From: a virus
Strand: one strand, 5' to 3'
DNA length: 64,000 nucleotides
Virus record (IMG/VR): IMGVR_UViG_3300030419_007436
Location: 96,001-160,000 of that record
Positions 1 to 64,000 of the stretch are shown piece after piece. Each line of letters starts with the position of its first letter. Position 1 is the first letter of the stretch. The notes under the pieces are model-generated. The model was not told the origin of the DNA and did not search any database. It saw only the letters and a program-made list of their open reading frames with translations. The position numbers and the translations under genes were made by a program.

Positions 1-21
1 TTGAAGGGATTGTGCTTGCAT
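1..21 (-). CDS. 5' end of a gene running off the left edge (MQAQSLQ...)
   Basis: ATG at 21-19 with AGGAG SD, just downstream of promoter at 48-76. Confidence 0.5.
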
Positions 22-47
22 CTTTTCTCCTTTGACTTTCTATACAT

Positions 48-76
48 ATTATCTCATAGAAAGTGCTTATTGTCAA
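48..76 (-). promoter_or_regulatory. Early sigma70-type promoter P1
   Basis: TTGACA-17bp-GATAAT with TG extension, followed by TATAGAAA. Confidence 0.85.
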
Positions 77-127
77 GCATTAATTGAGTAAAAAGAGAAA
101 AATTATTTCGATTCGCGTTTTCCGCTT

Positions 128-289
128 TTAGGAGGCCGCGCCGATGACCTGCAAGTCGTCCACGTGCTCTGAGAAAATAACATTGTCTGCCCACAACACT
201 TTGACCCACTTCTTGCCTTTCTTTTCTTTTATTATCCCTGAGAGACTCTTTTCGTCTTCACAGTATTTTACTAAATCGCCAATGTTCAT
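128..289 (-). CDS. Small KOW/SH3-like family protein (53 aa, MNIGDLVKYC...LQVIGAAS); not in ORF track
   Basis: Translated by hand; shares the xxGDLV N-terminus and LxVI C-terminus with the family. Confidence 0.75.
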   Translation of the reverse strand: MNIGDLVKYCEDEKSLSGIIKEKKGKKWVKVLWADNVIFSEHVDDLQVIGAAS

Positions 290-322
290 GCAGGCGATTA
301 TACATTATATCAAATTGTTTTT

Positions 323-520
323 TTAGCCCTTCGAGACTGTTTTGACGTAATCCCGGTGCATCCATTGGCTTCCTCTTCCCATCCACATCACTTGAATGGT
401 GTACAACCTTTTATCTTGCGTAGACACATCAACAACAATTCCTGTTCTCTGCTTGAATTTCTGGCACCATTGAATTCTCTTTCCTTTGCTGGATAGCTCG
501 ACTAAATCTCCTACTTTCAT
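323..520 (-). CDS. Small KOW/SH3-like family protein (65 aa, MKVGDLVELS...)
   Basis: Start re-assigned to ATG at 520 (ATGA overlap with upstream stop, AGGT SD). Confidence 0.8.
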   Translation of the reverse strand: MKVGDLVELSSKGKRIQWCQKFKQRTGIVVDVSTQDKRLYTIQVMWMGRGSQWMHRDYVKTVSKG

Positions 521-723
521 TTTATTACCTTCAACCAGCGCATCAACGAGCCATCGCACAACGATGAGACAGACTCACCAACAAACTGAACCGCAAAGTT
601 ATTGATTATTTTTCCATCCTCGCGTTTCAGAGGCTTTGGACCTAGATATATCGCAATCCTGTTGTTGATGTCTCGCGTGTGACCATTAACGTAATCGAAT
701 TTTACTAAATCGCCTATTTTCAT
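517..723 (-). CDS. Small KOW/SH3-like family protein (68 aa, MKIGDLVKFD...WLKVIK)
   Basis: Start re-assigned to ATG at 723; ATGA overlap with the upstream gene. Confidence 0.8.
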   Translation of the reverse strand: MKIGDLVKFDYVNGHTRDINNRIAIYLGPKPLKREDGKIINNFAVQFVGESVSSLCDGSLMRWLKVIK

Positions 724-1022
724 TCTTCTGCCTTTATATACGGAATTCCAGCAGGTAGCTCGCCAGAGACAATACCGCCGTGTTTGGCGCAGATTAGCGA
801 AACTCTCGATGCTGGTACATAACCATACACCGTATTGAGAGGCGCATTTTCGTTTTCTGCCCAAGGCATCAATATTGGCTCATATTGGTTTGGATAGCCT
901 ACCTCTACTTCTTCGTATCGGTCTGCGTCGTCAACTCGCGGTTGGCAGTATGCGGTGGCATTTGCCTGCACACTCATTATGAACCCATCTTTGCAGACAA
1001 TCTTTTCGTTATGTTTTTTCAT
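720..1022 (-). CDS. Hypothetical phage early protein (100 aa)
   Basis: ORF coupled by ATGA overlaps on both sides. Confidence 0.75.
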   Translation of the reverse strand: MKKHNEKIVCKDGFIMSVQANATAYCQPRVDDADRYEEVEVGYPNQYEPILMPWAENENAPLNTVYGYVPASRVSLICAKHGGIVSGELPAGIPYIKAEE

Positions 1023-1183
1023 ACTGTACTGATCACCCTTACATCTTCATGACTAAGATATGTTGCGTAGTCGGGCGCGTCAGTCCATCGCACTTGCACA
1101 CAGCCATCAGTAGCCCAAACAACTAAGCCACAAGATTTGCGCCATGTAGGGCCGGTCAAAACGACTAAATCACCTACTTGCAT
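1019..1183 (-). CDS. KOW/SH3-like cassette protein (54 aa, MQVGDLVVLTGPTW...VRVISTV); not in ORF track
   Basis: Hand translation; begins in junction repeat, GGAGG SD. Confidence 0.85.
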   Translation of the reverse strand: MQVGDLVVLTGPTWRKSCGLVVWATDGCVQVRWTDAPDYATYLSHEDVRVISTV

Positions 1184-1193
1184 TAATTACCTC
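1164..1193 (-). repeat. Dual-coded cassette junction J1
   Basis: GAGGTAATTAATGCAAGTAGGTGATTTAGT. Confidence 0.9.
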
Positions 1194-1367
1194 CAGCCAC
1201 GCATGACGAAACCAATATTCTTCACATGATCCCGCTGTACGTACCCAATATTGAATTGTGATACCTCGCGAATCTTCCCGCTCTTGCAGCCTAGTGATCA
1301 CTCCAATGCTACCAATTGGTGTTCGCAATTCTTTTCTTATAACTTTTACTAAATCACCGACTTGCAT
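1170..1367 (-). CDS. KOW/SH3-like cassette protein (65 aa, MQVGDLVKVIRK...LEVINASR)
   Basis: Junction repeat at both ends; 14-nt overlap with the next gene. Confidence 0.85.
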   Translation of the reverse strand: MQVGDLVKVIRKELRTPIGSIGVITRLQEREDSRGITIQYWVRTAGSCEEYWFRHAWLEVINASR

Positions 1368-1377
1368 TGATTACCTC
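1348..1377 (-). repeat. Dual-coded cassette junction J2
   Basis: GAGGTAATCAATGCAAGTCGGTGATTTAGT (consensus). Confidence 0.9.
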
Positions 1378-1518
1378 TACTTTTGTTCGCCATGAGGCGG
1401 CAACAACACCGCTGCGATTGTCTCTGACTATTGGGTCATTATCTTCATCAAACCCAACGACAATACCTGTGCCCACTTTTTTGTGGTAAGAATATTTTAC
1501 TAAATCGCCTACTTTCAC
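1354..1518 (-). CDS. KOW/SH3-like cassette protein (54 aa, MKVGDLVKYSYH...VEVINASR); not in ORF track
   Basis: Hand translation; GTG start in junction J3. Confidence 0.85.
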   Translation of the reverse strand: MKVGDLVKYSYHKKVGTGIVVGFDEDNDPIVRDNRSGVVAASWRTKVEVINASR

Positions 1519-1528
1519 TGATTACCTC
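1499..1528 (-). repeat. Cassette junction J3 (variant; upstream gene stops in a different frame)
   Basis: GAGGTAATCAGTGAAAGTAGGCGATTTAGT. Confidence 0.8.
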
Positions 1529-1725
1529 ACGACTAGTTTGAGCCACTCATAGCCCTCATATCCTCGCCACCAAGTGTTTTTGTCGCGTCCCATAAGTTGG
1601 AATACACCGCCGCCACCACGTCTGTCGTGGTCATTGCGTAGTACACGATATATGCCGTCATCATAGGCCAGAAATTGTCCTGCTCGAATGTCCTCGCCGT
1701 GCTTTTTGATGATTTTAACTTTCAA
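1522..1725 (-). CDS. Hypothetical small beta-rich protein (67 aa)
   Basis: TTG start downstream of promoter P2; ends WLKLVVR inside junction J3. Confidence 0.7.
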   Translation of the reverse strand: MKVKIIKKHGEDIRAGQFLAYDDGIYRVLRNDHDRRGGGGVFQLMGRDKNTWWRGYEGYEWLKLVVR

Positions 1726-1758
1726 GACTAGTTCCCTTTTTCGACTGTTTCTATATAC

Positions 1759-1787
1759 ATTATCTCACACAGAAGGCGTCTTGTCAA
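1759..1787 (-). promoter_or_regulatory. Early promoter P2
   Basis: TTGACA-17-GATAAT, TG extension, upstream A-tract. Confidence 0.85.
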
Positions 1788-1995
1788 GTGTTTTTTTCAC
1801 TTTTACGTGTTTTAACTCTCTTCTGTTGATATAATACGGGCGGGAATTTGGGAAAAACCAGTGTACCTTCAAGAGAGCAATGTGAGTGCCATGGCGACAG
1901 TCGATGACCAAACCTTTTTTACCTTCGAGGCCCTTAAAATGACCACCATGCTTCAAGCCATAAGCTGAAAGCTCAACTAAATCACCTACTTGCAC
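1765..1995 (-). CDS. KOW/SH3-like cassette protein (76 aa, MQVGDLVELSAY...)
   Basis: GTG start in junction J4; C-terminus reads through the -35 box of P2. Confidence 0.8.
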   Translation of the reverse strand: MQVGDLVELSAYGLKHGGHFKGLEGKKGLVIDCRHGTHIALLKVHWFFPNSRPYYINRRELKHVKVKKTLDKTPSV

Positions 1996-2005
1996 TGACT
2001 ACCTC
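1976..2005 (-). repeat. Dual-coded cassette junction J4
   Basis: GAGGTAGTCAGTGCAAGTAGGTGATTTAGT. Confidence 0.9.
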
Positions 2006-2158
2006 CAACGCTGTCTTGTATACAAAGAAGGGGTGTTCCTTTCCGTTGACATACACGACGAAAGTCGCGGGACGCCTTTCTTCAGTAATTACGCCCGTCT
2101 TGCCTGCGTACTGTGGATAATCTTCTTTATCGAAGAGCACCAAATCACCGACTTGCAT
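1982..2158 (-). CDS. KOW/SH3-like cassette protein (58 aa, MQVGDLVLFDKE...LEVVSASR)
   Basis: Start re-assigned to ATG 2158 in junction J5. Confidence 0.85.
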   Translation of the reverse strand: MQVGDLVLFDKEDYPQYAGKTGVITEERRPATFVVYVNGKEHPFFVYKTALEVVSASR

Positions 2159-2168
2159 TGATGACCTC
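2139..2168 (-). repeat. Dual-coded cassette junction J5
   Basis: GAGGTCATCAATGCAAGTCGGTGATTTGGT. Confidence 0.9.
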
Positions 2169-2330
2169 CAATTGGTGTTCGCGAAAGTCCACATATGTAT
2201 TTCGGGGCCAATCGCCACCCATAAGCACCTTGTAAAGCACCGTCCATCGCCTAGAATAATCTGCGTGTGTGATGATGCCCGTAGGCTTTCCATCGACAAT
2301 TAATACTTTTACCAAATCACCTACTTGCAC
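2145..2330 (-). CDS. KOW/SH3-like cassette protein (61 aa, MQVGDLVKVLIVDGKPTG...LEVINASR)
   Basis: 44/61 aa identical to 4217-4402 (manual count). Confidence 0.85.
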   Translation of the reverse strand: MQVGDLVKVLIVDGKPTGIITHADYSRRWTVLYKVLMGGDWPRNTYVDFREHQLEVINASR

Positions 2331-2340
2331 GTGCTTTTAC
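2311..2340 (-). repeat. Dual-coded cassette junction J6 (divergent 5' half)
   Basis: GTAAAAGCACGTGCAAGTAGGTGATTTGGT. Confidence 0.75.
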
Positions 2341-2550
2341 CACCTTGAAAGTCCTCCGAAGATTATGAATATTTGACCGTGAGTAACCGTAATCGCTGTA
2401 GTCAGGCGGTGTGCCGTTGCTCCATCTGACGAAAACTTTAGCGTGATTATATTCGTTGTATGTCAACTTATAAACAACACCAGTATATTTTTTGTTGTCT
2501 GAGTTTTGAACCAACAAGTCGCCTACCTCTGCCCATCGAGACTTATCCAT
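2317..2550 (-). CDS. Divergent family member (77 aa, MDKSRWAEVGDLLV...VVKARASR)
   Basis: EVGDLLV motif; C-terminus in junction J6; ATG overlaps upstream stop. Confidence 0.75.
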   Translation of the reverse strand: MDKSRWAEVGDLLVQNSDNKKYTGVVYKLTYNEYNHAKVFVRWSNGTPPDYSDYGYSRSNIHNLRRTFKVVKARASR

Positions 2551-2707
2551 TGGTACACAAACCCTCTTCAATCAAGGTACTAGCAACACGACCATAATGC
2601 CCTTGAAGGCTCCATGCCAATCCACTGTTAATCAACTCCTGAAAGAATTGGATTGTCTCGGCCTCATCCATTTGGCCAGTCTCGTAACGAATAATCTTGT
2701 CAACCAT
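2543..2707 (-). CDS. Small helical phage protein (54 aa, MVDKIIRYETG...WSLQGHYGR)
   Basis: GGAG SD before ATG 2707; first gene after P3. Confidence 0.75.
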   Translation of the reverse strand: MVDKIIRYETGQMDEAETIQFFQELINSGLAWSLQGHYGRVASTLIEEGLCTNG

Positions 2708-2738
2708 GCTGTTCTCCGAATCGTTTGTTGGTGTCATT

Positions 2739-2767
2739 ATTATACCACGTGGGATTCAACCTGTCAA
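2739..2767 (-). promoter_or_regulatory. Early promoter P3 (perfect consensus)
   Basis: TTGACA-17-TATAAT with TGn extension. Confidence 0.9.
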
Positions 2768-3241
2768 GCCTTTTGTGATAAAAACTGACCATGTTGGGTA
2801 AGTGTTCGCCGCGCCAGAAGAAAAGAATTCATCCAGCTTACATTCACGCAAAGCACCATTCTTCAAATTGAGAAAGATAAACCTAAACTTATCTTTCAGC
2901 ACTTCTGCGTTGTGCTTCTCTGCGCCTGTCAAGGTGAATCCCAGTCCAGACCAATTCTCCTCGACAGGCGACTTCCTTTCCCTACCGGCAGTTTTCAGTT
3001 CAAAAAGTGTAATGTTTTCGACTGCTTCTGCCAATTGGTCTGGATTATCAATTGTCTTTGCGTCAGATTCTTTAATCAAGTCAAAGCCTTTCGCTCGTAT
3101 TTCTTTTCCTACTTGTGCGTAGGCTTCGACAAGATTCTTTCTTTGTTGTGGTGTTGGGCGAACAAAGCCGTGTGTACGCATTGTTGTCCATGAGTCAGCC
3201 TCGTTTTGTTTTCCCGTGTTGTAGCTTTTGGCGTTGTTCAT
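2756..3241 (-). CDS. PD-(D/E)xK nuclease-like protein, DUF3883/NO VEIN-like (161 aa)
   Basis: GFDL...ELKT...FTLTGAE...FRFIFLN pattern; start re-assigned to ATG 3241 (TAATG overlap). Confidence 0.6.
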   Translation of the reverse strand: MNNAKSYNTGKQNEADSWTTMRTHGFVRPTPQQRKNLVEAYAQVGKEIRAKGFDLIKESDAKTIDNPDQLAEAVENITLFELKTAGRERKSPVEENWSGLGFTLTGAEKHNAEVLKDKFRFIFLNLKNGALRECKLDEFFSSGAANTYPTWSVFITKGLTG

Positions 3242-3732
3242 TATACTGCACTCGCTAGAATCTTGTCCGAATGCCATTTGATTGTGCCGGGGCGACAAGT
3301 GATTGTCTGAATCTTGTTGTTGACAAACACAGTCAACTCGTTTCGGCCAACTGCTGTCACAATGGCATGCTTCTTGTTGACAGTGATTAGACTACCAACA
3401 GGCGGCAAACCATCTTCTGTGATTAAGCCGGGGTCTTGAATCCTGAGAAACGGACGCTTCTGATTCGGAGCATAAAGTACACCATTCTTCTCATCCAGCA
3501 CAAGTTTTGTGTCCTTCGGCTTTCCATTCAAAGAAGAATATTGTTTACCCTCAACAGTCCATTGCTTACCTTTCTTGGTGGCCTTTTCGACTTTGAAAAC
3601 GATTGTGCGATACTTTGGATAAGTGCGATAGGTTTGAAGTTCGCCGTTTGCATCCATAGCTGCCTCTTCACGAGCCTTGCTCCGACCCATTCCAAAACAC
3701 CACTTCTTCATTAGAATATCATTTGCTTGCAT
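3241..3732 (-). CDS. Hypothetical protein (163 aa) with C-terminal KOW-like segment
   Basis: GGAG SD; PPVGSLITV...AIVTAVG. Confidence 0.7.
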   Translation of the reverse strand: MQANDILMKKWCFGMGRSKAREEAAMDANGELQTYRTYPKYRTIVFKVEKATKKGKQWTVEGKQYSSLNGKPKDTKLVLDEKNGVLYAPNQKRPFLRIQDPGLITEDGLPPVGSLITVNKKHAIVTAVGRNELTVFVNNKIQTITCRPGTIKWHSDKILASAV

Positions 3733-3741
3733 GGTACTCTC

Positions 3742-3918
3742 CTATGACGTGGGCTTAAGGCATGCTTCAACGAAACGCTGCTTGTTGAAACGAGGATTGG
3801 TTTCAGATAGTTTCTGTGCGAAGCTAACCGCAAGTTCTTGAATAACGCAGCGGTTCATCGGAGATGTGCTGCTGGCTTTGAGTACGTCTGCAATAAGTTG
3901 AAAATCTTTACGAGTCAT
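3742..3918 (-). CDS. Small phage protein (58 aa, MTRKDFQLIADVL...NPRFNKQRFVEAC); not in ORF track
   Basis: Hand translation; AAGGA SD; first gene after P4. Confidence 0.8.
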   Translation of the reverse strand: MTRKDFQLIADVLKASSTSPMNRCVIQELAVSFAQKLSETNPRFNKQRFVEACLKPTS

Positions 3919-3949
3919 TTTGAATCCTTTTTTAATTTGTTATGTATGT

Positions 3950-3978
3950 ATTATCTCATGAATTGCGGTGTTTGTCAA
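3950..3978 (-). promoter_or_regulatory. Early promoter P4
   Basis: TTGACA-17-GATAAT, TG extension, A-tract. Confidence 0.85.
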
Positions 3979-3986
3979 GAAGTTTT

Positions 3987-4079
3987 TTACTTTTTTTTAT
4001 CTTTCAACAGTTCTGCTATCACAAAAAGGGCAGTCCAAACAAACAAAACTAACACTGTGATTTTATTGAGTCTGTCCAC
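3987..4079 (-). CDS. 30-aa single-pass membrane peptide (MDRLNKITVLVLFVWTALFVIAELLKDKKK)
   Basis: GTG start whose GGAGG SD is the L-E-V codons of the upstream cassette. Confidence 0.6.
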   Translation of the reverse strand: MDRLNKITVLVLFVWTALFVIAELLKDKKK

Positions 4080-4230
4080 CAATAACCTCCAAATACTCCG
4101 CACTGAGCCATATTGGTTCAGCATCACCAACCAGTAAGACTTGGGCATTGAAGTGGCCACCTCGCGTGACCAAGCCATACCTGCAAGTATCATGTCTGGT
4201 GGTATATTTTACCAAATCACCGGGCTGCAC
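4063..4230 (-). CDS. KOW/SH3-like cassette protein (55 aa, MQPGDLVKYTT...LEVIGGQTQ); not in ORF track
   Basis: Hand translation; GTG start in junction J7. Confidence 0.85.
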   Translation of the reverse strand: MQPGDLVKYTTRHDTCRYGLVTRGGHFNAQVLLVGDAEPIWLSAEYLEVIGGQTQ

Positions 4231-4240
4231 TGATTAGCTC
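4211..4240 (-). repeat. Dual-coded cassette junction J7
   Basis: GAGCTAATCAGTGCAGCCCGGTGATTTGGT. Confidence 0.85.
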
Positions 4241-4402
4241 CAATTGGTGCTCTCGAAAGAAGACCTCTGCATCCCAGCCATAACCTCTGCCCATAAGAAC
4301 TTCGTAAATCACAGTCCATCGTCGAGAATGGTCTACTTTTGTGATGATGCCTGTAGGCTTTCCATCAACAATTAATACTTTTACTAAATCACCGACTTGC
4401 AC
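4217..4402 (-). CDS. KOW/SH3-like cassette protein (61 aa), close paralog of 2145-2330
   Basis: First 21 aa identical; ends LELISAAR in J7. Confidence 0.85.
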   Translation of the reverse strand: MQVGDLVKVLIVDGKPTGIITKVDHSRRWTVIYEVLMGRGYGWDAEVFFREHQLELISAAR

Positions 4403-4412
4403 TTATCACCTT
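4383..4412 (-). repeat. Dual-coded cassette junction J8
   Basis: AAGGTGATAAGTGCAAGTCGGTGATTTAGT. Confidence 0.85.
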
Positions 4413-4556
4413 CAAATGTTTCTTTGCAAACAGTTCAACTTTGTTAGTGCCCAGCCATATCACTTCTGCGCTAATAGGAGTATACCAGCCAACAATAATT
4501 GCTGTCGGGCGTTGACCTTCTCCATATGTCCTCTCGACCAGATCACCGACTTGCAT
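4389..4556 (-). CDS. KOW/SH3-like cassette protein (55 aa, MQVGDLVERTYG...LKVISASR)
   Basis: Start re-assigned to ATG 4556. Confidence 0.85.
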   Translation of the reverse strand: MQVGDLVERTYGEGQRPTAIIVGWYTPISAEVIWLGTNKVELFAKKHLKVISASR

Positions 4557-4557
4557 C

Positions 4558-4941
4558 TTAATAACAAAGGCTCCTTTCCATGTGAATGTCGCCGTAGTGC
4601 AATTCTCCCCTGCTGTCGCAGTCGTCATACTCTTCACCTAGGCGGACAAAGCGCACATGATTGCCCTGCCACTCATTTTCTGGAAGTTCAAACCCTTCAA
4701 TCCCATCACCTTCAGCCTCTTGAATAAATTCATTGATAGCTTGAATCTCTGGATAGCTATCGTACCATTTTATACCTCCCCAAGTAACGAGCAACGTACC
4801 TTCATTGTTATAGTTCTGGTCAAGATGGTCATGATGTTTGAAAATTAATGAGCGTGTCTCTGGCTCTTTCGCCAAGACAGCAAGAAAATGTGGCATGATT
4901 TGTTTACTGATTGCTAACACTACTTCTGAACGATAACCCAT
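4558..4941 (-). CDS. Hypothetical phage protein (127 aa, MGYRSEV...)
   Basis: GGAG SD; long ORF in operon. Confidence 0.8.
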   Translation of the reverse strand: MGYRSEVVLAISKQIMPHFLAVLAKEPETRSLIFKHHDHLDQNYNNEGTLLVTWGGIKWYDSYPEIQAINEFIQEAEGDGIEGFELPENEWQGNHVRFVRLGEEYDDCDSRGELHYGDIHMERSLCY

Positions 4942-5087
4942 TTATTTTCTCCGTTGTTTGTGGGCTAATAAGATTGTTTTCTACACGTGCTGGGGGCGAG
5001 GTCAGCTTCTAGTCCTTCAACTGTGCGTTGTTGGCACGCCCTATGTTCACAATTTCATCTTCATGCTCCTCGACTGTTTCTATAGGT

Positions 5088-5116
5088 ATTATCTCAAATA
5101 TTGGGAGGTTTGTCAA
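5088..5116 (-). promoter_or_regulatory. Early promoter P5
   Basis: TTGACA-17-GATAAT; shares TATAGAAACAGTCGA with P2. Confidence 0.85.
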
Positions 5117-5117
5117 G

Positions 5118-5279
5118 CTATTTCTTTGCTTTTTTTGCTTTTTTTGCTTTTTTTCGCCGTGGTTTTCCCCATGCGCTGATGGCTACATAATCTGGGCCAC
5201 GCTCATCTTTGGGAAGCAGCGTAACGCCATTTTCCTTAATAAAATCATTGATTTGTAGCAATTCTTCTTCTCTCGTCAT
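5118..5279 (-). CDS. Small protein with basic KKAKKAKKAKK tail (53 aa)
   Basis: Start at ATG 5279 (TAATG overlap, AGGAG SD). Confidence 0.7.
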   Translation of the reverse strand: MTREEELLQINDFIKENGVTLLPKDERGPDYVAISAWGKPRRKKAKKAKKAKK

Positions 5280-5365
5280 TATTTTCTCCTTTTTATCGAC
5301 GATTCCTCGTTCCACACAAACAACACCAATCCCACGACTGGTATCAGTAGACCGAATAATTCCAT
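5279..5365 (-). CDS. 28-aa membrane peptide (MELFGLLIPVVGLVLFVWNEESSIKRRK)
   Basis: TAATG coupling on both sides; hydrophobic stretch. Confidence 0.6.
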   Translation of the reverse strand: MELFGLLIPVVGLVLFVWNEESSIKRRK

Positions 5366-5622
5366 TAATCTTTTTTCTCGCACGCCATGCAGTGGCAACC
5401 GGGATTGGGACAGTTTTCTTTCATGCTGTCGCGCAACTCTGCTGACCACTCGAATGAATCTTTGAAGTCGTCCCATGTTTCGTCAAAGATGTCCGGTGCA
5501 TGCCGATAATCATCGACAAACTGGGTGATGACGTATTCTTCCAAGTCCTCGCGACTCCAACCGCTAAGAATTTTAGATGCTAGTTCATATCTATTATTAT
5601 CATTGTTGTCAGGATATGCCAT
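5365..5622 (-). CDS. Acidic small protein with Cys/His-rich C-terminus (85 aa)
   Basis: 21 D/E vs 9 K/R; CPNPGCHCMAC. Confidence 0.7.
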   Translation of the reverse strand: MAYPDNNDNNRYELASKILSGWSREDLEEYVITQFVDDYRHAPDIFDETWDDFKDSFEWSAELRDSMKENCPNPGCHCMACEKKD

Positions 5623-6836
5623 TAGTCTGTCCCCTCAATAGCCAAGACTCGTTCATTAGTTTTGAACCACGGGTGCCGTGCATAATATGCTGTAGTCATC
5701 CACATCCGTTGACACTTAGATGCTTTTGGCTTTGGTGCCATCATGTCAGTCAAGACAATATGCCCATCGAACCCATGCTTGTTCACATATGCAGTAGGAG
5801 CATCAAAGCAAGTTCCACCAGAGAGCACTCGCTCCCATTTTTTGTTCTCGCCTTTCTTCCAGTCGTAGACCTTATCTTCAAACACCTCTGTGTCGAACGG
5901 TACCACGGTAAACGAGGCCAGTTTAGCAAGTTTATTCAACTCGCCAAAGAACGCTGCAAGCATGCTATCGCTCACCGAACCTGATTGGTCAATGCTGATA
6001 GCAATGCGAGCCTGACGTGTTACTTTTTTGCCAGAGTGAATGTAGGCGTAGCGTTTGTTCAGTCGTTTGACCGTGCTGCGCTTAGATGCGCGCCGTGAGG
6101 TTTTGACGAAGTAGCGCAGAACCTTTTTCCAATCTACTTTGGTGGACAGCTTTTCAATAATTTCACGCTTCACCGATGCACTGACGCTGCCCCATCCACT
6201 TCCTTGTTGCGCTTCTTTCGCTGCCTCTTTGATATGCTCTTTGACGCGCTCTTTCGCAATCTCGCTGGTCGTGGTGTCTGTCTCACCCCACTCCTGATGG
6301 CTGTCTAAGCCATTGTCTTCTGGCAGCTTATTGTCATCACCCTCTTCGCCGCCGCCTTGACTCTCGCCGCCTTTGTCTTTTTGTTTTTCTTCTTCTCGCT
6401 TTTGTTTAATAAGCCTCAAATATGCTTCGGCAGACAGGCCCGACTCAAACTCAGCGAACGGACCTTTACCGGGAACACATGCGCTTTCAGGCAACCCACT
6501 GATGTGACTGTTGATTGAAAGGTCTGCCGCAATGTTCCAATCACGAGTCATGGCACCGTCAGGAAGACGGCTTGTCACGTGCTCGAAAATCAAGTGATAA
6601 AACTCGTGGATAAGAACAGCCTTGCGCTCTGCGTCAGTGAGTCCCTCAAAGAAATTGGGGTTATAGAACAACTCGTAGCGAGCCGTATCAGGATTAACAC
6701 GCACACCAGCAGTGGGTACGGCAGTGCTTACGCATTTTGTAATACGACGCGAAAGGGATGCAAAGAACGGCTCATCCATGAGTAGGCGAGCCGTGTGCAT
6801 GTTCAAATCAAAACTTTTGTTTTTCGTGTTTTCCAT
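5622..6836 (-). CDS. VWA-domain protein with N-terminal HExxH metallopeptidase-like domain (DUF2201-type)
   Basis: HEFYH motif, acidic linker, DQSGS MIDAS, GGT...DG motifs. Confidence 0.9.
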   Translation of the reverse strand: MENTKNKSFDLNMHTARLLMDEPFFASLSRRITKCVSTAVPTAGVRVNPDTARYELFYNPNFFEGLTDAERKAVLIHEFYHLIFEHVTSRLPDGAMTRDWNIAADLSINSHISGLPESACVPGKGPFAEFESGLSAEAYLRLIKQKREEEKQKDKGGESQGGGEEGDDNKLPEDNGLDSHQEWGETDTTTSEIAKERVKEHIKEAAKEAQQGSGWGSVSASVKREIIEKLSTKVDWKKVLRYFVKTSRRASKRSTVKRLNKRYAYIHSGKKVTRQARIAISIDQSGSVSDSMLAAFFGELNKLAKLASFTVVPFDTEVFEDKVYDWKKGENKKWERVLSGGTCFDAPTAYVNKHGFDGHIVLTDMMAPKPKASKCQRMWMTTAYYARHPWFKTNERVLAIEGTD

Positions 6837-6842
6837 GCTATA

Positions 6843-6871
6843 ATTATCTCACACGTGAACGAATTTGTCAA
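6843..6871 (-). promoter_or_regulatory. Early promoter P6 (probably leaderless)
   Basis: TTGACA-17-GATAAT, then 6 nt to ATG, no SD. Confidence 0.85.
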
Positions 6872-6872
6872 G

Positions 6873-6910
6873 AAAAAAGTGAAGCTCCACCCATTTTTTT
6901 TGGGTGGAGC
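6873..6910 (-). terminator. Intrinsic terminator after AAA ATPase
   Basis: GCTCCACCCA/TGGGTGGAGC 10-bp stem plus T-tract on minus strand. Confidence 0.8.
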
Positions 6911-6918
6911 GTGTTTTA

Positions 6919-8001
6919 TTAGTCTGTCTGGTTGCCAGTCAGAATTTCAACGATGTAAGAAGAAACCTTTGTGCCGTTGTTGGCAGTGGCACTATGAAGC
7001 CCAGTGGTGTTCTCCAGTACATCGCCTTTGCCCACCAAGGTCCACAGCTTCATGAACGCCTCGGACGGAAGGGTCACTGAATAGTTCGCCAAGTTTTGAA
7101 CTTGTTCCTTTGGAAGTACCGTGGCAAATGTGTCCTTTGCTTCCATCTTCTCGATGAGAGCACAGTGCTCATTCAAGTCAAAGTTGGTGGTAGCGTCCAC
7201 ATTACCTTCAACCAATACCTCTTCGACCGTCACGACTCGCTCATAATTCTTTACGAAGTCGTTGAAAGCCACCGCAGCCTCAAAACCAACAAAGGCTGTA
7301 GAAAGGTTGAAAAGAAGAGGCGAAGCCTCTTCCACTGCTTCTGCCTGCACCAAACAATCATTCAGGCGTTTCCATGAGCGACGAGAGGGATAAACCTTGT
7401 TTGGCTCGAAATCATCTTTGTGGTCAAGATGGTTGCGGTTCTGATTAACAAAATCCCAGACAATGCCATGCACGTTAGTTTTTGCCCAATCAAGCCAGTC
7501 TTCAACAGAAGGCTCAACATCGAAAACCGTGTAACGGTCAAGCTCCGCTGGGTCCATTTCATTGACCTGATATTGGTCCCCATGCTCTCCACCGTTCACA
7601 GCAGCAATAACAATAGTTTCCTCGTGCAGAACCCAGCCAGCAATTTTTCGGCTGTCGGTCAACTCAAAGATGCCCTGCCGTACCTCAGTTGTCGCACGGT
7701 CAACTTCATCCAAGAAGAGGACCACAGGCTCAGTACAAGCCTGAATTAGCCAAGAGAAAGGCCGGAAAACAGAAGCCTGTTCGCCATTGACTTCAACCAA
7801 CTCAGGCGAAGGCATACCTAACAAATCACCCTCGGTCATCTGAGATGCACGACGCTCCACGACAGGCAGACCCATGCTCTCGGCTACTTGATAAACAACC
7901 TCGGACTTGCCGACGCCGTGGCGACCACGGAGTAGGATGGGTTTGCGAACTGCGATGACGTGGGGTGCACAGGAAAGAAATGTTTTGAAGTCGATTGCCA
8001 T
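6919..8001 (-). CDS. MoxR-like AAA+ ATPase
   Basis: Walker A GRHGVGKS, Walker B LFLDE, DPAELDR. Confidence 0.9.
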   Translation of the reverse strand: MAIDFKTFLSCAPHVIAVRKPILLRGRHGVGKSEVVYQVAESMGLPVVERRASQMTEGDLLGMPSPELVEVNGEQASVFRPFSWLIQACTEPVVLFLDEVDRATTEVRQGIFELTDSRKIAGWVLHEETIVIAAVNGGEHGDQYQVNEMDPAELDRYTVFDVEPSVEDWLDWAKTNVHGIVWDFVNQNRNHLDHKDDFEPNKVYPSRRSWKRLNDCLVQAEAVEEASPLLFNLSTAFVGFEAAVAFNDFVKNYERVVTVEEVLVEGNVDATTNFDLNEHCALIEKMEAKDTFATVLPKEQVQNLANYSVTLPSEAFMKLWTLVGKGDVLENTTGLHSATANNGTKVSSYIVEILTGNQTD

Positions 8002-8039
8002 GTTTTAAGCTCCTTTGTTTTCCGACCTTTCTGTATATA

Positions 8040-8068
8040 ATTATCTCACAAGGAAAGGAAATTGTCAA
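8040..8068 (-). promoter_or_regulatory. Early promoter P7
   Basis: TTGACA-17-GATAAT, TG extension. Confidence 0.85.
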
Positions 8069-8094
8069 GTGTTTTTTTGTTTTTTTTTGTTTTT

Positions 8095-8730
8095 TTAGTC
8101 CAAATAATAGCGAGAAACATACCAGTGACCATTAGCCCTCTGAAGGTCATCAATTTCACTTAGGGTGCCTTTGTCACTGCTATCGAACCAGCCCTCTGGA
8201 ATTCCAAAATCAACCGCACTAGAAGAAACTGGCCCAACCACTGAGAGAATATCGTTTGCAGAGGTACAGTATCCACCGTCACCTGTTTTCATCATTCGAT
8301 AAAGAATAAAGTCGCGGTGGCCTCGATTTGGGAACTGTTCCAACAGAAACCCGTTGTCTACTCGAATCTTTTGCCACTGGATCCGTTCCACCATCGCTGT
8401 CGAATCGCCGTGATTCCAATGGGTTACAGTAAAAAGTGCGCCCGGTGCAAGGCCCTGTTCTTGAAGATAATTATAGACTTGTGCACGCATGCGTATATTC
8501 TTTATCATTAGCCCTTCGCGGTCTTGTTTCAAAGCTGGGCATGTCCTGCGAGTGTGGCCGGTTTCCTCACAATAACCACATTTTCGACCTCGACTCTTGC
8601 GCTGTTGGTCACGGCGTGCTTCATAGCTGTCAGGGTTTCTCTGAATGTACTCCTTTCTGTCGGGGCATCCGTTTTTGTTGTGTCCCGTCTTGTAACACCA
8701 ACTGCAAGTAACTGTATTGTTCCAACTCAA
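8095..8730 (-). CDS. Protein with two CCHC zinc knuckles (211 aa)
   Basis: CSWCYKTGHNKNGC and CGYCEETGHTRRTC; TTG start with GGAG SD. Confidence 0.8.
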   Translation of the reverse strand: MSWNNTVTCSWCYKTGHNKNGCPDRKEYIQRNPDSYEARRDQQRKSRGRKCGYCEETGHTRRTCPALKQDREGLMIKNIRMRAQVYNYLQEQGLAPGALFTVTHWNHGDSTAMVERIQWQKIRVDNGFLLEQFPNRGHRDFILYRMMKTGDGGYCTSANDILSVVGPVSSSAVDFGIPEGWFDSSDKGTLSEIDDLQRANGHWYVSRYYLD

Positions 8731-8760
8731 TGTTTTCTCCTTTTCATTAAGTCCATGTGT

Positions 8761-8789
8761 ATTATCTCAAATATTTAGTGATTTGTCAA
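8761..8789 (-). promoter_or_regulatory. Early promoter P8
   Basis: TTGACA-17-GATAAT. Confidence 0.85.
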
Positions 8790-8795
8790 GAAGTT

Positions 8796-9092
8796 TTATG
8801 CGCCAATGTGCGAAGTGTCAGCGGTCCAGTCCACTTTTTTGACTGGCTCGCTCTCATGCAACTGTGTGGGTTCAATGCTGAAAAACTCTGTTTCACCACT
8901 GATTTCGGTCCATGCTTGCCAAAGTTCAACATCGGTCAAATCGTTGCAACTATTATCACGCCAATCTTCTAAAGTTTCGCGCATGACACTAATGCACCAC
9001 TTTTTTGCACCTTCTCTTGTGGTATGCGCTGTGGTGTCCAGACCATGCTTGTGATCGTGCATTGCAAGAAAAATTGTTTTTGATTGTGGCAT
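8796..9092 (-). CDS. Hypothetical protein (98 aa, MPQSKTIF...)
   Basis: Start re-assigned to ATG 9092 just after upstream stop. Confidence 0.7.
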   Translation of the reverse strand: MPQSKTIFLAMHDHKHGLDTTAHTTREGAKKWCISVMRETLEDWRDNSCNDLTDVELWQAWTEISGETEFFSIEPTQLHESEPVKKVDWTADTSHIGA

Positions 9093-9093
9093 A

Positions 9094-9219
9094 TTATTTA
9101 CACTCCAACACGTCGTATTTACCAGTGAAAATGTTTTTGTCAATGACGGCATCGAGATTGTGTTTTTCGATATAATTCACGGCGTCTGTTACGAAAAGAA
9201 ATGATGCTAGTGTTTTCAT
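9094..9219 (-). CDS. Small hypothetical protein (41 aa, MKTLASFLFVTDAVNYIEKH...); not in ORF track
   Basis: AGGAG SD; first gene after P9. Confidence 0.7.
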   Translation of the reverse strand: MKTLASFLFVTDAVNYIEKHNLDAVIDKNIFTGKYDVLECK

Positions 9220-9249
9220 TTTGGCTCCTTTGCCATCGTTTCTATAAGT

Positions 9250-9278
9250 ATTATCTCAAATTTTAAGGGAATTGTCAA
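9250..9278 (-). promoter_or_regulatory. Early promoter P9
   Basis: TTGACA-17-GATAAT. Confidence 0.85.
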
Positions 9279-9298
9279 GAAGTTTTTTCACTTTTTTG

Positions 9299-9958
9299 CT
9301 AAAAAGGCACGTCGCTGTAAGTCTTTGTTTTCCGTTTCTTTTTAGAATTGGGCTTACATTTTTTGATTTGACGTTCTTCAAAGACAAGAGGCATCGCGTC
9401 CCCATATGGCAAAACCTTATACTGCTTGCCGCCTTTCGCAGCCGAAACCACCTCGCTCAGTATTTCAAGCACCAAACAGGGTGTACCATCCAGCCGACGA
9501 TTGGCGTATTCTAGCGCAGGTCCGCGGAGTACAACAGTCGAACCAACGGCGTAGAGAGGAGTCGCATGGAAAGTCTCCAGCACCTTTACGGCGTACTTGT
9601 TTTCACACATTTTTTTGTACGCTTGGCGAGTAGGAACAAATTCAGGATTTTCCAGCACTTTCATGGCCAAGCCAGTGAAATAGCCAGCATTTTTGTAATA
9701 GTGCGCGACAACGAGTGCCGACTCTCTGTATTGAGATTTGTAAAGTTGTGTCCAAGATTTAGCATCTTCAATAGCCTCTGGTGTGCATTTCACTTCGGAC
9801 TTAGAAAAAATGTCAAGCTGCTTTTGAGACAAAGAGCCGCGGCGCGAAACCTGTTCTTGGATAGACTCCAAAAAACCTTTTTCCCAGTCGCTCAAAAGCG
9901 AACACTCAGCGTCTGTGTCTATGACATTTTGAATGCGAGCTAAAAGTTGTTCTTTCAA
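9299..9958 (-). CDS. Hypothetical phage protein (219 aa)
   Basis: TTG start with GGAG SD after P10; LSDWEKGFLESI...LSQKQ motif. Confidence 0.8.
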   Translation of the reverse strand: MKEQLLARIQNVIDTDAECSLLSDWEKGFLESIQEQVSRRGSLSQKQLDIFSKSEVKCTPEAIEDAKSWTQLYKSQYRESALVVAHYYKNAGYFTGLAMKVLENPEFVPTRQAYKKMCENKYAVKVLETFHATPLYAVGSTVVLRGPALEYANRRLDGTPCLVLEILSEVVSAAKGGKQYKVLPYGDAMPLVFEERQIKKCKPNSKKKRKTKTYSDVPF

Positions 9959-9987
9959 TGTGACGTTTCTCCATCGTGTTATAAGTA

Positions 9988-10016
9988 ATTATCCCACACA
10001 GTAAAGAAAAAGTCAA
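9988..10016 (-). promoter_or_regulatory. Early promoter P10
   Basis: TTGACT-17-GATAAT. Confidence 0.75.
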
Positions 10017-10042
10017 GAGAAAAATGAAAAAAAATGAAAAAA

Positions 10043-10231
10043 TTATGCCGGGGAGATAACCTCAATAAATTCTCTACCCATTGGTGCTCTGTATCCTGTC
10101 AGTGGGCCGTTCAAGGATACCAGTGTCACGCAGTTTGGAAGCTCCGTTCCGCAGCTATGGGCGGTGAGCATCGCTATGATATAGACCCCTTTCCTTACGG
10201 GAAGTACCGTCACCAAATCACCGACTTGCAC
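10043..10231 (-). CDS. KOW/SH3-like cassette protein (62 aa, MQVGDLVTVLP...IEVISPA)
   Basis: GTG start in junction J9. Confidence 0.85.
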   Translation of the reverse strand: MQVGDLVTVLPVRKGVYIIAMLTAHSCGTELPNCVTLVSLNGPLTGYRAPMGREFIEVISPA

Positions 10232-10241
10232 TGATTACCTC
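10212..10241 (-). repeat. Dual-coded cassette junction J9
   Basis: GAGGTAATCAGTGCAAGTCGGTGATTTGGT. Confidence 0.9.
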
Positions 10242-10397
10242 CAAGTTGTCGCGATGATACCAGTACGGCGCTTTATCGCGCTCAAGGGGAAATACGACTC
10301 CTATGAACGCACCCACATCAATTACAATTCCCATACCCTTCTTTTTCCACTGTGGGCCAAGATTCGCTCCATACCTCACTAAATCACCGACTTGCAC
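10218..10397 (-). CDS. KOW/SH3-like cassette protein (59 aa, MQVGDLVRYGAN...LEVISASR); not in ORF track
   Basis: Hand translation; junctions at both ends. Confidence 0.85.
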   Translation of the reverse strand: MQVGDLVRYGANLGPQWKKKGMGIVIDVGAFIGVVFPLERDKAPYWYHRDNLEVISASR

Positions 10398-10407
10398 TGA
10401 TTAGCTC
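10378..10407 (-). repeat. Dual-coded cassette junction J10
   Basis: GAGCTAATCAGTGCAAGTCGGTGATTTAGT. Confidence 0.9.
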
Positions 10408-10557
10408 CAAATTGCGCCGCTGAAACCACATGCTGTAGTCGGCACCGTTAAGCAGTGCGCGGATAGGGCCAATCGGGCGATTGTCCACTTCAGTTACAAT
10501 TCCGTAATAAGCGCCACCATTTCCCCCAACATATTTAACTAAATCACCGACTTCCAT
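10384..10557 (-). CDS. KOW/SH3-like cassette protein (57 aa, MEVGDLVKYVGG...LELISASR)
   Basis: Start re-assigned to ATG 10557 in junction J11. Confidence 0.85.
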   Translation of the reverse strand: MEVGDLVKYVGGNGGAYYGIVTEVDNRPIGPIRALLNGADYSMWFQRRNLELISASR

Positions 10558-10567
10558 TGATTGCCTC
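10538..10567 (-). repeat. Cassette junction J11 (array entry)
   Basis: GAGGCAATCAATGGAAGTCGGTGATTTAGT. Confidence 0.85.
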
Positions 10568-10861
10568 AAAAATAAAAATATTCTCACGTGTGTGTCTACA
10601 AAAATAAAAATAAATAAAATATAGGCTGCGTGCGCTGTCTTCACCGTCGCTCGCTAGACTCCTTTCCACTGGCTCTTGGCCTATCCTTCAGGAGAGTCAT
10701 TGAAGGTCTGTGTTATCATGTAAACACAGCCTATAAAAAAAAATATTACTTACGTCGTCACATCATCTTAGCACCTCCAAAAAAATACTCACTGTTGTTA
10801 TTAGAACAAAAAAAAATAATCTTGTCAACAAAAAAAAATAAAAATACTTCAAATAAAAATA

Positions 10862-11068
10862 TTAAACTCTTGAAACTAATTTTAATTCGGACGCGGGAGT
10901 CCAATCGACGCCATAGTGACCATCTTGGCTGCTGAACCAGCATACCTTCACTTGACCTAGTTTCCTATTATCATCCTTTTCTATTATAACCCCCAACCAC
11001 AAGGGCATTTGTGCCGAAGTATTTTTTGAATAGGTGGGCACCCATGAAACAATATCTCCTAACTCCAT
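10862..11068 (-). CDS. Divergent KOW/SH3-like family protein (68 aa, MELGDIV...LKLVSRV)
   Basis: Same protein pattern but without the DNA junction repeat. Confidence 0.7.
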   Translation of the reverse strand: MELGDIVSWVPTYSKNTSAQMPLWLGVIIEKDDNRKLGQVKVCWFSSQDGHYGVDWTPASELKLVSRV

Positions 11069-11087
11069 GAAATAAATATATATTTAA

Positions 11088-11684
11088 TCAAAAAATATCT
11101 TCATATGAAACAACGTTGACCAAATCAGCCATGTTGCTTGTATATTTTCCAACCAAGTCGGTGCGATTTCTTTCCTGAGCCTCTGCAATGTCCCATTTCA
11201 GTTGTTTGAAGGCCAGTTCGGCATTAATTAGATATTCAAATGTAGTTGTAATTGTGTTGATTATTGCCGTAGTTATGGAGCGTGATTGTGAAGAAAAATA
11301 TATTCTCTTTTTCTGTCGATTGATAAGGGCTACTTTTATTTCAACCGGTGCATCAGTGGGTCTTACCTTAAAGCTGCTAAACTTCACCTCCATTGAAAAG
11401 TCTTCAAACTGAAGGTGTCTTAAAGAAAAAAAATCTTTACAAAAAACAGATAACATAGAATTAAAAAGAGCATCTACCATTCCAACTCCAGACCCCTCAA
11501 TCTGTAAGTTGCCCCAATTATTAGAGAAAGCTAACATACACACCACAGTTGTTGTGTCTTTCTCTGCGCTCTCTGAAAGAGTAAAATCTTCAACTGACAA
11601 TTTTATATATTTTTCACCCAGAGTCTCACAAACAATCTTGTGGCACTTCTTTTGAAAAAGTTCTTGAGGAAATGAATTTATCAT
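11088..11684 (-). CDS. Stand-alone LeuA (alpha-isopropylmalate synthase) regulatory/dimerisation-like domain protein
   Basis: GSGVGMVDALFNSM...LQFEDFSMEV...DAPVEIKV...SRSITTA resembles the LeuA_dimer pattern. Confidence 0.6.
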   Translation of the reverse strand: MINSFPQELFQKKCHKIVCETLGEKYIKLSVEDFTLSESAEKDTTTVVCMLAFSNNWGNLQIEGSGVGMVDALFNSMLSVFCKDFFSLRHLQFEDFSMEVKFSSFKVRPTDAPVEIKVALINRQKKRIYFSSQSRSITTAIINTITTTFEYLINAELAFKQLKWDIAEAQERNRTDLVGKYTSNMADLVNVVSYEDIF

Positions 11685-12315
11685 CTGTATTAATTAGTTT
11701 ATTGGGACGCCCTACCACATATAATTTATAAACTAAGTAATAAATTAATGCTGCTAACATCATACCAGAAAACACATCTACTATAAAGTGTTGTTTCAGA
11801 GTAAGGGTAGAAATAGACACCAGAGTGGCCCAAACTATGTAGGCATACTTCATTAAAGGATTTTTTCGTATATACTCTGAAAGTGATACAAAAAATACTA
11901 GCAGCCAAGCAAATGTCACGTGCCCAGACGGGAAGGTGTTGTGGGGTCCGTCAATAGCATGTGTAAGGTTTACGAGCCACCCTGATGTCGTAGAGGTATC
12001 TGCAATTGCTTCACGAGGATAAAAAGATGGGAATAGTACATAAAATAAGCACATTATCGCCCCTGAAGATATTATTGCAAATATCAGCCCCAAAAATACA
12101 TTCCTTTTTTTAAACAAAAGGGTGCCTGTAAAAAAGATGACTGGAATTATGGTGTGATATATCCAAATGAATTGGGGAATAAAAGGAATTTGAGTATCCA
12201 CACTTGTCAACAAATCGTACTGACTTGCCCCGATTAATGATTGAATCAAAAAATATAATGCCATATAAGGAAAAAACGCGAAAAAAAGATACCGAGCTTT
12301 AACCTTTGTTGACAT
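11626..12315 (-). CDS. PAP2-superfamily membrane phosphatase/phosphotransferase
   Basis: FPSFYPR, NTFPSGHV, QHFIVDV motifs; several TM helices. Confidence 0.85.
   Translation of the reverse strand: MSTKVKARYLFFAFFPYMALYFLIQSLIGASQYDLLTSVDTQIPFIPQFIWIYHTIIPVIFFTGTLLFKKRNVFLGLIFAIISSGAIMCLFYVLFPSFYPREAIADTSTTSGWLVNLTHAIDGPHNTFPSGHVTFAWLLVFFVSLSEYIRKNPLMKYAYIVWATLVSISTLTLKQHFIVDVFSGMMLAALIYYLVYKLYVVGRPNKLINTDDKFISSRTFSKEVPQDCL
11691..11698 (-). promoter_or_regulatory. Putative late promoter motif
   Basis: ACTAATTA 6 nt before ATG 11684. Confidence 0.6.
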
Positions 12316-12447
12316 TCAGGCAGTCCTCCACATGCACTTATCCATTTAAAGAAAGTAAAAACAAAATTTAGGGGAAAGCGTGAAAAAAAATTCGCGCCTC
12401 TATAAATACATATAATTACAAAACAAAAAAAGAAAAAAATGTGTGAA

Positions 12448-12693
12448 TTATTTGAAAACTTTTTCTCTTGCAGTTTTAAAAAGCTGGGGTAAAAAGGACT
12501 TTTTTAGTTGAAGGAGCCTTTCAAACTTGGCTTTCTCGCGGGCACTGGTGTAGAGCGCAGTTGGTTTGCGAATTTCACCATCTATCACCTGATCGTTAAA
12601 ATCATAGAACTTTGATTTGACGTTTTTTTTAGGGGGCGCTGCGCTCGCCGTCAGCGAAAAAATAAAAATAGTTAGAGCTAAAAATAATTTCAT
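12448..12693 (-). CDS. Secreted CglF/GltF-like (adventurous gliding motility) small protein
   Basis: Signal peptide plus YDFNDQVIDGEIRKP...R.K.KFERLLQLKKSF pattern. Confidence 0.6.
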   Translation of the reverse strand: MKLFLALTIFIFSLTASAAPPKKNVKSKFYDFNDQVIDGEIRKPTALYTSAREKAKFERLLQLKKSFLPQLFKTAREKVFK

Positions 12694-13163
12694 TTGGTTC
12701 TCCTAGTATTAAATAGTTTGTCCGGCCACTCAACGGTCACTCCATAGTTTGCGTCCTGATTTTTTCCAGTGTGATGTTCGTAGTGCCAAGGAATATTTTT
12801 TTTAGCCCAAGCAACATCCAAGTGGGCGCGCCTATGATAATAAAAATATCTACCCGTATAAAACAATAAACCAATGAAGAAATATGGAGCAACAAAAAAG
12901 AACGGTACATGAGCAGCCACAAGGAGTGTCAAAAATAATATCTCTTTTTTTACGCTGGGAGGGGGAGGAAATTTCCTATAATCTTCATCAAAATTATCAT
13001 TTTTTCTGCATGTCTTGTGGTGAGAGTGCCAGTGGAAAGAAAAAATACTTTTTTTATTCTTTCCGAGGCCGTGCAAAATATATTTGTGTAAGAACCATTC
13101 CAAAAGGCCACTATAAATATATGCAACCATAAATGAAATAAAAATAAAGGAAAATTCAGGCAC
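12690..13163 (-). CDS. Fatty acid hydroxylase/sterol desaturase family protein
   Basis: His boxes EWFLHKYILH, HWHSHH, YYHRRAH, HYEHH; NYGV...DKLFNT. Confidence 0.85.
   Translation of the reverse strand: MPEFSFIFISFMVAYIYSGLLEWFLHKYILHGLGKNKKSIFSFHWHSHHKTCRKNDNFDEDYRKFPPPPSVKKEILFLTLLVAAHVPFFFVAPYFFIGLLFYTGRYFYYHRRAHLDVAWAKKNIPWHYEHHTGKNQDANYGVTVEWPDKLFNTRRTK
12710..12717 (-). promoter_or_regulatory. Putative late promoter motif
   Basis: ACTATTTA upstream of SD and ATG 12693. Confidence 0.6.
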
Positions 13164-13167
13164 GCAA

Positions 13168-13175
13168 TAAATAGT
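13168..13175 (-). promoter_or_regulatory. Putative late promoter motif
   Basis: ACTATTTA 4 nt before GTG 13163. Confidence 0.6.
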
Positions 13176-13186
13176 TTTTTAAAAAA

Positions 13187-13567
13187 TTAATGCAATGATA
13201 ACGAACAGTTTTCTTTCAATAGGTCTTCCTTCATCACTACCAAACTTTGAAACAAAACCGTGAAAGAGAGGGCTTCTTTCTCTGGAATTATGTAGGATTT
13301 AGTTTTTTTATCAAAAAGCCTCTCATCCATCATATCATTCAGAACATTTTCAAAGTGGCGGAGGCCAGCAAAGTACTCACACAAGATTGCTTTAGCCAAA
13401 CTATTAATGTCTTTGAGATCCCCCTCAAAAAGCAATTGGGAAACAATCTTTCTGTCTCGCTCTATTTTAAAAATGTATCTTAGACAAGCATCTTCATCTA
13501 ACACATAAATTATTTTCTTCTTCTTCTCTTGCAAGAATAATATACCTCTTTCTTGCCCTCTCTCCAA
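13187..13567 (-). CDS. Hypothetical protein
   Basis: ORF track; start uncertain (overlaps upstream gene). Confidence 0.65.
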   Translation of the reverse strand: MERGQERGILFLQEKKKKIIYVLDEDACLRYIFKIERDRKIVSQLLFEGDLKDINSLAKAILCEYFAGLRHFENVLNDMMDERLFDKKTKSYIIPEKEALSFTVLFQSLVVMKEDLLKENCSLSLH

Positions 13568-13950
13568 AATTTAGGGCTTTTTCTATCTTCTGTTACAAGC
13601 AACGCTTGAATTTGTTTCTGGCCATCTTTTTCTCTTATTTTAAAACTATAGGGCTTCGGTCTAAAAGACCCGTAAAGGGGCTTTCTGCGGCGCTTCTTGC
13701 CATATCTGCTCTTGGGCCTAGAATTAAGGAATCTGATGCAAGCAGCTACTATTTCTGCAAGTTCTAGGCCCTCCTTCTCCCACGCCTCGTAATCTACATC
13801 AAGATTTACGACCACAACCCAACAATCACGACCATATCCTTTGATGGGATAGTAACACGTCATGTATTGACCATACCTGTATTCAGATTCGTCAGTTGGG
13901 AACAGCGTCGATCTTTTCATTGGTATCAGTTTGCACGGAATTGTTTTCAT
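13510..13950 (-). CDS. Hypothetical basic protein
   Basis: ORF track; operon context. Confidence 0.65.
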   Translation of the reverse strand: MKTIPCKLIPMKRSTLFPTDESEYRYGQYMTCYYPIKGYGRDCWVVVVNLDVDYEAWEKEGLELAEIVAACIRFLNSRPKSRYGKKRRRKPLYGSFRPKPYSFKIREKDGQKQIQALLVTEDRKSPKFWREGKKEVYYSCKRRRRK

Positions 13951-14212
13951 CTAAATCACCTAAATGTTTTTCCAGATCGGTGTATCCACCAATCAAAGTA
14001 AAGCTCCCACGGGAAGTAATTTCAAACACAATGGGAACAGTGTCCCAACTGTGCTTTTCTTTCACTCTACCTAACTCTTCAAGATTTCCATCCATTACAA
14101 AGATATGATAAGGTAAAGATTTTTCAATTAATATTTCTTCAGCCTTTTTGCACCACGGACAAGACGATTTTATCCAAAGCACATAGTGTTGTTCAGCCGA
14201 GGAGAAGTTCAT
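13892..14212 (-). CDS. grx: Glutaredoxin
   Basis: CPWC, TVPIVF, IGGYTDL. Confidence 0.9.
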   Translation of the reverse strand: MNFSSAEQHYVLWIKSSCPWCKKAEEILIEKSLPYHIFVMDGNLEELGRVKEKHSWDTVPIVFEITSRGSFTLIGGYTDLEKHLGDLDENNSVQTDTNEKIDAVPN

Positions 14213-14471
14213 TTTTATTCCCCCTTATTTTTTCTTGAATCGAAGAGGGGTCGCCCACCACAATGAGTTCTGCGCCAGCTTGCCCCTTGTCAAGTACGAC
14301 GCGAGTAAACCGATGAGAATCATCGAGACCAACGGGCATTGTCCCTTCGTTAAGTTTTCTCTTAACACTATCATCTTCACGTAGCGAAACCACGTGTTTA
14401 GGATTTACGAATACTTCCCTTAGTGTGTAGTTTTGAGTTGAACTTCTAAATACTTCTACTAGTCTAACCAT
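14193..14471 (-). CDS. Hypothetical protein, weak FlbD-like pattern
   Basis: VNPKHVVSLRE...IVVGDPSSIQEKI. Confidence 0.55.
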   Translation of the reverse strand: MVRLVEVFRSSTQNYTLREVFVNPKHVVSLREDDSVKRKLNEGTMPVGLDDSHRFTRVVLDKGQAGAELIVVGDPSSIQEKIRGNKNELLLG

Positions 14472-14725
14472 TTTTCCTCCTGATAAGGCAATACATCATG
14501 CCGATTAATGTAAAACTTTTCGCCTCGATATAGAACCGGAAGCCACTCTTCCCGATCATTTTCACAGTTTTCCAACAGCAACAGATTTTTTGGCGTAGTT
14601 AAATTTATGAAGCGCACGGGAGATGGACCAACATATGTTTGATTGGGGTTGACTTCCTGTACGCTTTCATCAAAATCCATCAAAGTTACGTGTGCTGGAA
14701 CATAAACCAAATCACCCGCCTTCAT
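14459..14725 (-). CDS. Hypothetical SH3-like protein (MKAGDLVYV...)
   Basis: xxGDLV N-terminus; no DNA junction repeat. Confidence 0.65.
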   Translation of the reverse strand: MKAGDLVYVPAHVTLMDFDESVQEVNPNQTYVGPSPVRFINLTTPKNLLLLENCENDREEWLPVLYRGEKFYINRHDVLPYQEEKWLD

Positions 14726-15095
14726 TTGTTTGTCCTTCCTGATGCATTTTTATAAATTCTTCCCAGGCACGTTGAGCGGCCTCATCAGACCCAAGATCGC
14801 CCTGTGGTGGTTGATGCTCTGTCAAAATTCCCTGTTGAGCCTGAAGTCGGGCTTGTTGATAACCATTTAAAATATTTTGGCAATCGTACAGAGAAAAGGC
14901 CGCGGCAGACAGATTTTTTCTACATTCTTCAATTGCCTCGGATGCCTTTTTTTCATCTTCTTTTTGTAAGAGTTTTTGTACATCAGGAAATTTTTTATTA
15001 AGATTCTCAATATTTTCCTCTGTTTTTAATAAAAGTTCTTCAATCAACCCCCTCACTTCTGATAGGTCGACTGAATAAGTTACATTAACGCGCAT
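14712..15095 (-). CDS. Coiled-coil hypothetical protein
   Basis: GGAGG SD; helical, charged. Confidence 0.7.
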   Translation of the reverse strand: MRVNVTYSVDLSEVRGLIEELLLKTEENIENLNKKFPDVQKLLQKEDEKKASEAIEECRKNLSAAAFSLYDCQNILNGYQQARLQAQQGILTEHQPPQGDLGSDEAAQRAWEEFIKMHQEGQTNEGG

Positions 15096-15118
15096 GAACG
15101 CCTCCTTCTATAAACTTA

Positions 15119-15146
15119 ATTATAACATGTTTAAACTATTTGTCAA
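15119..15146 (-). promoter_or_regulatory. Sigma70-type promoter
   Basis: TTGACA-16-TATAAT. Confidence 0.6.
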
Positions 15147-15151
15147 GAAAA

Positions 15152-15418
15152 TTAAAGTAGAATTTTATAAACGGTGGCGCAGGTGAGAGTGACTACGCTT
15201 GTTATTATAATCCAAATAAGGCGAGAGGAGGTTTCCTTCCAAGACTCTAGCTCACGAAGTCGAGCGTATAATCCCTGATCCGGGTTATATACGGCTTCCT
15301 TGATTTTTACAATATCGTCAGCCATTTCGTCCTGTTTATCTTTGACGGTATCTAATTTTTGCATTAGTTGATCAAACTTTCCGTTCATTTCTGCAAAAGC
15401 TACAGCATCGTCGCTCAT
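15152..15418 (-). CDS. Coiled-coil protein with C-terminal TM helix (holin/XhlA-like architecture)
   Basis: Heptad region then LIWIIITSVVTLTCATVY. Confidence 0.6.
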   Translation of the reverse strand: MSDDAVAFAEMNGKFDQLMQKLDTVKDKQDEMADDIVKIKEAVYNPDQGLYARLRELESWKETSSRLIWIIITSVVTLTCATVYKILL

Positions 15419-15439
15419 GAAAGTTTCCCCCTGTTAACA

Positions 15440-15447
15440 TAACTAGT
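15440..15447 (-). promoter_or_regulatory. Putative late promoter motif
   Basis: ACTAGTTA upstream of 15418. Confidence 0.5.
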
Positions 15448-17017
15448 TAGCACATTCGATAATGGCATGATTAGTTGTGATTAAAGTGGACGCAACAGAC
15501 GTTGCATTTTGTAGCGCACATCTTGTAACTTTTACTGGGTCAATAATCCCACTTTCCACCAAATTTACCAGCTTCCCGGTATTAAAATCAATTCCCTTGT
15601 TTTCTTTTGACTTTTCCACCAAAGATAATAAAATATCAGGAGAATAGCCAGCGTTCTTTGCCATCTGTCTGAAAGGTTCTTTTACTGCCTCGCAAACTAT
15701 CTGAACTCCCAGCTTTTGATCGTCATTATCTGTCGCGACTTTTAAATTTTTAGTAGCGCGTATAAGAGCCACACCTCCTCCTGAAACAACGCCCTCAAGC
15801 TGCGCGGCAGTTACCGCTTCGAGAGCATCTTCAATGCGGTGTTTTTTTTCTATCATTTCTACCTCGCTGGAGGCTCCCACTCGGATTATTGCAATACCGC
15901 TAGCAAGTCGAGTTATTCTTTCTTGTGCTTTCTCACATTCTTGCAAACTTTCCGTTTCTTTTATCTGAGCTTTTAGCAAATCAATTCTTTTTTCCACCTC
16001 ATCGATGTCCCCGTTTCCACCTACTACAGTTGTAAGATTTTTAGAACTTTCAATTGATTTGGCGCGGCCAAAATGATTGAGTTTTATATCTTTTAATCTC
16101 AAATTGTTTTGTCTTGTAATGAAAGTCGCACCGACAGAAAGCGCCAAATCATTAAGAATGCTTCGCCTTTCCTCTCCATATCTAGGCGCCTTAATCCCGG
16201 CGACGCGAAGAGTACCACGCATTGCATTCATAATTAACGCAGCAAGAGCCTGGCCTTCTATATTTTCAGCCACGATAATAAAAGGGCGACTCTCGCGCGC
16301 CGCTATTTCTAGCGCAGGCATCATGTCCTCTACATTGTCAATGCTCTCGTCTGTGACCATAATGAGGGGATCCTCGTAGCGCACGACACCTCTCTTTTCG
16401 TCAGTTACAAAGGCGCTAGCTAAATATCCAGAATCAAAGCGAAATCCCTCCACCAAGTCTAGACTAGTTTCAATTGATCGTGCCTCTTCGATTGTGATCG
16501 CTCCATCCTTGCCTGCAAGATCCACAGCTTTAGCAATTAAATTACCGATAAGGCTGTCATTGTTAGCTGATATTTTTGCAATGTGGGCTATTTCCTCCTG
16601 AGACATTATGGGTTGTGCCAAAGACTTTAAATTCTCTACAATCTGCTTCAAAGCCTTATCCATCCCTCTTTTTAGTTCTACTGGGGGCGCCCCGGCCATC
16701 AAATATTTTTGAGCCTGTGTTAAAATTGCGCGTGTTAAAACGGTAGATGTAGTGGTGCCGTCACCGGCCTCACTGTTAGTCCTTGATGCAGCCTGCTTGA
16801 TAATTTCTGCACCTACATTTTCAAAAGGATCCTTTAGTTCCACAAATTTAGCTACCGTTACTCCGTCTTTTGTAATTATTGGATTTTGCCCAGGTTGGTG
16901 TAGGATAACATTTCTTCCGCGCGGTCCAAGTGTAGAAGCCACGTTATCAGCCAGCGTAGCTGCTCCATTTAGAATTTTTTGTTGAAGATTTGTTCCCGAT
17001 TCATACTGTCGCGACAT
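15443..17017 (-). CDS. groEL: Chaperonin GroEL (Cpn60)
   Basis: TLGPRGRNV, ITKDGVTVA, GDGTTT, GIIDPVKV. Confidence 0.97.
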   Translation of the reverse strand: MSRQYESGTNLQQKILNGAATLADNVASTLGPRGRNVILHQPGQNPIITKDGVTVAKFVELKDPFENVGAEIIKQAASRTNSEAGDGTTTSTVLTRAILTQAQKYLMAGAPPVELKRGMDKALKQIVENLKSLAQPIMSQEEIAHIAKISANNDSLIGNLIAKAVDLAGKDGAITIEEARSIETSLDLVEGFRFDSGYLASAFVTDEKRGVVRYEDPLIMVTDESIDNVEDMMPALEIAARESRPFIIVAENIEGQALAALIMNAMRGTLRVAGIKAPRYGEERRSILNDLALSVGATFITRQNNLRLKDIKLNHFGRAKSIESSKNLTTVVGGNGDIDEVEKRIDLLKAQIKETESLQECEKAQERITRLASGIAIIRVGASSEVEMIEKKHRIEDALEAVTAAQLEGVVSGGGVALIRATKNLKVATDNDDQKLGVQIVCEAVKEPFRQMAKNAGYSPDILLSLVEKSKENKGIDFNTGKLVNLVESGIIDPVKVTRCALQNATSVASTLITTNHAIIECAN

Positions 17018-17041
17018 AAGCCCTCCATGACTTGTCTTTAA

Positions 17042-17070
17042 AATATATTATATTATACAATGATTGTCAA
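17042..17070 (-). promoter_or_regulatory. Sigma70-type promoter of groEL
   Basis: TTGACA-17-TATATT. Confidence 0.65.
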
Positions 17071-17071
17071 G

Positions 17072-18685
17072 TTATTTTTCAGATTTTATTTCTTCAGTTT
17101 TTGTTTCTATCTTTTGTGCAGCATTAATAGCTGTGTCTGCTTGTTCGTCAACAGCCAAACCTCCCGCAAAATAAGCCTGAATATTGGTGGTAAGTACCTT
17201 CACGTTATTAAAAATATCAAACACCTTCTCATTGATTGCTGCTGTGACTCGGTTAAGAACGTCTTGTACATTTGCAGCACCTACATGAATTGTGCCGATA
17301 TACACGCTTTCTTGGCCTTCCGGTAATGCGCTTTCTGAATAGCTTCCAACTTGCTTGACGTTTGTTTTATTTAATTTGAAGTCGTCCTTGAATAAGTACC
17401 CTCTACTATTTTTTAAGGCTCTTTTAAGAGTTTCAGTATCAGCAACTTGATAGAACTTAAGAGATTCCTCTGCACTCGCAAAATCCAGCTGGCCCAACGC
17501 TTCTTTTCTTCGGCTGCCAGCTTGAGAGCGATAGGCCCTGATTTGATTATTGATTGTGTTGAGTCCATCAATAATTTTTGGTACCATTTCCATAGAATAT
17601 ATACCTTCTCCGCCCTCTTCAGATACCGCGAGGTCAACTACAATATTTTTAAGAGGTCGTTGTACGAAAGCTGATCGTCCTGGTACCTTTTTACCCTTGA
17701 CCGATGTGAAAATTGCCTCATTGTTGGCCCAATCAAGTGCTTGTAGTAACATCTCTGCCTTTTGTTCGTCTCCGATCAAATTCTTTACATTGTCAGAAAA
17801 TAAAGATTCTAATTCTTCTGTAGAGACTCCCGCTGCCACCGCAGGCAGGTTTTCATTGTAATCCATCGACGGATTCTTAATAAATTCAACGGGTAATTCA
17901 ATCAAGCGTAAATTCTGTGTAACTTTTGAGAGAAAAAGAATATTAACAACGTTGCTTAAATTAAAATTAAACCTGTAAAAATCTAAGTGGCCTCTTTTCT
18001 CCAGTCCATCACCAGATAATGTTTTAGTCACTACTACATACTGCATCCCACGAGAGGCATCACTAGTCAAGTCGTTAATTAGATCTGTATAGCTTCCTCC
18101 CACCTCCACGCTAGTTTCAGAATACAGTTTAAGACTGATGGGGGTACCATCAGCAGTTCTCAGGTCTGCAATTGTGCCTTCACCTGTTGGTACCTGCTGT
18201 CCTCCCAAGAGGACTGCCAAAAATGATTCAAAAGAAAATCCCGCAGAGGAAGCATTAAAATTTGTAATGATTGTAGTGAGAGTTTTATAAAAAACCAAAT
18301 AGGACATGACTCGTGAAATTGTTGCACCGGCATCTCCGTCAATCATTTGTGCGAAAGATTCATCATCCCCCTCGTAAAATTCATTAAGAGACTTTAGCTT
18401 TCCCGGAAGGTCGGAGCCTTGAATATTGTTCAAGAAGTTTTGTAGTTGGGATCGCTGCTCCGATGGAATTTCGTGACCCTCTTCCGTGGTGCTCAGTTGT
18501 GACCATCCAATTTCAGAAACAGGCACATCTGGAATTGAGGCCCAGGATAGAGTTTGAGGACCGGCGTCTTCATTGAGAAGACTCAACAAATTCATTTGTT
18601 CTTCGATTTTTTCTAAGAGAGCGCCAAATTCCAAGACGTGCTCTGGTGCGTGATAAGAATCAACCAGCTTGTTTATATCAACCAT
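17072..18685 (-). CDS. Large hypothetical protein (537 aa), possible PD-(D/E)xK-like core, possibly virion-packaged
   Basis: AGFSFESFLAVL...IADL...PISLKL; late motif upstream. Confidence 0.6.
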   Translation of the reverse strand: MVDINKLVDSYHAPEHVLEFGALLEKIEEQMNLLSLLNEDAGPQTLSWASIPDVPVSEIGWSQLSTTEEGHEIPSEQRSQLQNFLNNIQGSDLPGKLKSLNEFYEGDDESFAQMIDGDAGATISRVMSYLVFYKTLTTIITNFNASSAGFSFESFLAVLLGGQQVPTGEGTIADLRTADGTPISLKLYSETSVEVGGSYTDLINDLTSDASRGMQYVVVTKTLSGDGLEKRGHLDFYRFNFNLSNVVNILFLSKVTQNLRLIELPVEFIKNPSMDYNENLPAVAAGVSTEELESLFSDNVKNLIGDEQKAEMLLQALDWANNEAIFTSVKGKKVPGRSAFVQRPLKNIVVDLAVSEEGGEGIYSMEMVPKIIDGLNTINNQIRAYRSQAGSRRKEALGQLDFASAEESLKFYQVADTETLKRALKNSRGYLFKDDFKLNKTNVKQVGSYSESALPEGQESVYIGTIHVGAANVQDVLNRVTAAINEKVFDIFNNVKVLTTNIQAYFAGGLAVDEQADTAINAAQKIETKTEEIKSEK

Positions 18686-18690
18686 ACCTA

Positions 18691-18698
18691 TAATTAGT
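18691..18698 (-). promoter_or_regulatory. Putative late promoter motif
   Basis: ACTAATTA 5 nt before ATG 18685. Confidence 0.6.
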
Positions 18699-18723
18699 TC
18701 TCCTAGGGCACATATACTATTAT

Positions 18724-19371
18724 TTAAACAATTATATCTGCGATACCATATTCCACCGCTTCTTTGGCGGTAAAATAAAAGTTAACTCTTTTGTCTAGCA
18801 TCTTTTTTAATTGCCTTCTCGTTAGCTTGGTTTCTTTTATTAGTGTAGTACAGAGTTGCTCTTGGATCCAGCGCATTTCATTCATTTCATTTTCTAGATT
18901 GTGCAGCGCTCCCCACTGCTCCCCAACGGTACTATGAATCATGACACGACAGGATTTGCCAATCTTTCGTTTTCCCTTGGTGCCAGAAGCGAGCAACAAA
19001 ACTCCTGCTGACATCACCTTCCCCAATCCATAGGTACAAATATCATAGTTTTCTCGCATTTCTCTGATCACATCATATAAAGTAAACATGCCATAGGCGC
19101 AACCGCCCCACGTAGAAATATAAAAGTCCACTGGTTTATAAATTGTTTCTGCTACCGGCGAATCTGGGTTTGTAGGGTCTTCCAAAACTTCCTCTATCCC
19201 GGTTTTCTGAAGTTCTAATAAGGTGCATGCAATCTCTTCCACTTTATCCTCAGATAAGCTCCCAAACAGTTTGACTGAGCGTAACTTTGGCTGCTCTGAA
19301 GAGGTGTTGAGAAGAATTATTGGTGTCGTTTCTTCTTTTTTTTCTTCTTTTTCTTCTTCGCTGAACTTCAA
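18724..19371 (-). CDS. clpP: ClpP-like protease subunit
   Basis: ISTWGG...TYGLGKVMSAGVLLLASG...VMIH...AKEAVEYGIAD. Confidence 0.9.
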   Translation of the reverse strand: MKFSEEEKEEKKEETTPIILLNTSSEQPKLRSVKLFGSLSEDKVEEIACTLLELQKTGIEEVLEDPTNPDSPVAETIYKPVDFYISTWGGCAYGMFTLYDVIREMRENYDICTYGLGKVMSAGVLLLASGTKGKRKIGKSCRVMIHSTVGEQWGALHNLENEMNEMRWIQEQLCTTLIKETKLTRRQLKKMLDKRVNFYFTAKEAVEYGIADIIV

Positions 19372-19688
19372 AATCCGTTTCCTTGCCTTTCATCAGGAGT
19401 TGCACCAAGATCTGGGCTGCTAACATTTTTACTATGTAATAGAACCTGAATTATGTCGCCGCTCCACTTCAAGTCCAGCTTGTCTTGAATAAATAATCTA
19501 ACCATATTCATACTTTTTTCTACCTCCTCTGGAGTTATCTTCTTTTCAAGAGCGTACCTTCTAATAGAATTAACAACAGTGTTCGCCAAGAACGCCTTAT
19601 CGGCAATATATAAATTTTCTTCCTGTTTGACAGTACCCTCTTTTACAAACCATTCCAATACCTTATTCTTTGTCTTTGTTGTTTTCAT
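19368..19688 (-). CDS. Hypothetical protein
   Basis: ORF track; TTGA overlap with clpP. Confidence 0.7.
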   Translation of the reverse strand: MKTTKTKNKVLEWFVKEGTVKQEENLYIADKAFLANTVVNSIRRYALEKKITPEEVEKSMNMVRLFIQDKLDLKWSGDIIQVLLHSKNVSSPDLGATPDERQGNGF

Positions 19689-20052
19689 TGAGACGCCTCC
19701 TGTAATATTCGCTCAGTATATCCATACCTTCTTTCCAACTATCAAAAGACAGTTTAATATAATTAGGTACAGTAGAATGAATATTTCTAATACAAGAGCC
19801 TTTAAAGTTTTCAAAGAATTGAACGTCGTCCAGTTTGCTTTTCTTTATTTGCTCGGGGTCAATATTAGACTCCAACATCGTTTTATATTTTAGTGATTTT
19901 ATGAAAGATATATCCTCGGCTGCTGTGGCCAGCAGCCTCAATACATCATACTGAAGTGTCTGAAATACTATTGTTACTTGGGATATCCCAAATAACTTAG
20001 ATAGGAGACGATAGCTTAAAGCTCCAAAAAGAAACCATAAGAATTCATACAT
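19663..20052 (-). CDS. Hypothetical protein with N-terminal membrane anchor
   Basis: MYEFLWFLFGALSY... Confidence 0.7.
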   Translation of the reverse strand: MYEFLWFLFGALSYRLLSKLFGISQVTIVFQTLQYDVLRLLATAAEDISFIKSLKYKTMLESNIDPEQIKKSKLDDVQFFENFKGSCIRNIHSTVPNYIKLSFDSWKEGMDILSEYYRRRLNENNKDKE

Positions 20053-20069
20053 TTAAACCTCTTTGGTTG

Positions 20070-21110
20070 TTATTTGCGGTTTCTTCCAAGGCGGCGGCTG
20101 ATTTTCTCGGCCAACACATTGGCCATATCATCTGCACGCTTTTCCTTAAGAATACGATTGCGCACTCGGGTGAAAACTGTTTCCAAAAGGGCATCTTCAT
20201 CAAGATATTCTACCCCTTCAAGTTCAAGGTTCTCGTTGGTGGGCTTTTTCTTTCCCGCGCACTCAGCATCACGGACAACGCGCGTACTGTTGCCGTCTGG
20301 TACCACACAATTCCATTTGTCGCCGGTTTGCTCCCAGTGGGCTTTGCCGCCATGAACTTTGTCTTTGTAGCCACCGGTTTCGCTGAGCTTTTTCTTTCCC
20401 GCGCACTCAGCATCACGGACAACGCGCGTACTGTTGCCGTCTGGTACCACACAATTCCATTTGTCGCCGGTTTGCTCCCAGTAGGCTTTGCCGCCATGAA
20501 CTTTGTCTTTGTAGCCACCGGTTTCGCTGAGTTCCTCACCATGGCCGCCTGTCTCCATCAGCCGCTGCATTAGGCGATTATAAATACTTTCGGCCAACTC
20601 TTCTTCAGGCTCATCCTCGGGCCCAAGTTCGCCTTCAAGGTCGCCACCAGCTTCAAGGTCTTCTCCCTCTTCTTCGGGTTCCATTTCTCCAACCTCAATC
20701 TCTTCCGGCTCTGGCATTTCCTCAACTTGCATATCAACACCATGCTCTTCTGCAACATCTTTGATGGCGTCTAGCACATCTCTAGCAAACTCCTCAACGG
20801 AGCCCTCAAGTCCCTCTTCCTCGGGTGCATCCACTTCCATTTCTGCGCCCATAGGCTCTTCCATGGGGGCTTCTGCGCCTAATTCTGCTCCCTCTTCGGC
20901 TGCTGCTTCTAGGTCCTCTTCTTCTTGTTCTTTTAACGCTGGCGGGACTGCGCCCTCATGATTTCCTGGGTTAAGATTCTTCTTACCCCATTTGCCCGGG
21001 CCGTGGCCATCGCCCTCGGCTAAAAAATCACCAGTCAAGACATCTGTACCGGCCAATTTCATAAAACGGCGAATGGTGCCTTCCTTTAACAAGTTCTTGT
21101 TATTGCTCAT
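20070..21110 (-). CDS. Glu-rich probable head-internal/scaffold-like protein with a duplicated 48-aa module
   Basis: LLKE...RRFMKLAG start, several LxE motifs; late motif upstream; start re-assigned to ATG 21110. Confidence 0.65.
   Translation of the reverse strand: MSNNKNLLKEGTIRRFMKLAGTDVLTGDFLAEGDGHGPGKWGKKNLNPGNHEGAVPPALKEQEEEDLEAAAEEGAELGAEAPMEEPMGAEMEVDAPEEEGLEGSVEEFARDVLDAIKDVAEEHGVDMQVEEMPEPEEIEVGEMEPEEEGEDLEAGGDLEGELGPEDEPEEELAESIYNRLMQRLMETGGHGEELSETGGYKDKVHGGKAYWEQTGDKWNCVVPDGNSTRVVRDAECAGKKKLSETGGYKDKVHGGKAHWEQTGDKWNCVVPDGNSTRVVRDAECAGKKKPTNENLELEGVEYLDEDALLETVFTRVRNRILKEKRADDMANVLAEKISRRLGRNRK
20243..20530. repeat. Direct tandem repeat, 2 x 144 bp, one mismatch
   Basis: Copies start at 20243 and 20387; the only difference seen is a TAC/CAC (Y/H) codon. 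Confidence 0.95.
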
Positions 21111-21164
21111 CGAATTTCTCCTTCCCTTATGATTATCTGCCAGCACTTCTGGCGCTTACGTAAA

Positions 21165-21172
21165 TAAATAGT
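21165..21172 (-). promoter_or_regulatory. Putative late promoter motif
   Basis: ACTATTTA upstream of the Glu-rich gene. Confidence 0.55.
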
Positions 21173-21411
21173 TACAAACCTTTTAAATGTCTGTTTTTTT
21201 GCAATTTTTGTAAGGCTTTATCTTGAATTTGTTTTACTCGAACAATACTCAAGTCCAATCGCTTGGCCACTTCTTCCAATGTAAGCGTCTTGTGTTTTAT
21301 TATTGATAAAAAGCTGCAATTTAAATCTTCTTTATATTCGATCCAACCGCGACACTCTTTTTCAGCGCATGTTTTACTCTCTAATACGCATTTCTGTAAA
21401 CATTTTTTCAT
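21172..21411 (-). CDS. Small sigma70 region-4-like HTH protein with Cys-rich N-terminus
   Basis: TLTLEEVAKRLDLSIVRVKQIQDKALQKL. Confidence 0.8.
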   Translation of the reverse strand: MKKCLQKCVLESKTCAEKECRGWIEYKEDLNCSFLSIIKHKTLTLEEVAKRLDLSIVRVKQIQDKALQKLQKNRHLKGL

Positions 21412-21734
21412 AAATTTGGGTGCTCCTTTTCTAAAATGTCAAATATGTTTTCAATATCCTCAACATCCAAACCAAACTTTCTGACTGTTTCCTTCTGTTT
21501 TTTTACCATTTTTTTATTTTCATTTATTTTTGTTTTAGATGTTTGTTTTTTTTCTTTTATTTCTTCAATAAAATTTATTATGTTTTCATTCTTTTCAATA
21601 TAGCCTTGCACCACCTTATTAAAAAATTCCTTAATTTTAATATTATCGTAGTGAAGTCGTATTTTCAAATCAGCATGTAATTTTGTGCTACCTTCAAAGC
21701 AAATTTGCTTTTTGTCTATTCCATATTCAGACAT
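21408..21734 (-). CDS. Hypothetical protein, possible ribbon-helix-helix DNA-binding N-terminus
   Basis: KKQICF...LHADLKIRL...EFFNKVVQGY. Confidence 0.55.
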   Translation of the reverse strand: MSEYGIDKKQICFEGSTKLHADLKIRLHYDNIKIKEFFNKVVQGYIEKNENIINFIEEIKEKKQTSKTKINENKKMVKKQKETVRKFGLDVEDIENIFDILEKEHPNL

Positions 21735-21737
21735 CCC

Positions 21738-22778
21738 TTACCTCTTTAATATATGAGTATGGCTTTCTCCAAGCCCAGCACTTGTCTGGCGAACAAATGT
21801 GGCACGAGACTGAAGTTCTGAAATATTTCTACATCCAGAGTATGATAGACCACTCGCAATGCCATTTTTTAAATCTTGAAGAATGTTTTTCACATCCCCT
21901 TTGTACGGAATGGTGGTTGATATTCCTTCATCAGAAGAGTGTTCTCCTCTCCAATCAAACTGTGCTTCTTTGCTTGCCATCCCCCGATAAACTTTATTTT
22001 TAATACCTCTTGCAGTTTGAATTAATTCGCCGGGCGATTGATCTGTACCGGCTAGAACAGAGCCAAGCATTACAAAATCGGCTCCGGCGGCAATTGCCTT
22101 AACCATGTCTCCACTATTGCGCAAGCCACCGTCTGCGATGATCTTAGCCGCCCTGTCGGTTTTGGCACATTGAAATATTGTTTCAAGACCAGGGACGCCA
22201 TGGCCCGTTTGTATTCGAGTGGAACAAATTGAACCTCCACCAATATTACATCTTATGCTATCTGCACCCCAATCAGCCAAATCATTGAAAGCCTCTAAGG
22301 TTGCGACATTTCCTGCCATCACGTGCAACTTCTCATGAAATTCAGATTTTATTTTTTTAATTGCGTTTTTTACTAGGGCGTGGTGTCCGTGCGCAACATC
22401 CACGCAAACAATGTTTGCCCCATTTTCGTATGCGAGGGCGGCACGCGTGATGAACTTGCCCGTAACTCCAATTGCGACAGCTATGTTCGGATCTCTCATT
22501 CCTTCTCTCAAATAAGAATCATGAAGTTCCCTTACCATAGTGGACATCTCATCAATAGTGTTGTACCGGTGAATAACACCTAGTGCGCCACACTGAGCCA
22601 TCGAATAAGCCATTTCACTCTCCGTTACGGTGTCCATGGGAGCAGATATAATCGGCAAACTCAATTTTATATTTTGATCTAAGTTACTGGTAAGATCGAC
22701 CTCCTTTCTGCTAATAATGTCTGAATATTTCGGAACTAATAAAACATCATCGTATGTTAATGCTTCTTTAAATTTCAT
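21738..22778 (-). CDS. guaB: IMP dehydrogenase/GMP reductase family protein without CBS domains
   Basis: [37 protein letters not shown]. Confidence 0.9.
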
Positions 22779-22790
22779 TTTAACCTCTTT

Positions 22791-23654
22791 TTATTTTTTA
22801 TCACACACTTTTAATTTTTCAAACGCATCGGGGCCGCCAACCAACCAATTTCGGTCACATTTCCGAATGCCTGTTTGATCGAGACCTTTGATGATTCCCT
22901 TGCTTGTCCACTGCCACGCCGACCATTCGCTCCAGCCGCAAAGGTCGTCAGGTTCATAGCGGCCACCTTGATCAAAGGGTTTTGTATAATCAGCCACCCA
23001 TAAAGGATAATCTGTCAACCCCTCGACATTTCTACGGAGATAGCCTCTTACAAACCACTTTGCCGTGTATATTACAGCTTTTAAACCCGTCTCATTTTCT
23101 AATTCTTTTAACCATTCTAATGCCCACTGACGGTTATGCTCTGGGTCCTTCTTTTTACCTGCTTCTAGATCCAAAACTGGAAGCATATCCCCTTCCTTAA
23201 TACCATCCGGGATACCTTTCAGAAAATTTTCAACTTCCAATTTAGGATCCTTGCTATCAGCACCTATATGGGGAGAAGGAAAGTGATAGGCGCCAATTGG
23301 AATCCCCTCGGCACGACAGCCTTCAAAATTATGCATTCTGGAAGAATCATGCCAGTCGCGACCTTGAGAAACTTTTGCCCACACAAACTCTACGTTTTTC
23401 CGATCAATATTTCCCCACGGAACATTGCCATTCCACCCACTAACGTCGATTCCAGCGTATATGTCGATCCCTAATTGTTTTCTGGTGGCAGGGCCCACCA
23501 CTCCATCAATATTGAGAGAATTCCAACGTTGATACTCTTGTACCGCTTTCTCTGTTTTTGGTCCAAAATCGCCATCGACCGCTAAATTGCCCAGTGTGCG
23601 CTGGATTCTTTTAACTTCTTGGCCTTTGGTGCCTTTCTTATAAAGTAAACTCAT
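22791..23654 (-). CDS. Endolysin: peptidoglycan-binding domain plus GH25 muramidase
   Basis: VDGDFGPKT...IDGVVGPAT; GIDVS, GAYHF, PVLDLE, WQWTS. Confidence 0.9.
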   Translation of the reverse strand: MSLLYKKGTKGQEVKRIQRTLGNLAVDGDFGPKTEKAVQEYQRWNSLNIDGVVGPATRKQLGIDIYAGIDVSGWNGNVPWGNIDRKNVEFVWAKVSQGRDWHDSSRMHNFEGCRAEGIPIGAYHFPSPHIGADSKDPKLEVENFLKGIPDGIKEGDMLPVLDLEAGKKKDPEHNRQWALEWLKELENETGLKAVIYTAKWFVRGYLRRNVEGLTDYPLWVADYTKPFDQGGRYEPDDLCGWSEWSAWQWTSKGIIKGLDQTGIRKCDRNWLVGGPDAFEKLKVCDKK

Positions 23655-23941
23655 TTATCATTTCTCCTTTTTTGTACTCTATCTTTGAGTTCTTCAACGA
23701 GCTTTGTAGCCCTCTCCCAACAAGGGGGGCAGTACAAATTAACTTTGTCTTCTTTTTCTCGCACCACAACCCTCCAACTAAATACTTGTTCTCTATTTTT
23801 TTTATCAAAGGGAGCCTCACACGTCATGCATTCGTCCGGAAGGTTGCCCATCAATTTAACTTTTTTGGCCATTTCTTTTTCAGCCAACTTCTTTTTTCTA
23901 ACAAGATTTTTTCTTTTTCCTTTTCGCGCCCAGGAACCCAT
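23651..23941 (-). CDS. Small Zn-finger protein
   Basis: CMTC...CPPC. Confidence 0.7.
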   Translation of the reverse strand: MGSWARKGKRKNLVRKKKLAEKEMAKKVKLMGNLPDECMTCEAPFDKKNREQVFSWRVVVREKEDKVNLYCPPCWERATKLVEELKDRVQKRRNDK

Positions 23942-24358
23942 CTATTCGCCCCCTCTATAATCTTTGACGCCTTTGCCCTTCCATCTAGTATTACGACCTC
24001 TTACATCATAATGAACGAAACTGCGGTAAAGGCCCACGCCGCCCTTCTTTATTTTGCCTTCTTTGATCAGGGTGACAATGATTTTTCTTAATTCAACAGG
24101 CTTCATGCCCCTGACAACAATATCTGCGGCCTTTGCTTTCATGTGTTGAGACTTTCTCGCGCCACCAATCCTACGATTATATTTTGGGGTTCTATATCCC
24201 GAAATAATGTGCATTGGTTTTTTTATATAGTCCCGAATAATTTGTAGATTTTCAACCAATTCTTTCAAATTATCCATATATTCATCTGGTACTTCTGTGC
24301 CGTCTCGGCATTTAAATTCAGACTTTTTAAAATTTTTACTTAGTTGATTACAACTCAT
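23942..24358 (-). CDS. Peptidase M15A family peptidoglycan peptidase
   Basis: LSKNFKKSEFKC, ISGYRT, SQHM..AADI, FVHYD; start re-assigned to ATG 24358. Confidence 0.9.
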   Translation of the reverse strand: MSCNQLSKNFKKSEFKCRDGTEVPDEYMDNLKELVENLQIIRDYIKKPMHIISGYRTPKYNRRIGGARKSQHMKAKAADIVVRGMKPVELRKIIVTLIKEGKIKKGGVGLYRSFVHYDVRGRNTRWKGKGVKDYRGGE

Positions 24359-25310
24359 TTTTATCTCCTTCTCCGCAACCGGATGTTTCAAAGTCATAAA
24401 CCCACCCGAAGGAGCGGTCTCCAATCTCACTGTGCGTTACGTGTCTATTAAAAACTACATGCCTTACGTTAGTTGGTGTTTTTTTAAATCTTTTCAAAAA
24501 TCTTCTCATGTTGTTGTATGGTCTGTCCCATTTCCTCGTTAAAATAAGAAACTCTGTTCCCCATACGCGTGGATTAAAATACTTCCAAGTAATATCAAGC
24601 CATCGTCCATATGATGCGTCTGAAAAAATAACCTTTACTGATAAAGCTTTTGCGCTGTTGTGGAGCCAGTTTAAACCTCCAGATCTTGAAATAGACATGA
24701 GAGTGCTCCCGCCAGCGCTGTGACCTAACAATGTTATATCACCCAAAATATGTGGCGGCGAAACGGGGCACTGTTCTTTGTTGCATTTGGGGTGAAAGTG
24801 TTCACGCAGTATATCCCTAACTCCCCCCACGAACGTTCCGAAAGCTCCTTTCTTAGTAAAGACTCGGCCTTGCCGCGTTCTTGGCGTAGATGTGTTTTTA
24901 GACCACGGCATTTCCGGTATCACAATTACATAATTTTTTGTTGGATCGATTAGTGTGGTATGTTCCAACACTCTCGTTCCAAAGTCCCTCTTTTTAAAGC
25001 CACCTAGGCCATGAAAGTAAAATATAATATCTATCGGCTGTTTAAAATTTGTACAAGTGGGGATAAAAACGATAGTGTCGCGTGCGTTGTTTTTATGCCT
25101 CCTGTCTATGTAGCCGTTGCCCTTCAGGGGACCAATATATGTTGTGCCTTTTATACTGTTGTCGTCTTTTGTTAGGTGTTCATAAACCTCAGTCCATGTC
25201 TTCACTGTGGGTTTATAAGCCCTAGATGCATGAACTGGGGTAAATGCATGTGAAAATCCAACAGGCATAATGATAGCGATCAAGACCACCAGTGTTCTTT
25301 TAAAACTCAT
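24348..25310 (-). CDS. Secreted alpha/beta hydrolase
   Basis: Signal peptide, FYFHGLGG, GHSAGG nucleophile elbow. Confidence 0.75.
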   Translation of the reverse strand: MSFKRTLVVLIAIIMPVGFSHAFTPVHASRAYKPTVKTWTEVYEHLTKDDNSIKGTTYIGPLKGNGYIDRRHKNNARDTIVFIPTCTNFKQPIDIIFYFHGLGGFKKRDFGTRVLEHTTLIDPTKNYVIVIPEMPWSKNTSTPRTRQGRVFTKKGAFGTFVGGVRDILREHFHPKCNKEQCPVSPPHILGDITLLGHSAGGSTLMSISRSGGLNWLHNSAKALSVKVIFSDASYGRWLDITWKYFNPRVWGTEFLILTRKWDRPYNNMRRFLKRFKKTPTNVRHVVFNRHVTHSEIGDRSFGWVYDFETSGCGEGDKNEL

Positions 25311-25315
25311 TACTT

Positions 25316-25405
25316 TTATTCCTTTTCAATAGGCTGCCCCAAGCTTATTGCAACCAATATGGCAACACCAAACATTACTAAGTCCACCTTATCATAATAA
25401 CTCAT
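25316..25405 (-). CDS. 29-aa membrane peptide (MSYYDKVDLVMFGVAILVAISLGQPIEKE); not in ORF track
   Basis: TAATG overlap with dut; fills the gap. Confidence 0.55.
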   Translation of the reverse strand: MSYYDKVDLVMFGVAILVAISLGQPIEKE

Positions 25406-25875
25406 TATCTTTCTCCTGTCGACCCAAAGCCTCCAAGACCTCGGTCTGAGTAAAGATTCATAAAATTATCAGTCTCTAGTTCTTCCACGCCGCAATGTAT
25501 TACTGGTATTAAAACCGCTTGAGCAATCTTATCTCCTGGCTGTAAGTACTGAGTTTTTAATCCAATGTTATGAAGATTCACATAAACTTCTCCATCATAG
25601 CCAGGGTCTACAACACAAGAACCCACAACCAACTGCCTCTTATATGCGATGCCAGACTTGTTTTTAATTTCCAACATATGACCATAAGGCACTTCTACTT
25701 TTAGTCCAGTAGGGATCAGTACGCTTTCTCGTGCGCCGATGGCTAACCCCTCTTCCTTCAACACACGAGCGCGTTCTCCGTTAGGGCAGTAAAATAAGTC
25801 CATCCCTGCATCCGTTTTGTGAGCACGATGCGGAGGGCGTGCATCAGGTCTAATTTTATATACTTTTAAGTTCAT
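25405..25875 (-). CDS. dut: dUTPase (trimeric)
   Basis: AGMDL, NKSGIA, VVDPGYDGE, KIAQ, RGLGGFGSTG. Confidence 0.97.
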   Translation of the reverse strand: MNLKVYKIRPDARPPHRAHKTDAGMDLFYCPNGERARVLKEEGLAIGARESVLIPTGLKVEVPYGHMLEIKNKSGIAYKRQLVVGSCVVDPGYDGEVYVNLHNIGLKTQYLQPGDKIAQAVLIPVIHCGVEELETDNFMNLYSDRGLGGFGSTGER

Positions 25876-25884
25876 GTTTCTCCT

Positions 25885-28800
25885 TTATGCTAACATTCTG
25901 AAATTGTATTTTATAGAGCGGGTACTAAAACCCCACTGATCATCATATTCTAGTTTGCTCATGTATGGGTGATTTATATATATTTCATCTCGCTCGGGGT
26001 TAACTCCCCAACACTTAATGGCGGTCACTGTTGATGTGTTATCAATCACTTTAACAATCCAATAGGTTTTACCATTTTTTGTCTTTTTTGGGATGATCTC
26101 TCTTGGTATAAACCATGCTACCCCCAGATCATTGTCCCATTCTCCAATGGGGGGCACTTTATAATAATCAAGTCGATTCATAACAGAATCATCTAGTACT
26201 AAATCCATGGGAAATATGCCAGTAAGAGACACAAGATTATTAATTTTTTCTTCATCGTTGAAATCTCCCTCCGGCTTAAATAAATCAATATTTTCCTCAA
26301 ACTTTTTCAAATTCTTCGGCCTCTCAACAACCGCGGCTGACCAGAAGTGCTTAAGTCCTGTGAATCTATCATCCACCAAACTACTCAGCGCCCCAGATCG
26401 CACCAAGACATCCAGCGCCTTCTTGTTTAGTTTACTATAAAGAATGTTATCATTAAAGAGAAATTCTTCAGCACTTTTGAAAGGTCTGTTGTTAATAATT
26501 TGCTCGATTGCTTTTTCTCCTAATCCTTTCAAGGAGGTTAGGGGCTGTATAAGTGTTTTGTTGTCAGCGTCAATATCCCACACCACACCAGAATTATTAA
26601 CATCCACTGGCTTAATTTTAAATTTAAACTTTTTTGCGAGATTTATTGCTCTCTCTTTCCTAGTTTCTGGCTCTTTGTCTAAAAACGCCGCCATCCATTC
26701 AGCAGGATAATAATTAAAAAGCCATGCGCATTGATAAGAAATTATAGAATATGAAACAGCGTGAGATTTGTTGAAACCGTAGCCAGAGAAATATTCAAAC
26801 TTTTTCCACATTTTTTCTGCCCAGTTCTTGGACAACCCCTTTTCAACACACCCAGCAACAAACTTAAGCTTTATTTGATTTTTTTGTTTAGCTGCCGAGC
26901 CGGTGCCTTTTTTTGTAAGAAGCTTACGAAGCTTATTGCCTTCATCCAAACTCAAATCTTTGCCGAGCTTGTGGGCCAACAGTGCAATTTGTTCTTGAAA
27001 AATTAAAAAACCATAGGTTTCTTCTGTAAGACTCTTGACATAATCATGTTCGTAAAGAATATCTTCTGGGTTTTTTTTGGCCCTCACATAGAGTTTATCC
27101 ACATCCGCGCCGAGGGGCCCCGGGCGATAAATCGAGGTGATGGCAGCAAGATCAATTATGTTTCTAGGAAGCGCCTTTCTACAAAATTTTTGGGCGCCAT
27201 TCTCTGTAAATTGGAATATTCCGGCCCACTTGCCTTTATGAAAAATGTTTTCGTAAACTTTCTGATCATTTAAGTCTATTTTTTCCGGATGTAAATGTTT
27301 GTCATAATAGTTTTTAATATCCCTGAAGGTGGGTGACTTCACACCATGATATCTCTTAAGAATGTGACCAACTGCCCCTTCGATCATCTTCAGCGTCGAA
27401 AGGCCAAGAATATCAAATTTAATAAAGCCCATGGGTTCTAAGTGTCTGACATTTTGACCCTCTGACCACGGAGTTTGAGTAACTCCACCACTATTGATTA
27501 GTGGCATGTACTTATTTAAATCTTCTCCGATAACAACGCCACCGGCATGCCGAGAAACAGAGCGCATCTGCCCATATAGTACATTAATATGGCTTGCCAC
27601 GTGCGGGTGCTTGTTTAGAAAATTCTTAAGAGACTCCGAAAACTCCATAACTTCTTCAAAAGTTGGTGTATAAACTCCTGACTTAATGCCGTGCTTTTTC
27701 TTTGCTAGAGGTGTTGCCTCTTTGAGCATCCGAGAAGTAACAGCATTAACTTCCGTGAATGGTATTTCATAAAACTTAGATATATCTTTTACAAGAGAAC
27801 GAAGCTGCAAAGTGTTAAAATTTGAGATAGGTACAACCTTATCGCCTCCCCACTCATCAATCAACATCTCTTTAAGAATCATGGGATCAGATACATCATA
27901 ATCAATATCTGGGTAATCTTTTGCATCCGAACGCATAAAGCGAGAGAACAAAAGGTTATATTTGATGGGGTCAATCTGAGTTATCCCAAGCACATAGGCA
28001 ACTAATGATCCGGCTGCAGAGCCGCGGCCCGGGCCTGTAAGCTGTACTGAGTTTGCCTTGTCGACTACCGCATTCATTGTGAGAAAATACTTACTAAATC
28101 CCCTCTCATCAATAATTTGTAACTCTTCCTTAAGTCTATCAGTATATTCTTCTGCTGTGTGCAAACTCAACGCCCTCAATCCTTCAAAGCAAAGCTGTGA
28201 CAGCGCTTGTGAGGCCGTAAATCCGGCCGGTACAACAAAATCAGGGAGTCGCACCGTGTTATCCGGTAAAAACGATTCTATGCGCTCATGGGCAATTCTA
28301 TGAGTTTCTGTTATAGATTTCATTACTAAATCATCATCATATTTAGCGCCGCATTCTTTTGAATATGTTTTATAAGACTCCCACATCTGATCGCCGTTTT
28401 TCGGATAGAGTTCATATCCAATATCTTCAACTCCAATCGGAAGCTCAGACGAAAGCCATGAAGGTGTTGAACCTTTACCAAGCCACCCAAGGCGTTTATA
28501 AAGTTCTCTATCTTTCCATGCATTTTGCGAAGGATAGTGACTGTCCGCAGTAGAAATCAAACCAAACCCATACTTTTTAGATACTTGAATAATATATTTG
28601 TTTAACTCGTGTTGTTCGGGAATGTTATTCCACTGAAGCTCTCCATACCATCGATCACCGAATATGTCCATCATTTTCGTAGTGGTCTTGCTCATAGCAT
28701 CTCGAATTTGTGAGGGGCCCTTATCTTTATTTTCCCAATAGTCTCCAGCGTAGACGCCTCCGAGGCATGCGCTGGCAGCAATAACACCTTCGTTGTATTT

Positions 28801-29307
28801 ACGGAGGAGTTTGTAGTCTACCCTTGGAAAACGATAGAAGCTTTCTTTTGAAAAAGATTTAGAAACCATCTTAAAAATATTGTTTAGCCCCGTTTGATTT
28901 TGGGCCAAAAGAATTAGATGGCGTCGGCGGTTCAATATGTTTTTAACAGCAGTCTTCGACGAACCTTCATCCTCAATCGTCGTAGCTGACCTAGAATCGT
29001 CCAGCGTGCGTTTAGCCTTTTTGTCTTCTTTTGCTTTTTCGTATTCTTGTTTCCACTCTGAAAGGCTCGGAAGAAAGTAGGCCTCCACTCCAAATATGGG
29101 CTTAAAATTCTTGCCTTCTTCTTGCATTTTTTTGGCGTGTAGCACCTGATATGCCATACCATTCATATTACCATGGTCGGTTAAAGCAAGCGCATCGCAT
29201 CCATTATTATAGGCGAAATCCATGTGTTCCTGTGGGTATCCCAATCCATCAAAAGGGCTTCCAACTCCACTGTGTGCATGTAAACCAACGAAAGGTATTT
29301 TACTCAT
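25885..29307 (-). CDS. dnaE: DNA polymerase III alpha subunit (family C) with PHP domain
   Basis: LHAHS, LTDHG, GPGRGSAAGSLV, YPDIDYD, SRHAGG, KFDILGL, YGFNKSHA; start re-assigned to ATG 29307. Confidence 0.97.
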   Translation of the reverse strand: MSKIPFVGLHAHSGVGSPFDGLGYPQEHMDFAYNNGCDALALTDHGNMNGMAYQVLHAKKMQEEGKNFKPIFGVEAYFLPSLSEWKQEYEKAKEDKKAKRTLDDSRSATTIEDEGSSKTAVKNILNRRRHLILLAQNQTGLNNIFKMVSKSFSKESFYRFPRVDYKLLRKYNEGVIAASACLGGVYAGDYWENKDKGPSQIRDAMSKTTTKMMDIFGDRWYGELQWNNIPEQHELNKYIIQVSKKYGFGLISTADSHYPSQNAWKDRELYKRLGWLGKGSTPSWLSSELPIGVEDIGYELYPKNGDQMWESYKTYSKECGAKYDDDLVMKSITETHRIAHERIESFLPDNTVRLPDFVVPAGFTASQALSQLCFEGLRALSLHTAEEYTDRLKEELQIIDERGFSKYFLTMNAVVDKANSVQLTGPGRGSAAGSLVAYVLGITQIDPIKYNLLFSRFMRSDAKDYPDIDYDVSDPMILKEMLIDEWGGDKVVPISNFNTLQLRSLVKDISKFYEIPFTEVNAVTSRMLKEATPLAKKKHGIKSGVYTPTFEEVMEFSESLKNFLNKHPHVASHINVLYGQMRSVSRHAGGVVIGEDLNKYMPLINSGGVTQTPWSEGQNVRHLEPMGFIKFDILGLSTLKMIEGAVGHILKRYHGVKSPTFRDIKNYYDKHLHPEKIDLNDQKVYENIFHKGKWAGIFQFTENGAQKFCRKALPRNIIDLAAITSIYRPGPLGADVDKLYVRAKKNPEDILYEHDYVKSLTEETYGFLIFQEQIALLAHKLGKDLSLDEGNKLRKLLTKKGTGSAAKQKNQIKLKFVAGCVEKGLSKNWAEKMWKKFEYFSGYGFNKSHAVSYSIISYQCAWLFNYYPAEWMAAFLDKEPETRKERAINLAKKFKFKIKPVDVNNSGVVWDIDADNKTLIQPLTSLKGLGEKAIEQIINNRPFKSAEEFLFNDNILYSKLNKKALDVLVRSGALSSLVDDRFTGLKHFWSAAVVERPKNLKKFEENIDLFKPEGDFNDEEKINNLVSLTGIFPMDLVLDDSVMNRLDYYKVPPIGEWDNDLGVAWFIPREIIPKKTKNGKTYWIVKVIDNTSTVTAIKCWGVNPERDEIYINHPYMSKLEYDDQWGFSTRSIKYNFRMLA

Positions 29308-30181
29308 TATCTTCTCCAATCATATTCCACTCATGATATCCTAACATACTCTTAGGGGGCTTGTCAAGTTTTTTGCCACTCCCTAAATATTTTTTTAAAT
29401 TGTCCCAATTGTCTATTTTGTAATACCAAGGTACCTCAACCTTTGTATCTTTTATTTTAACATTTTTAAATATCTTGTCAAGTTTAAAATGGCGGCCCGA
29501 CCATCTTTCTTCAATAGGAATTCTTTTTTTTGCGTCATAATCATTAAATTGGCCTGTTCCTTGTTCCCTTATTACACGACGGGCTTCCTTGAAATCTTCT
29601 GAGTCGAATGTAAAAGCCAAATACTCATCATTTCTCACGTCTTTTCCATCGTACGAAAGATAAAATCCTTTTTTATTTGAAATTTTACTCCTATGCGGGA
29701 TGATAACTTCGGGGTCATACACACCATATGGAAAACATGCATAATATTTATCAGGTATCACCCATTTACTTATTGTGCGACTCAACCAGTAAGCTGTTAA
29801 AGCACCATATAATACACTCCAACCAAGAGAATCTCTTTTGTCTCTATCTTTTTGGTGTATGGGCACATAGTATATGGGTATTACTCTTTCATGTTCCTTT
29901 GGAAATGTTTTTCTTGTGAGGTTGTGTCGAAGAGGATCCTGAACATAATCCCCCAGGCGGTACCTTATGAGGGGTTGCATATCGTCATGACAAACAATCC
30001 AAATTGTTTCACAACCTGCGCATGCACACTCCCAAACTGCGCGTTCGACCGCCAAGTAATTTTTTCCAATTGGTTGTAGACAATCGTGCCACGGGAAGCC
30101 AAAATCTAATTTTTGACCCGCAACAGGTATAATACCCGCCAAATGAAAACTGTTTATTAGCTGTGGACCTTTTTCTATCAT
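29300..30181 (-). CDS. Nucleotidyltransferase-fold protein (NTP_transferase-like, divergent)
   Basis: AGIIPVAG...LQPIG...AGCETIWIV. Confidence 0.6.
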   Translation of the reverse strand: MIEKGPQLINSFHLAGIIPVAGQKLDFGFPWHDCLQPIGKNYLAVERAVWECACAGCETIWIVCHDDMQPLIRYRLGDYVQDPLRHNLTRKTFPKEHERVIPIYYVPIHQKDRDKRDSLGWSVLYGALTAYWLSRTISKWVIPDKYYACFPYGVYDPEVIIPHRSKISNKKGFYLSYDGKDVRNDEYLAFTFDSEDFKEARRVIREQGTGQFNDYDAKKRIPIEERWSGRHFKLDKIFKNVKIKDTKVEVPWYYKIDNWDNLKKYLGSGKKLDKPPKSMLGYHEWNMIGEDNE

Positions 30182-30906
30182 TTAAACTTTATTTTCTTAG
30201 TGTCTTCATAAGTGTGCATATATGCTTTTCTTATTTCGCGGCGGTCAACCTCTAATTTTAAAGCATATTGGTTGTTTCCCCCACACTTTGTCCCCTTCAA
30301 TCCCTTTTCCCTCAGAAGATGAGTTACTTTAAATCTGGCGTATGTGTCAGAATATTCAAAATCATTTAACTGCTCTTTTTTTAAAAAAGATATAGAAACT
30401 AAGTCCTTTCTATTTGGATGATGGCCATCCATTCTTTCTGACGGGTAAAAGTATATTTTATTTACAAATAAATCATCAGTGTCAATAGTTTCACAACGAT
30501 GTGTTTCACACGAGCGAGCAATCATCCAGTCAAGAACAACGAAGGTGTCATTCTCTTTTTTTGGAAGTGGAAGTCCCTCCACATTCTCATCGTCGAAAAC
30601 AAAAAGCTTTTCATAGACAAACTTCACGATGCGCGCATTTTCAGTACTCACCACAACTTCCTCTTCCTTTATTCTAACCTGACGTGTTTTGTGCCCTAAC
30701 AAATTTAATCCCCGCAGGGATAGATAATAAAACAGGTCAAACCATATTTTTATTGCGCTCTCGCCATTTACCTCTTCAAATCGATGAGGAAGATTAATTT
30801 TATTTATTATTATAGGGAGTGATTTTTTTTTGGAATATTTTAAAGCGTCTAGAGTGCCACCAAGTACAATTTCTTTATATTCATATTTTGGTATTTTAAT
30901 TAACAC
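30178..30906 (-). CDS. Hypothetical protein with degenerate Rossmann-like N-terminus
   Basis: EIVLGGTLDAL; ATGA coupling. Confidence 0.6.
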   Translation of the reverse strand: MLIKIPKYEYKEIVLGGTLDALKYSKKKSLPIIINKINLPHRFEEVNGESAIKIWFDLFYYLSLRGLNLLGHKTRQVRIKEEEVVVSTENARIVKFVYEKLFVFDDENVEGLPLPKKENDTFVVLDWMIARSCETHRCETIDTDDLFVNKIYFYPSERMDGHHPNRKDLVSISFLKKEQLNDFEYSDTYARFKVTHLLREKGLKGTKCGGNNQYALKLEVDRREIRKAYMHTYEDTKKIKFK

Positions 30907-30920
30907 TTATTAAAACTATT

Positions 30921-31214
30921 TTATTTGGCCTTTTGGACCTCGTTGTGCCACCCTCTTAAAGGCATCAGCTTAGTTGTTCCTGTGCATTCGGCGCGATTCG
31001 GCTTCCCTTTGATTATTCTTTCCCAAGACGACCACTTGGGGAGAATTGTTCTTCTTACACAGGTCTCGAAACTTTCAATTACATTTGTTTCTTTAACAAA
31101 ATGTTCTCCCCATTCTGTAATCTCTTTATTTTCATTTAAATGATTAATATATGAGTCGTCCACCAGGGGGGAAGTTAGTGATAATAAAAAAGATATCACA
31201 ATTGTTTTTAACAT
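30921..31214 (-). CDS. Hypothetical secreted protein
   Basis: N-terminal hydrophobic signal-like segment. Confidence 0.6.
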   Translation of the reverse strand: MLKTIVISFLLSLTSPLVDDSYINHLNENKEITEWGEHFVKETNVIESFETCVRRTILPKWSSWERIIKGKPNRAECTGTTKLMPLRGWHNEVQKAK

Positions 31215-31269
31215 ACTATTTTTTCCTTCTTAAGTTTTTTATATGGCTCGGTATTTTCTTGAAGCCTTT

Positions 31270-32007
31270 TTACCACTCCAGTCCTTTTCTACTTTTCATC
31301 ATTGCCTCAATCCAAGATTTCGGCTGCGATGTTTTTCTCCCTTCCTTTAGCTGGAAGTGTTTACCGCTTGCCCTCGACCAAAAATCTGAATCTTCTGAAA
31401 CCGTGTCTACGCTTGTCCAGGGTCCAGCCCATGCGTCCTTTATTTGGTTTCCGTTTTTATCATAGGCATTAATAATTTTAAATTCATTGCCTCGGGAGGT
31501 CGTTGCGCTTTCGCCAAATATAAAAGCCTCTTGATCGTATTTTCGAGACATTTCGGCGCCAAAGTCAAACAAGGCCTCTGGGGTGCTTTCCTCCAAGTCG
31601 GCGCCGCGGCCATGTGTTGTAACAAGTAGACTATTTTCAATTACATGTACCGGCTCTTCTAATTCAACTTCAATTTCTTCGCCGGTTTCGGGATCAACTT
31701 CTGTTTTAGTGGTTTCCTTGAAGCCACCCTTAAGTTCTGTAAAGGGAAATCCAGCTGTCGCGAAATCTTGTTTCATTTGTTGGTACATTCTCCTGTTCTG
31801 TGCCGTACTTCTTTCGTGCCGGTCGGAAGACATAATAACAAAAGGATTTCCCCCTTCAATATGATCTCTCACACGATTATAAGAACTCATCTCCTTAAGG
31901 GTAGATCTCTCTTCAACGGCCTCCTTGACTATTTCATAGACAGCCTCCTTTGTGAGAGATGCAGCTTTCAAAATATCCTTTATATTTTTAGTAAGATCCA
32001 TACACAT
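31270..32007 (-). CDS. Conserved-looking phage hypothetical protein, probably head-packaged
   Basis: LTKE...IVKEAVEE...LKE N-terminus; NPFVIMSSDR...KYDQEAFIF; late motif upstream. Confidence 0.7.
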   Translation of the reverse strand: MCMDLTKNIKDILKAASLTKEAVYEIVKEAVEERSTLKEMSSYNRVRDHIEGGNPFVIMSSDRHERSTAQNRRMYQQMKQDFATAGFPFTELKGGFKETTKTEVDPETGEEIEVELEEPVHVIENSLLVTTHGRGADLEESTPEALFDFGAEMSRKYDQEAFIFGESATTSRGNEFKIINAYDKNGNQIKDAWAGPWTSVDTVSEDSDFWSRASGKHFQLKEGRKTSQPKSWIEAMMKSRKGLEW

Positions 32008-32269
32008 AGTTCTCCAATACTAAGTAGTATTTTTCTTTCCCAAGAGAGACTTTTTGAACCATACCTTCTTCAACTACAACATTTTTTCCCACAATCTTTT
32101 CATTAATTTTTTCACAGTCTTGCGCTCTCCCAACCACTTTATATACGCCATGGACAGATTGTTTTTTTAATTTATAATCTTCAGGAACAAGAACTAGAGA
32201 TCCTTCCTCCTTTTCTTCTTCTATTTCAACTTCTTCTAGTACCAAGTGTCGATTAAGTGGATTAAGCAT
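31988..32269 (-). CDS. groES: GroES/Cpn10-like co-chaperonin
   Basis: MLNPLNRHLVL...EEK.G.LV.VP...KVVG...YYLVLENYVYG; start re-assigned to ATG 32269. Confidence 0.7.
   Translation of the reverse strand: MLNPLNRHLVLEEVEIEEEKEEGSLVLVPEDYKLKKQSVHGVYKVVGRAQDCEKINEKIVGKNVVVEEGMVQKVSLGKEKYYLVLENYVYGSY
32021..32028 (-). promoter_or_regulatory. Putative late promoter motif
   Basis: ACTACTTA upstream of GGAG and ATG. Confidence 0.5.
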
Positions 32270-32555
32270 CTTTTTCTCCAAACTTTCTTTCAATTGCATC
32301 GAAAATATCATTTAAATCATCCATGTCAGCACCCTTTTCATAAAGACGATATGCCTTAACAGCAGCCCAAATATCGTCCTTTGTCAACCACCCATTTTCA
32401 ATATATTCTTTACGCAATTCTCTCTTTTGTTCCTTATAGGGCTCTATTGCCTCTTCAATTGCCAATGTGGATTTAAGATAATTAATTACATAATTTTCTT
32501 TTTTTTCTTCTTGGGTTAAATTTTCTTCAACCAATTTTAGCGCTTTCTTACTCAT
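32262..32555 (-). CDS. Small helical protein, GapR/DUF2312-like DNA-binding candidate
   Basis: YLKSTLAIEEAIEPYKEQKRELRKEY...G.LTK. Confidence 0.5.
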   Translation of the reverse strand: MSKKALKLVEENLTQEEKKENYVINYLKSTLAIEEAIEPYKEQKRELRKEYIENGWLTKDDIWAAVKAYRLYEKGADMDDLNDIFDAIERKFGEKDA

Positions 32556-32567
32556 ATATTCTCCTTT

Positions 32568-34424
32568 TTATTTTATTTCACAGGCGCCGCCAGCACATGC
32601 CAGTTCGCCAGTTAAATTAGTATTATCTTCGCTTTCTACGATTTTTGTTACGTCAATCGATTTTAATGTTTTAACAAGATTTTCATATTCTTCCTTGGTA
32701 CAATCTTCAAATGGGGCCTGCTTGTAGCTACCCCCATCATATGGGAGCGCACTGAGGCCATTATAATATTTTCTGTTCTCCCACATCCAATCTCGTACCT
32801 CTTCCCATTCATTTTCTTCTATACTTATTGTAGCAGAAACGTTATGAGAATTTTGCCCTCTTTTATGTCCATTGCCCACCCATTCGCGACTTACTTTTTT
32901 TACACGATCTAAAAGATCCAGGGCCGATTCATGCCTAGTTATCGCATTTGATGGTGCCTTTTGAGGTACGCTGATCACCGCAGTGTCATGCGGCCTAAAA
33001 TATTCATCTTCCACCATGGACGGATGGCTTTTTAGTAAATAGGAATATATAGCCTCATTTTTTCCCACTCTCATTCTTCTAATATAATAATTATTATGCC
33101 ATGCGTGGATGCCACTGGACGTCCCTAACGTTAATGAGGTCGTACCTGCGGGTTTTACACATGTAGTTCTTCTCGCAGGTTTAATCCCAATTAGTTCAGC
33201 GACGCGTATGTTCTCATCTTTAACAATTTTTGCAGCCTGATTCATGTCTAATTTTAAAACGTTTCCAGAAGCAATCCCGGTCATGCTTACTCCAATGAGT
33301 GCGTCCTTTTCTGTGTTTCTGCGCCAAATATCTCTTAAATAGTGAAAATCGGTGTAGCTGGCCTGAAGTGTTGAAATTAACGTTGCCGCCTTGGCCCGGG
33401 CGTTATATTCTTCCTGACTTTCTAGATCGCCAGCATTTATCTCTGTCAGGTTACAAAATTGATAGGGTCGCAAGCCAATCTCACAACAAGGGTTGGTACC
33501 CCAATCCTTATCGTTTGTAAAATAAAAGCCGGGTTCTCCCGCTCCTGAAGCGCGTATTCTTTCCCAAAGTTCATTAAAATATTCCTTAGTAATTCTATGT
33601 CTCATCAGCATAACTGAATTGTTTGCGCGGCCTCTTTGGGGATTTTTTTCCCACCAATTGCCTGTCTTTGCGGCAATCATTTCATCATCATCGGCACTAA
33701 ACAAGGATATCAAGGCGGCCCGTCGAATACCACCAGCTAATACGGCGTCTGCTATGTGACAAATAATATCATGAACCTCTATTGTTTGAAGTTTATCACC
33801 ATTGTCCTTTTGATTGAGAATTCCCTCAACTTTCACTAAACATTCGCGCAGAGGTTGTGGGCCTGGTGCCTTCCCGCCGGAAGTTAAAAGGCGGGCGCCT
33901 TTCGGGCGAATGTCACTGTAGTCAAATCTAATCTTAGAGCCACCCTTAAAATAACTTCTCATTAAAATTTTAATTGCATCTGACCACCCCTCAATTGAAT
34001 CTGCGATTAAGTATCTCCTGCTACGCTTTTCGTTGGGTCTTTGAATTTCCGGTAGCGCATCAACATGATGATATTGTACGCTATAGCCTACGCCGGTACC
34101 ACCTAAAAGCAAAAACATTGTTTCACTAAAGGCGCGCCAATCATCAATAGGCAAATAAGCACAATTAAATATACGATTTGGAGCAACCTCAATCGGCTTT
34201 CCACCAAACTGCATAGAGCGCATAGAAGGAAGTACCTTCTTTTTATATACATATTCATAAGCATTCTCAATTTCACTCTTCATGTTCGGGTGCTTTTTAA
34301 GATGCATCTTCTTGTTTCTTGTAACCAACTCATCCCATGTTTCCCTGCGGTCTTTTTCAGGGAGATAGCGCGCATATTTCATATGCACCGCTATGTCCGA
34401 TAAAACTTGTTTTTCTACTTCCAT
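32568..34424 (-). CDS. nrdJ: Class II (B12-dependent) ribonucleotide reductase
   Basis: LPSMRSM, NCAY, GTGVG, GGIRRAA, TNPCCEI, CNLTE, KPAGTTS. Confidence 0.95.
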   Translation of the reverse strand: MEVEKQVLSDIAVHMKYARYLPEKDRRETWDELVTRNKKMHLKKHPNMKSEIENAYEYVYKKKVLPSMRSMQFGGKPIEVAPNRIFNCAYLPIDDWRAFSETMFLLLGGTGVGYSVQYHHVDALPEIQRPNEKRSRRYLIADSIEGWSDAIKILMRSYFKGGSKIRFDYSDIRPKGARLLTSGGKAPGPQPLRECLVKVEGILNQKDNGDKLQTIEVHDIICHIADAVLAGGIRRAALISLFSADDDEMIAAKTGNWWEKNPQRGRANNSVMLMRHRITKEYFNELWERIRASGAGEPGFYFTNDKDWGTNPCCEIGLRPYQFCNLTEINAGDLESQEEYNARAKAATLISTLQASYTDFHYLRDIWRRNTEKDALIGVSMTGIASGNVLKLDMNQAAKIVKDENIRVAELIGIKPARRTTCVKPAGTTSLTLGTSSGIHAWHNNYYIRRMRVGKNEAIYSYLLKSHPSMVEDEYFRPHDTAVISVPQKAPSNAITRHESALDLLDRVKKVSREWVGNGHKRGQNSHNVSATISIEENEWEEVRDWMWENRKYYNGLSALPYDGGSYKQAPFEDCTKEEYENLVKTLKSIDVTKIVESEDNTNLTGELACAGGACEIK

Positions 34425-34427
34425 TAT

Positions 34428-35795
34428 TTATTTGCCCCTTTGTTTTCTATAATTTTTGTATTTTTCTTTGAGCGTTTCCTCTTGGCGCTTCACCTCACTC
34501 TTTTTAATCTCCCCGTAAGTTTCAATTTGAGGGAGAACATCTATCTTCACATTTGCCGTGTCCATGAAAATAGGGTAAACCAACCCGTCCGGACCATTTC
34601 GGTTTTTAGCGACAAATATTCTCCCACTGTTACTATTCTTGTGTTGAATTGTTCGAGAAATAGAAAATATAAAATCTGCTACGAAACATTTGTTAAATGC
34701 TTCGGATATGGCCTCCATTGTAATGACTTCGGCGTTTAAACCTGATCTGTTTGTTTGAGAAGCGGTCCAAATCGGACACTCGAACTCCTGAGCTATACTT
34801 CTTAGCTCTTCATAAATAGATTCCAATTGATGTCTTTTCTCATCATTTTTTGATTTTGATCGTAATAAATCTGCATAATCTACAATAATCATTTCTGGAA
34901 ATATTTCACGCTGACGTAACTTCTCTAAATGATTACGAAGTGTAGAAACACCAGCCGATTTAGTAGGATATTCTTTTACAATTAATTGTCCCTTTAAATC
35001 TTTAATTTCTTCATAAATCTCATCTTTTTTATTAAAAACCTCTCTTAGAGGAATGCCAGTGATACAACTATCATATCTAGATGCAACAACAGTGTCTGCT
35101 AGTTCTAAAGTATAGTGAATAACTGTTTTATTTTCTTTAACCGCTTGGGCACCAAGATGTACAAGAGCCATAGATTTTCCGGCGCCGGTGGGGGCAATTA
35201 CAACCCCCAATTCGCCGCGGCCTAACCCCCCTTTGTTAAGGTCGTCGATAATTTTCCACCCTGTAGTCACTGGATTTCTTGTTTTTAGCTCAAACCGCTT
35301 TTCGAAATCTTTAATATAATGATAGCCATTATCAGAATTGTTACCAAGCTTCATTGCTTCGTTGATCAACTTTTGAATATCTTCAAAAGATGATCGTTTA
35401 AGCAGGGGTACCGACTTCAATATAGCACCTTTCAGAACTTGTTTTTTACAAAAATCAATCGCAGTGTCCTTTATATATTCTGCGTCCTGTACATCTGTTT
35501 TTTTCATTCTAGCAAAAAAATCACGGACTTGCTTCTGAACCAATTCATTCTCTTCTGAAATTTCTGCGCGCAAGATCGTGGTCATAATAGAATCCGATGG
35601 TTGCATGCCATATTTATCTTTATAACTAAAAATGCGCTTGACAAAGGTTTGTAAGTAATTAAATTCAAGAAAATTAACATCCAGCACTTCTTTGATTTGA
35701 TCTGCAAATGACCGATCAAATAGAATTAACTGACACATATTTTCTTGAAATGATTTCCCAAATTGAGAAAAATCTTCTTTTTCGTTGTAAATCAA
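34428..35795 (-). CDS. dnaB: Replicative DNA helicase (DnaB/gp41-like)
   Basis: APTGAGKS, YTLEL, IVDYADLL, ASQTNR, AKNRNG. Confidence 0.92.
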   Translation of the reverse strand: MIYNEKEDFSQFGKSFQENMCQLILFDRSFADQIKEVLDVNFLEFNYLQTFVKRIFSYKDKYGMQPSDSIMTTILRAEISEENELVQKQVRDFFARMKKTDVQDAEYIKDTAIDFCKKQVLKGAILKSVPLLKRSSFEDIQKLINEAMKLGNNSDNGYHYIKDFEKRFELKTRNPVTTGWKIIDDLNKGGLGRGELGVVIAPTGAGKSMALVHLGAQAVKENKTVIHYTLELADTVVASRYDSCITGIPLREVFNKKDEIYEEIKDLKGQLIVKEYPTKSAGVSTLRNHLEKLRQREIFPEMIIVDYADLLRSKSKNDEKRHQLESIYEELRSIAQEFECPIWTASQTNRSGLNAEVITMEAISEAFNKCFVADFIFSISRTIQHKNSNSGRIFVAKNRNGPDGLVYPIFMDTANVKIDVLPQIETYGEIKKSEVKRQEETLKEKYKNYRKQRGK

Positions 35796-35816
35796 AGAAA
35801 CGACCTCCAGGTTTTT

Positions 35817-35846
35817 ATTCTACAACAATTATTTCCCTTTTGTCAA
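35817..35846 (-). promoter_or_regulatory. Sigma70-type promoter of helicase/nrdJ operon
   Basis: TTGACA-18-TAGAAT. Confidence 0.55.
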
Positions 35847-35857
35847 GGGATAATATT

Positions 35858-36256
35858 TTATTTCCAAAGTATTTGTATTGCTACAATTGCCACAGACAAT
35901 ATTAAACAAGACATAGTTTTAGCAGTAAATATACTCTCTTTTAAAAGAGCATATGTAAAAAAAGCAAAAACAACATTGGATGCCCCAAATCCTATTAGTT
36001 TTGATGTCCACAGCTTTCCGCTATCTTCCACAACAAACCTAATGGCGTACCAAAAACAAAGGCCCATTGGTATTGCAAAAATGACATTAGATAATATTGG
36101 CCGATCTTTCCACCATTCCCACACAAACTGAGAATTAAACTGAAACCACGCCAGCACATTACCCACAACAAATAACAATATTCCTATTAAAGTATTCATC
36201 TCTTTAAGCCTTTTGTCTTTTGTGGGGCACCTGTTGCCCGTGCCCCCCTGCGGCAT
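35858..36256 (-). CDS. Small multi-pass membrane protein (DMT/EamA-like); start may be ATG 36199
   Basis: Four hydrophobic segments. Confidence 0.65.
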   Translation of the reverse strand: MPQGGTGNRCPTKDKRLKEMNTLIGILLFVVGNVLAWFQFNSQFVWEWWKDRPILSNVIFAIPMGLCFWYAIRFVVEDSGKLWTSKLIGFGASNVVFAFFTYALLKESIFTAKTMSCLILSVAIVAIQILWK

Positions 36257-36259
36257 TTA

Positions 36260-36403
36260 TTATTTATTAATAAATTTTTCTTGGGCAACTGAAATTTTAC
36301 GCTCCATTTCTTGTAAGCGCTGTTCATGTTTCAGTAAACCATAAACAAAAAGTCCTAGGGCGCCTAAGCCCAAAAAGGCTGTTGTCCATACACTAGTAAA
36401 CAT
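36260..36403 (-). CDS. 47-aa membrane-anchored peptide (MFTSVWTTAFLGLGALGLFVYGLL...); not in ORF track
   Basis: GGAGG SD; TM plus short coiled coil. Confidence 0.7.
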   Translation of the reverse strand: MFTSVWTTAFLGLGALGLFVYGLLKHEQRLQEMERKISVAQEKFINK

Positions 36404-36422
36404 ATTTTCCTCCTTTTTAAAG

Positions 36423-36495
36423 TACTCCCGGTAGGACTTGAACCTACGACCTGGCGGTTATGAGCCGCTTGCTCTACCAACTGAGCTACGGGAGT
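36423..36495 (-). tRNA. tRNA with CAT anticodon (likely Ile2; elongator Met not excluded)
   Basis: ACTCCCG acceptor, GCGG-CTCATAA-CCGC arm, GTTCAAGTCC; lacks the fMet GGG/CCC stem; CCA not encoded. Confidence 0.9.
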
Positions 36496-36500
36496 ATAAA

Positions 36501-36710
36501 TTATGCCTCTTTTTTTAATTCATATATACGCGGTGGACTTTCAGAATATGATGCAGTTACATAAAACTGGTATCTACTATTTACCACCTTCTGTGTACCC
36601 ACGCTTATGTTTTTGCACTCACAGTGTACAGTCTCGCTATCTTCATGTATGTCTTGTTTCCTAAAGACTGAGTTGCATTCGAGACATTCTATGAGCAAAT
36701 AATTTTCCAT
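36501..36710 (-). CDS. Small Zn-binding hypothetical protein
   Basis: CLEC...CEC. Confidence 0.65.
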   Translation of the reverse strand: MENYLLIECLECNSVFRKQDIHEDSETVHCECKNISVGTQKVVNSRYQFYVTASYSESPPRIYELKKEA

Positions 36711-37402
36711 GTGTCCTTATAACCAGATACATTATATACTGTGTGTCCAGAGTCTGTCAAGGCTTTTGCTAAAGAAAAATCATTACCGCCTGGAAGTGTT
36801 CGATCTCCAAAGAAAAAATAGTTTCCCTTTGGTATGTTTTTTAAAACTTGTGATTTATCCCATCCTTGAGGATATATATCGATGCTGATTTCACCGCCAA
36901 TGGCCGCCTCAAGTTCCTCAAAGTTCTCATTAATCTCTCTAGCATATTTAAGACGTTCATTTTTTTCTTGATCATATTCATAATATGCATTGCGTGCAGC
37001 GTGCGATGCGTTTCTTCCCACAACTGAAAAATTAATCATTCCGATGCGTCGCTCGATATGATTTCCAGTCCTCAAGGCATATTCCGACTGATTTAAGCAC
37101 TCCTCCAAATAGCACAACAAGGCTTCCGAAGGTTCGAACACTCTACAATTAATGTTATGTCCTCCAACATGAAAGGTGTTACCCATGCAACCAAAAACAC
37201 CACTAACACTTTGCAAAATATCCTGGGGTATTTGTTCTTCTAATTTTTCATAATCACTTCCAGAGACAAAATAAACTTTCTTATCAACAATCCAGTCTTT
37301 AAAAAAAGAATAAAATTCTTCTGTCATTTTTTGCCTAGGGGGAGTCAATGTGCCGTCCACATCAAATAAATATATATCGTCAACTAGTTCCACAATAACC
37401 AC
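36689..37402 (-). CDS. Eukaryote-type phosphomannomutase (HAD-IIB)
   Basis: FDVDGTLT, SGSD, IERRIGMINFSVVGRNA, GGEISID, FFGDRTLPGGND. Confidence 0.9.
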   Translation of the reverse strand: MVIVELVDDIYLFDVDGTLTPPRQKMTEEFYSFFKDWIVDKKVYFVSGSDYEKLEEQIPQDILQSVSGVFGCMGNTFHVGGHNINCRVFEPSEALLCYLEECLNQSEYALRTGNHIERRIGMINFSVVGRNASHAARNAYYEYDQEKNERLKYAREINENFEELEAAIGGEISIDIYPQGWDKSQVLKNIPKGNYFFFGDRTLPGGNDFSLAKALTDSGHTVYNVSGYKDTWKIICS

Positions 37403-37506
37403 CCTACAGCGCAGCCAACCGTGAGGCCAAAAAGAAGCAACGAAATAAACTGCCCCACATAATATCGCCGCTCTGCTTTTTCAATTTCATCAAATAAATC
37501 TCTCAT
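37384..37506 (-). CDS. 40-aa membrane peptide (MRDLFDEIEKAERRYYVGQFISLLLFGLTVGCAVGWLLWN); not in ORF track
   Basis: AGGAG SD; C-terminal TM. Confidence 0.65.
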   Translation of the reverse strand: MRDLFDEIEKAERRYYVGQFISLLLFGLTVGCAVGWLLWN

Positions 37507-37522
37507 CACTTCTCCTTTTTAG

Positions 37523-37712
37523 AACCAGGGGGCGGAATTGAACCACCTACCTCCGCTTCGTCCATAGATCCACTCTGCATAAGTGTTTCCGCCTTAGACC
37601 CCATCGCCACTAATTCCGGCAGGGGCGATTTTCCCCGGTTGCTCCGGTGTGTGGATCTTCGGTTTCCTACTTTATATAAACGGGCGGCGCTCTTCCGGTG
37701 AGCTACCCTGGT
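37523..37712 (-). ncRNA. tRNA-like RNA with ~118-nt structured insertion replacing the anticodon loop
   Basis: ACCAGGG/CCCTGGT acceptor, GCTC/GAGC D stem, CCGC/GCGG stem, GGTGG-TTCAATT-CCGCC T arm; 127 nt between stem halves. Confidence 0.8.
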
Positions 37713-37717
37713 ATATG

Positions 37718-37801
37718 TAGCTGAAGAGGGATTCGAACCCTCACACCCGTTACGGATAACGGATTTTAAGTCCGTTGTGTCTACCATTCCACCATTCAGC
37801 C
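37718..37801 (-). tRNA. tRNA-Leu(TAA)
   Basis: ACGGA-CTTAAAA-TCCGT anticodon arm, long variable arm, GGTTCGAATCC. Confidence 0.95.
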
Positions 37802-37807
37802 AAGTTT

Positions 37808-38044
37808 TTAATAATCATTTTCGTGCTTCATTTTTCTATAGCCAACTACATCCATAGCGAATGGATCAACATCTGATGAGCGGCGATTTCCCCGAAGCTT
37901 TTGTTCCGCTGCCTCGCGCTCTAAAGCTTTTGAGGCACGTTGGACAACGCTTTCGAGCACGCTAATACCAGGATCGATTTTAGTGCCCATTCTGCAATAG
38001 TAATCAACCAAATCAATCAATATTTCTTTTGTTTCGTCGTTCAT
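37808..38044 (-). CDS. Hypothetical protein (78 aa)
   Basis: AGGAG SD; lies between tRNAs. Confidence 0.7.
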   Translation of the reverse strand: MNDETKEILIDLVDYYCRMGTKIDPGISVLESVVQRASKALEREAAEQKLRGNRRSSDVDPFAMDVVGYRKMKHENDY

Positions 38045-38064
38045 TTATTCTCCTTAAATAATAG

Positions 38065-38138
38065 TACCCTCGACAGGATTCGAACCTGTGACTCTCGGCT
38101 TAGAAGGCCGATGCTCTATCCAACTGAGCTACGAGGGC
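38065..38138 (-). tRNA. tRNA-Arg(TCT)
   Basis: TCGGC-CTTCTAA-GCCGA anticodon arm; canonical D and T arms. Confidence 0.95.
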
Positions 38139-38145
38139 AGTCACT

Positions 38146-38652
38146 CTACCAGTTAACACCGCTGGAAACACCCATGCGCCAATATCCATTCACATCAGGG
38201 ATGTATGTCACGTGTACTGGAATACTAAAAATTCCCACTTGTTCGGTATATCCCATGGCTGCGATCACATGTACATAATTGTCTTCTTCGGCCGGATCAA
38301 AAGCTGCAATATTTGCGCCTAAAGCCAACTGTAAACGATCAGCGAATTCAAACCCAACAAGCAAACTAGCCGATGGCGCAAAAATACTTTGATCTAGACC
38401 AACAACAGAAACGTTTTGCACAAACAACACATCTAGCCATTCTCCGCCATCGAGAGTTTGTTGAAATTCGAAGCCAAGCAAGAGCATGTGAGAACTGTGT
38501 AGTTTATCTAAATCTCCCCCTTTGTTTAGATAGGCGTAGCCAAAACGAACACCGTTGCGGACTTTCCAATCATCTTCCGCAGTTTGTTTTTCAGCGAGTG
38601 CTGGGGTGGTTAAAATAACTACCAAAAAACACAATAATACTTTCTTTAACAT
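38146..38652 (-). CDS. Outer-membrane beta-barrel-like protein
   Basis: Signal peptide, amphipathic strands, C-terminal aromatic (GVNW). Confidence 0.65.
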   Translation of the reverse strand: MLKKVLLCFLVVILTTPALAEKQTAEDDWKVRNGVRFGYAYLNKGGDLDKLHSSHMLLLGFEFQQTLDGGEWLDVLFVQNVSVVGLDQSIFAPSASLLVGFEFADRLQLALGANIAAFDPAEEDNYVHVIAAMGYTEQVGIFSIPVHVTYIPDVNGYWRMGVSSGVNW

Positions 38653-38754
38653 ATTTTTCTCCTTTTTTCTATTTTTAATATGTATGATAATTCTTCCAGA
38701 ACCTATTGTATCAGGCCACGAGGTACCTTTTCATCTGTGTATCATTTTATAAGT

Positions 38755-39108
38755 TTATTTTTCTTCGCGGCCGTAATCGTCTTGAAGGCGTACGACGTCA
38801 TCCAATTCGGGGGTGGAGACTTCAATCAGAGTACAGCCGATTGATGGTGCAACAAAACGATGAATTGTTTGAGGTGTGACGTGATATGATGCACCTGTTC
38901 CCAAAAGTAGCCTTTCCATATTGTTCTCATCTCCAATCTCTAGCACCAACTCACCTTTGAGGACATATATTGTTTCATCCTTTACTTCGTGGTATTGTCT
39001 AGAAAGCCTCTCTCCTGCGTTTATGACAAGTAATTTGCCCACATATTTATCACACTCGGCCCAAATTTCCTCATGGCCCCAAGGTTTTTCTACTTTACGT
39101 TTTTTCAT
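38755..39108 (-). CDS. Cupin, mannose-6-phosphate isomerase type II C-terminal-like
   Basis: VEKPWG, LSRQYHEVKDETIYVLKG, IEVSTPELDDVVRLQDDYGR; start re-assigned to ATG 39108. Confidence 0.85.
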   Translation of the reverse strand: MKKRKVEKPWGHEEIWAECDKYVGKLLVINAGERLSRQYHEVKDETIYVLKGELVLEIGDENNMERLLLGTGASYHVTPQTIHRFVAPSIGCTLIEVSTPELDDVVRLQDDYGREEK

Positions 39109-39109
39109 A

Positions 39110-39388
39110 TTAATAACAAATGTCTCCCAGGTATTCCCAACCACAGTAGTAATAGTCATAGCACCAAGCTTCTTCACAAAACCAACGGCCATCCCAATAT
39201 TCTTCATAACAACAAGAGCCATCACAGTAAGACGCCCAAAGTAGGTCGTGGGGACTCGGTTCACAAACTTGTGATTCTAGAACAACAGACGGAGGTTCTA
39301 CAACAATTGCGGTGCGGCCGGGCGTAGATCGAACTTCGCAGGCCGTAACTCCCACTAACAAAAACAATAGACTAATAAATTTTTTCAT
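39110..39388 (-). CDS. Cys/Tyr/Trp-rich lipoprotein
   Basis: Lipobox-like VTAC; CDGSCCYEEYWDGRWFCEEAWCYDYYYC. Confidence 0.75.
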   Translation of the reverse strand: MKKFISLLFLLVGVTACEVRSTPGRTAIVVEPPSVVLESQVCEPSPHDLLWASYCDGSCCYEEYWDGRWFCEEAWCYDYYYCGWEYLGDICY

Positions 39389-40347
39389 TCTTTTTCTCCA
39401 TTTATAATCTTTTTAAATACAATAAGCAAATCCAGCCAACTGGTTTTTCCAATTCCGTCTTCTAACATCATACCATCTGTAGATGTTTTGTCAAGTGTTA
39501 ATTCGGAATTTCTAACAGTATACTTAATTTCTGTCTTAGTTTGCACAGAAATGCTAGGACTATACAATTGCATCAGCTGATAATTTTCTCTAATAATATC
39601 TTCGCTTTCCGCAATATTTTGATATGCTTTAAGTTTGGAATTTGTGTTGGTACAATAATCAGACACCTCACCAATAGTATATGTTTTTTCTTCAACTAAG
39701 AATGGCAGTCTTTTTGCAATTGTGGGGAGGCCGATCCCTTTGACGCCCCCTAGATTATCACTCTTATCCCCAACGATGGCACGAGCGAGTGCAAAATTTG
39801 TTGGATGGATACCAAACTTTTCTATAATAGCATTTTTATTAAGAACCTCTTGCTGTGTAGGGCGCAATACAACTGTTTCGTCATCGAGTAGTTGGAAGAA
39901 GTCTTTATCGCTCGAAACAATAACTTTTTGCCAACCATTAAAGTCTGGAAGTTGTGCTACAAATGAAATAACATCATCAGCTTCCACACCGTTCGATACT
40001 AGTTGTATCACCGGAAAGTTGTTTAGATACTCCATTGTTCGTAACTGTTGCCAAACTTTATTTTGAAGCTCTTCTTCTTGTGTCAGATTTTTAATATCAC
40101 GGTTGAGACGCAAGGGCTTACGACCCTCCTTATAATTTTTATTTACAAGCTTGCGCCTTCTGCTTCCTCCTTTGCCATCCCAGCAGATTACAATTTTGTC
40201 GGGCTTAACTTCTCGACAAAGTTTTTGTAGTATTTTGAGAAACCCAACGGTCCCACCAATTGGATCTCCATTGGGTGATAATGTTGGGTTAACTATATAG
40301 GCTCTCAAAAATTGATTGAGGGCATCAATTATCATTAAACGTTTCAA
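39385..40347 (-). CDS. 5'-3' exonuclease/flap endonuclease (T4 RNase H/PolI N-terminal type)
   Basis: IIDALN, WDGKGG, YKEGR, EADDVI, SSDKDF, GDKSDN..GVKGIG. Confidence 0.92.
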   Translation of the reverse strand: MKRLMIIDALNQFLRAYIVNPTLSPNGDPIGGTVGFLKILQKLCREVKPDKIVICWDGKGGSRRRKLVNKNYKEGRKPLRLNRDIKNLTQEEELQNKVWQQLRTMEYLNNFPVIQLVSNGVEADDVISFVAQLPDFNGWQKVIVSSDKDFFQLLDDETVVLRPTQQEVLNKNAIIEKFGIHPTNFALARAIVGDKSDNLGGVKGIGLPTIAKRLPFLVEEKTYTIGEVSDYCTNTNSKLKAYQNIAESEDIIRENYQLMQLYSPSISVQTKTEIKYTVRNSELTLDKTSTDGMMLEDGIGKTSWLDLLIVFKKIINGEKE

Positions 40348-40350
40348 TTT

Positions 40351-40731
40351 TTATTCCTTGTTCTGAGGTTCCGGAAAGCCGGGATTGCGAGGTGCGGGAG
40401 GTGAAATAACGTTATTATCGCCATAGAGGTGCCGACTAATCTCATCAATTTCTCGCTGTCGTGCACGATCTGCATCGGTAAGATTCTTCTCATATTCTTC
40501 TTCTGCGTCTAATATTTTTTGTAATTCTTCATCACTTAGATATTTTGATGTATTGTGGTATGACACTGACATCTCAATTTTCTTAAATTCTTGTTCCTGT
40601 CGATCAGGATGCGGGGGTGCTTCCCACAAAAAAAGTGAAGATAAAATAATAGAGAAATGAAGGGCCGTGGCCACCGCAATAGAGGCAAACAAGTGAATAT
40701 TGAATAGATGTTTGTATTTTTTGAAATTCAT
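40351..40731 (-). CDS. Hypothetical membrane-anchored protein
   Basis: GGAG SD before ATG 40731; N-terminal TM. Confidence 0.65.
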   Translation of the reverse strand: MNFKKYKHLFNIHLFASIAVATALHFSIILSSLFLWEAPPHPDRQEQEFKKIEMSVSYHNTSKYLSDEELQKILDAEEEYEKNLTDADRARQREIDEISRHLYGDNNVISPPAPRNPGFPEPQNKE

Positions 40732-40799
40732 ATTTTCTCCTAACAATCAATTACCTATTCATTATAGCATCTCATTTTTAAAATGCAAGGAAAAAATGT

Positions 40800-41636
40800 T
40801 TATTTTTTGCGTCGTTTGGCAGCGGCAGCTTTTGTGCATTTGAGCCATGCGCGGAATTTCTTTCGGCGTTCATCATCGACCGGTCGTTGAGGCCAACCCT
40901 TACCAAGCGGTGGGCGTGGACCACAGCCCCCTTCGGCGTTAGTGCCGGGGGTACCCTCGTCATCAAGATCTATGGGCTTAAACTCCAACTCCTCGTATTC
41001 CGGTTTGCGGTCGAGATACAACAAGTCTTCGTCTTCTTCTTCAGGTTCGGGGTCAAAATAATCACTCACGTCAGACCAGAGTTTCCACGGGCGCATGGAG
41101 ATGGGTCCATACAGGCGGCCAATCTGGGTCGACTTCGGCCTATGACAGCCGTTGTTGCTCAGCCAAGTGACAAACTCCCCCATAGTCATGTAATCATTCA
41201 TTTTTTTTGAAGGGTCTATTACCCACCAAACGGACTGGGGGCCCTTGGACGCCTCCGCCGTGTTTTTCTTAGAATATTCTGGCCAAATCGGAACCGGAAT
41301 GGCGCGTTTCCCGTCGTCTGTCATATAATTCGAGCTAGAAAAAGTAGAAGGCATTCTCGGAATTCTGCATCTCCCAAGTTGTTCGAGGAGTGCTTTCTTG
41401 ATTTCTTTCTTGATTTCTTCTTTGTGCATTCCGGGCTTTTTTGCCACTTCTTTGACACACTTCTCAAAACGTTTTTTCTCAGCGTCGGACCATTCACTTC
41501 TTTTTGAAGTGCCAGCAGTCTTTGCTATTGAAGAAGTGCAAACAGCATAGGCGTTTCCATCCTTCCCTTCGTCTAAAAGTGTTTTCTTTATTTCTTCGCG
41601 GATAAGTTCTTGCAGGAATGATTTAGTTAATTTCAT
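40800..41636 (-). CDS. Probable head-internal protein (MKLTKSFLQELIREEIKK...LLDE)
   Basis: N-terminal pattern with LxE sites; late motif upstream. Confidence 0.6.
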   Translation of the reverse strand: MKLTKSFLQELIREEIKKTLLDEGKDGNAYAVCTSSIAKTAGTSKRSEWSDAEKKRFEKCVKEVAKKPGMHKEEIKKEIKKALLEQLGRCRIPRMPSTFSSSNYMTDDGKRAIPVPIWPEYSKKNTAEASKGPQSVWWVIDPSKKMNDYMTMGEFVTWLSNNGCHRPKSTQIGRLYGPISMRPWKLWSDVSDYFDPEPEEEDEDLLYLDRKPEYEELEFKPIDLDDEGTPGTNAEGGCGPRPPLGKGWPQRPVDDERRKKFRAWLKCTKAAAAKRRKK

Positions 41637-41658
41637 GAAAGGTTTCTCCTAACATAAC

Positions 41659-41666
41659 TAAATAGT
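41659..41666 (-). promoter_or_regulatory. Putative late promoter motif
   Basis: ACTATTTA. Confidence 0.6.
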
Positions 41667-41673
41667 TTATAAG

Positions 41674-42780
41674 TTAAGATTGTTCCTCATAAAAGTCTTC
41701 TGAGTTTCCAGTGCGATCATCAAATTTCATTATAATTTCTTCGTCCATAATTGTAAGCACTCGATTTCTGAATTTTTCGCCTTGCAATTTTTCAATCCAT
41801 TTTGCAGCTTGAAATTTTTCGCAGGTACCGTCCTCATAACATAATTCATACCAAGCCCCAGCTTGTTTAAGTGAGTCTGCGCTCTTGATTGCTTCCAGCC
41901 AACTTTCTTCATCTTGTACTCCAATCTCATCACCCCACAGGATTTTAAAAGCACATTGTCGACCTTGTGTCCCAAAGCGAGATTTTTCTAGTTTTACCTT
42001 TACTTCAGAGCCAATTCTAAATCCCTTATCATCCAAAACAAAAGAAGCCTTTGCTTTGCGTCCTGTAAGCCACACACGCAACGAATAGGCGTAAATCATA
42101 GCTTTACCCCCTGGAGTCATATAAGGCGTTGTAAGGGCCTCTGAAGGGCTCCTAGTGATATTAGTTTTAAGCTGATTCAAAACCAAAAACGTTGACTGTG
42201 TGTTAGCAATCGGAACAGTCAATTTTGACATTCCCTTTGCAAGGATGCGCGCCTTTACTGCCATTGATGAGAGAGGATTAAAGTCGCCTTCCACATCTGA
42301 AACAGACGGTGTAAGAGCAAGCGAGTCCCAAATAAAAAGCATTCTGTTTTCATTGGATCCCAGTAGTTCCTCTATTGTTTCTAATACAAATTCCACAGAA
42401 CTAGCTTGCACATATAACAAGTTGTCAACAACACAGCCAGCCTTTTTAAGAAAGGATGGGTCAATTGCCGATTCTGAATCAAAATAAACCACGTCAATGC
42501 CCATCTTTTGCGCATTGGCGGCCACCTGTGCTGCCATGTAAGACTTGCCAGTGGATTCTAAACCGGCGATCTCTGTTATTTTTCCCACGGGAATGCCAGC
42601 AAGCTGGCCGCGGCAGATAATGCTGTCAAGCCAGCGGGAACCCGTAGGAATCCAATCTTTAACTTGAGTAGGGTTGTCTTTTGTTAAATCGTGAGCAACG
42701 CTCATGCCAGCCTTTTTATTAATGAGCTTTCGCATATCTTCGATAGAAAGCTTTCCTGTTTTTGTTTTAGTTTTTGCCAT
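41674..42780 (-). CDS. recA: RecA/UvsX-like recombinase
   Basis: IPTGS, GLESTGKS, FDSE, WDSLA, LNQLK, TPGGKA, KSRFG. Confidence 0.93.
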   Translation of the reverse strand: MAKTKTKTGKLSIEDMRKLINKKAGMSVAHDLTKDNPTQVKDWIPTGSRWLDSIICRGQLAGIPVGKITEIAGLESTGKSYMAAQVAANAQKMGIDVVYFDSESAIDPSFLKKAGCVVDNLLYVQASSVEFVLETIEELLGSNENRMLFIWDSLALTPSVSDVEGDFNPLSSMAVKARILAKGMSKLTVPIANTQSTFLVLNQLKTNITRSPSEALTTPYMTPGGKAMIYAYSLRVWLTGRKAKASFVLDDKGFRIGSEVKVKLEKSRFGTQGRQCAFKILWGDEIGVQDEESWLEAIKSADSLKQAGAWYELCYEDGTCEKFQAAKWIEKLQGEKFRNRVLTIMDEEIIMKFDDRTGNSEDFYEEQS

Positions 42781-42865
42781 AATATTCCTTTAAAAAGTAC
42801 ACTCTATTATTATACCGAAAATGGTATACCATACACGACACTCCATGCTTTTTCCTTTCTCTATT

Positions 42866-42891
42866 AAAAATGGGGGGCCCGAAGGCCCCCC
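42866..42891 (-). terminator. Intrinsic terminator with cUUCGg tetraloop after SSB
   Basis: GGGGGGCC-TTCG-GGCCCCCC then ATTTTT. Confidence 0.9.
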
Positions 42892-42897
42892 GTGCCT

Positions 42898-43659
42898 CTA
42901 ACCACCGAGGAGGTCAGCAAAAGCTTGATCAACAGAAGAGGGGGCACTAGAGGCCGCCTCGTTGTTATATTTGGTGGTTTCAGCGGAATTGTCTTCAGGG
43001 TCGGAATCGCCCAAAAGAAATTCATCTAGCATACCTTGAACCTCTACGGTTGTTTTACGGCTACTAGCAAAGACCTCATCAAAATCTGGAATTGTATCCA
43101 AAAGTTCACGACATCTTTCTGGCTCGGGACAAAGAGGGGAACTTCGCCGCCGAGGGGTAAGTTGAGTGACTGGGAAAGAAGCCCCTGCGGGCTTTCCGTA
43201 GGCAAGAGTTAAGTCGGTTCCTGTTTCTGGGTCGGTAATGTCTCCATATTCAGGATTTAAAACAAGATTAAGAAGTGTCTCATAAACCTGCTTACCAAAG
43301 CCCCAGACGCGCACACCTTTGTCTTCTTCGCCGCGGACAACCACGGGTGCAAAGAATCGTTGGCGAGCGGAAAGCTTTTTTGCCATACGCTTGCTATCTT
43401 CTGTGCCTTCTTGCCAAAGTTGGCGTACAAAAGAATCTAGTGGACAATCCTCTCCAAAATTTCTTTTAGGACTCAAAAATCCCGGATTGTCTCCAACATT
43501 ATAGTGGAACCAATAATCCTTAAATGGATCACCGTCCGACGTGGGAACAATACGAATAGTCTGTTCGCCATCTTGAGGGCGCCAAAAACGATTGTTGCCG
43601 TTGCCCTTATTTTCTAGAGCGGTTTTGCGCTCTCGCATTTTCTTTAAATCAATACCCAT
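42898..43659 (-). CDS. Single-stranded DNA-binding protein, gp32-like
   Basis: FWRP...IRIVP, FHY, CP, GTDL; acidic C-terminal tail. Confidence 0.8.
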   Translation of the reverse strand: MGIDLKKMRERKTALENKGNGNNRFWRPQDGEQTIRIVPTSDGDPFKDYWFHYNVGDNPGFLSPKRNFGEDCPLDSFVRQLWQEGTEDSKRMAKKLSARQRFFAPVVVRGEEDKGVRVWGFGKQVYETLLNLVLNPEYGDITDPETGTDLTLAYGKPAGASFPVTQLTPRRRSSPLCPEPERCRELLDTIPDFDEVFASSRKTTVEVQGMLDEFLLGDSDPEDNSAETTKYNNEAASSAPSSVDQAFADLLGG

Positions 43660-43711
43660 TATTTTCTCCTTTTAAAGTCAACGTGATAACTCTCTCACGC
43701 TGCTAGTTAGT

Positions 43712-43740
43712 ATTTTATTATAAGTCAATTTCTTTGTCAA
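43712..43740 (-). promoter_or_regulatory. Sigma70-type promoter of SSB
   Basis: TTGACA-17-TAAAAT. Confidence 0.65.
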
Positions 43741-44584
43741 GTCTAAAATTATTATTTTGTACCAGAGAACTACTCGACGTACCATAGACGTAAGGAATGT
43801 CATAGTTGGTCGAATATACTCCATAACTGATTTTCATCTTATCATACGGTCTCAAATTTTTAAGTTGATCTGTAATCTTTTTCAAAAGAGTTCCATCAGT
43901 TTGTAGCATTTTTTCAGGCACTCCATAATAATACCTTTTTTCACGAGGCATGTCAAGATTAAAAAACATTTTTTCTTCACTTGTTTCGTAATTTAATATG
44001 CTAAATGTTGATATTCGTGCGACGTCGATTGGTTCACTAAAGGTCTGCATCTCTGCGTCGGAGTTGCTGAAAACGCTTATCATGTGAAAAGTTGATGCCA
44101 CCAATTCATTTATTTTATCATAATATTCTCTAAGAGGCACGTCTCCTATTATCTTTTCCATTTGTACGTTGTCTACTAAATAAGCCCTTTTAAATAAGTC
44201 AGATCGCGCATATTCTTGTAAAATATGGAAAATAACATTGTCATTCAACAATTTTTTCTGAGATAACAATGATCGATCTGGGCGTATGTATAAAACCTCT
44301 ATACTGCACTTATTCTTTATCTGTTCCAATATACGCAATGAAGCTGCTGATATGTGTCCGCAACTAGTGATAAACAACACATCTCCCTTTACGTGTTTTA
44401 AGAAATTTTTTAAATTTGGACATTTCTTTTCGTATTCTTCTGGATTTTTAAATTTAGGGAAGGGGTAACAGCGAGTAGCTTTTTTAATTTCTGAATCTAT
44501 CTTGTAAATCTTGTATTGCGAATAAGTTGAAAACTTATCTGCAATGCTGCACCCAGCAGATCCTAAACCAATAATTGTTTTCAA
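43718..44584 (-). CDS. Divergent tubulin/FtsZ (PhuZ/TubZ)-like protein
   Basis: IIGLGSAGCSIA, KIDS, LVDN; GGGTGS loop degenerate. Confidence 0.6.
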   Translation of the reverse strand: MKTIIGLGSAGCSIADKFSTYSQYKIYKIDSEIKKATRCYPFPKFKNPEEYEKKCPNLKNFLKHVKGDVLFITSCGHISAASLRILEQIKNKCSIEVLYIRPDRSLLSQKKLLNDNVIFHILQEYARSDLFKRAYLVDNVQMEKIIGDVPLREYYDKINELVASTFHMISVFSNSDAEMQTFSEPIDVARISTFSILNYETSEEKMFFNLDMPREKRYYYGVPEKMLQTDGTLLKKITDQLKNLRPYDKMKISYGVYSTNYDIPYVYGTSSSSLVQNNNFRLDKEIDL

Positions 44585-45765
44585 TTTACATTTATCCTTT
44601 TCATTTCCCCAAAATTCCTGCCACCGTGTGAATTAACTTTAAAGGTTCCCAGTTCTGTGTTTGCAAATATGCCTTTAATTTCATTAATGAAGTGCTCATC
44701 TTCCTCGTGTAAATCAATAACTAAAGAGTCATGTAAACAAAAAGCTATTTTAGACTTTTTATCCCTTAAAAAATCTCCCACTTTTATCATTTGTCTCAAA
44801 AATAAATCGGCGGCCGTTGATTGAACAATATAATTTAAAGCATGATGTTTATCTGCTTCTATTATTCTCCCAAAGTGTGTTTTAACATGTGTACCATCCC
44901 AATATCTTTTTAATACGTCTGTGCGGTTATAAACATTACTGGTTGCAACATCTTTTGACGACGGGTTATAAAGCCATGCAAATATTCTCTTTTTGGCAGA
45001 TTCGCGGCTGCCGGTGTTTCCATAAATATTTTTTAAATTCCAATCATGAATATCCTCTTTCGGCTGTTCTCTTTCGGAAAGACTTAAAAGCACACGAAGT
45101 TCTGCTGCGTTATAATCAAGCTCCAAGAACCACTTATTATTAGGTTTTATAATTTTTCTGTAACTTTTATCCATCGTCAAAATAGGAAACTCTCTAGCTG
45201 CAAGCCTTCCTGTTTTTGTCCCGCGCATGTCATATATTATATATGGAGAAGTTCTTTTCATTTTTCTGATAAACTGTCTTACTTTAAACTCATGGCGCCG
45301 TTTTTTTAAAGGTGTCATATCTATATTCAATTTTGTATTCTTTATTTCTGTAAGGACTCTTGCAACGCCAACCACATAATCATAATTCGCAGGTTTACTA
45401 CAGGTTTGAAATACATAATTGCATATTTTATTTTTAATCTCTCCATATTTTATCAAAACGTGAGGGGGCATTAAATCAAAAAAACAATGGTCATTTAAAT
45501 TTAACTTTGCTTCATTTGTTGCTCGATGGAAGGCCTTTAATTTCTGATTTACGGCCTCCCACTCTTTTCTTAGGTAGGGTGGACACACCTCATCTAAAGT
45601 TTTACCTTCACAATAATACTTGGCATATTCAACTTTTTTATCGCAAAGAGACTCAGAATAAGCCCAAGTCTTTGTAAGGTTGTTGGGAAGTTTCTTTAGG
45701 TATAATTTATTTTTTGCATATACCGCAATACAATCTTTTTTATCATCAAATGTTTGAAAAATCAT
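44581..45765 (-). CDS. Short family-A DNA polymerase domain protein (394 aa)
   Basis: TKTGRL, motif A LDYNAAELR, motif B R..AKKRIFAWLY, NYIVQSTAAD, motif C LHDS. Confidence 0.85.
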   Translation of the reverse strand: MIFQTFDDKKDCIAVYAKNKLYLKKLPNNLTKTWAYSESLCDKKVEYAKYYCEGKTLDEVCPPYLRKEWEAVNQKLKAFHRATNEAKLNLNDHCFFDLMPPHVLIKYGEIKNKICNYVFQTCSKPANYDYVVGVARVLTEIKNTKLNIDMTPLKKRRHEFKVRQFIRKMKRTSPYIIYDMRGTKTGRLAAREFPILTMDKSYRKIIKPNNKWFLELDYNAAELRVLLSLSEREQPKEDIHDWNLKNIYGNTGSRESAKKRIFAWLYNPSSKDVATSNVYNRTDVLKRYWDGTHVKTHFGRIIEADKHHALNYIVQSTAADLFLRQMIKVGDFLRDKKSKIAFCLHDSLVIDLHEEDEHFINEIKGIFANTELGTFKVNSHGGRNFGEMKRINVN

Positions 45766-45782
45766 TCGGGCTCACTAAACTT

Positions 45783-47156
45783 CTATTCCTCTCCGACAAA
45801 GCCTTCTTTTTGCCATGCCATAGCTTTCTGCCAATTAGTCGACTTAATCATATTATCAGATCCCATATAAGAATACAAGCCAGAATTTGTACTTTTTCCA
45901 AAATATTTTATTTTTTGAGGAGAGCCTGGGTTCTTAGTTCCGGTGTATACACGCGATTGTTTAGTTAAATCCTCAATGATATCAACAGCTTTATAAATGC
46001 CATAAGTATCGTTGGCTGCTAATATTTTTTTTGTCCATAAATTAATTTTTCTGTTGCTATAGCCTAATTTGCTCTCAGCTACACGTATCTTAAAATAATG
46101 AGGAAGGAAAAAAGAATTTGGAAAATTCATCTGAAACTGTTTATCATAATCTGTGGAAATAATATCTCTGCTGCTCTCCTTATAGATTGTTTTATATACG
46201 TTGTTTCCTACATCATTCCAAAGCGCTTTTATACAATTTCTAACTTTATATTCTGTGCCCCAATTGGAGGTGTCGGGATCTAACAATAGCATTTGATAGC
46301 CGTTCCACATCCTAGTTTTAAAATCTTCATAAGAGTAATACTCGGCCTTATAAAAATAATCCTCGAAGACTGAATTATTTTTTATAGAAGTTCCAAAAGC
46401 TGTCATATATTTTTCCATGGTCTTATGTCCTAAATTTGCAGCGATGCGCCATGGAACATTTTTATCAATGAAAAATCCATAACCCGAAACGATTTGTATA
46501 TAATGCTCAAAGGACGTTTTAGAAATAAAATTTTCATATTTAAGCGCATCTTTGTCACACGGCCCTTCCTGTAAATCGATTATTAAGCCGCTGATCGAGT
46601 TTGGACAGTCGGTGGACATGATATATCCAGTTTTTGTAATCGCAAACTGGTCTGACATCAACTTAGAAAATTTTACGAATTCTTCTACAAAATCATCGAA
46701 TTTTTTAATTTTTCTATTAACGCGTGGGGAGCGAAGAACATAATCATTCGCGAATGTATTATAAATATTTCCTACAAAATGATCTTGATAAAGCTTATGA
46801 AAATTTCTTCTAGCAGCTTTGGGAGAAAAATCCGACATTAAGTCCCTAAAATAAGGATCCTTAGAAACAATAATAGTGTGTATATATTTTTGAAGATCTG
46901 TGAAGGCCGCGGCGACAAAATCATGAACCAGAAGCAAGCCGTTGCCAGGGATCTGCACCATATCAGCTTCGGAAGGATATACCGCGTTTCCATGTATATC
47001 CACTTTTCCGTAATACGGCTTTTCATATATCATATCTAAAGGAACTGCATCAATTGGATAAATAAATGAAGCATTTTTATACCTTAAGCGATGTTCAAAT
47101 AAATCAGGATTTCTTAATTCATTTGAACCTTCAGGTGGGGGATTAATAAAGCCCAT
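45783..47156 (-). CDS. Hypothetical virion/baseplate-region protein
   Basis: Long ORF at the end of the tail block; late motif upstream. Confidence 0.7.
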   Translation of the reverse strand: MGFINPPPEGSNELRNPDLFEHRLRYKNASFIYPIDAVPLDMIYEKPYYGKVDIHGNAVYPSEADMVQIPGNGLLLVHDFVAAAFTDLQKYIHTIIVSKDPYFRDLMSDFSPKAARRNFHKLYQDHFVGNIYNTFANDYVLRSPRVNRKIKKFDDFVEEFVKFSKLMSDQFAITKTGYIMSTDCPNSISGLIIDLQEGPCDKDALKYENFISKTSFEHYIQIVSGYGFFIDKNVPWRIAANLGHKTMEKYMTAFGTSIKNNSVFEDYFYKAEYYSYEDFKTRMWNGYQMLLLDPDTSNWGTEYKVRNCIKALWNDVGNNVYKTIYKESSRDIISTDYDKQFQMNFPNSFFLPHYFKIRVAESKLGYSNRKINLWTKKILAANDTYGIYKAVDIIEDLTKQSRVYTGTKNPGSPQKIKYFGKSTNSGLYSYMGSDNMIKSTNWQKAMAWQKEGFVGEE

Positions 47157-47180
47157 AACTTTAAAGCTGCCTCCTTAATA

Positions 47181-47188
47181 TAATTAGT
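47181..47188 (-). promoter_or_regulatory. Putative late promoter motif
   Basis: ACTAATTA. Confidence 0.55.
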
Positions 47189-47201
47189 GTTCCTAATAGT
47201 T

Positions 47202-50075
47202 TTAACCTATCATGTTTTCAGGAGGAATCCCGGGCGCGCCACCCAATTTAGCAGCTTTAACGGCTTGCTCTGCGCTATCGACTTCTGCTACTGCCGACAC
47301 CTTGTAAGCAATTGCCTTTCGATCCTCGGCACTCATTGTACGCAAGGGTCTGATGGGATCTGCTGGTATATTTTTTAATTCTTCAATTGCTATATCGGAG
47401 ACATTCAAAACAGCGTCAATTGTAGTTTCCCAGCCGCTGGGGCCGATAGTGCTCTCAACTGATGTTATAAAATAATAACCGCCATTTAAAATCTTTTCTG
47501 TTCTAAAATGGCCACCACTAATTAAATCAGTATTTACGTATATCATTTGCCCAATATAGAAAAAAGGATTTCCCACCAAACTAAGCGTGACGCTGTATTT
47601 TGAAGGTTTGATTATCCCTTCTGCAGAAACGTCCCCTCCAGCTTGTGAATTTCTCCAAAGTGCTGTTGAAAACAAACTGTTATTTGCCTCTTGGAATTGT
47701 ATGTTTTTTAACATGCCTCGGTTGGGACCTCCAACAAAAAAGTGAAATATACCTTGTTTTTGGTCCGCGTCTCTTCTTCCTAGGTGAACAGATTTTACAG
47801 TGGGATCGAGAGGGTTAGATTTTTGAGCATGAAATAAAAATGTACTTGCTATCTGATTTGCTGGCTGTCTTTGTAATACATTAAAATCCTGCTTTATTTT
47901 ATTTAAATCTATAACTGCATTTGTATGTACTGGTTCAGGAGTTGCAGATTTCATTTTAGACTCTATATATTTTTTTGGAAGATCCAATGCTGTGATATCA
48001 AGCTTAAAATTTACAGGGGCGCGCGGATTAACCTTTGCGTTGGTGGCGGCCCGGCCAAAGGTAGCAGTTGCTTTGTCCATAATAAATTTTGTTAAATCAA
48101 ACATAAATTCTATCAATGGGTAGGTGGGGCGACCGGAGCCGACAATCTTCTGTGATACAAACCTATTAAATAAATCCAGGGAAATTGGCACGTTATATAA
48201 ACTTTGTCTTATGGGGTTCATGGCGCCCGGGGGCTTAAGCTCATATTCTCCCATAATTATCCTAAAGTTAGGGGATAATTCTTCGATACTGTCTCCAAAG
48301 CCACCTTGTTCGAATATAGCAGTTAAAAGATCTCCCAGCAAGAAAAACATAACTTTTTCTCCGCCTTCGTAGGCTTGATTTTCATCGTTAAACAAGAACG
48401 ATTCCATCTCACTCTTTGTAGTTTGTGCCTGGGAAGTGGGGGATTTGGATTCCTCTATCTTTTTAGCGGCCTGTTTGCCAACCTCTTTAACTTTTTTTGC
48501 CGCCTTTTTGGTTTTTGAATTTGAATCGCGGAGAAAATTGCCAAGCGCTTCGAATGCCACATTTCCTTTTGTTGGGAACCAAGCCACTCTATCCGTATCT
48601 ACCAAGTGTTTGACGTATCCAAAAACATGTTTTGCCTTGACACTTTTTTCAATCGTTTTTATTTTATTTCGAATTTCTTTTATTTCCCCTTTTAGTCTTT
48701 CTTTTTCAGATGCGATTTTTTCTTGCTTTCCTTTGTTTTGTTCGCTCCATTTTGTTAGGGCGTCATTAGCCGCTTTTTGCACCTTCTCAAAATCCTTTAC
48801 ACTACCGCCTGCCTTTATAGCATTTTGCGCGGTGGCCATCTTACTTTTCAGTTGAGACCCTTTGGGTAATACTGAAGATGCAGCGGTGTAGCTAGCAGTT
48901 AATTTATTTCTAGCTTCATCAGGAAAAGTCTTTTTATCTCCCACGCTGTCTTGTTTCCCGTCAAGCTCCTGTTTCATTTCTTCTAAGAGGGCAAAATATT
49001 GTTGAATTTTAACCGAGTCTTTAAGAAATTTAGCGGCGCCATTGGTAAAAGATTTGTCGGCCGCCCCTAATTCATCCTGTAATCTACTTAAAATGTTTTT
49101 GTTTTTCGTTAAAGAAGAATTTGCCCCCACATTATACCTGTTTAAAAGATTAGCTGCTGTGCTACCAAAGCTAGATTCTAGGGCGCCCTTGTATTCAGCA
49201 GTTATAGTGACAGAACCATCTTCGTTAAAATCCATATTATGTGTAAACATGTCCCCAATAAAATTAATCTTGGAGTTTTTTACAGCCTCTATAAAGCTCG
49301 GATCAAGATTTTTGTTTTTTTCATTTGTAGACCACCCAACTCTCAGGCGTATTCTAAAAGCAGAAGCTGATGGAGAGAATTTTGTTTCTTTTTTCTTACC
49401 CTTTAGAGTAGGAGGATAGCGGATTAAATCAGAATAGCTCACTACGGCACCCGAACCTCCTTCTACGGCGCGCGCAATCGGTGCAAATAAAGTGCGTACA
49501 TCATTAAAATGATATTTAATTGTTACATGCATTATACTAGCCTGGACCGGATTCTTTGACCGGCCATCCATCTTCATTGTAACCTCTTGAATTCCAGCGT
49601 CTCGTCCCCTGAAAAGAGTGCCTGGATTTTTAAAAGAGTCCTCCCATTGTGCATACTCCGAGAAAGCTTGGAAGGGGAAGAGCACCTCTTTTTGGTCTTT
49701 GTTTTTTAATAAATAAATTTTATAAAGTTCAATCTGTGGCACGAGTTGGCCAAAGTCAATTGGTCTCCCATCAAAAAAAGACATAACAGAATCATTAACA
49801 GTGAGACGATTAACAACAGCATCGCTGTTGTCCGACATTCTTAACAACTTTATATATTTACTTGGATTTCTTTTTTCTACGAGAGGGGCGGCTAAAAGGT
49901 TGGAATAGCTCATCAGATAAAGCTGTTTCCACCACGTTTCTTTAATGGGCACATCTATAAAAAGTTTACTATTACCCTGCCCACTACCTTCCGAGGTCTT
50001 TTTGCCGTCGACACTGGTGCCTTTTTGGCCAGCTGATTGAGATCTCGCTTGTACTTCTTGTTCGCCGTTGCTCAT
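47202..50075 (-). CDS. Large baseplate hub-like protein (957 aa)
   Basis: Position after LysM/X gene; C-terminal SLVGNPFFYIGQMIYV...GGYYFITSVES hub-like pattern. Confidence 0.6.
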   Translation of the reverse strand: MSNGEQEVQARSQSAGQKGTSVDGKKTSEGSGQGNSKLFIDVPIKETWWKQLYLMSYSNLLAAPLVEKRNPSKYIKLLRMSDNSDAVVNRLTVNDSVMSFFDGRPIDFGQLVPQIELYKIYLLKNKDQKEVLFPFQAFSEYAQWEDSFKNPGTLFRGRDAGIQEVTMKMDGRSKNPVQASIMHVTIKYHFNDVRTLFAPIARAVEGGSGAVVSYSDLIRYPPTLKGKKKETKFSPSASAFRIRLRVGWSTNEKNKNLDPSFIEAVKNSKINFIGDMFTHNMDFNEDGSVTITAEYKGALESSFGSTAANLLNRYNVGANSSLTKNKNILSRLQDELGAADKSFTNGAAKFLKDSVKIQQYFALLEEMKQELDGKQDSVGDKKTFPDEARNKLTASYTAASSVLPKGSQLKSKMATAQNAIKAGGSVKDFEKVQKAANDALTKWSEQNKGKQEKIASEKERLKGEIKEIRNKIKTIEKSVKAKHVFGYVKHLVDTDRVAWFPTKGNVAFEALGNFLRDSNSKTKKAAKKVKEVGKQAAKKIEESKSPTSQAQTTKSEMESFLFNDENQAYEGGEKVMFFLLGDLLTAIFEQGGFGDSIEELSPNFRIIMGEYELKPPGAMNPIRQSLYNVPISLDLFNRFVSQKIVGSGRPTYPLIEFMFDLTKFIMDKATATFGRAATNAKVNPRAPVNFKLDITALDLPKKYIESKMKSATPEPVHTNAVIDLNKIKQDFNVLQRQPANQIASTFLFHAQKSNPLDPTVKSVHLGRRDADQKQGIFHFFVGGPNRGMLKNIQFQEANNSLFSTALWRNSQAGGDVSAEGIIKPSKYSVTLSLVGNPFFYIGQMIYVNTDLISGGHFRTEKILNGGYYFITSVESTIGPSGWETTIDAVLNVSDIAIEELKNIPADPIRPLRTMSAEDRKAIAYKVSAVAEVDSAEQAVKAAKLGGAPGIPPENMIG

Positions 50076-50089
50076 ATAAGTTTTACGCC

Positions 50090-50434
50090 CTACCTAAAAT
50101 AATCTAAAACAACCTCTAAAGGTCTAGGAATCATGATTAAATCACCCGCCTTAAAATCTGATTCTAATGGAACCTGATTGAACCATGGAATAATCCACCA
50201 CAGGGACGAATCCCCATAATATTTATGCGCTAATTTATAAAAGCGCACTCCGGGGCCCCAATATTCTTTGTCTATTTGCAGGCGCGCCAAAACATCATCT
50301 GGGGGGTATTCATAGTGAGCGGTTGTAAGCTGATCAATATACCCCACTTTGCGTGCACTAAATTGTTTTATATATTCTGCCTTCGCATTTCTAAAAATAG
50401 ATCTTCGGTGATTTCTCGAATAATTAAATGCCAT
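50090..50434 (-). CDS. LysM/tail protein X-like baseplate protein
   Basis: FYKLAHKYYGDSSLWWIIPWFNQ...GDLIMIP. Confidence 0.75.
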   Translation of the reverse strand: MAFNYSRNHRRSIFRNAKAEYIKQFSARKVGYIDQLTTAHYEYPPDDVLARLQIDKEYWGPGVRFYKLAHKYYGDSSLWWIIPWFNQVPLESDFKAGDLIMIPRPLEVVLDYFR

Positions 50435-50436
50435 TA

Positions 50437-51318
50437 CTAATTCCCCAATACTTTCTTGCTTGCGGCGCCAGACACTTTAGCGATGGCGCCCGTCGACGAA
50501 TTCGCCTTTTCAGTGGGCGTTTTGGGTGCTGTAGCCGGTTTCTCTACAGCCTCCCCTTTTGCAGCAGCTTGCTGGGCGTTTCCTGTTACACCCCCGCCGC
50601 TTCCATTGGCGCTTCCTGGTTTGGTGGCGTGCGCATCAAAGTTGCCTGCATTATAAGGAAAGTTAGAGCCGTAACCTCCAGGGCTGAAAGCACTGTCATA
50701 CCAGCCAACTAATTTATCATGAATAACTTGAAATTGAAAGCTCACTTTAATTTCCCTGGGGACAACTCTGTATCTCGGCTCCCCAGCTTTTCCCATTTTC
50801 TTTTTCAAAGGGGCCATGGCCGCGTTTCTAGGAATTTCACCTAACTCGTGTGAAAAATTTTCTATCACGCCAGTTAAACCACCTTCGCTGCCCAATATTT
50901 CTCCTGTGGGTTCAAAACTGCCCACGTAGTTGCCATAAGTTATTTTAAAAAATGGAGGTGACTTTAAAATTGCAAGCGGTGTATGTTGATTGGCGGCAAC
51001 ATTTTGATAAGCTGGGTATAAAAGCTGTGTTAAAAGATTAAGGTTTCGTATGTTATTAACAACGCCGAGTGGGCCATCTAACATATGGTGCGCTTGGCAT
51101 GAAAATTGTATACTCATAGTTCTCGACGTATTCTGGTAAGTGAGAATGGGATCCATACGTCCATACACAGCCTCGGAGTTATAATGTGGAGAAAAATTTT
51201 GGCTCATTTGAAGATTTTCAACCGGTATCGCAATTGGAGGTAAATCGACGTGAAGTGCTTCAAACCAAAACATCTTGTAAGATGCTTGCCGACCACTAAC
51301 CTGTTGTTTAAAAGTCAT
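50437..51318 (-). CDS. Baseplate tail-tube initiator-like protein
   Basis: YGRMDPI..YQNTSR, LLYP.Y, PPF.KITYGN; follows the tape measure. Confidence 0.65.
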   Translation of the reverse strand: MTFKQQVSGRQASYKMFWFEALHVDLPPIAIPVENLQMSQNFSPHYNSEAVYGRMDPILTYQNTSRTMSIQFSCQAHHMLDGPLGVVNNIRNLNLLTQLLYPAYQNVAANQHTPLAILKSPPFFKITYGNYVGSFEPTGEILGSEGGLTGVIENFSHELGEIPRNAAMAPLKKKMGKAGEPRYRVVPREIKVSFQFQVIHDKLVGWYDSAFSPGGYGSNFPYNAGNFDAHATKPGSANGSGGGVTGNAQQAAAKGEAVEKPATAPKTPTEKANSSTGAIAKVSGAASKKVLGN

Positions 51319-51339
51319 TTATCTTCTCCTTAACTCTCA

Positions 51340-53544
51340 TTAGCTCGGTACAACCGCATTTGCCGGATTGGATGCTTGCAAAGCAGCGGAAACTTGCTTG
51401 CCATTTAAGAGGAACGTAAACCTTGCGCCTTGCAGCCCCTTAACAACTGCGTTGGCAACCAATTCCGCGTTGTTATTGTTGGCTTTTGCTTGATCATTTT
51501 TGTCTTTTTTCGTTTTGGTTTTATCGTCGCGGCGTTCAATAGGGGGCGCGACTCCGGCCTTTTCAAATTCCTCGCGCATCGATGGGGGCGCCTTTACTTT
51601 GCTCTTGTACCTCCGATTCATTTCATTCAGTTTCTCTTTATCCCCGAGCATTTCATCCAATTTCATATCTGCCACTACTGCGGGTATGAATCCAATGGTT
51701 TTTGCCGCCAAAAGAAATTTTCCACCGTCCTTAACTAATTCGCCCCACCTTCCAGAAGCAATTGCATCATTTAACTTCCGCAGTTTTTCATTAGCATGCT
51801 CAAGTCCCGTGACAAGAATGGGCCCAATTACCTTTTTCAATTGTACTCCCATATTTTGAATTGTTTTTGAAACATTGCGGGCGCCCGTGTCAATAGTATT
51901 AAAGGCACCTTCAACAGTCACTGCAGCATTTGCCGACTCTGTAATTTGTTTTTGAAAAGAGGTTGCATTTTTTGCTGCCCCTTTTGCCATATTATCGTAT
52001 TCTACTTTGCCTTCTTTCATTCTTGTTAGTGTTTCTTCAATATCCTCTGGGCTAGCCATAAAGAGTCTGGCAGTTTTCTCCACATCAAGGCCAACCTGAT
52101 CGGCAATTGCCTTTTTGGTAAATCGATCCAATTGATCAAAAGATTTGCCGCTCTTTAAGACTGAATCTCTAAGCATCTCGACCCTTTCCGCCTCATTCGC
52201 GTTAACCAAATCGAGAGTATTAAGATAGGGGCCACCAAGCATAGCATTTAATTCACCAACAGAATCGGCAGCTTGGCCCATATCATCAAACTTGGCTGTC
52301 ATGCCCAACAATTCTTCGGTTTTAACGCCAGTCACAGCTGCGACTGCGGCTAGCTTTGTGAATTGTCTTGTGGCGCTTTTCAGCCCATATGCCGCCAACG
52401 AACTCATGGCGTTATTCAGGTCTTTTCCTATTTGATCAGGAAGTTGTCCCGTGCCGCGAGCAACTTGCAGTATCACCTGTCCAAATTTCTTGAACTTTTT
52501 CTCGATGTCATCCTTCTTATAAGTTTTGGCTATAGTTTCCAAGGCCCCTGCCATGGTGTCAATGTTTAGCCCCGCTGCTTTAAACTTCAAAGACATATCC
52601 GCTATAACGTCTGCTTGGGCCCGAGTTTTAGGAGTGTTCTTTGCCATTAAAGTGCCGAAGGCGCGCGAGGTTGTAAATAAATTTTGATATCCTTCAACAA
52701 TATCTTGAACTCCAAATCCTAAATCTCGATTTGCTCTATGCAGCTGTATTATTCTTTCTGAAAAAGTAGCTACCCCTTTAATGTTCTTTCGCACTGCAGC
52801 GTCACCGTCTTCATAATGGCCGATCAGTCTTGTGAAACTATTAACTTGTTCATCAATTAGTTTTATCTGATCATAACCTTGTTGGGCCAATTGGCCGCCG
52901 AAACCTAACGCAGCTGCAGCCGCGGCCGCGTTCGTGGCAAAACCGCCCCCAGCTGCTCCGGTGGGCTTGTCTTTATCGGGGAGAATATTTTTCTTCGTGC
53001 TTGATTTGGTCTTTGTAGGCGATGGACTCGCAGTTACCATTTGTGCTGCAGCCCGCTGAAGGGCTCCTGCCAGCCCACCGGCTCCACCACTGGGTGCACC
53101 GGACGTTTTTTTACCAGCAGAATTTAATTTTGCAGCTACGCTTTTATTTTGTCTGTCTGTTACTTTTTCTTGTTTAATTAATAGTTTTAGTTTTTCTTTA
53201 GCTGCAGCCAAAGCTTGTTCCGTGGCCTTGGCTTGTTGACTACTGGCGTCTCCCTGTTGTTTTTGTAGGGCCTGAAGGGTTGACAGAAGTGGAATGAGGG
53301 CTTTTGTCGTTTCTAATTCTTGATTTTTGTTATCAAGAAGTTTGCCATATGTATCAGTCATGGCCTTTTGAATAGCCTCGAACTCATCAACACCAGCTTT
53401 TAAATTTTTAAAGAATGATTTAGCAGCTTGATCAGCTTGATTTGCCTTAGATAAAACCTGATCAAGGGCTGTCTCAAACGCATCGAGGTCGGCACCGGTT
53501 AAGCTTTCTATTAGATCTTTAATTTTGCTTGGAATATCTGCCAA
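51340..53544 (-). CDS. Tape measure protein
   Basis: Long helical Ala/Gly/Lys-rich ORF at the canonical position; TTG start. Confidence 0.8.
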   Translation of the reverse strand: MADIPSKIKDLIESLTGADLDAFETALDQVLSKANQADQAAKSFFKNLKAGVDEFEAIQKAMTDTYGKLLDNKNQELETTKALIPLLSTLQALQKQQGDASSQQAKATEQALAAAKEKLKLLIKQEKVTDRQNKSVAAKLNSAGKKTSGAPSGGAGGLAGALQRAAAQMVTASPSPTKTKSSTKKNILPDKDKPTGAAGGGFATNAAAAAAALGFGGQLAQQGYDQIKLIDEQVNSFTRLIGHYEDGDAAVRKNIKGVATFSERIIQLHRANRDLGFGVQDIVEGYQNLFTTSRAFGTLMAKNTPKTRAQADVIADMSLKFKAAGLNIDTMAGALETIAKTYKKDDIEKKFKKFGQVILQVARGTGQLPDQIGKDLNNAMSSLAAYGLKSATRQFTKLAAVAAVTGVKTEELLGMTAKFDDMGQAADSVGELNAMLGGPYLNTLDLVNANEAERVEMLRDSVLKSGKSFDQLDRFTKKAIADQVGLDVEKTARLFMASPEDIEETLTRMKEGKVEYDNMAKGAAKNATSFQKQITESANAAVTVEGAFNTIDTGARNVSKTIQNMGVQLKKVIGPILVTGLEHANEKLRKLNDAIASGRWGELVKDGGKFLLAAKTIGFIPAVVADMKLDEMLGDKEKLNEMNRRYKSKVKAPPSMREEFEKAGVAPPIERRDDKTKTKKDKNDQAKANNNNAELVANAVVKGLQGARFTFLLNGKQVSAALQASNPANAVVPS

Positions 53545-53583
53545 CGGAAATAGCCCTCTTTATTAAATGGTATTTTACTCTTA

Positions 53584-53591
53584 TAAATAGT
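53584..53591 (-). promoter_or_regulatory. Putative late promoter motif
   Basis: ACTATTTA upstream of tape measure. Confidence 0.6.
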
Positions 53592-53620
53592 TAAAAGGAG
53601 AGTTTTTAACTTGATCGAAG

Positions 53621-53803
53621 TTATTTGTATGCTTCTCTTTCCGCCTCTTTTTGATCCATCAGTTTTTGAAAAAACCAACCTCGGAGACCAACAGGAAGAT
53701 TATAAAGTTCTACCAACGACCAGTTACCATAATATTTCATATAAAAAAACTGTTCATATACAGACTCTGTATACTCATGACTTAGGCCAAAAAAAGTCAG
53801 CAC
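53621..53803 (-). CDS. gp51-like baseplate/tail assembly catalyst
   Basis: FFYMKYYGNWSLVELYNLPVGLRGWF. Confidence 0.65.
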   Translation of the reverse strand: MLTFFGLSHEYTESVYEQFFYMKYYGNWSLVELYNLPVGLRGWFFQKLMDQKEAEREAYK

Positions 53804-54632
53804 TGAGGGGAACCTCCAAGGTCCCCTCGTGGTCGCAGTTGGTGCATTGAAAGGTGTGTTTTAAATCTATAGTGGGTACGAGCCCGTCATAAATTTTTCT
53901 TAAGTAGCGTCCGTGCAGTGCGGGTAGATTATTAATAAAACCGTTTAAAGAGTTCATATCGCTGATACCATTAACACTTATAATAATAGCTCTCAAAAAG
54001 TCTGTTACGGCTGTCTGGGGGAGGTTTCTTTTTTTCTTGTGTTCCTCTATTTTGGTAAGACTGTTTTCATCATGGCCCGTGAGTAGCCTCACCTCTACAA
54101 CATAATCTGTTTTTGGGAGAGATATTAAAAAAGTATTTTGATCAGTTGTCTGAACATTGTTTTCTTCCAAATACTCGTCCGAAGCGCTTTGGACCCCCAG
54201 CGCGGTAAGATCAAAGCCGTAGTCTTGTTCTGTGTTGCAATCGGGACATGTCACGACTGTTTCATAAATGGCACCATATCCGTGAGATCGCGCTGCGATA
54301 AGTAGGGCATTTTTATCCCCTAATAGAAGATCATCCACTTTAATTTGTTTGTCGACAATGATGCTCTCTAATAGTCTCTGAATAGCGAGGCCGCTTTGCA
54401 ACAATGCAGTAGAAGTAAGAATGTCTTCTTCTTTGGTTGTCATATGTTTTACCTCAAGTACACTTTTATTGTGCAGTGGGTGCCCCGGTACATAATATTT
54501 TCCTTGACTTGGAAGTTCCACAAATTCTGTGGGAGATATAAAGTTTAATGGAGGAGGAGAGACCTCCTGTGGTGGTGTGTTAGGGACGTCCGGTACCATC
54601 CCAAGTCTGTCTTCGTTAGATCTTGAATTCAT
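53775..54632 (-). CDS. gp26-like baseplate hub assembly/tail chaperone
   Basis: PTEFVELPSQG, MTTKEEDIL, CPDC, CTNC, FFWP. Confidence 0.8.
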   Translation of the reverse strand: MNSRSNEDRLGMVPDVPNTPPQEVSPPPLNFISPTEFVELPSQGKYYVPGHPLHNKSVLEVKHMTTKEEDILTSTALLQSGLAIQRLLESIIVDKQIKVDDLLLGDKNALLIAARSHGYGAIYETVVTCPDCNTEQDYGFDLTALGVQSASDEYLEENNVQTTDQNTFLISLPKTDYVVEVRLLTGHDENSLTKIEEHKKKRNLPQTAVTDFLRAIIISVNGISDMNSLNGFINNLPALHGRYLRKIYDGLVPTIDLKHTFQCTNCDHEGTLEVPLSADFFWPKS

Positions 54633-54686
54633 AAAAAACCTCTTTTTCTATATTATATTATTTGTATATCAAAATTTTAATCAAAA

Positions 54687-55499
54687 TTATCCAGTTTTTA
54701 TATCAGATGTGCTGTTTATTTTTGGATTAAATTGTGTATTCTTTGGTACGCCAAGCCAGCCGCCGAGGCCACCTGACCACCAATCGTGAGCTTTTGTTAG
54801 TTTATCAGTCCAGTCGGTACCTACATTTTTCTCTATTGAATCAACCCTGCTTGTGAGTTGTCTCTGGCCCCAATTCTGGTCATAATAAAAATTCTTATAA
54901 CTAAAAGTCAAATCAATAGTTGCAAACTGATTTCCATCATAATCAACATCAGAAAACTCAACCGAAGTAAGAAGAGGGTACCATATTTCCCATGCTCCGT
55001 GTTCTTCCCCTTTGTGGTTTATTTCTAATATATAGAACAAACGAGGGTAAGCGCGATATGTACCTATTAGCTTATTATAAAGAGGTGACGGCTTGTTGCC
55101 CTCTTCGGTGGAAGCCGCTTCATGCTCGAATTTCATTGTTTTCTGAGTCATGGCTAGGGATGCATTAATTGCAGCGGCTGTATCGGCGCCTGATCGGTGG
55201 CCACCAACATCTACTAGTGTCACTCTAAGATCTTTTGTAGTAAATCCCTGGTCTGGATAATCAACTTTCGCAAAGTCACCAGATCTCAATTGATATTCTG
55301 AAGTTGTGGTACCAATCTCTGTATATCCGGGCCGACTGAAACTTTTAACTAAATAAGGTTGTAGTGCTGAGTTTCCTTCCCCTCCAAAGATGGCATCAGG
55401 GAAAATTAAAAGCGCTTCTGCAACACGTTTTGGTCTTGATTGAGAATTCGACCAAAATTGAAAAGATTTCGGTGAGAAGAGTGTCCATCCGAGCTTCAT
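54687..55499 (-). CDS. Second tail-tube-like protein
   Basis: VKSFSRPG...VTLVD...SVEFSDVDY...IDLTFSY parallels the tube protein. Confidence 0.6.
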   Translation of the reverse strand: MKLGWTLFSPKSFQFWSNSQSRPKRVAEALLIFPDAIFGGEGNSALQPYLVKSFSRPGYTEIGTTTSEYQLRSGDFAKVDYPDQGFTTKDLRVTLVDVGGHRSGADTAAAINASLAMTQKTMKFEHEAASTEEGNKPSPLYNKLIGTYRAYPRLFYILEINHKGEEHGAWEIWYPLLTSVEFSDVDYDGNQFATIDLTFSYKNFYYDQNWGQRQLTSRVDSIEKNVGTDWTDKLTKAHDWWSGGLGGWLGVPKNTQFNPKINSTSDIKTG

Positions 55500-55528
55500 G
55501 TAATCAAATTCTCCTTAGTATAGTTAAG

Positions 55529-56143
55529 CTACCCGCCAACCATTCCAAGTTCTTTTTGATAATTAGAAATGACACCAGCCTGATTTTGGCCGTTAACCAT
55601 AATCTCTTGGGCTGGCTCGCCCGGGCCTTGCGGTGCACCTTCATATTCAGCCCAATCGTACCTAAAAGTCATTGAAATATTTAGCATATTTTCGTCTTCA
55701 TAACTAAGGGAACCAAAATTAGCCGCCTCAATCCATGCATTTCTCAAAGTCCACTTTTCGATTGCATTTCCTCTTCCATCTAATTGCTGAATCTGGGGGG
55801 CCCCAAGGGCGGCGACCGCATCGGCTTTACTAAAAGATCGTTCAGCATCACCTTGTGTGCCTGGAAGTGCATATCCAGAAGCCTGTAATACTTTAGCAAT
55901 TACTGCAGATGCATCTGGAAATACAGGATCTACAAGTGTAACCTCTATTTCAGACCAAGTTATTCTGCCGGGATAATAAAAAGTGTGCGACACAAATTGG
56001 TGCGCAATGTTGCTCACAGTAAAAGAGGGCTTTGCCGCAGTTTTAATCACATACGTTGGAATTTGATTCAATACCAAAATCCATCGGAAACTTCTTTTTG
56101 GATCTACAGTTGTTGAACTCCAAAACTGATCTTTTTTAACCAT
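55529..56143 (-). CDS. Tail tube protein (gp19-like)
   Basis: KRSFRWIL, KPSF, YPGRITW...TLVDP, WTL..AW...FG.LSY, T.RYDWA. Confidence 0.85.
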   Translation of the reverse strand: MVKKDQFWSSTTVDPKRSFRWILVLNQIPTYVIKTAAKPSFTVSNIAHQFVSHTFYYPGRITWSEIEVTLVDPVFPDASAVIAKVLQASGYALPGTQGDAERSFSKADAVAALGAPQIQQLDGRGNAIEKWTLRNAWIEAANFGSLSYEDENMLNISMTFRYDWAEYEGAPQGPGEPAQEIMVNGQNQAGVISNYQKELGMVGG

Positions 56144-56171
56144 TTATTTTAGTTCTCCTATTCTCTATTAT

Positions 56172-56179
56172 TAAATAGA
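56172..56179 (-). promoter_or_regulatory. Putative late promoter motif
   Basis: TCTATTTA upstream of the tube gene. Confidence 0.5.
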
Positions 56180-56193
56180 GTTAAATTAAATTT

Positions 56194-59100
56194 TTAATCC
56201 TCAAAAGATGCACCCGAATCCGTAATAATAAAATCAATCGCAATATATTCAATTGCACGTGCAGGTTTAACAAATATTTTTGCATATAAAATGTTTCTGT
56301 CAATGAGGTCCGGAGTTGTGGTAGTCTCATCCAAAACAACCTTGTAATCCGTAACACCTAAGCCTGCTTTTACATCTGCCAAGAAGGGTTCAACCTTAGA
56401 TTTAAAGCGTGCCCATGTGACTTTAACATTTTGATCGAATAATATTGTCGCAGCAAATCTAGAAATTTGTTTTTTCAAGAATATTGCCAATCTGCGCACA
56501 TTGATTCTATCTAAAGCCGACTGCGAAACTTGCATAGTTTTTTGACCGAAGATAACGATACCCTCTGCCGGGAAAGATGCAATCGGATTAATTTGATTTT
56601 CATAAAGCCTATCCCGCTGTTTCACTGTAAGTTTTTCTTCCACACCCACAACTGGAATTCCACCAGCTTGATTTACGCTTAAACCGCCTCTTGTGAAGCC
56701 TGCAGGCGCAAACCAAAGTTGAGAATTTGCCTCTCCATATCCCATAGCACCGAGAGCAACAACTGAAGGCGGCACCCATAATGTCGCTCCATTTACGGTG
56801 TCTCTTACTTGTACCCACGGATAATAAGCGCATGCATAGCTGCTGTTAACTTGAAGAGTGTTATCTTTGTTATCAATTACAGTCTCTACATCGCCTTTTC
56901 TGTCGGCGCGTGAATTACCATTTTCATGTGCTGGTGTGTAACCGCCTTTTAAGTCAAGGATTGCGAGGGCGTCGCCGCGGCGCTCACAAGTATCAACAAT
57001 TTTAGTAGAAAGAGACGCATCAGTTAAACCAGGCATTGTCAATAAATTGTATTCAACAACTTCAGGATCCCGAAGTGAATCAATGGCGACGGCAACAGAG
57101 TTCCAGGAAGCCAAAGACGCTGCCTTTCCTCCGGCGACGACGGCGGATGCATTACCCAAATCAGTATTATTAAAGAAATCACTTTCGGTAATATTGAGGC
57201 CATCACTTCCGCCATGGAGACAAGTAGTAAACTGATTCCAGCCTGCTGTAGAACGCCCATAACTATTACCAGGATTAATAACATTCTGATAACTTCCAGA
57301 CGCTGGTCCTTTTTTAACACCAGTTGCTGATAGTTGTCCCGATGCAGTATGGGCCGTATAAGAATATCCGCCAGCGCGAGAGCCAGATTCATAAACCGCC
57401 TGGGTGCCGTACCCATCATTGTCATGCTGACTTGTGATATTTACATTTCTCACATCATCTAAAGAAAAGACCCATGAGGCTTCTGTAACATCCGTAACTG
57501 CTGACCAACTCTCAATGTCCTGTGCCTTAGTGCGAAGTACATCATAAACACTAGCATCAAATCTCTCAGAATTATAAGTTGTATCAACACCAAAGTAAGC
57601 ATCTTTTGGATCATTCAGGGCGCCCTCAGAAGATTTCTTTCGTAGGCGGAGCGCTGGGAATTTAAATCGTGCGTTTACCATAGTGCCAGTAGGTCCACCG
57701 CCGCCATCGTAGCCGCCGCTGAGCCAAGTACTTCCCGTGTGGAAAGTGCCTTGATCTGGGACAGCTATTGGACTAACGCTTCCCGACTCCACGAAGGCGC
57801 CTGTGCTGCTGGCCACACCACTGCTCCAGTTATAATCTGCCAAAATACCTTCTACGTGAGTGGTGCCTGACACTGCCATTCCCACATAACGAGGTGGCCC
57901 AAACACACCATAAGGCAAGTACTTAACATTTGTGCTACCCCGATCAACCGACGTGTTCATTTCAACATAGATATAATCGGACGCGTTATTAAACTCGCCA
58001 TATGTTCTATATCTTCTATCATTATCGTCCCATTGGGTGAATTTATTACCAATCTTTCGAGCAACATAATCATCAGACGCGGGATTCAAATTACAATTGT
58101 TAAATTGCTCCAAAACAACCGGGTCTGAATCCTTATCTTTAATATCTCTTATCAGGACATCAAATGATCCGTAAGGATTAACAGTGTCGAGGGGGCTCGC
58201 CGCTTTAATATTTTTAACACTAATTTTAATTTTGCGCTGTGTTTCTTCCCCCAGTTCTCTGGAACAAAACCGAAACAGCTTTTGCATCTGATCTGGGTTA
58301 TAGTTAGAAAATTCACTCGACATATCTTGTGAAATATACCAGCCGGTTTTTGCGAATTGTTTGCTTGGGCTTTTTGTGCTGCTCATCCTAAAGTCGCCAC
58401 CATCGTAGGTGGAACCATCCGGACTTGCTAGGCGCAAAATAACACCATAACAATCATTCGGACTAGAACCAGAAATGCCAGTGAGCGCTGCGCCCGAGCC
58501 GACGTCGCCATGCTCAAAACCTCTGCGTAGGTGTCCTTCAAAAGTTTCACCTAGGAAATAATTAAGTGTCGTGTCTCCGGAGGGAGTTAAGCTGCTGTTT
58601 GTTTGAATTGGGTTTGTGTTAAAAACCTTCCGAATAAATTTTGGAGAATCCGGGTCGAAATTAAACGCAGTATCTATAACAACATCACTAGTGTTTGCCT
58701 CATAAATTACAACCTTAAACGTTGGACCACCTTCAGCTGCCTCAATGAAGGCTCCGAGGGAGGCTGTATATTGCTGGGCGCCGCCGATCATGGAGCCTGC
58801 ACTACCAGTATTTGCGGGGGTACCAGAAAGAGCTATAGCACCATTATTTAAATACCAGACCGCAGCTAGCGTACCGGTGGCGGCATCTATCGTTGGCCAA
58901 CCATCTTGGTCACTCATCTTTGAGCCAGTTAAAATGTGTTTTCCTCCCTCTACAACAAAAAGACCATAGGCCCCGCCATTGGTGGTGAAAACATCAGTAC
59001 TTTCATGTTTTGAAGTCGCCCAACCGGCGTAGCCTTCGCCCTCGGTGGCTTGTGAATTTGTTTGTCCAAGTAATCTTACAACAGTAACAGGAGAATTGTT

Positions 59101-59376
59101 TCTGAGCCAAGCCTGGGCTGCATATGCAGCGTATGTAGGCGCAGTATAATTCCCGTATCTGAAGACGTCACCGCCTTTTCCTCCCGGGGTTGGGTTCCCA
59201 AAAACGTTAATAAATTCTTCAAATGAATCAACCTGTATAGGTTTAAGGGCTGGACCCTGTGTTGTTCTACCGATTATTGCAGGTCCTATTCCCGCAGGAA
59301 GTCTCGGGATCTGGGAGTTATCAATTTCATTGATAAAAACTCCCGGTGACATAAACTTAAATTTCTTGTAAGACAT
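56194..59376 (-). CDS. Tail sheath protein (gp18-like, 1060 aa)
   Basis: SPGVFINEID, WFAPAGFTRG, INPIA, FGQKT, RINVRRL, KPARAIEYI. Confidence 0.95.
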   Translation of the reverse strand: MSYKKFKFMSPGVFINEIDNSQIPRLPAGIGPAIIGRTTQGPALKPIQVDSFEEFINVFGNPTPGGKGGDVFRYGNYTAPTYAAYAAQAWLRNNSPVTVVRLLGQTNSQATEGEGYAGWATSKHESTDVFTTNGGAYGLFVVEGGKHILTGSKMSDQDGWPTIDAATGTLAAVWYLNNGAIALSGTPANTGSAGSMIGGAQQYTASLGAFIEAAEGGPTFKVVIYEANTSDVVIDTAFNFDPDSPKFIRKVFNTNPIQTNSSLTPSGDTTLNYFLGETFEGHLRRGFEHGDVGSGAALTGISGSSPNDCYGVILRLASPDGSTYDGGDFRMSSTKSPSKQFAKTGWYISQDMSSEFSNYNPDQMQKLFRFCSRELGEETQRKIKISVKNIKAASPLDTVNPYGSFDVLIRDIKDKDSDPVVLEQFNNCNLNPASDDYVARKIGNKFTQWDDNDRRYRTYGEFNNASDYIYVEMNTSVDRGSTNVKYLPYGVFGPPRYVGMAVSGTTHVEGILADYNWSSGVASSTGAFVESGSVSPIAVPDQGTFHTGSTWLSGGYDGGGGPTGTMVNARFKFPALRLRKKSSEGALNDPKDAYFGVDTTYNSERFDASVYDVLRTKAQDIESWSAVTDVTEASWVFSLDDVRNVNITSQHDNDGYGTQAVYESGSRAGGYSYTAHTASGQLSATGVKKGPASGSYQNVINPGNSYGRSTAGWNQFTTCLHGGSDGLNITESDFFNNTDLGNASAVVAGGKAASLASWNSVAVAIDSLRDPEVVEYNLLTMPGLTDASLSTKIVDTCERRGDALAILDLKGGYTPAHENGNSRADRKGDVETVIDNKDNTLQVNSSYACAYYPWVQVRDTVNGATLWVPPSVVALGAMGYGEANSQLWFAPAGFTRGGLSVNQAGGIPVVGVEEKLTVKQRDRLYENQINPIASFPAEGIVIFGQKTMQVSQSALDRINVRRLAIFLKKQISRFAATILFDQNVKVTWARFKSKVEPFLADVKAGLGVTDYKVVLDETTTTPDLIDRNILYAKIFVKPARAIEYIAIDFIITDSGASFED

Positions 59377-59416
59377 CTATTGTTCTCCTTCACGTGAGCA
59401 TCACTATTTCTCTTAG

Positions 59417-59424
59417 TAAATAGT
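59417..59424 (-). promoter_or_regulatory. Putative late promoter motif
   Basis: ACTATTTA upstream of the sheath gene. Confidence 0.6.
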
Positions 59425-59455
59425 AATAAAATAAGGCAAAAACCTTTTTATAATC

Positions 59456-60361
59456 TCAATCTCTATAAAATCCACTATTTGGGTCAAATTCTTGTTTATC
59501 GCCAAAAATAACTCTTTCGCGAGGGATTTTAACTTCAACCGCATTTTCACGTCGAATAATCTTAGGTCTTTCTTGATTTTTGCCCTCTCCAATTATATAT
59601 CCCAATACCTCAAAGGAAGCTTTTGTTTGAAATATTCTTTCTTCCTGGTCATATGAAGATAAATTGTTTTCTGGATTTAATTCTGATCTCAGAAAAGTTT
59701 CATAAGTGTGGCCGTCGCGCTCTATAAGAAAAGAGTTGATATGACCGCCTAGTGTTACAAAAGGTTGCAACATCTGGTTCATATGTTGTTGATAGTTTGC
59801 TTGTAGCGTAACAACATAATTAATTGTTACATAAACTGGCTGTGGTACGCTTAGGGTCTCAACAACAACCTTTTTATTCTTTTTTTCTACCAAGGGGTAG
59901 TACGATTGGCGACCCGGAGTTCTCCGTGCATTTTCAAACTTTTTTCTATTATCTGCAACGGCAAAATTATTTGTTTTATCTTCCACAATTCTCCGCGATA
60001 CAATAATGCGGCCGCCCCTGTTTGGGTCAGTCATTAATGGGGGCGCCCCGAAAAACTTACCTTTTTTACCTAAATCCTTTGAAACTGAAGTTTTTTCAAT
60101 ACTCACGATAGGATATATTAAAGTTCCGTCTAAATCAAACATTTCTTTATTGTTCTTGGAAAAAAAAGATCTTTCAGGGGAAGACCAGATTATAGGTACG
60201 CGGCGCCAGCCTTTGTTTGTTTCGGTTCGTATTTGCATTATATCATTCACAAAATCGTAAAACGCATAATCAATCGTTTCAAAATTGGACGGATTGATTA
60301 AGACTTCATCGTATATTTTATTTGTGTCTTCTAGATATTTTGAGTCAGAATCAGCTGGCAT
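59456..60361 (-). CDS. Tail sheath terminator-like protein (gp15 position)
   Basis: Between neck and sheath genes; VPII..SPER, P.PV...Y; start re-assigned to ATG 60361. Confidence 0.65.
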   Translation of the reverse strand: MPADSDSKYLEDTNKIYDEVLINPSNFETIDYAFYDFVNDIMQIRTETNKGWRRVPIIWSSPERSFFSKNNKEMFDLDGTLIYPIVSIEKTSVSKDLGKKGKFFGAPPLMTDPNRGGRIIVSRRIVEDKTNNFAVADNRKKFENARRTPGRQSYYPLVEKKNKKVVVETLSVPQPVYVTINYVVTLQANYQQHMNQMLQPFVTLGGHINSFLIERDGHTYETFLRSELNPENNLSSYDQEERIFQTKASFEVLGYIIGEGKNQERPKIIRRENAVEVKIPRERVIFGDKQEFDPNSGFYRD

Positions 60362-60863
60362 CAAATGTACCCTCCCTGGCCTTAACACACTTAGCCTGAG
60401 CTTCAAATATGCGCTCCCAGCCAGCCCAACCTTGGCCAAATATTTGCTTTGGATAATCTATAGTCATAATTTCGAAATAATCATTTCCATATAGAATAAA
60501 GTCACCCTCCCTTATGTATAAATCTTGATCTTCTGTTAGTCTTCTTCTGTGAAATTTAACATTTAACGAAAGTCTCTTATCAATACCCAAGCTAGAAACG
60601 GTGGTTGTATAACCTTCCCATTCTATAAGGGCATGGATTCTAACAGGAGGTAGAAAATTCTTTTTTATAGCTTCACCGTATAAAGGATGAAAATTGGTCG
60701 TTTGTACACTTATTGGGTAATAAATTATTTCCTGCCCGACGACCCTTTCAATTAATTCGTCATTGACTTGTTTTACTAAGTCGCGTTCTTTTTCGCCCAA
60801 AAATAAAGGAGGCGGTGGGGATTCAGGTTGAGACCACTTATTTTTATCGGTTGCTTCAGCCAC
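60351..60863 (-). CDS. Neck protein, gp14-like
   Basis: ELIERVVGQEIIYYP...PLYGEA; GTG start. Confidence 0.7.
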   Translation of the reverse strand: MAEATDKNKWSQPESPPPPLFLGEKERDLVKQVNDELIERVVGQEIIYYPISVQTTNFHPLYGEAIKKNFLPPVRIHALIEWEGYTTTVSSLGIDKRLSLNVKFHRRRLTEDQDLYIREGDFILYGNDYFEIMTIDYPKQIFGQGWAGWERIFEAQAKCVKAREGTFDAS

Positions 60864-60869
60864 TCTTCA

Positions 60870-62168
60870 TTACCCCACAAATACCTTTAAAGGTATCATT
60901 TTATTAATTGTATTCACTGACTCCATCATTGCAGCGTCGCCTTCCATAAGTTTAGAGTAAGTTAGCTCGTCTAAGGTTGTTTTTAGCTCTTCGCGCAACT
61001 TTTCTTGTTCGGAGGTTGCTTGCGATAAAAGTGCGGGCCCGTCTAAGGTCACGGCGTCTCCTGGTATCGGTATTGTTGTAAATTTGCTCCTAATATTTCC
61101 TAATGTTTCTTTTGATAGGGCCAATGCAAAACGGCGGATCCACTGTTTTCCGATAGCGTTAATGTTTCCATATGGAAGATTTTCAAAAGGAACTGTGTTT
61201 AAATTGTTTATTCCCTCGGTGGAAGTATCTCCCCCTCTATTTTCTGTATCTCCTTTTTCCCACGGCTCTGATTCAACAAAAAATTCCATCCAATATTCTT
61301 TGGGGCTTGTCTCTACTATTTTAGGAAATATTCTTAATCTATTATTTTTAATTTCATATGAATAATGACTGTTTCTGGTGTATATTGCATCTTCAAATGC
61401 CATAGATTGGGCCTTATTTTGCCAAGCTGGAATTATTTCAAAAGTAGAGTCGTCTGCCCACTGGCCATAACTTGCAAGGTTGCCGACCGTGTTAAGACCA
61501 CCATAATATCCATAGAATCGCCACATAGATTGGGGTGTTTTATAATAAACCCTTGTAATGTTAATTCTTCTATCTTCAACTTTTCCATAAAAAGACAGCG
61601 ATGAATCTGTAGCTGCGGAAGAAGATATAATCTGTTGTAAATCGAAATCCTGTGTACCTTTAGAACCACTAAAAGACGCTGAGTATATTGTAACTTCTCC
61701 ACCGAAGCCAATTTCGGTGGAAACGCCATATCCCACTCTTCTAGAATATGCAAACTCAAATCTAGGATATTTAAGATTTACATTTGTGCCGACAAGAGAC
61801 GAGCCGGATTGCAGCTGCCCATCGTGGTCAAAAGTGCCAGTAGAAGCGCCCAATAAATCAGATAAAGAGTTTTTAGCTTGATGGATATTAAGAATATATG
61901 AATATTCTAACACAGCCTCTTCATAGGCCGCAAATATGCTTCCGCTAGTGAGTTCAATATCTAATACGTCGCCGCCTAGTTTTTTATATGTATATGAAAC
62001 TTGTTCTGCTGCTCCAGAACAAAAATATTGAGAATACAGGCCAGAATTGGAATCGGAATAAAGCCCTAGGGGTATTTGAGCGTTATTTTCAACATCAGAA
62101 GGCGAACTTCCACTTGAAAGAACAACTGTGCTTGTTTCAGAAACTGGCTTTAGGACGGGTACTGACAT
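60870..62168 (-). CDS. Neck protein, gp13-like (head-tail adaptor)
   Basis: KKLGGDVLDIEL, W.RR.ALALSKE.LG..R.KF..IP.PG..V.L.G. Confidence 0.85.
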   Translation of the reverse strand: MSVPVLKPVSETSTVVLSSGSSPSDVENNAQIPLGLYSDSNSGLYSQYFCSGAAEQVSYTYKKLGGDVLDIELTSGSIFAAYEEAVLEYSYILNIHQAKNSLSDLLGASTGTFDHDGQLQSGSSLVGTNVNLKYPRFEFAYSRRVGYGVSTEIGFGGEVTIYSASFSGSKGTQDFDLQQIISSSAATDSSLSFYGKVEDRRINITRVYYKTPQSMWRFYGYYGGLNTVGNLASYGQWADDSTFEIIPAWQNKAQSMAFEDAIYTRNSHYSYEIKNNRLRIFPKIVETSPKEYWMEFFVESEPWEKGDTENRGGDTSTEGINNLNTVPFENLPYGNINAIGKQWIRRFALALSKETLGNIRSKFTTIPIPGDAVTLDGPALLSQATSEQEKLREELKTTLDELTYSKLMEGDAAMMESVNTINKMIPLKVFVG

Positions 62169-62188
62169 TCATTTAGATCTCCTCCATA

Positions 62189-62196
62189 TAAATAGT
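62189..62196 (-). promoter_or_regulatory. Putative late promoter motif
   Basis: ACTATTTA upstream of GGAGG and ATG 62168. Confidence 0.65.
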
Positions 62197-62243
62197 TTGG
62201 GTGAGAACAAAAGGCTAAATGTTATTTTTGATGTCCTTTAGAT

Positions 62244-62411
62244 TTATTTTACACGTGGCATTTTTGACGAAGCTTTCTTGGGTGCGTCTTCCGTCTTCGG
62301 CTCCGGGGCAACGGTTGTTTCAACAGCCTCTTCCACAACTTCAGGGGCGCTGGCTTTTGCCGCTTCTTCTTGTTTTTTTCTTGCAAGTAATCTTTTTTGT
62401 TTAGGTTTCAT
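62244..62411 (-). CDS. Small low-complexity protein (55 aa)
   Basis: AGGAGG SD before ATG 62411. Confidence 0.65.
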   Translation of the reverse strand: MKPKQKRLLARKKQEEAAKASAPEVVEEAVETTVAPEPKTEDAPKKASSKMPRVK

Positions 62412-62429
62412 AGTGTATACCTCCTTCAA

Positions 62430-62437
62430 TAAATAGT
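62430..62437 (-). promoter_or_regulatory. Putative late promoter motif
   Basis: ACTATTTA. Confidence 0.6.
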
Positions 62438-62534
62438 ATTTAAAAAATTTAAAATCTCAAAAAATTGGCCCCGACAAAATTTGGCAAACGCTGTTTTTTA
62501 GACTCATTTAGTTTTGAGAAAATTTTATAACAAT

Positions 62535-62570
62535 AAAAAACCCCGGGAATCAAAAAGAAACCCGGGGTTA
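62535..62570 (-). terminator. Intrinsic terminator after the major capsid gene
   Basis: CCCCGGG/CCCGGGG stem plus T6. Confidence 0.8.
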
Positions 62571-62591
62571 AAACTAAACTACAGTTTTATC

Positions 62592-64000
62592 TTAGCTTCC
62601 GCTTTCACCCAAAAGTCCTCGCACAACGACGAGACCATAAAGGTCAGGACGTACCATCTTCTTAGCGTAGCGGGTCATGACACCCTTACGTGGCACGAAA
62701 TCTTCCGTACCAAAGATAGTGGGAGTAACTTGCAGTGGCACATAAGGAGCATATACATAGCCACTCTCAAGGAAGCTATTGCCTTTGCGCCCAACAAGAA
62801 TAAGGTTACGTGGGAAGTAAGGATCGACGAAAACGTCAAATTTCTTACTCAAGTTACCAACCTTTTCTGCACCTGCAACACCTTTGTTGTCATCATGAGT
62901 AACACTAGCTCGGAAGCCAGCTGTAAACTCAAGAATATTGGCAACTTCAGGTGATGTGACGAGGAAGTTTGCACCGCCTCGAAGTGTTTTACGGTGAATC
63001 TGAGCAGAGACATCATTGACTGTCTCAATGAGTGTTTCATACCACTCAGAAACGGTACCAGTGAAGTCTGGAGCAAGCGCACTAGCGCCGACTTCCACAC
63101 CGGTAGTCCGATTAACAAACAAGCCAGGGGATCGCGACCAGTAATATGTACCAGCCGTTGCACCAGTGACGAGATCATTAAGAATCTCACGATCAATTTC
63201 AAGAGCAATTTGCTCAGAAAGAATTGATGTAAGCTCAACCTCTGCGTCCAAGTTATGATAAGCGTTAAGATCCTGACCAAGTTCAGGGGTCCATTTTGCT
63301 TTCAATTTCTTGGTGATTGCGGTCACTGATTGTGAATCAACCTTAAGATCAATCTCAGGGATTGCTTCACTCTCTTCAAGTCCCCACGGATCGGTACCGA
63401 CAACGGCACCAAGTGCGTTACCAGAACCCGCTGCGGGAGTACCGCCGAAGTTGTCTGTAATTGGATACTGATATGCGTCTCCAGCATTCATAGACGTTGC
63501 AAGTTCGGTTGCGGTTGCAGTGCCATCAATAGAGGCAGCAACAACATAAAGAGCGGTACTGGACCGGTCATTTTTATACCCACCTGCACCATCAGAACCA
63601 GAAAATTTCGTCAATCGACGAATCATGGTCTGACCAGACGCGAACACACCAAAACCAGCAGACGAACTACAACCGAACATGACAAGATTGTCCTTGTTGA
63701 TTGAAGACGCACCGAAAGCTTGGCTACCTGTAATGTTATAAACACTAATTGCAAGAGTGGTTGTACCAGAAACAAATGCAGGGTCAAATTCACAAATATC
63801 ACGGATCACATTATCTCCAAATCCACCGTGACTACCCAGGTCGACCGTTGAACTATCTCCGATCTTTTCGCCATCCCACGTACCACTAGCCATAGGGCTG
63901 CCGAGGAATGTTCCATCTTCCGATCCTGTCGGAGAGGAATATGCATTGTTTAAGCTATAAAAACTCTTCTCAGCGTTGAGGCCACCAAGGTCAACACCAT
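62592..64000 (-). CDS. gp23: Major capsid protein, T4 gp23-like (5'-truncated by window edge)
   Basis: IPEIDL, VTAITKKLKAKWTPELGQDLNAYH, EIDREIL, YAPYVPL, GVMTRY; frame stays open to 64000. Confidence 0.95.
   Translation of the reverse strand, partial: GVDLGGLNAEKSFYSLNNAYSSPTGSEDGTFLGSPMASGTWDGEKIGDSSTVDLGSHGGFGDNVIRDICEFDPAFVSGTTTLAISVYNITGSQAFGASSINKDNLVMFGCSSSAGFGVFASGQTMIRRLTKFSGSDGAGGYKNDRSSTALYVVAASIDGTATATELATSMNAGDAYQYPITDNFGGTPAAGSGNALGAVVGTDPWGLEESEAIPEIDLKVDSQSVTAITKKLKAKWTPELGQDLNAYHNLDAEVELTSILSEQIALEIDREILNDLVTGATAGTYYWSRSPGLFVNRTTGVEVGASALAPDFTGTVSEWYETLIETVNDVSAQIHRKTLRGGANFLVTSPEVANILEFTAGFRASVTHDDNKGVAGAEKVGNLSKKFDVFVDPYFPRNLILVGRKGNSFLESGYVYAPYVPLQVTPTIFGTEDFVPRKGVMTRYAKKMVRPDLYGLVVVRGLLGESGS

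Follow-up and report, generated by a model that had tools for sequence, protein, structure and literature searches.

Locus and Architecture of the Element

The window, a stretch of 64,000 nucleotides taken from a 190,629-bp IMG/VR virus record, carries on its minus strand a tRNA-Leu(UAA) gene that is followed after 5 nt by a second tRNA-shaped gene, referred to here as the element. The element is present once according to a search of the whole record, and its RNA would run from a 5' end at 37712 to a 3' end at 37523/37524. It consists of a full tRNA frame in which approximately 120 nt are inserted between loop positions 32 and 33 (Table 1). The position relative to tRNA-Leu is as the original prediction had placed it, and so are the 7-bp acceptor stem (ACCAGGG/CCCUGGU), the D arm (GCUC/GAGC), the variable loop AGGUA and the T arm (GGUGG-UUCAAUU-CCGCC). 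The frame has U8 and A9, both Gs of the D loop, a T loop of UUCAAUU and U as the discriminator, and CCA is not encoded. The CCGC/GCGG stem that had been described occupies five positions, CCGCC/AGCGG, and is made up of those 4 bp plus one mismatch, C31.A39; the count of 127 nt between the halves of the 4-bp stem is correct.

Default ARAGORN and Rfam 15, the latter at gathering scores and then at E up to 10, make no call on the element, a gene that is overlooked entirely by standard tools. With introns permitted, the output of ARAGORN is a forced and unconvincing tRNA-His(AUG): its intron would be 99 nt long, its stem is mismatched and its variable region is very long. This register was rejected because the relatives do not support it. 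A 93-aa open reading frame at 37506-37787 passes through tRNA-Leu and was therefore taken as spurious. The single-sequence fold of the window copy is no better than that of shuffled sequences (z -1.15), and the case made below thus rests on comparison with relatives.

Table 1. Parts of the element and neighbouring genes in the window, listed in the direction of transcription of the element.
Feature	Position	Strand	Remarks
Recurrent neighbouring gene, upstream	37808..38044	-	
tRNA-Leu(UAA), directly upstream	37717..37801	-	called by ARAGORN and Rfam; its 3' trailer serves as the element's 5-nt leader
tRNA 5' half	37682..37712	-	acceptor 5' strand 37712-37706; D arm 37703-37689; anticodon-stem 5' strand CCGCC 37687-37683; C32 at 37682
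10-nt insertion GUUUAUAUAA, 5' edge of the domain	37672..37681	-	window copy only; absent from 19/19 other full-length members (alignments A1, A4)
Invariant A and H1 5' strand GUAGG	37666..37671	-	AGYAGGA invariant in family; pairs with UCURY; U-A to C-G covariation in 3 members
Rod domain	37590..37665	-	P2 ACC/GGC; P2a AUCC/GGGGU; Pb CAC/GUG; Pc CCGG/CCGG; bulge AGCAAC; Pd CGGGG-AAAAUCG-CCCCUG
Junction strand GAAAC	37585..37589	-	invariant in alignments A1, A2, A4
Pe hairpin CACU-UAUGCAG-AGUG	37571..37585	-	5/5 Pe pairs covary in family; window copy without the conserved loop (alignment A4)
GA linker, H1 3' strand UCUAU (37568-37564), invariant G (37563)	37563..37570	-	pairing with GUAGG supported by covariation
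Anticodon-loop remnant GACGA (G34 A35 C36 G37 A38)	37558..37562	-	reads valine anticodon GAC; no U33; ACGA invariant in family
tRNA 3' half	37523..37557	-	anticodon-stem 3' strand AGCGG; variable loop AGGUA; T arm; acceptor 3' strand CCCUGGU; discriminator U 37523
Recurrent neighbouring gene, downstream	37384..37509	-	
Phosphomannomutase, eukaryotic type	36689..37402	-	Pfam PMM, E 5e-34

Relatives in Marine Phages

Relatives of the element amount to 20 distinct full-length and 2 partial members, all of them from uncultured marine phage or metagenome contigs. The first two distant homologues came from loci fetched through a neighbouring flap-nuclease gene, and patterns drawn from shared motifs then recovered further members from IMG/VR, from JGI/TARA metagenomes and from one MAG contig. 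Two members used as blastn queries against 50,697 GenBank phage records gave no match. In a pattern search with the insert alone the domain was never seen outside this tRNA frame, the remaining matches looking like chance, and no insert-free allele was found in IMG/VR. Since the literature searched yielded no description of such genes, the family of approximately 20 is regarded as previously undescribed. One member, L056, lies within a cluster of five tRNA genes on MAG contig DQKQ01000235.1 (10.4 kb); that this short contig was binned into a Flavobacteriales MAG may hint at the host group, unless a phage contig was mis-binned.

The original prediction had proposed a covariance model built from homologs as a check. 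Such a model, R1, was made from nine relatives with the window copy left out, and it scores the family at 104-225 bits, compared with approximately 45 bits for ordinary tRNAs. The window copy is recognized at E 1e-27 but has the lowest score of any full-length member (104 vs 124-225 bits). Within group A the insert is 92-97.5% identical, as against 81-93% for the tRNA halves, and by this measure it is the insert that is the most constrained part of the RNA.

Structure of the Inserted Domain

In the model-fitted alignment of 19 members, which leans towards model R1, 92.4% of cells are standard-paired and both-side changes are found in 36 of 51 pairs. When the partners were slid by 1-3 columns pairing dropped to 37-49%, and the observed values were reached by no shuffle. 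RNAalifold, run independently on the same alignment, recovered the acceptor, D, anticodon, H1, Pc, Pd, Pe and T helices.

The insert opens with an invariant A and the 5' strand of H1 (GYAGG/UCURY), a helix that closes a three-way junction; the rod, the strand GAAAC, the Pe hairpin and GGA follow in that order, and the insert ends with the 3' strand of H1 and an invariant G. In the family the rod branch is built of P2, P2a, a 3' bulge with UGAC, Pb, Pc, a 5' bulge ACAAACA and the Pd hairpin, which has a GAUC-containing loop, and in groups B and C and the L056 group the rod has one extra hairpin. The second branch is the Pe hairpin with the loop GGGUUUUGA. The sequence GGAUCU is near-invariant, being GGAACU in two members, and the G that comes next is invariant. 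Below H1 a fixed internal loop, C-A opposite G-U-N-A-C-G-A, joins the anticodon stem to H1, and a kink-turn-like reading of its C-A / G-A part is possible. The rod helices form in constrained folds of all members, with both-side changes in each helix, and the helices of the tRNA 5' half likewise show compensatory changes across 19 members. Paired substitutions preserve all helices of tRNA frame and insert alike, and the RNA, with its inserted domain of about 110-150 nt, is conserved and under selection for its structure.

The comparison alters the fold that had been proposed from the window copy alone. The 8-bp helix AGAUCCAC/GUGGAUCU can form, and the minimum free energy structure of the window copy uses it, but it is unconserved in relatives. 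The CCGG-AGCAA-CCGG hairpin and the other small hairpins are not the conserved ones, even though the CCGG hairpin is formable in the window. An internal GGCGG could indeed pair with CCGCC in the window copy; this pairing is window-specific, however, and relatives have GGUG, GGUU or similar at the place.

Candidate long-range contacts were also inspected. A GAUC-GAUC loop contact was rejected, given that L052 loses the loop GAUC yet keeps GGAUCU and that L054 changes both without complementarity. Pairing of GUUA in the 3' bulge with the UGAC rod bulge was inconsistent across groups C and D and was dropped. Between the A-rich bulge (AAAC) and the Pe loop (GUUU) the A and U counts shift together in one clade (3/4 to 2/3), and because this is one event only, the pairing is put forward as a candidate.

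An ordinary tRNA gene that was hit by a MITE-like element or by a random insertion would carry a functionless insert, and the 8-bp inverted repeat (AGATCCAC/GTGGATCT) that the window insert shows would speak for such an origin. This inverted repeat is unconserved in relatives, the insert occurs once in the 190-kb genome and never outside the tRNA frame, and it covaries across approximately 20 divergent members. The comparative data already contradict a mobile or random insertion, an explanation that we find scarcely credible. The original prediction was to be given up if a known Rfam family or intron class matched or if covariation was absent; no such match was obtained, and covariation lies far above the controls.

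Origin from tRNA-Val

As encoded, the element is called as tRNA (RF00005) by neither ARAGORN nor Rfam. After in silico deletion of the insert, ARAGORN calls a tRNA-Val (UAC, CAC or GAC) in 16/16 members tested, the window copy being tRNA-Val(GAC), and four other members give UAC when they are read the same way. The anticodons of the 20 members are UAC (15), CAC (4) and, in the window copy, GAC (1). The loop that follows the insert has U33 in most members and continues with N34, A35, C36, G37 and A38. The blastn hits of the joined L031 body in cultured phages are mainly annotated tRNA-Val genes (6 of 9), and the tRNA-Val(UAC) of Rhodococcus phage Francesca has a loop that differs only at A37. 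These resemblances indicate that the family arose from a tRNA-Val(UAC) gene.

The body of the RNA nevertheless departs, on sequence comparison, from that of decoding tRNAs at G37, U33 and pair 50-64. Position 37 is G in every member and A in 103/103 ordinary viral tRNA-Val(UAC) genes, the latter collected with a pattern for this type of body. U33 is missing in 5/20 members (G in the window copy, L038 and L044; C in L010 and L056), compared with 0/52 distinct ordinary tRNAs of the member loci. The T-stem pair 50-64 is unpaired in 9/19 members, again compared with 0/52 ordinary tRNAs, and several members have an extra nucleotide there. The two members of group D, both without U33, differ from one another by many compensatory changes and each have a strong promoter of their own; since they covary without U33, selection acts despite the non-canonical loop.

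In E. coli, the identity set of valyl-tRNA synthetase (ValRS) consists of A35, C36, A73 and G45. Among the relatives A35, C36 and G45 are found in all members and A73 in 15/19. No second tRNA-Val occurs among the 38 ordinary tRNAs of 21 member loci, and the neighbouring tRNAs mostly read A-ending codons, a set that a tRNA-Val(UAC) would complete.

Transcription Context of the Element and its Relatives

A promoter-like site in which at least 10 of 12 positions are matched lies just upstream of seven members. Eight members are located a few nucleotides after a tRNA, which is tRNA-Leu in seven (the window copy included) and tRNA-Lys in one, and UAU precedes nucleotide 1 in 17/19 members. A 13-nt leader, CAGTTCTTTAAAA, lying between the -10 box and nucleotide 1, is common to the members that have a promoter of their own (L031:8700-8741; L010:6105-6145; L046, upstream of 7264 on the minus strand). 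This leader is kept across two divergent groups and may therefore form part of a promoter-proximal signal; it may alternatively belong to the precursor.

Metatranscriptomes from two runs in two studies contain 171- and 190-nt contigs of relatives, in which the insert runs unbroken into the 3' tRNA half and no joint is seen; being contigs, they may derive from DNA carry-over or from precursor (one extends 22 nt beyond the 3' end), and the parts they leave uncovered carry no meaning.

Known RNA Classes and the Possibility of Splicing

The group I intron model for the catalytic core (RF00028, P3-P9) finds no match in nine members. Position -1, where U-1.G would be expected to form in P1, is C (also U or G), and no segment of the insert pairs with the end of the 5' exon. 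The two junctions form one internal loop (2 nt vs 6-7 nt) at a single level below H1, a geometry that differs from BHB, where 4 bp separate two 3-nt bulges on opposite strands, and the splicing endonuclease PF01974 is absent from the phage. The view that the element is neither a group I intron nor a BHB substrate is thus upheld. It is not a classical tmRNA either, as had been stated: C3-G70 is present and G3-U70 therefore is not, C3-G70 and a full D stem are found in 19/19 members, and ARAGORN calls no tmRNA at the element. Elsewhere in the same genome, outside the window, ARAGORN reports a candidate tmRNA of 434 nt (C1:63661-64094, minus strand) with the tag peptide VAIKKVLKSAGRLNYIRTI, which is possibly a false positive.

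The Rfam models for hammerhead, HDV-like, twister, pistol and hatchet ribozymes gave no matches. Hand mapping onto group I, hammerhead and HDV-like folds was abandoned, as the topologies do not fit; in the case of the hammerhead core the junction strands A / GAAAC / GGA fit in no permutation.

Several known RNAs share one or another feature with the element. The interruptions known from the anticodon loops of bacterial tRNAs are group I introns, one type of which has C at -1 (bioRxiv 10.1101/2020.01.27.920355). Like the element, they place a conserved structured RNA with a terminal invariant G in the anticodon loop of a bacterial-type tRNA gene. The insert of the element is approximately half their size, sits at 32/33, lacks the P3/P7 pseudoknot topology and would leave a product with G37 and often without U33. 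In Lak megaphages, Devoto et al (2019, PMC6784885) described tRNA genes with 'enigmatic' introns, conserved anticodon-loop inserts that belong to no known intron class, whose mechanism is unexplained and whose splicing is undemonstrated. Those megaphages infect gut Prevotella, their introns lie in different tRNAs and have different sequences, and no homology to the element is seen.

Like the element, the species 1 and 2 RNAs of T4 (rnaC and rnaD) are encoded in a phage tRNA cluster and have tRNA-like ends; they are stable non-tRNA RNAs processed with the tRNAs, and rnaC ends in a T arm plus an acceptor-like stem. At 119 and 139 nt, they differ from the element in having no full cloverleaf with an anticodon-loop remnant, and no similarity is apparent by eye. 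YrlA, which also occurs in phages, joins a tRNA mimic to a second structured module. Its topology is reversed, however, for YrlA ends in a Ro-binding stem and its acceptor is closed; the Y RNA model (RF02553) scores 17-25 bits against a cut-off of 69, at the tRNA-Leu/element boundary, and no Ro60/TROVE gene is found in the phage. In turnip yellow mosaic virus a valine-accepting tRNA-like structure with a pseudoknotted acceptor forms the 3' terminus of the genome, that of a plant RNA virus. On the reading favoured below, the element would resemble it as a viral RNA that is no decoding tRNA yet retains a valine anticodon-like element and an acceptor end on which tRNA enzymes act, but the pseudoknotted acceptor sets it apart and there is no homology. 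A further tRNA-shaped gene of 88 nt was encountered in an unrelated viral contig (L065:3989-4076, plus strand), with a GUAG...CUAC hairpin replacing the anticodon loop; the ARAGORN call is tRNA-??? with an anticodon of 2 nt, and this gene may represent another, separate look-alike of a tRNA.

A tRNA-Val gene with a new compact intron, excised between C32 and U33 by its own catalysis or by host enzymes that read its conserved fold, with joining of the exons, would yield a spliced tRNA-Val predicted at 72-76 nt, with an L031-type junction of CCGCCC joined to UUACGAGG. Removal of the segment from the invariant A to the invariant G restores a 7-nt loop, U33, a valine anticodon and a purine at 37 in 15/20 members, and each of the 16 members examined by ARAGORN becomes a tRNA-Val in this way. 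The anticodon varies at the wobble base only, as in a working tRNA-Val, and the spliced product would fill the Val slot of a phage tRNA set in loci that have no other tRNA-Val. The last nucleotide of the insert, an invariant G, is comparable to omega-G of group I introns, both junctions face each other at the foot of H1, and the strongly conserved unpaired motifs suit a ribozyme no less than a binding domain. Precedents exist in the Lak phage introns and in group I introns with C at -1. An intron of this type would have no relation to group I, group II or BHB introns and would have the terminal G and the facing junctions at the H1 foot in its active site, an arrangement that we consider doubtful.

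Against splicing, none of the nine members gives a match to a group I or ribozyme model (E up to 10 for the window copy, up to 5 for the eight others). The insert, at 108-146 nt, is well below the size of known group I tRNA introns, which are about 200 nt and more, and it has neither a P1 pairing to the 5' exon nor P3/P7 topology nor BHB geometry. RtcB, splicing endonuclease, Rnl1 and Rnl2 are undetected in the phage, although the Rnl1 control itself matched nowhere. The spliced product would carry G37, which is seen in 0/103 ordinary viral tRNA-Val, would lack U33 in 5/20 members and would often have a defective T stem. Neither an insert-free allele in IMG/VR nor a spliced contig among the metatranscriptome contigs was found. 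We therefore regard excision of the insert as unlikely; if it did take place, it would add a new class to the splicing mechanisms of bacteria and their viruses.

A Probable Non-Decoding RNA in the tRNA-Val Frame

The explanation that we favour, with a probability of approximately 55%, is that the element encodes a tRNA-Val-derived, non-decoding structured RNA that is processed by RNase P. According to this model, a tRNA-Val(UAC) gene acquired a structured domain of approximately 110-150 nt, which became fixed between nucleotides 32 and 33 of its anticodon loop. The gene would be transcribed with neighbouring tRNAs, as its location 5 nt after tRNA-Leu suggests for the window copy, or from its own sigma-70-type promoter. 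RNase P, 3' trimming and CCA-adding enzymes would accept the RNA as a tRNA, because the acceptor stem, the D/T elbow and the U at -1 are intact. The RNA would then persist whole, as a stable molecule of approximately 190-220 nt that reads no codons, its bulky domain presumably excluding it from the ribosomal decoding site.

Because A35, C36 and G45 are always kept and A73 mostly is, the RNA probably still engages a tRNA-Val-specific partner. The most likely putative partner is ValRS, in which case the RNA could be charged; an alternative candidate is a host factor aimed at the anticodon loop of tRNA-Val. Among the three readings that the original prediction had offered, an ncRNA released by RNase P and a decoy are thus favoured by the evidence, and a new intron type less so.

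Phage tRNA clusters are usually annotated as plain codon supplements, and here a tRNA-Val frame carries a folded RNA domain. If the RNA is indeed a mimic, it would offer the phage a previously unknown route onto valyl-tRNA synthetase or onto host factors that target tRNA anticodon loops, and the engineered "tRNA scaffold" would then have a counterpart in nature. With approximately 20 aligned sequences and a covariation-supported structure, the family is ready for synthesis and testing.

Divergence of the Window Copy

By model score and alignment, the window copy is the most divergent member of the family, and it could be a decaying one, still transcribed and trimmed inside the tRNA operon after the function of the family had been lost. 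Its insert is 73% identical to that of L031, beside a tRNA 5' half that is 97% identical, and the score of 104 bits sets it below the 124-225 bits of the others. In the rod the family UGAC bulge has been lost and ACAAACA has become AGCAAC, and the Pe loop GGGUUUUGA is gone as well. The 10 extra nucleotides at the junction, the C31.A39 mismatch, the absence of U33 and the discriminator U point in the same direction.

Decay of this copy is nevertheless quite unlikely in our view. The window copy still forms H1, P2a, Pb, Pc, Pd and Pe, with a compensatory A-U to G-C change in Pc relative to L031, and it keeps AGUAGGA, GAAAC, GGAUCU and ACGA. With all its helices kept, the copy is either a working variant that has diverged or a member on which selection has relaxed. 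An identical copy is present on a second contig, and the window variant is therefore not an assembly error; L004 carries an identical neighbouring gene.

Neighbouring Protein Genes

No universal protein neighbour was found among the members. A pair of genes without a Pfam match, located on either side of the element and its tRNA-Leu in the window (Table 1), recurs beside the element in L036, L042, L044, L046 and L047. One of the recurrent neighbours, seen in 5 members only, is a protein of 40-46 aa with one membrane helix (M.DL..E.R.AE.RY...LWG), and the other is a protein of 75-86 aa that starts with MNDE.KEILIDL.DYY. The phosphomannomutase gene lies approximately 120 nt downstream of the element in the window. 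L009 has a homologue at the corresponding site, and another, 41% identical, is found in the unrelated viral contig L003, where the gene upstream of it (L003:2560-2990, plus strand) resembles, by eye only, a T4 RegA-type translational repressor.
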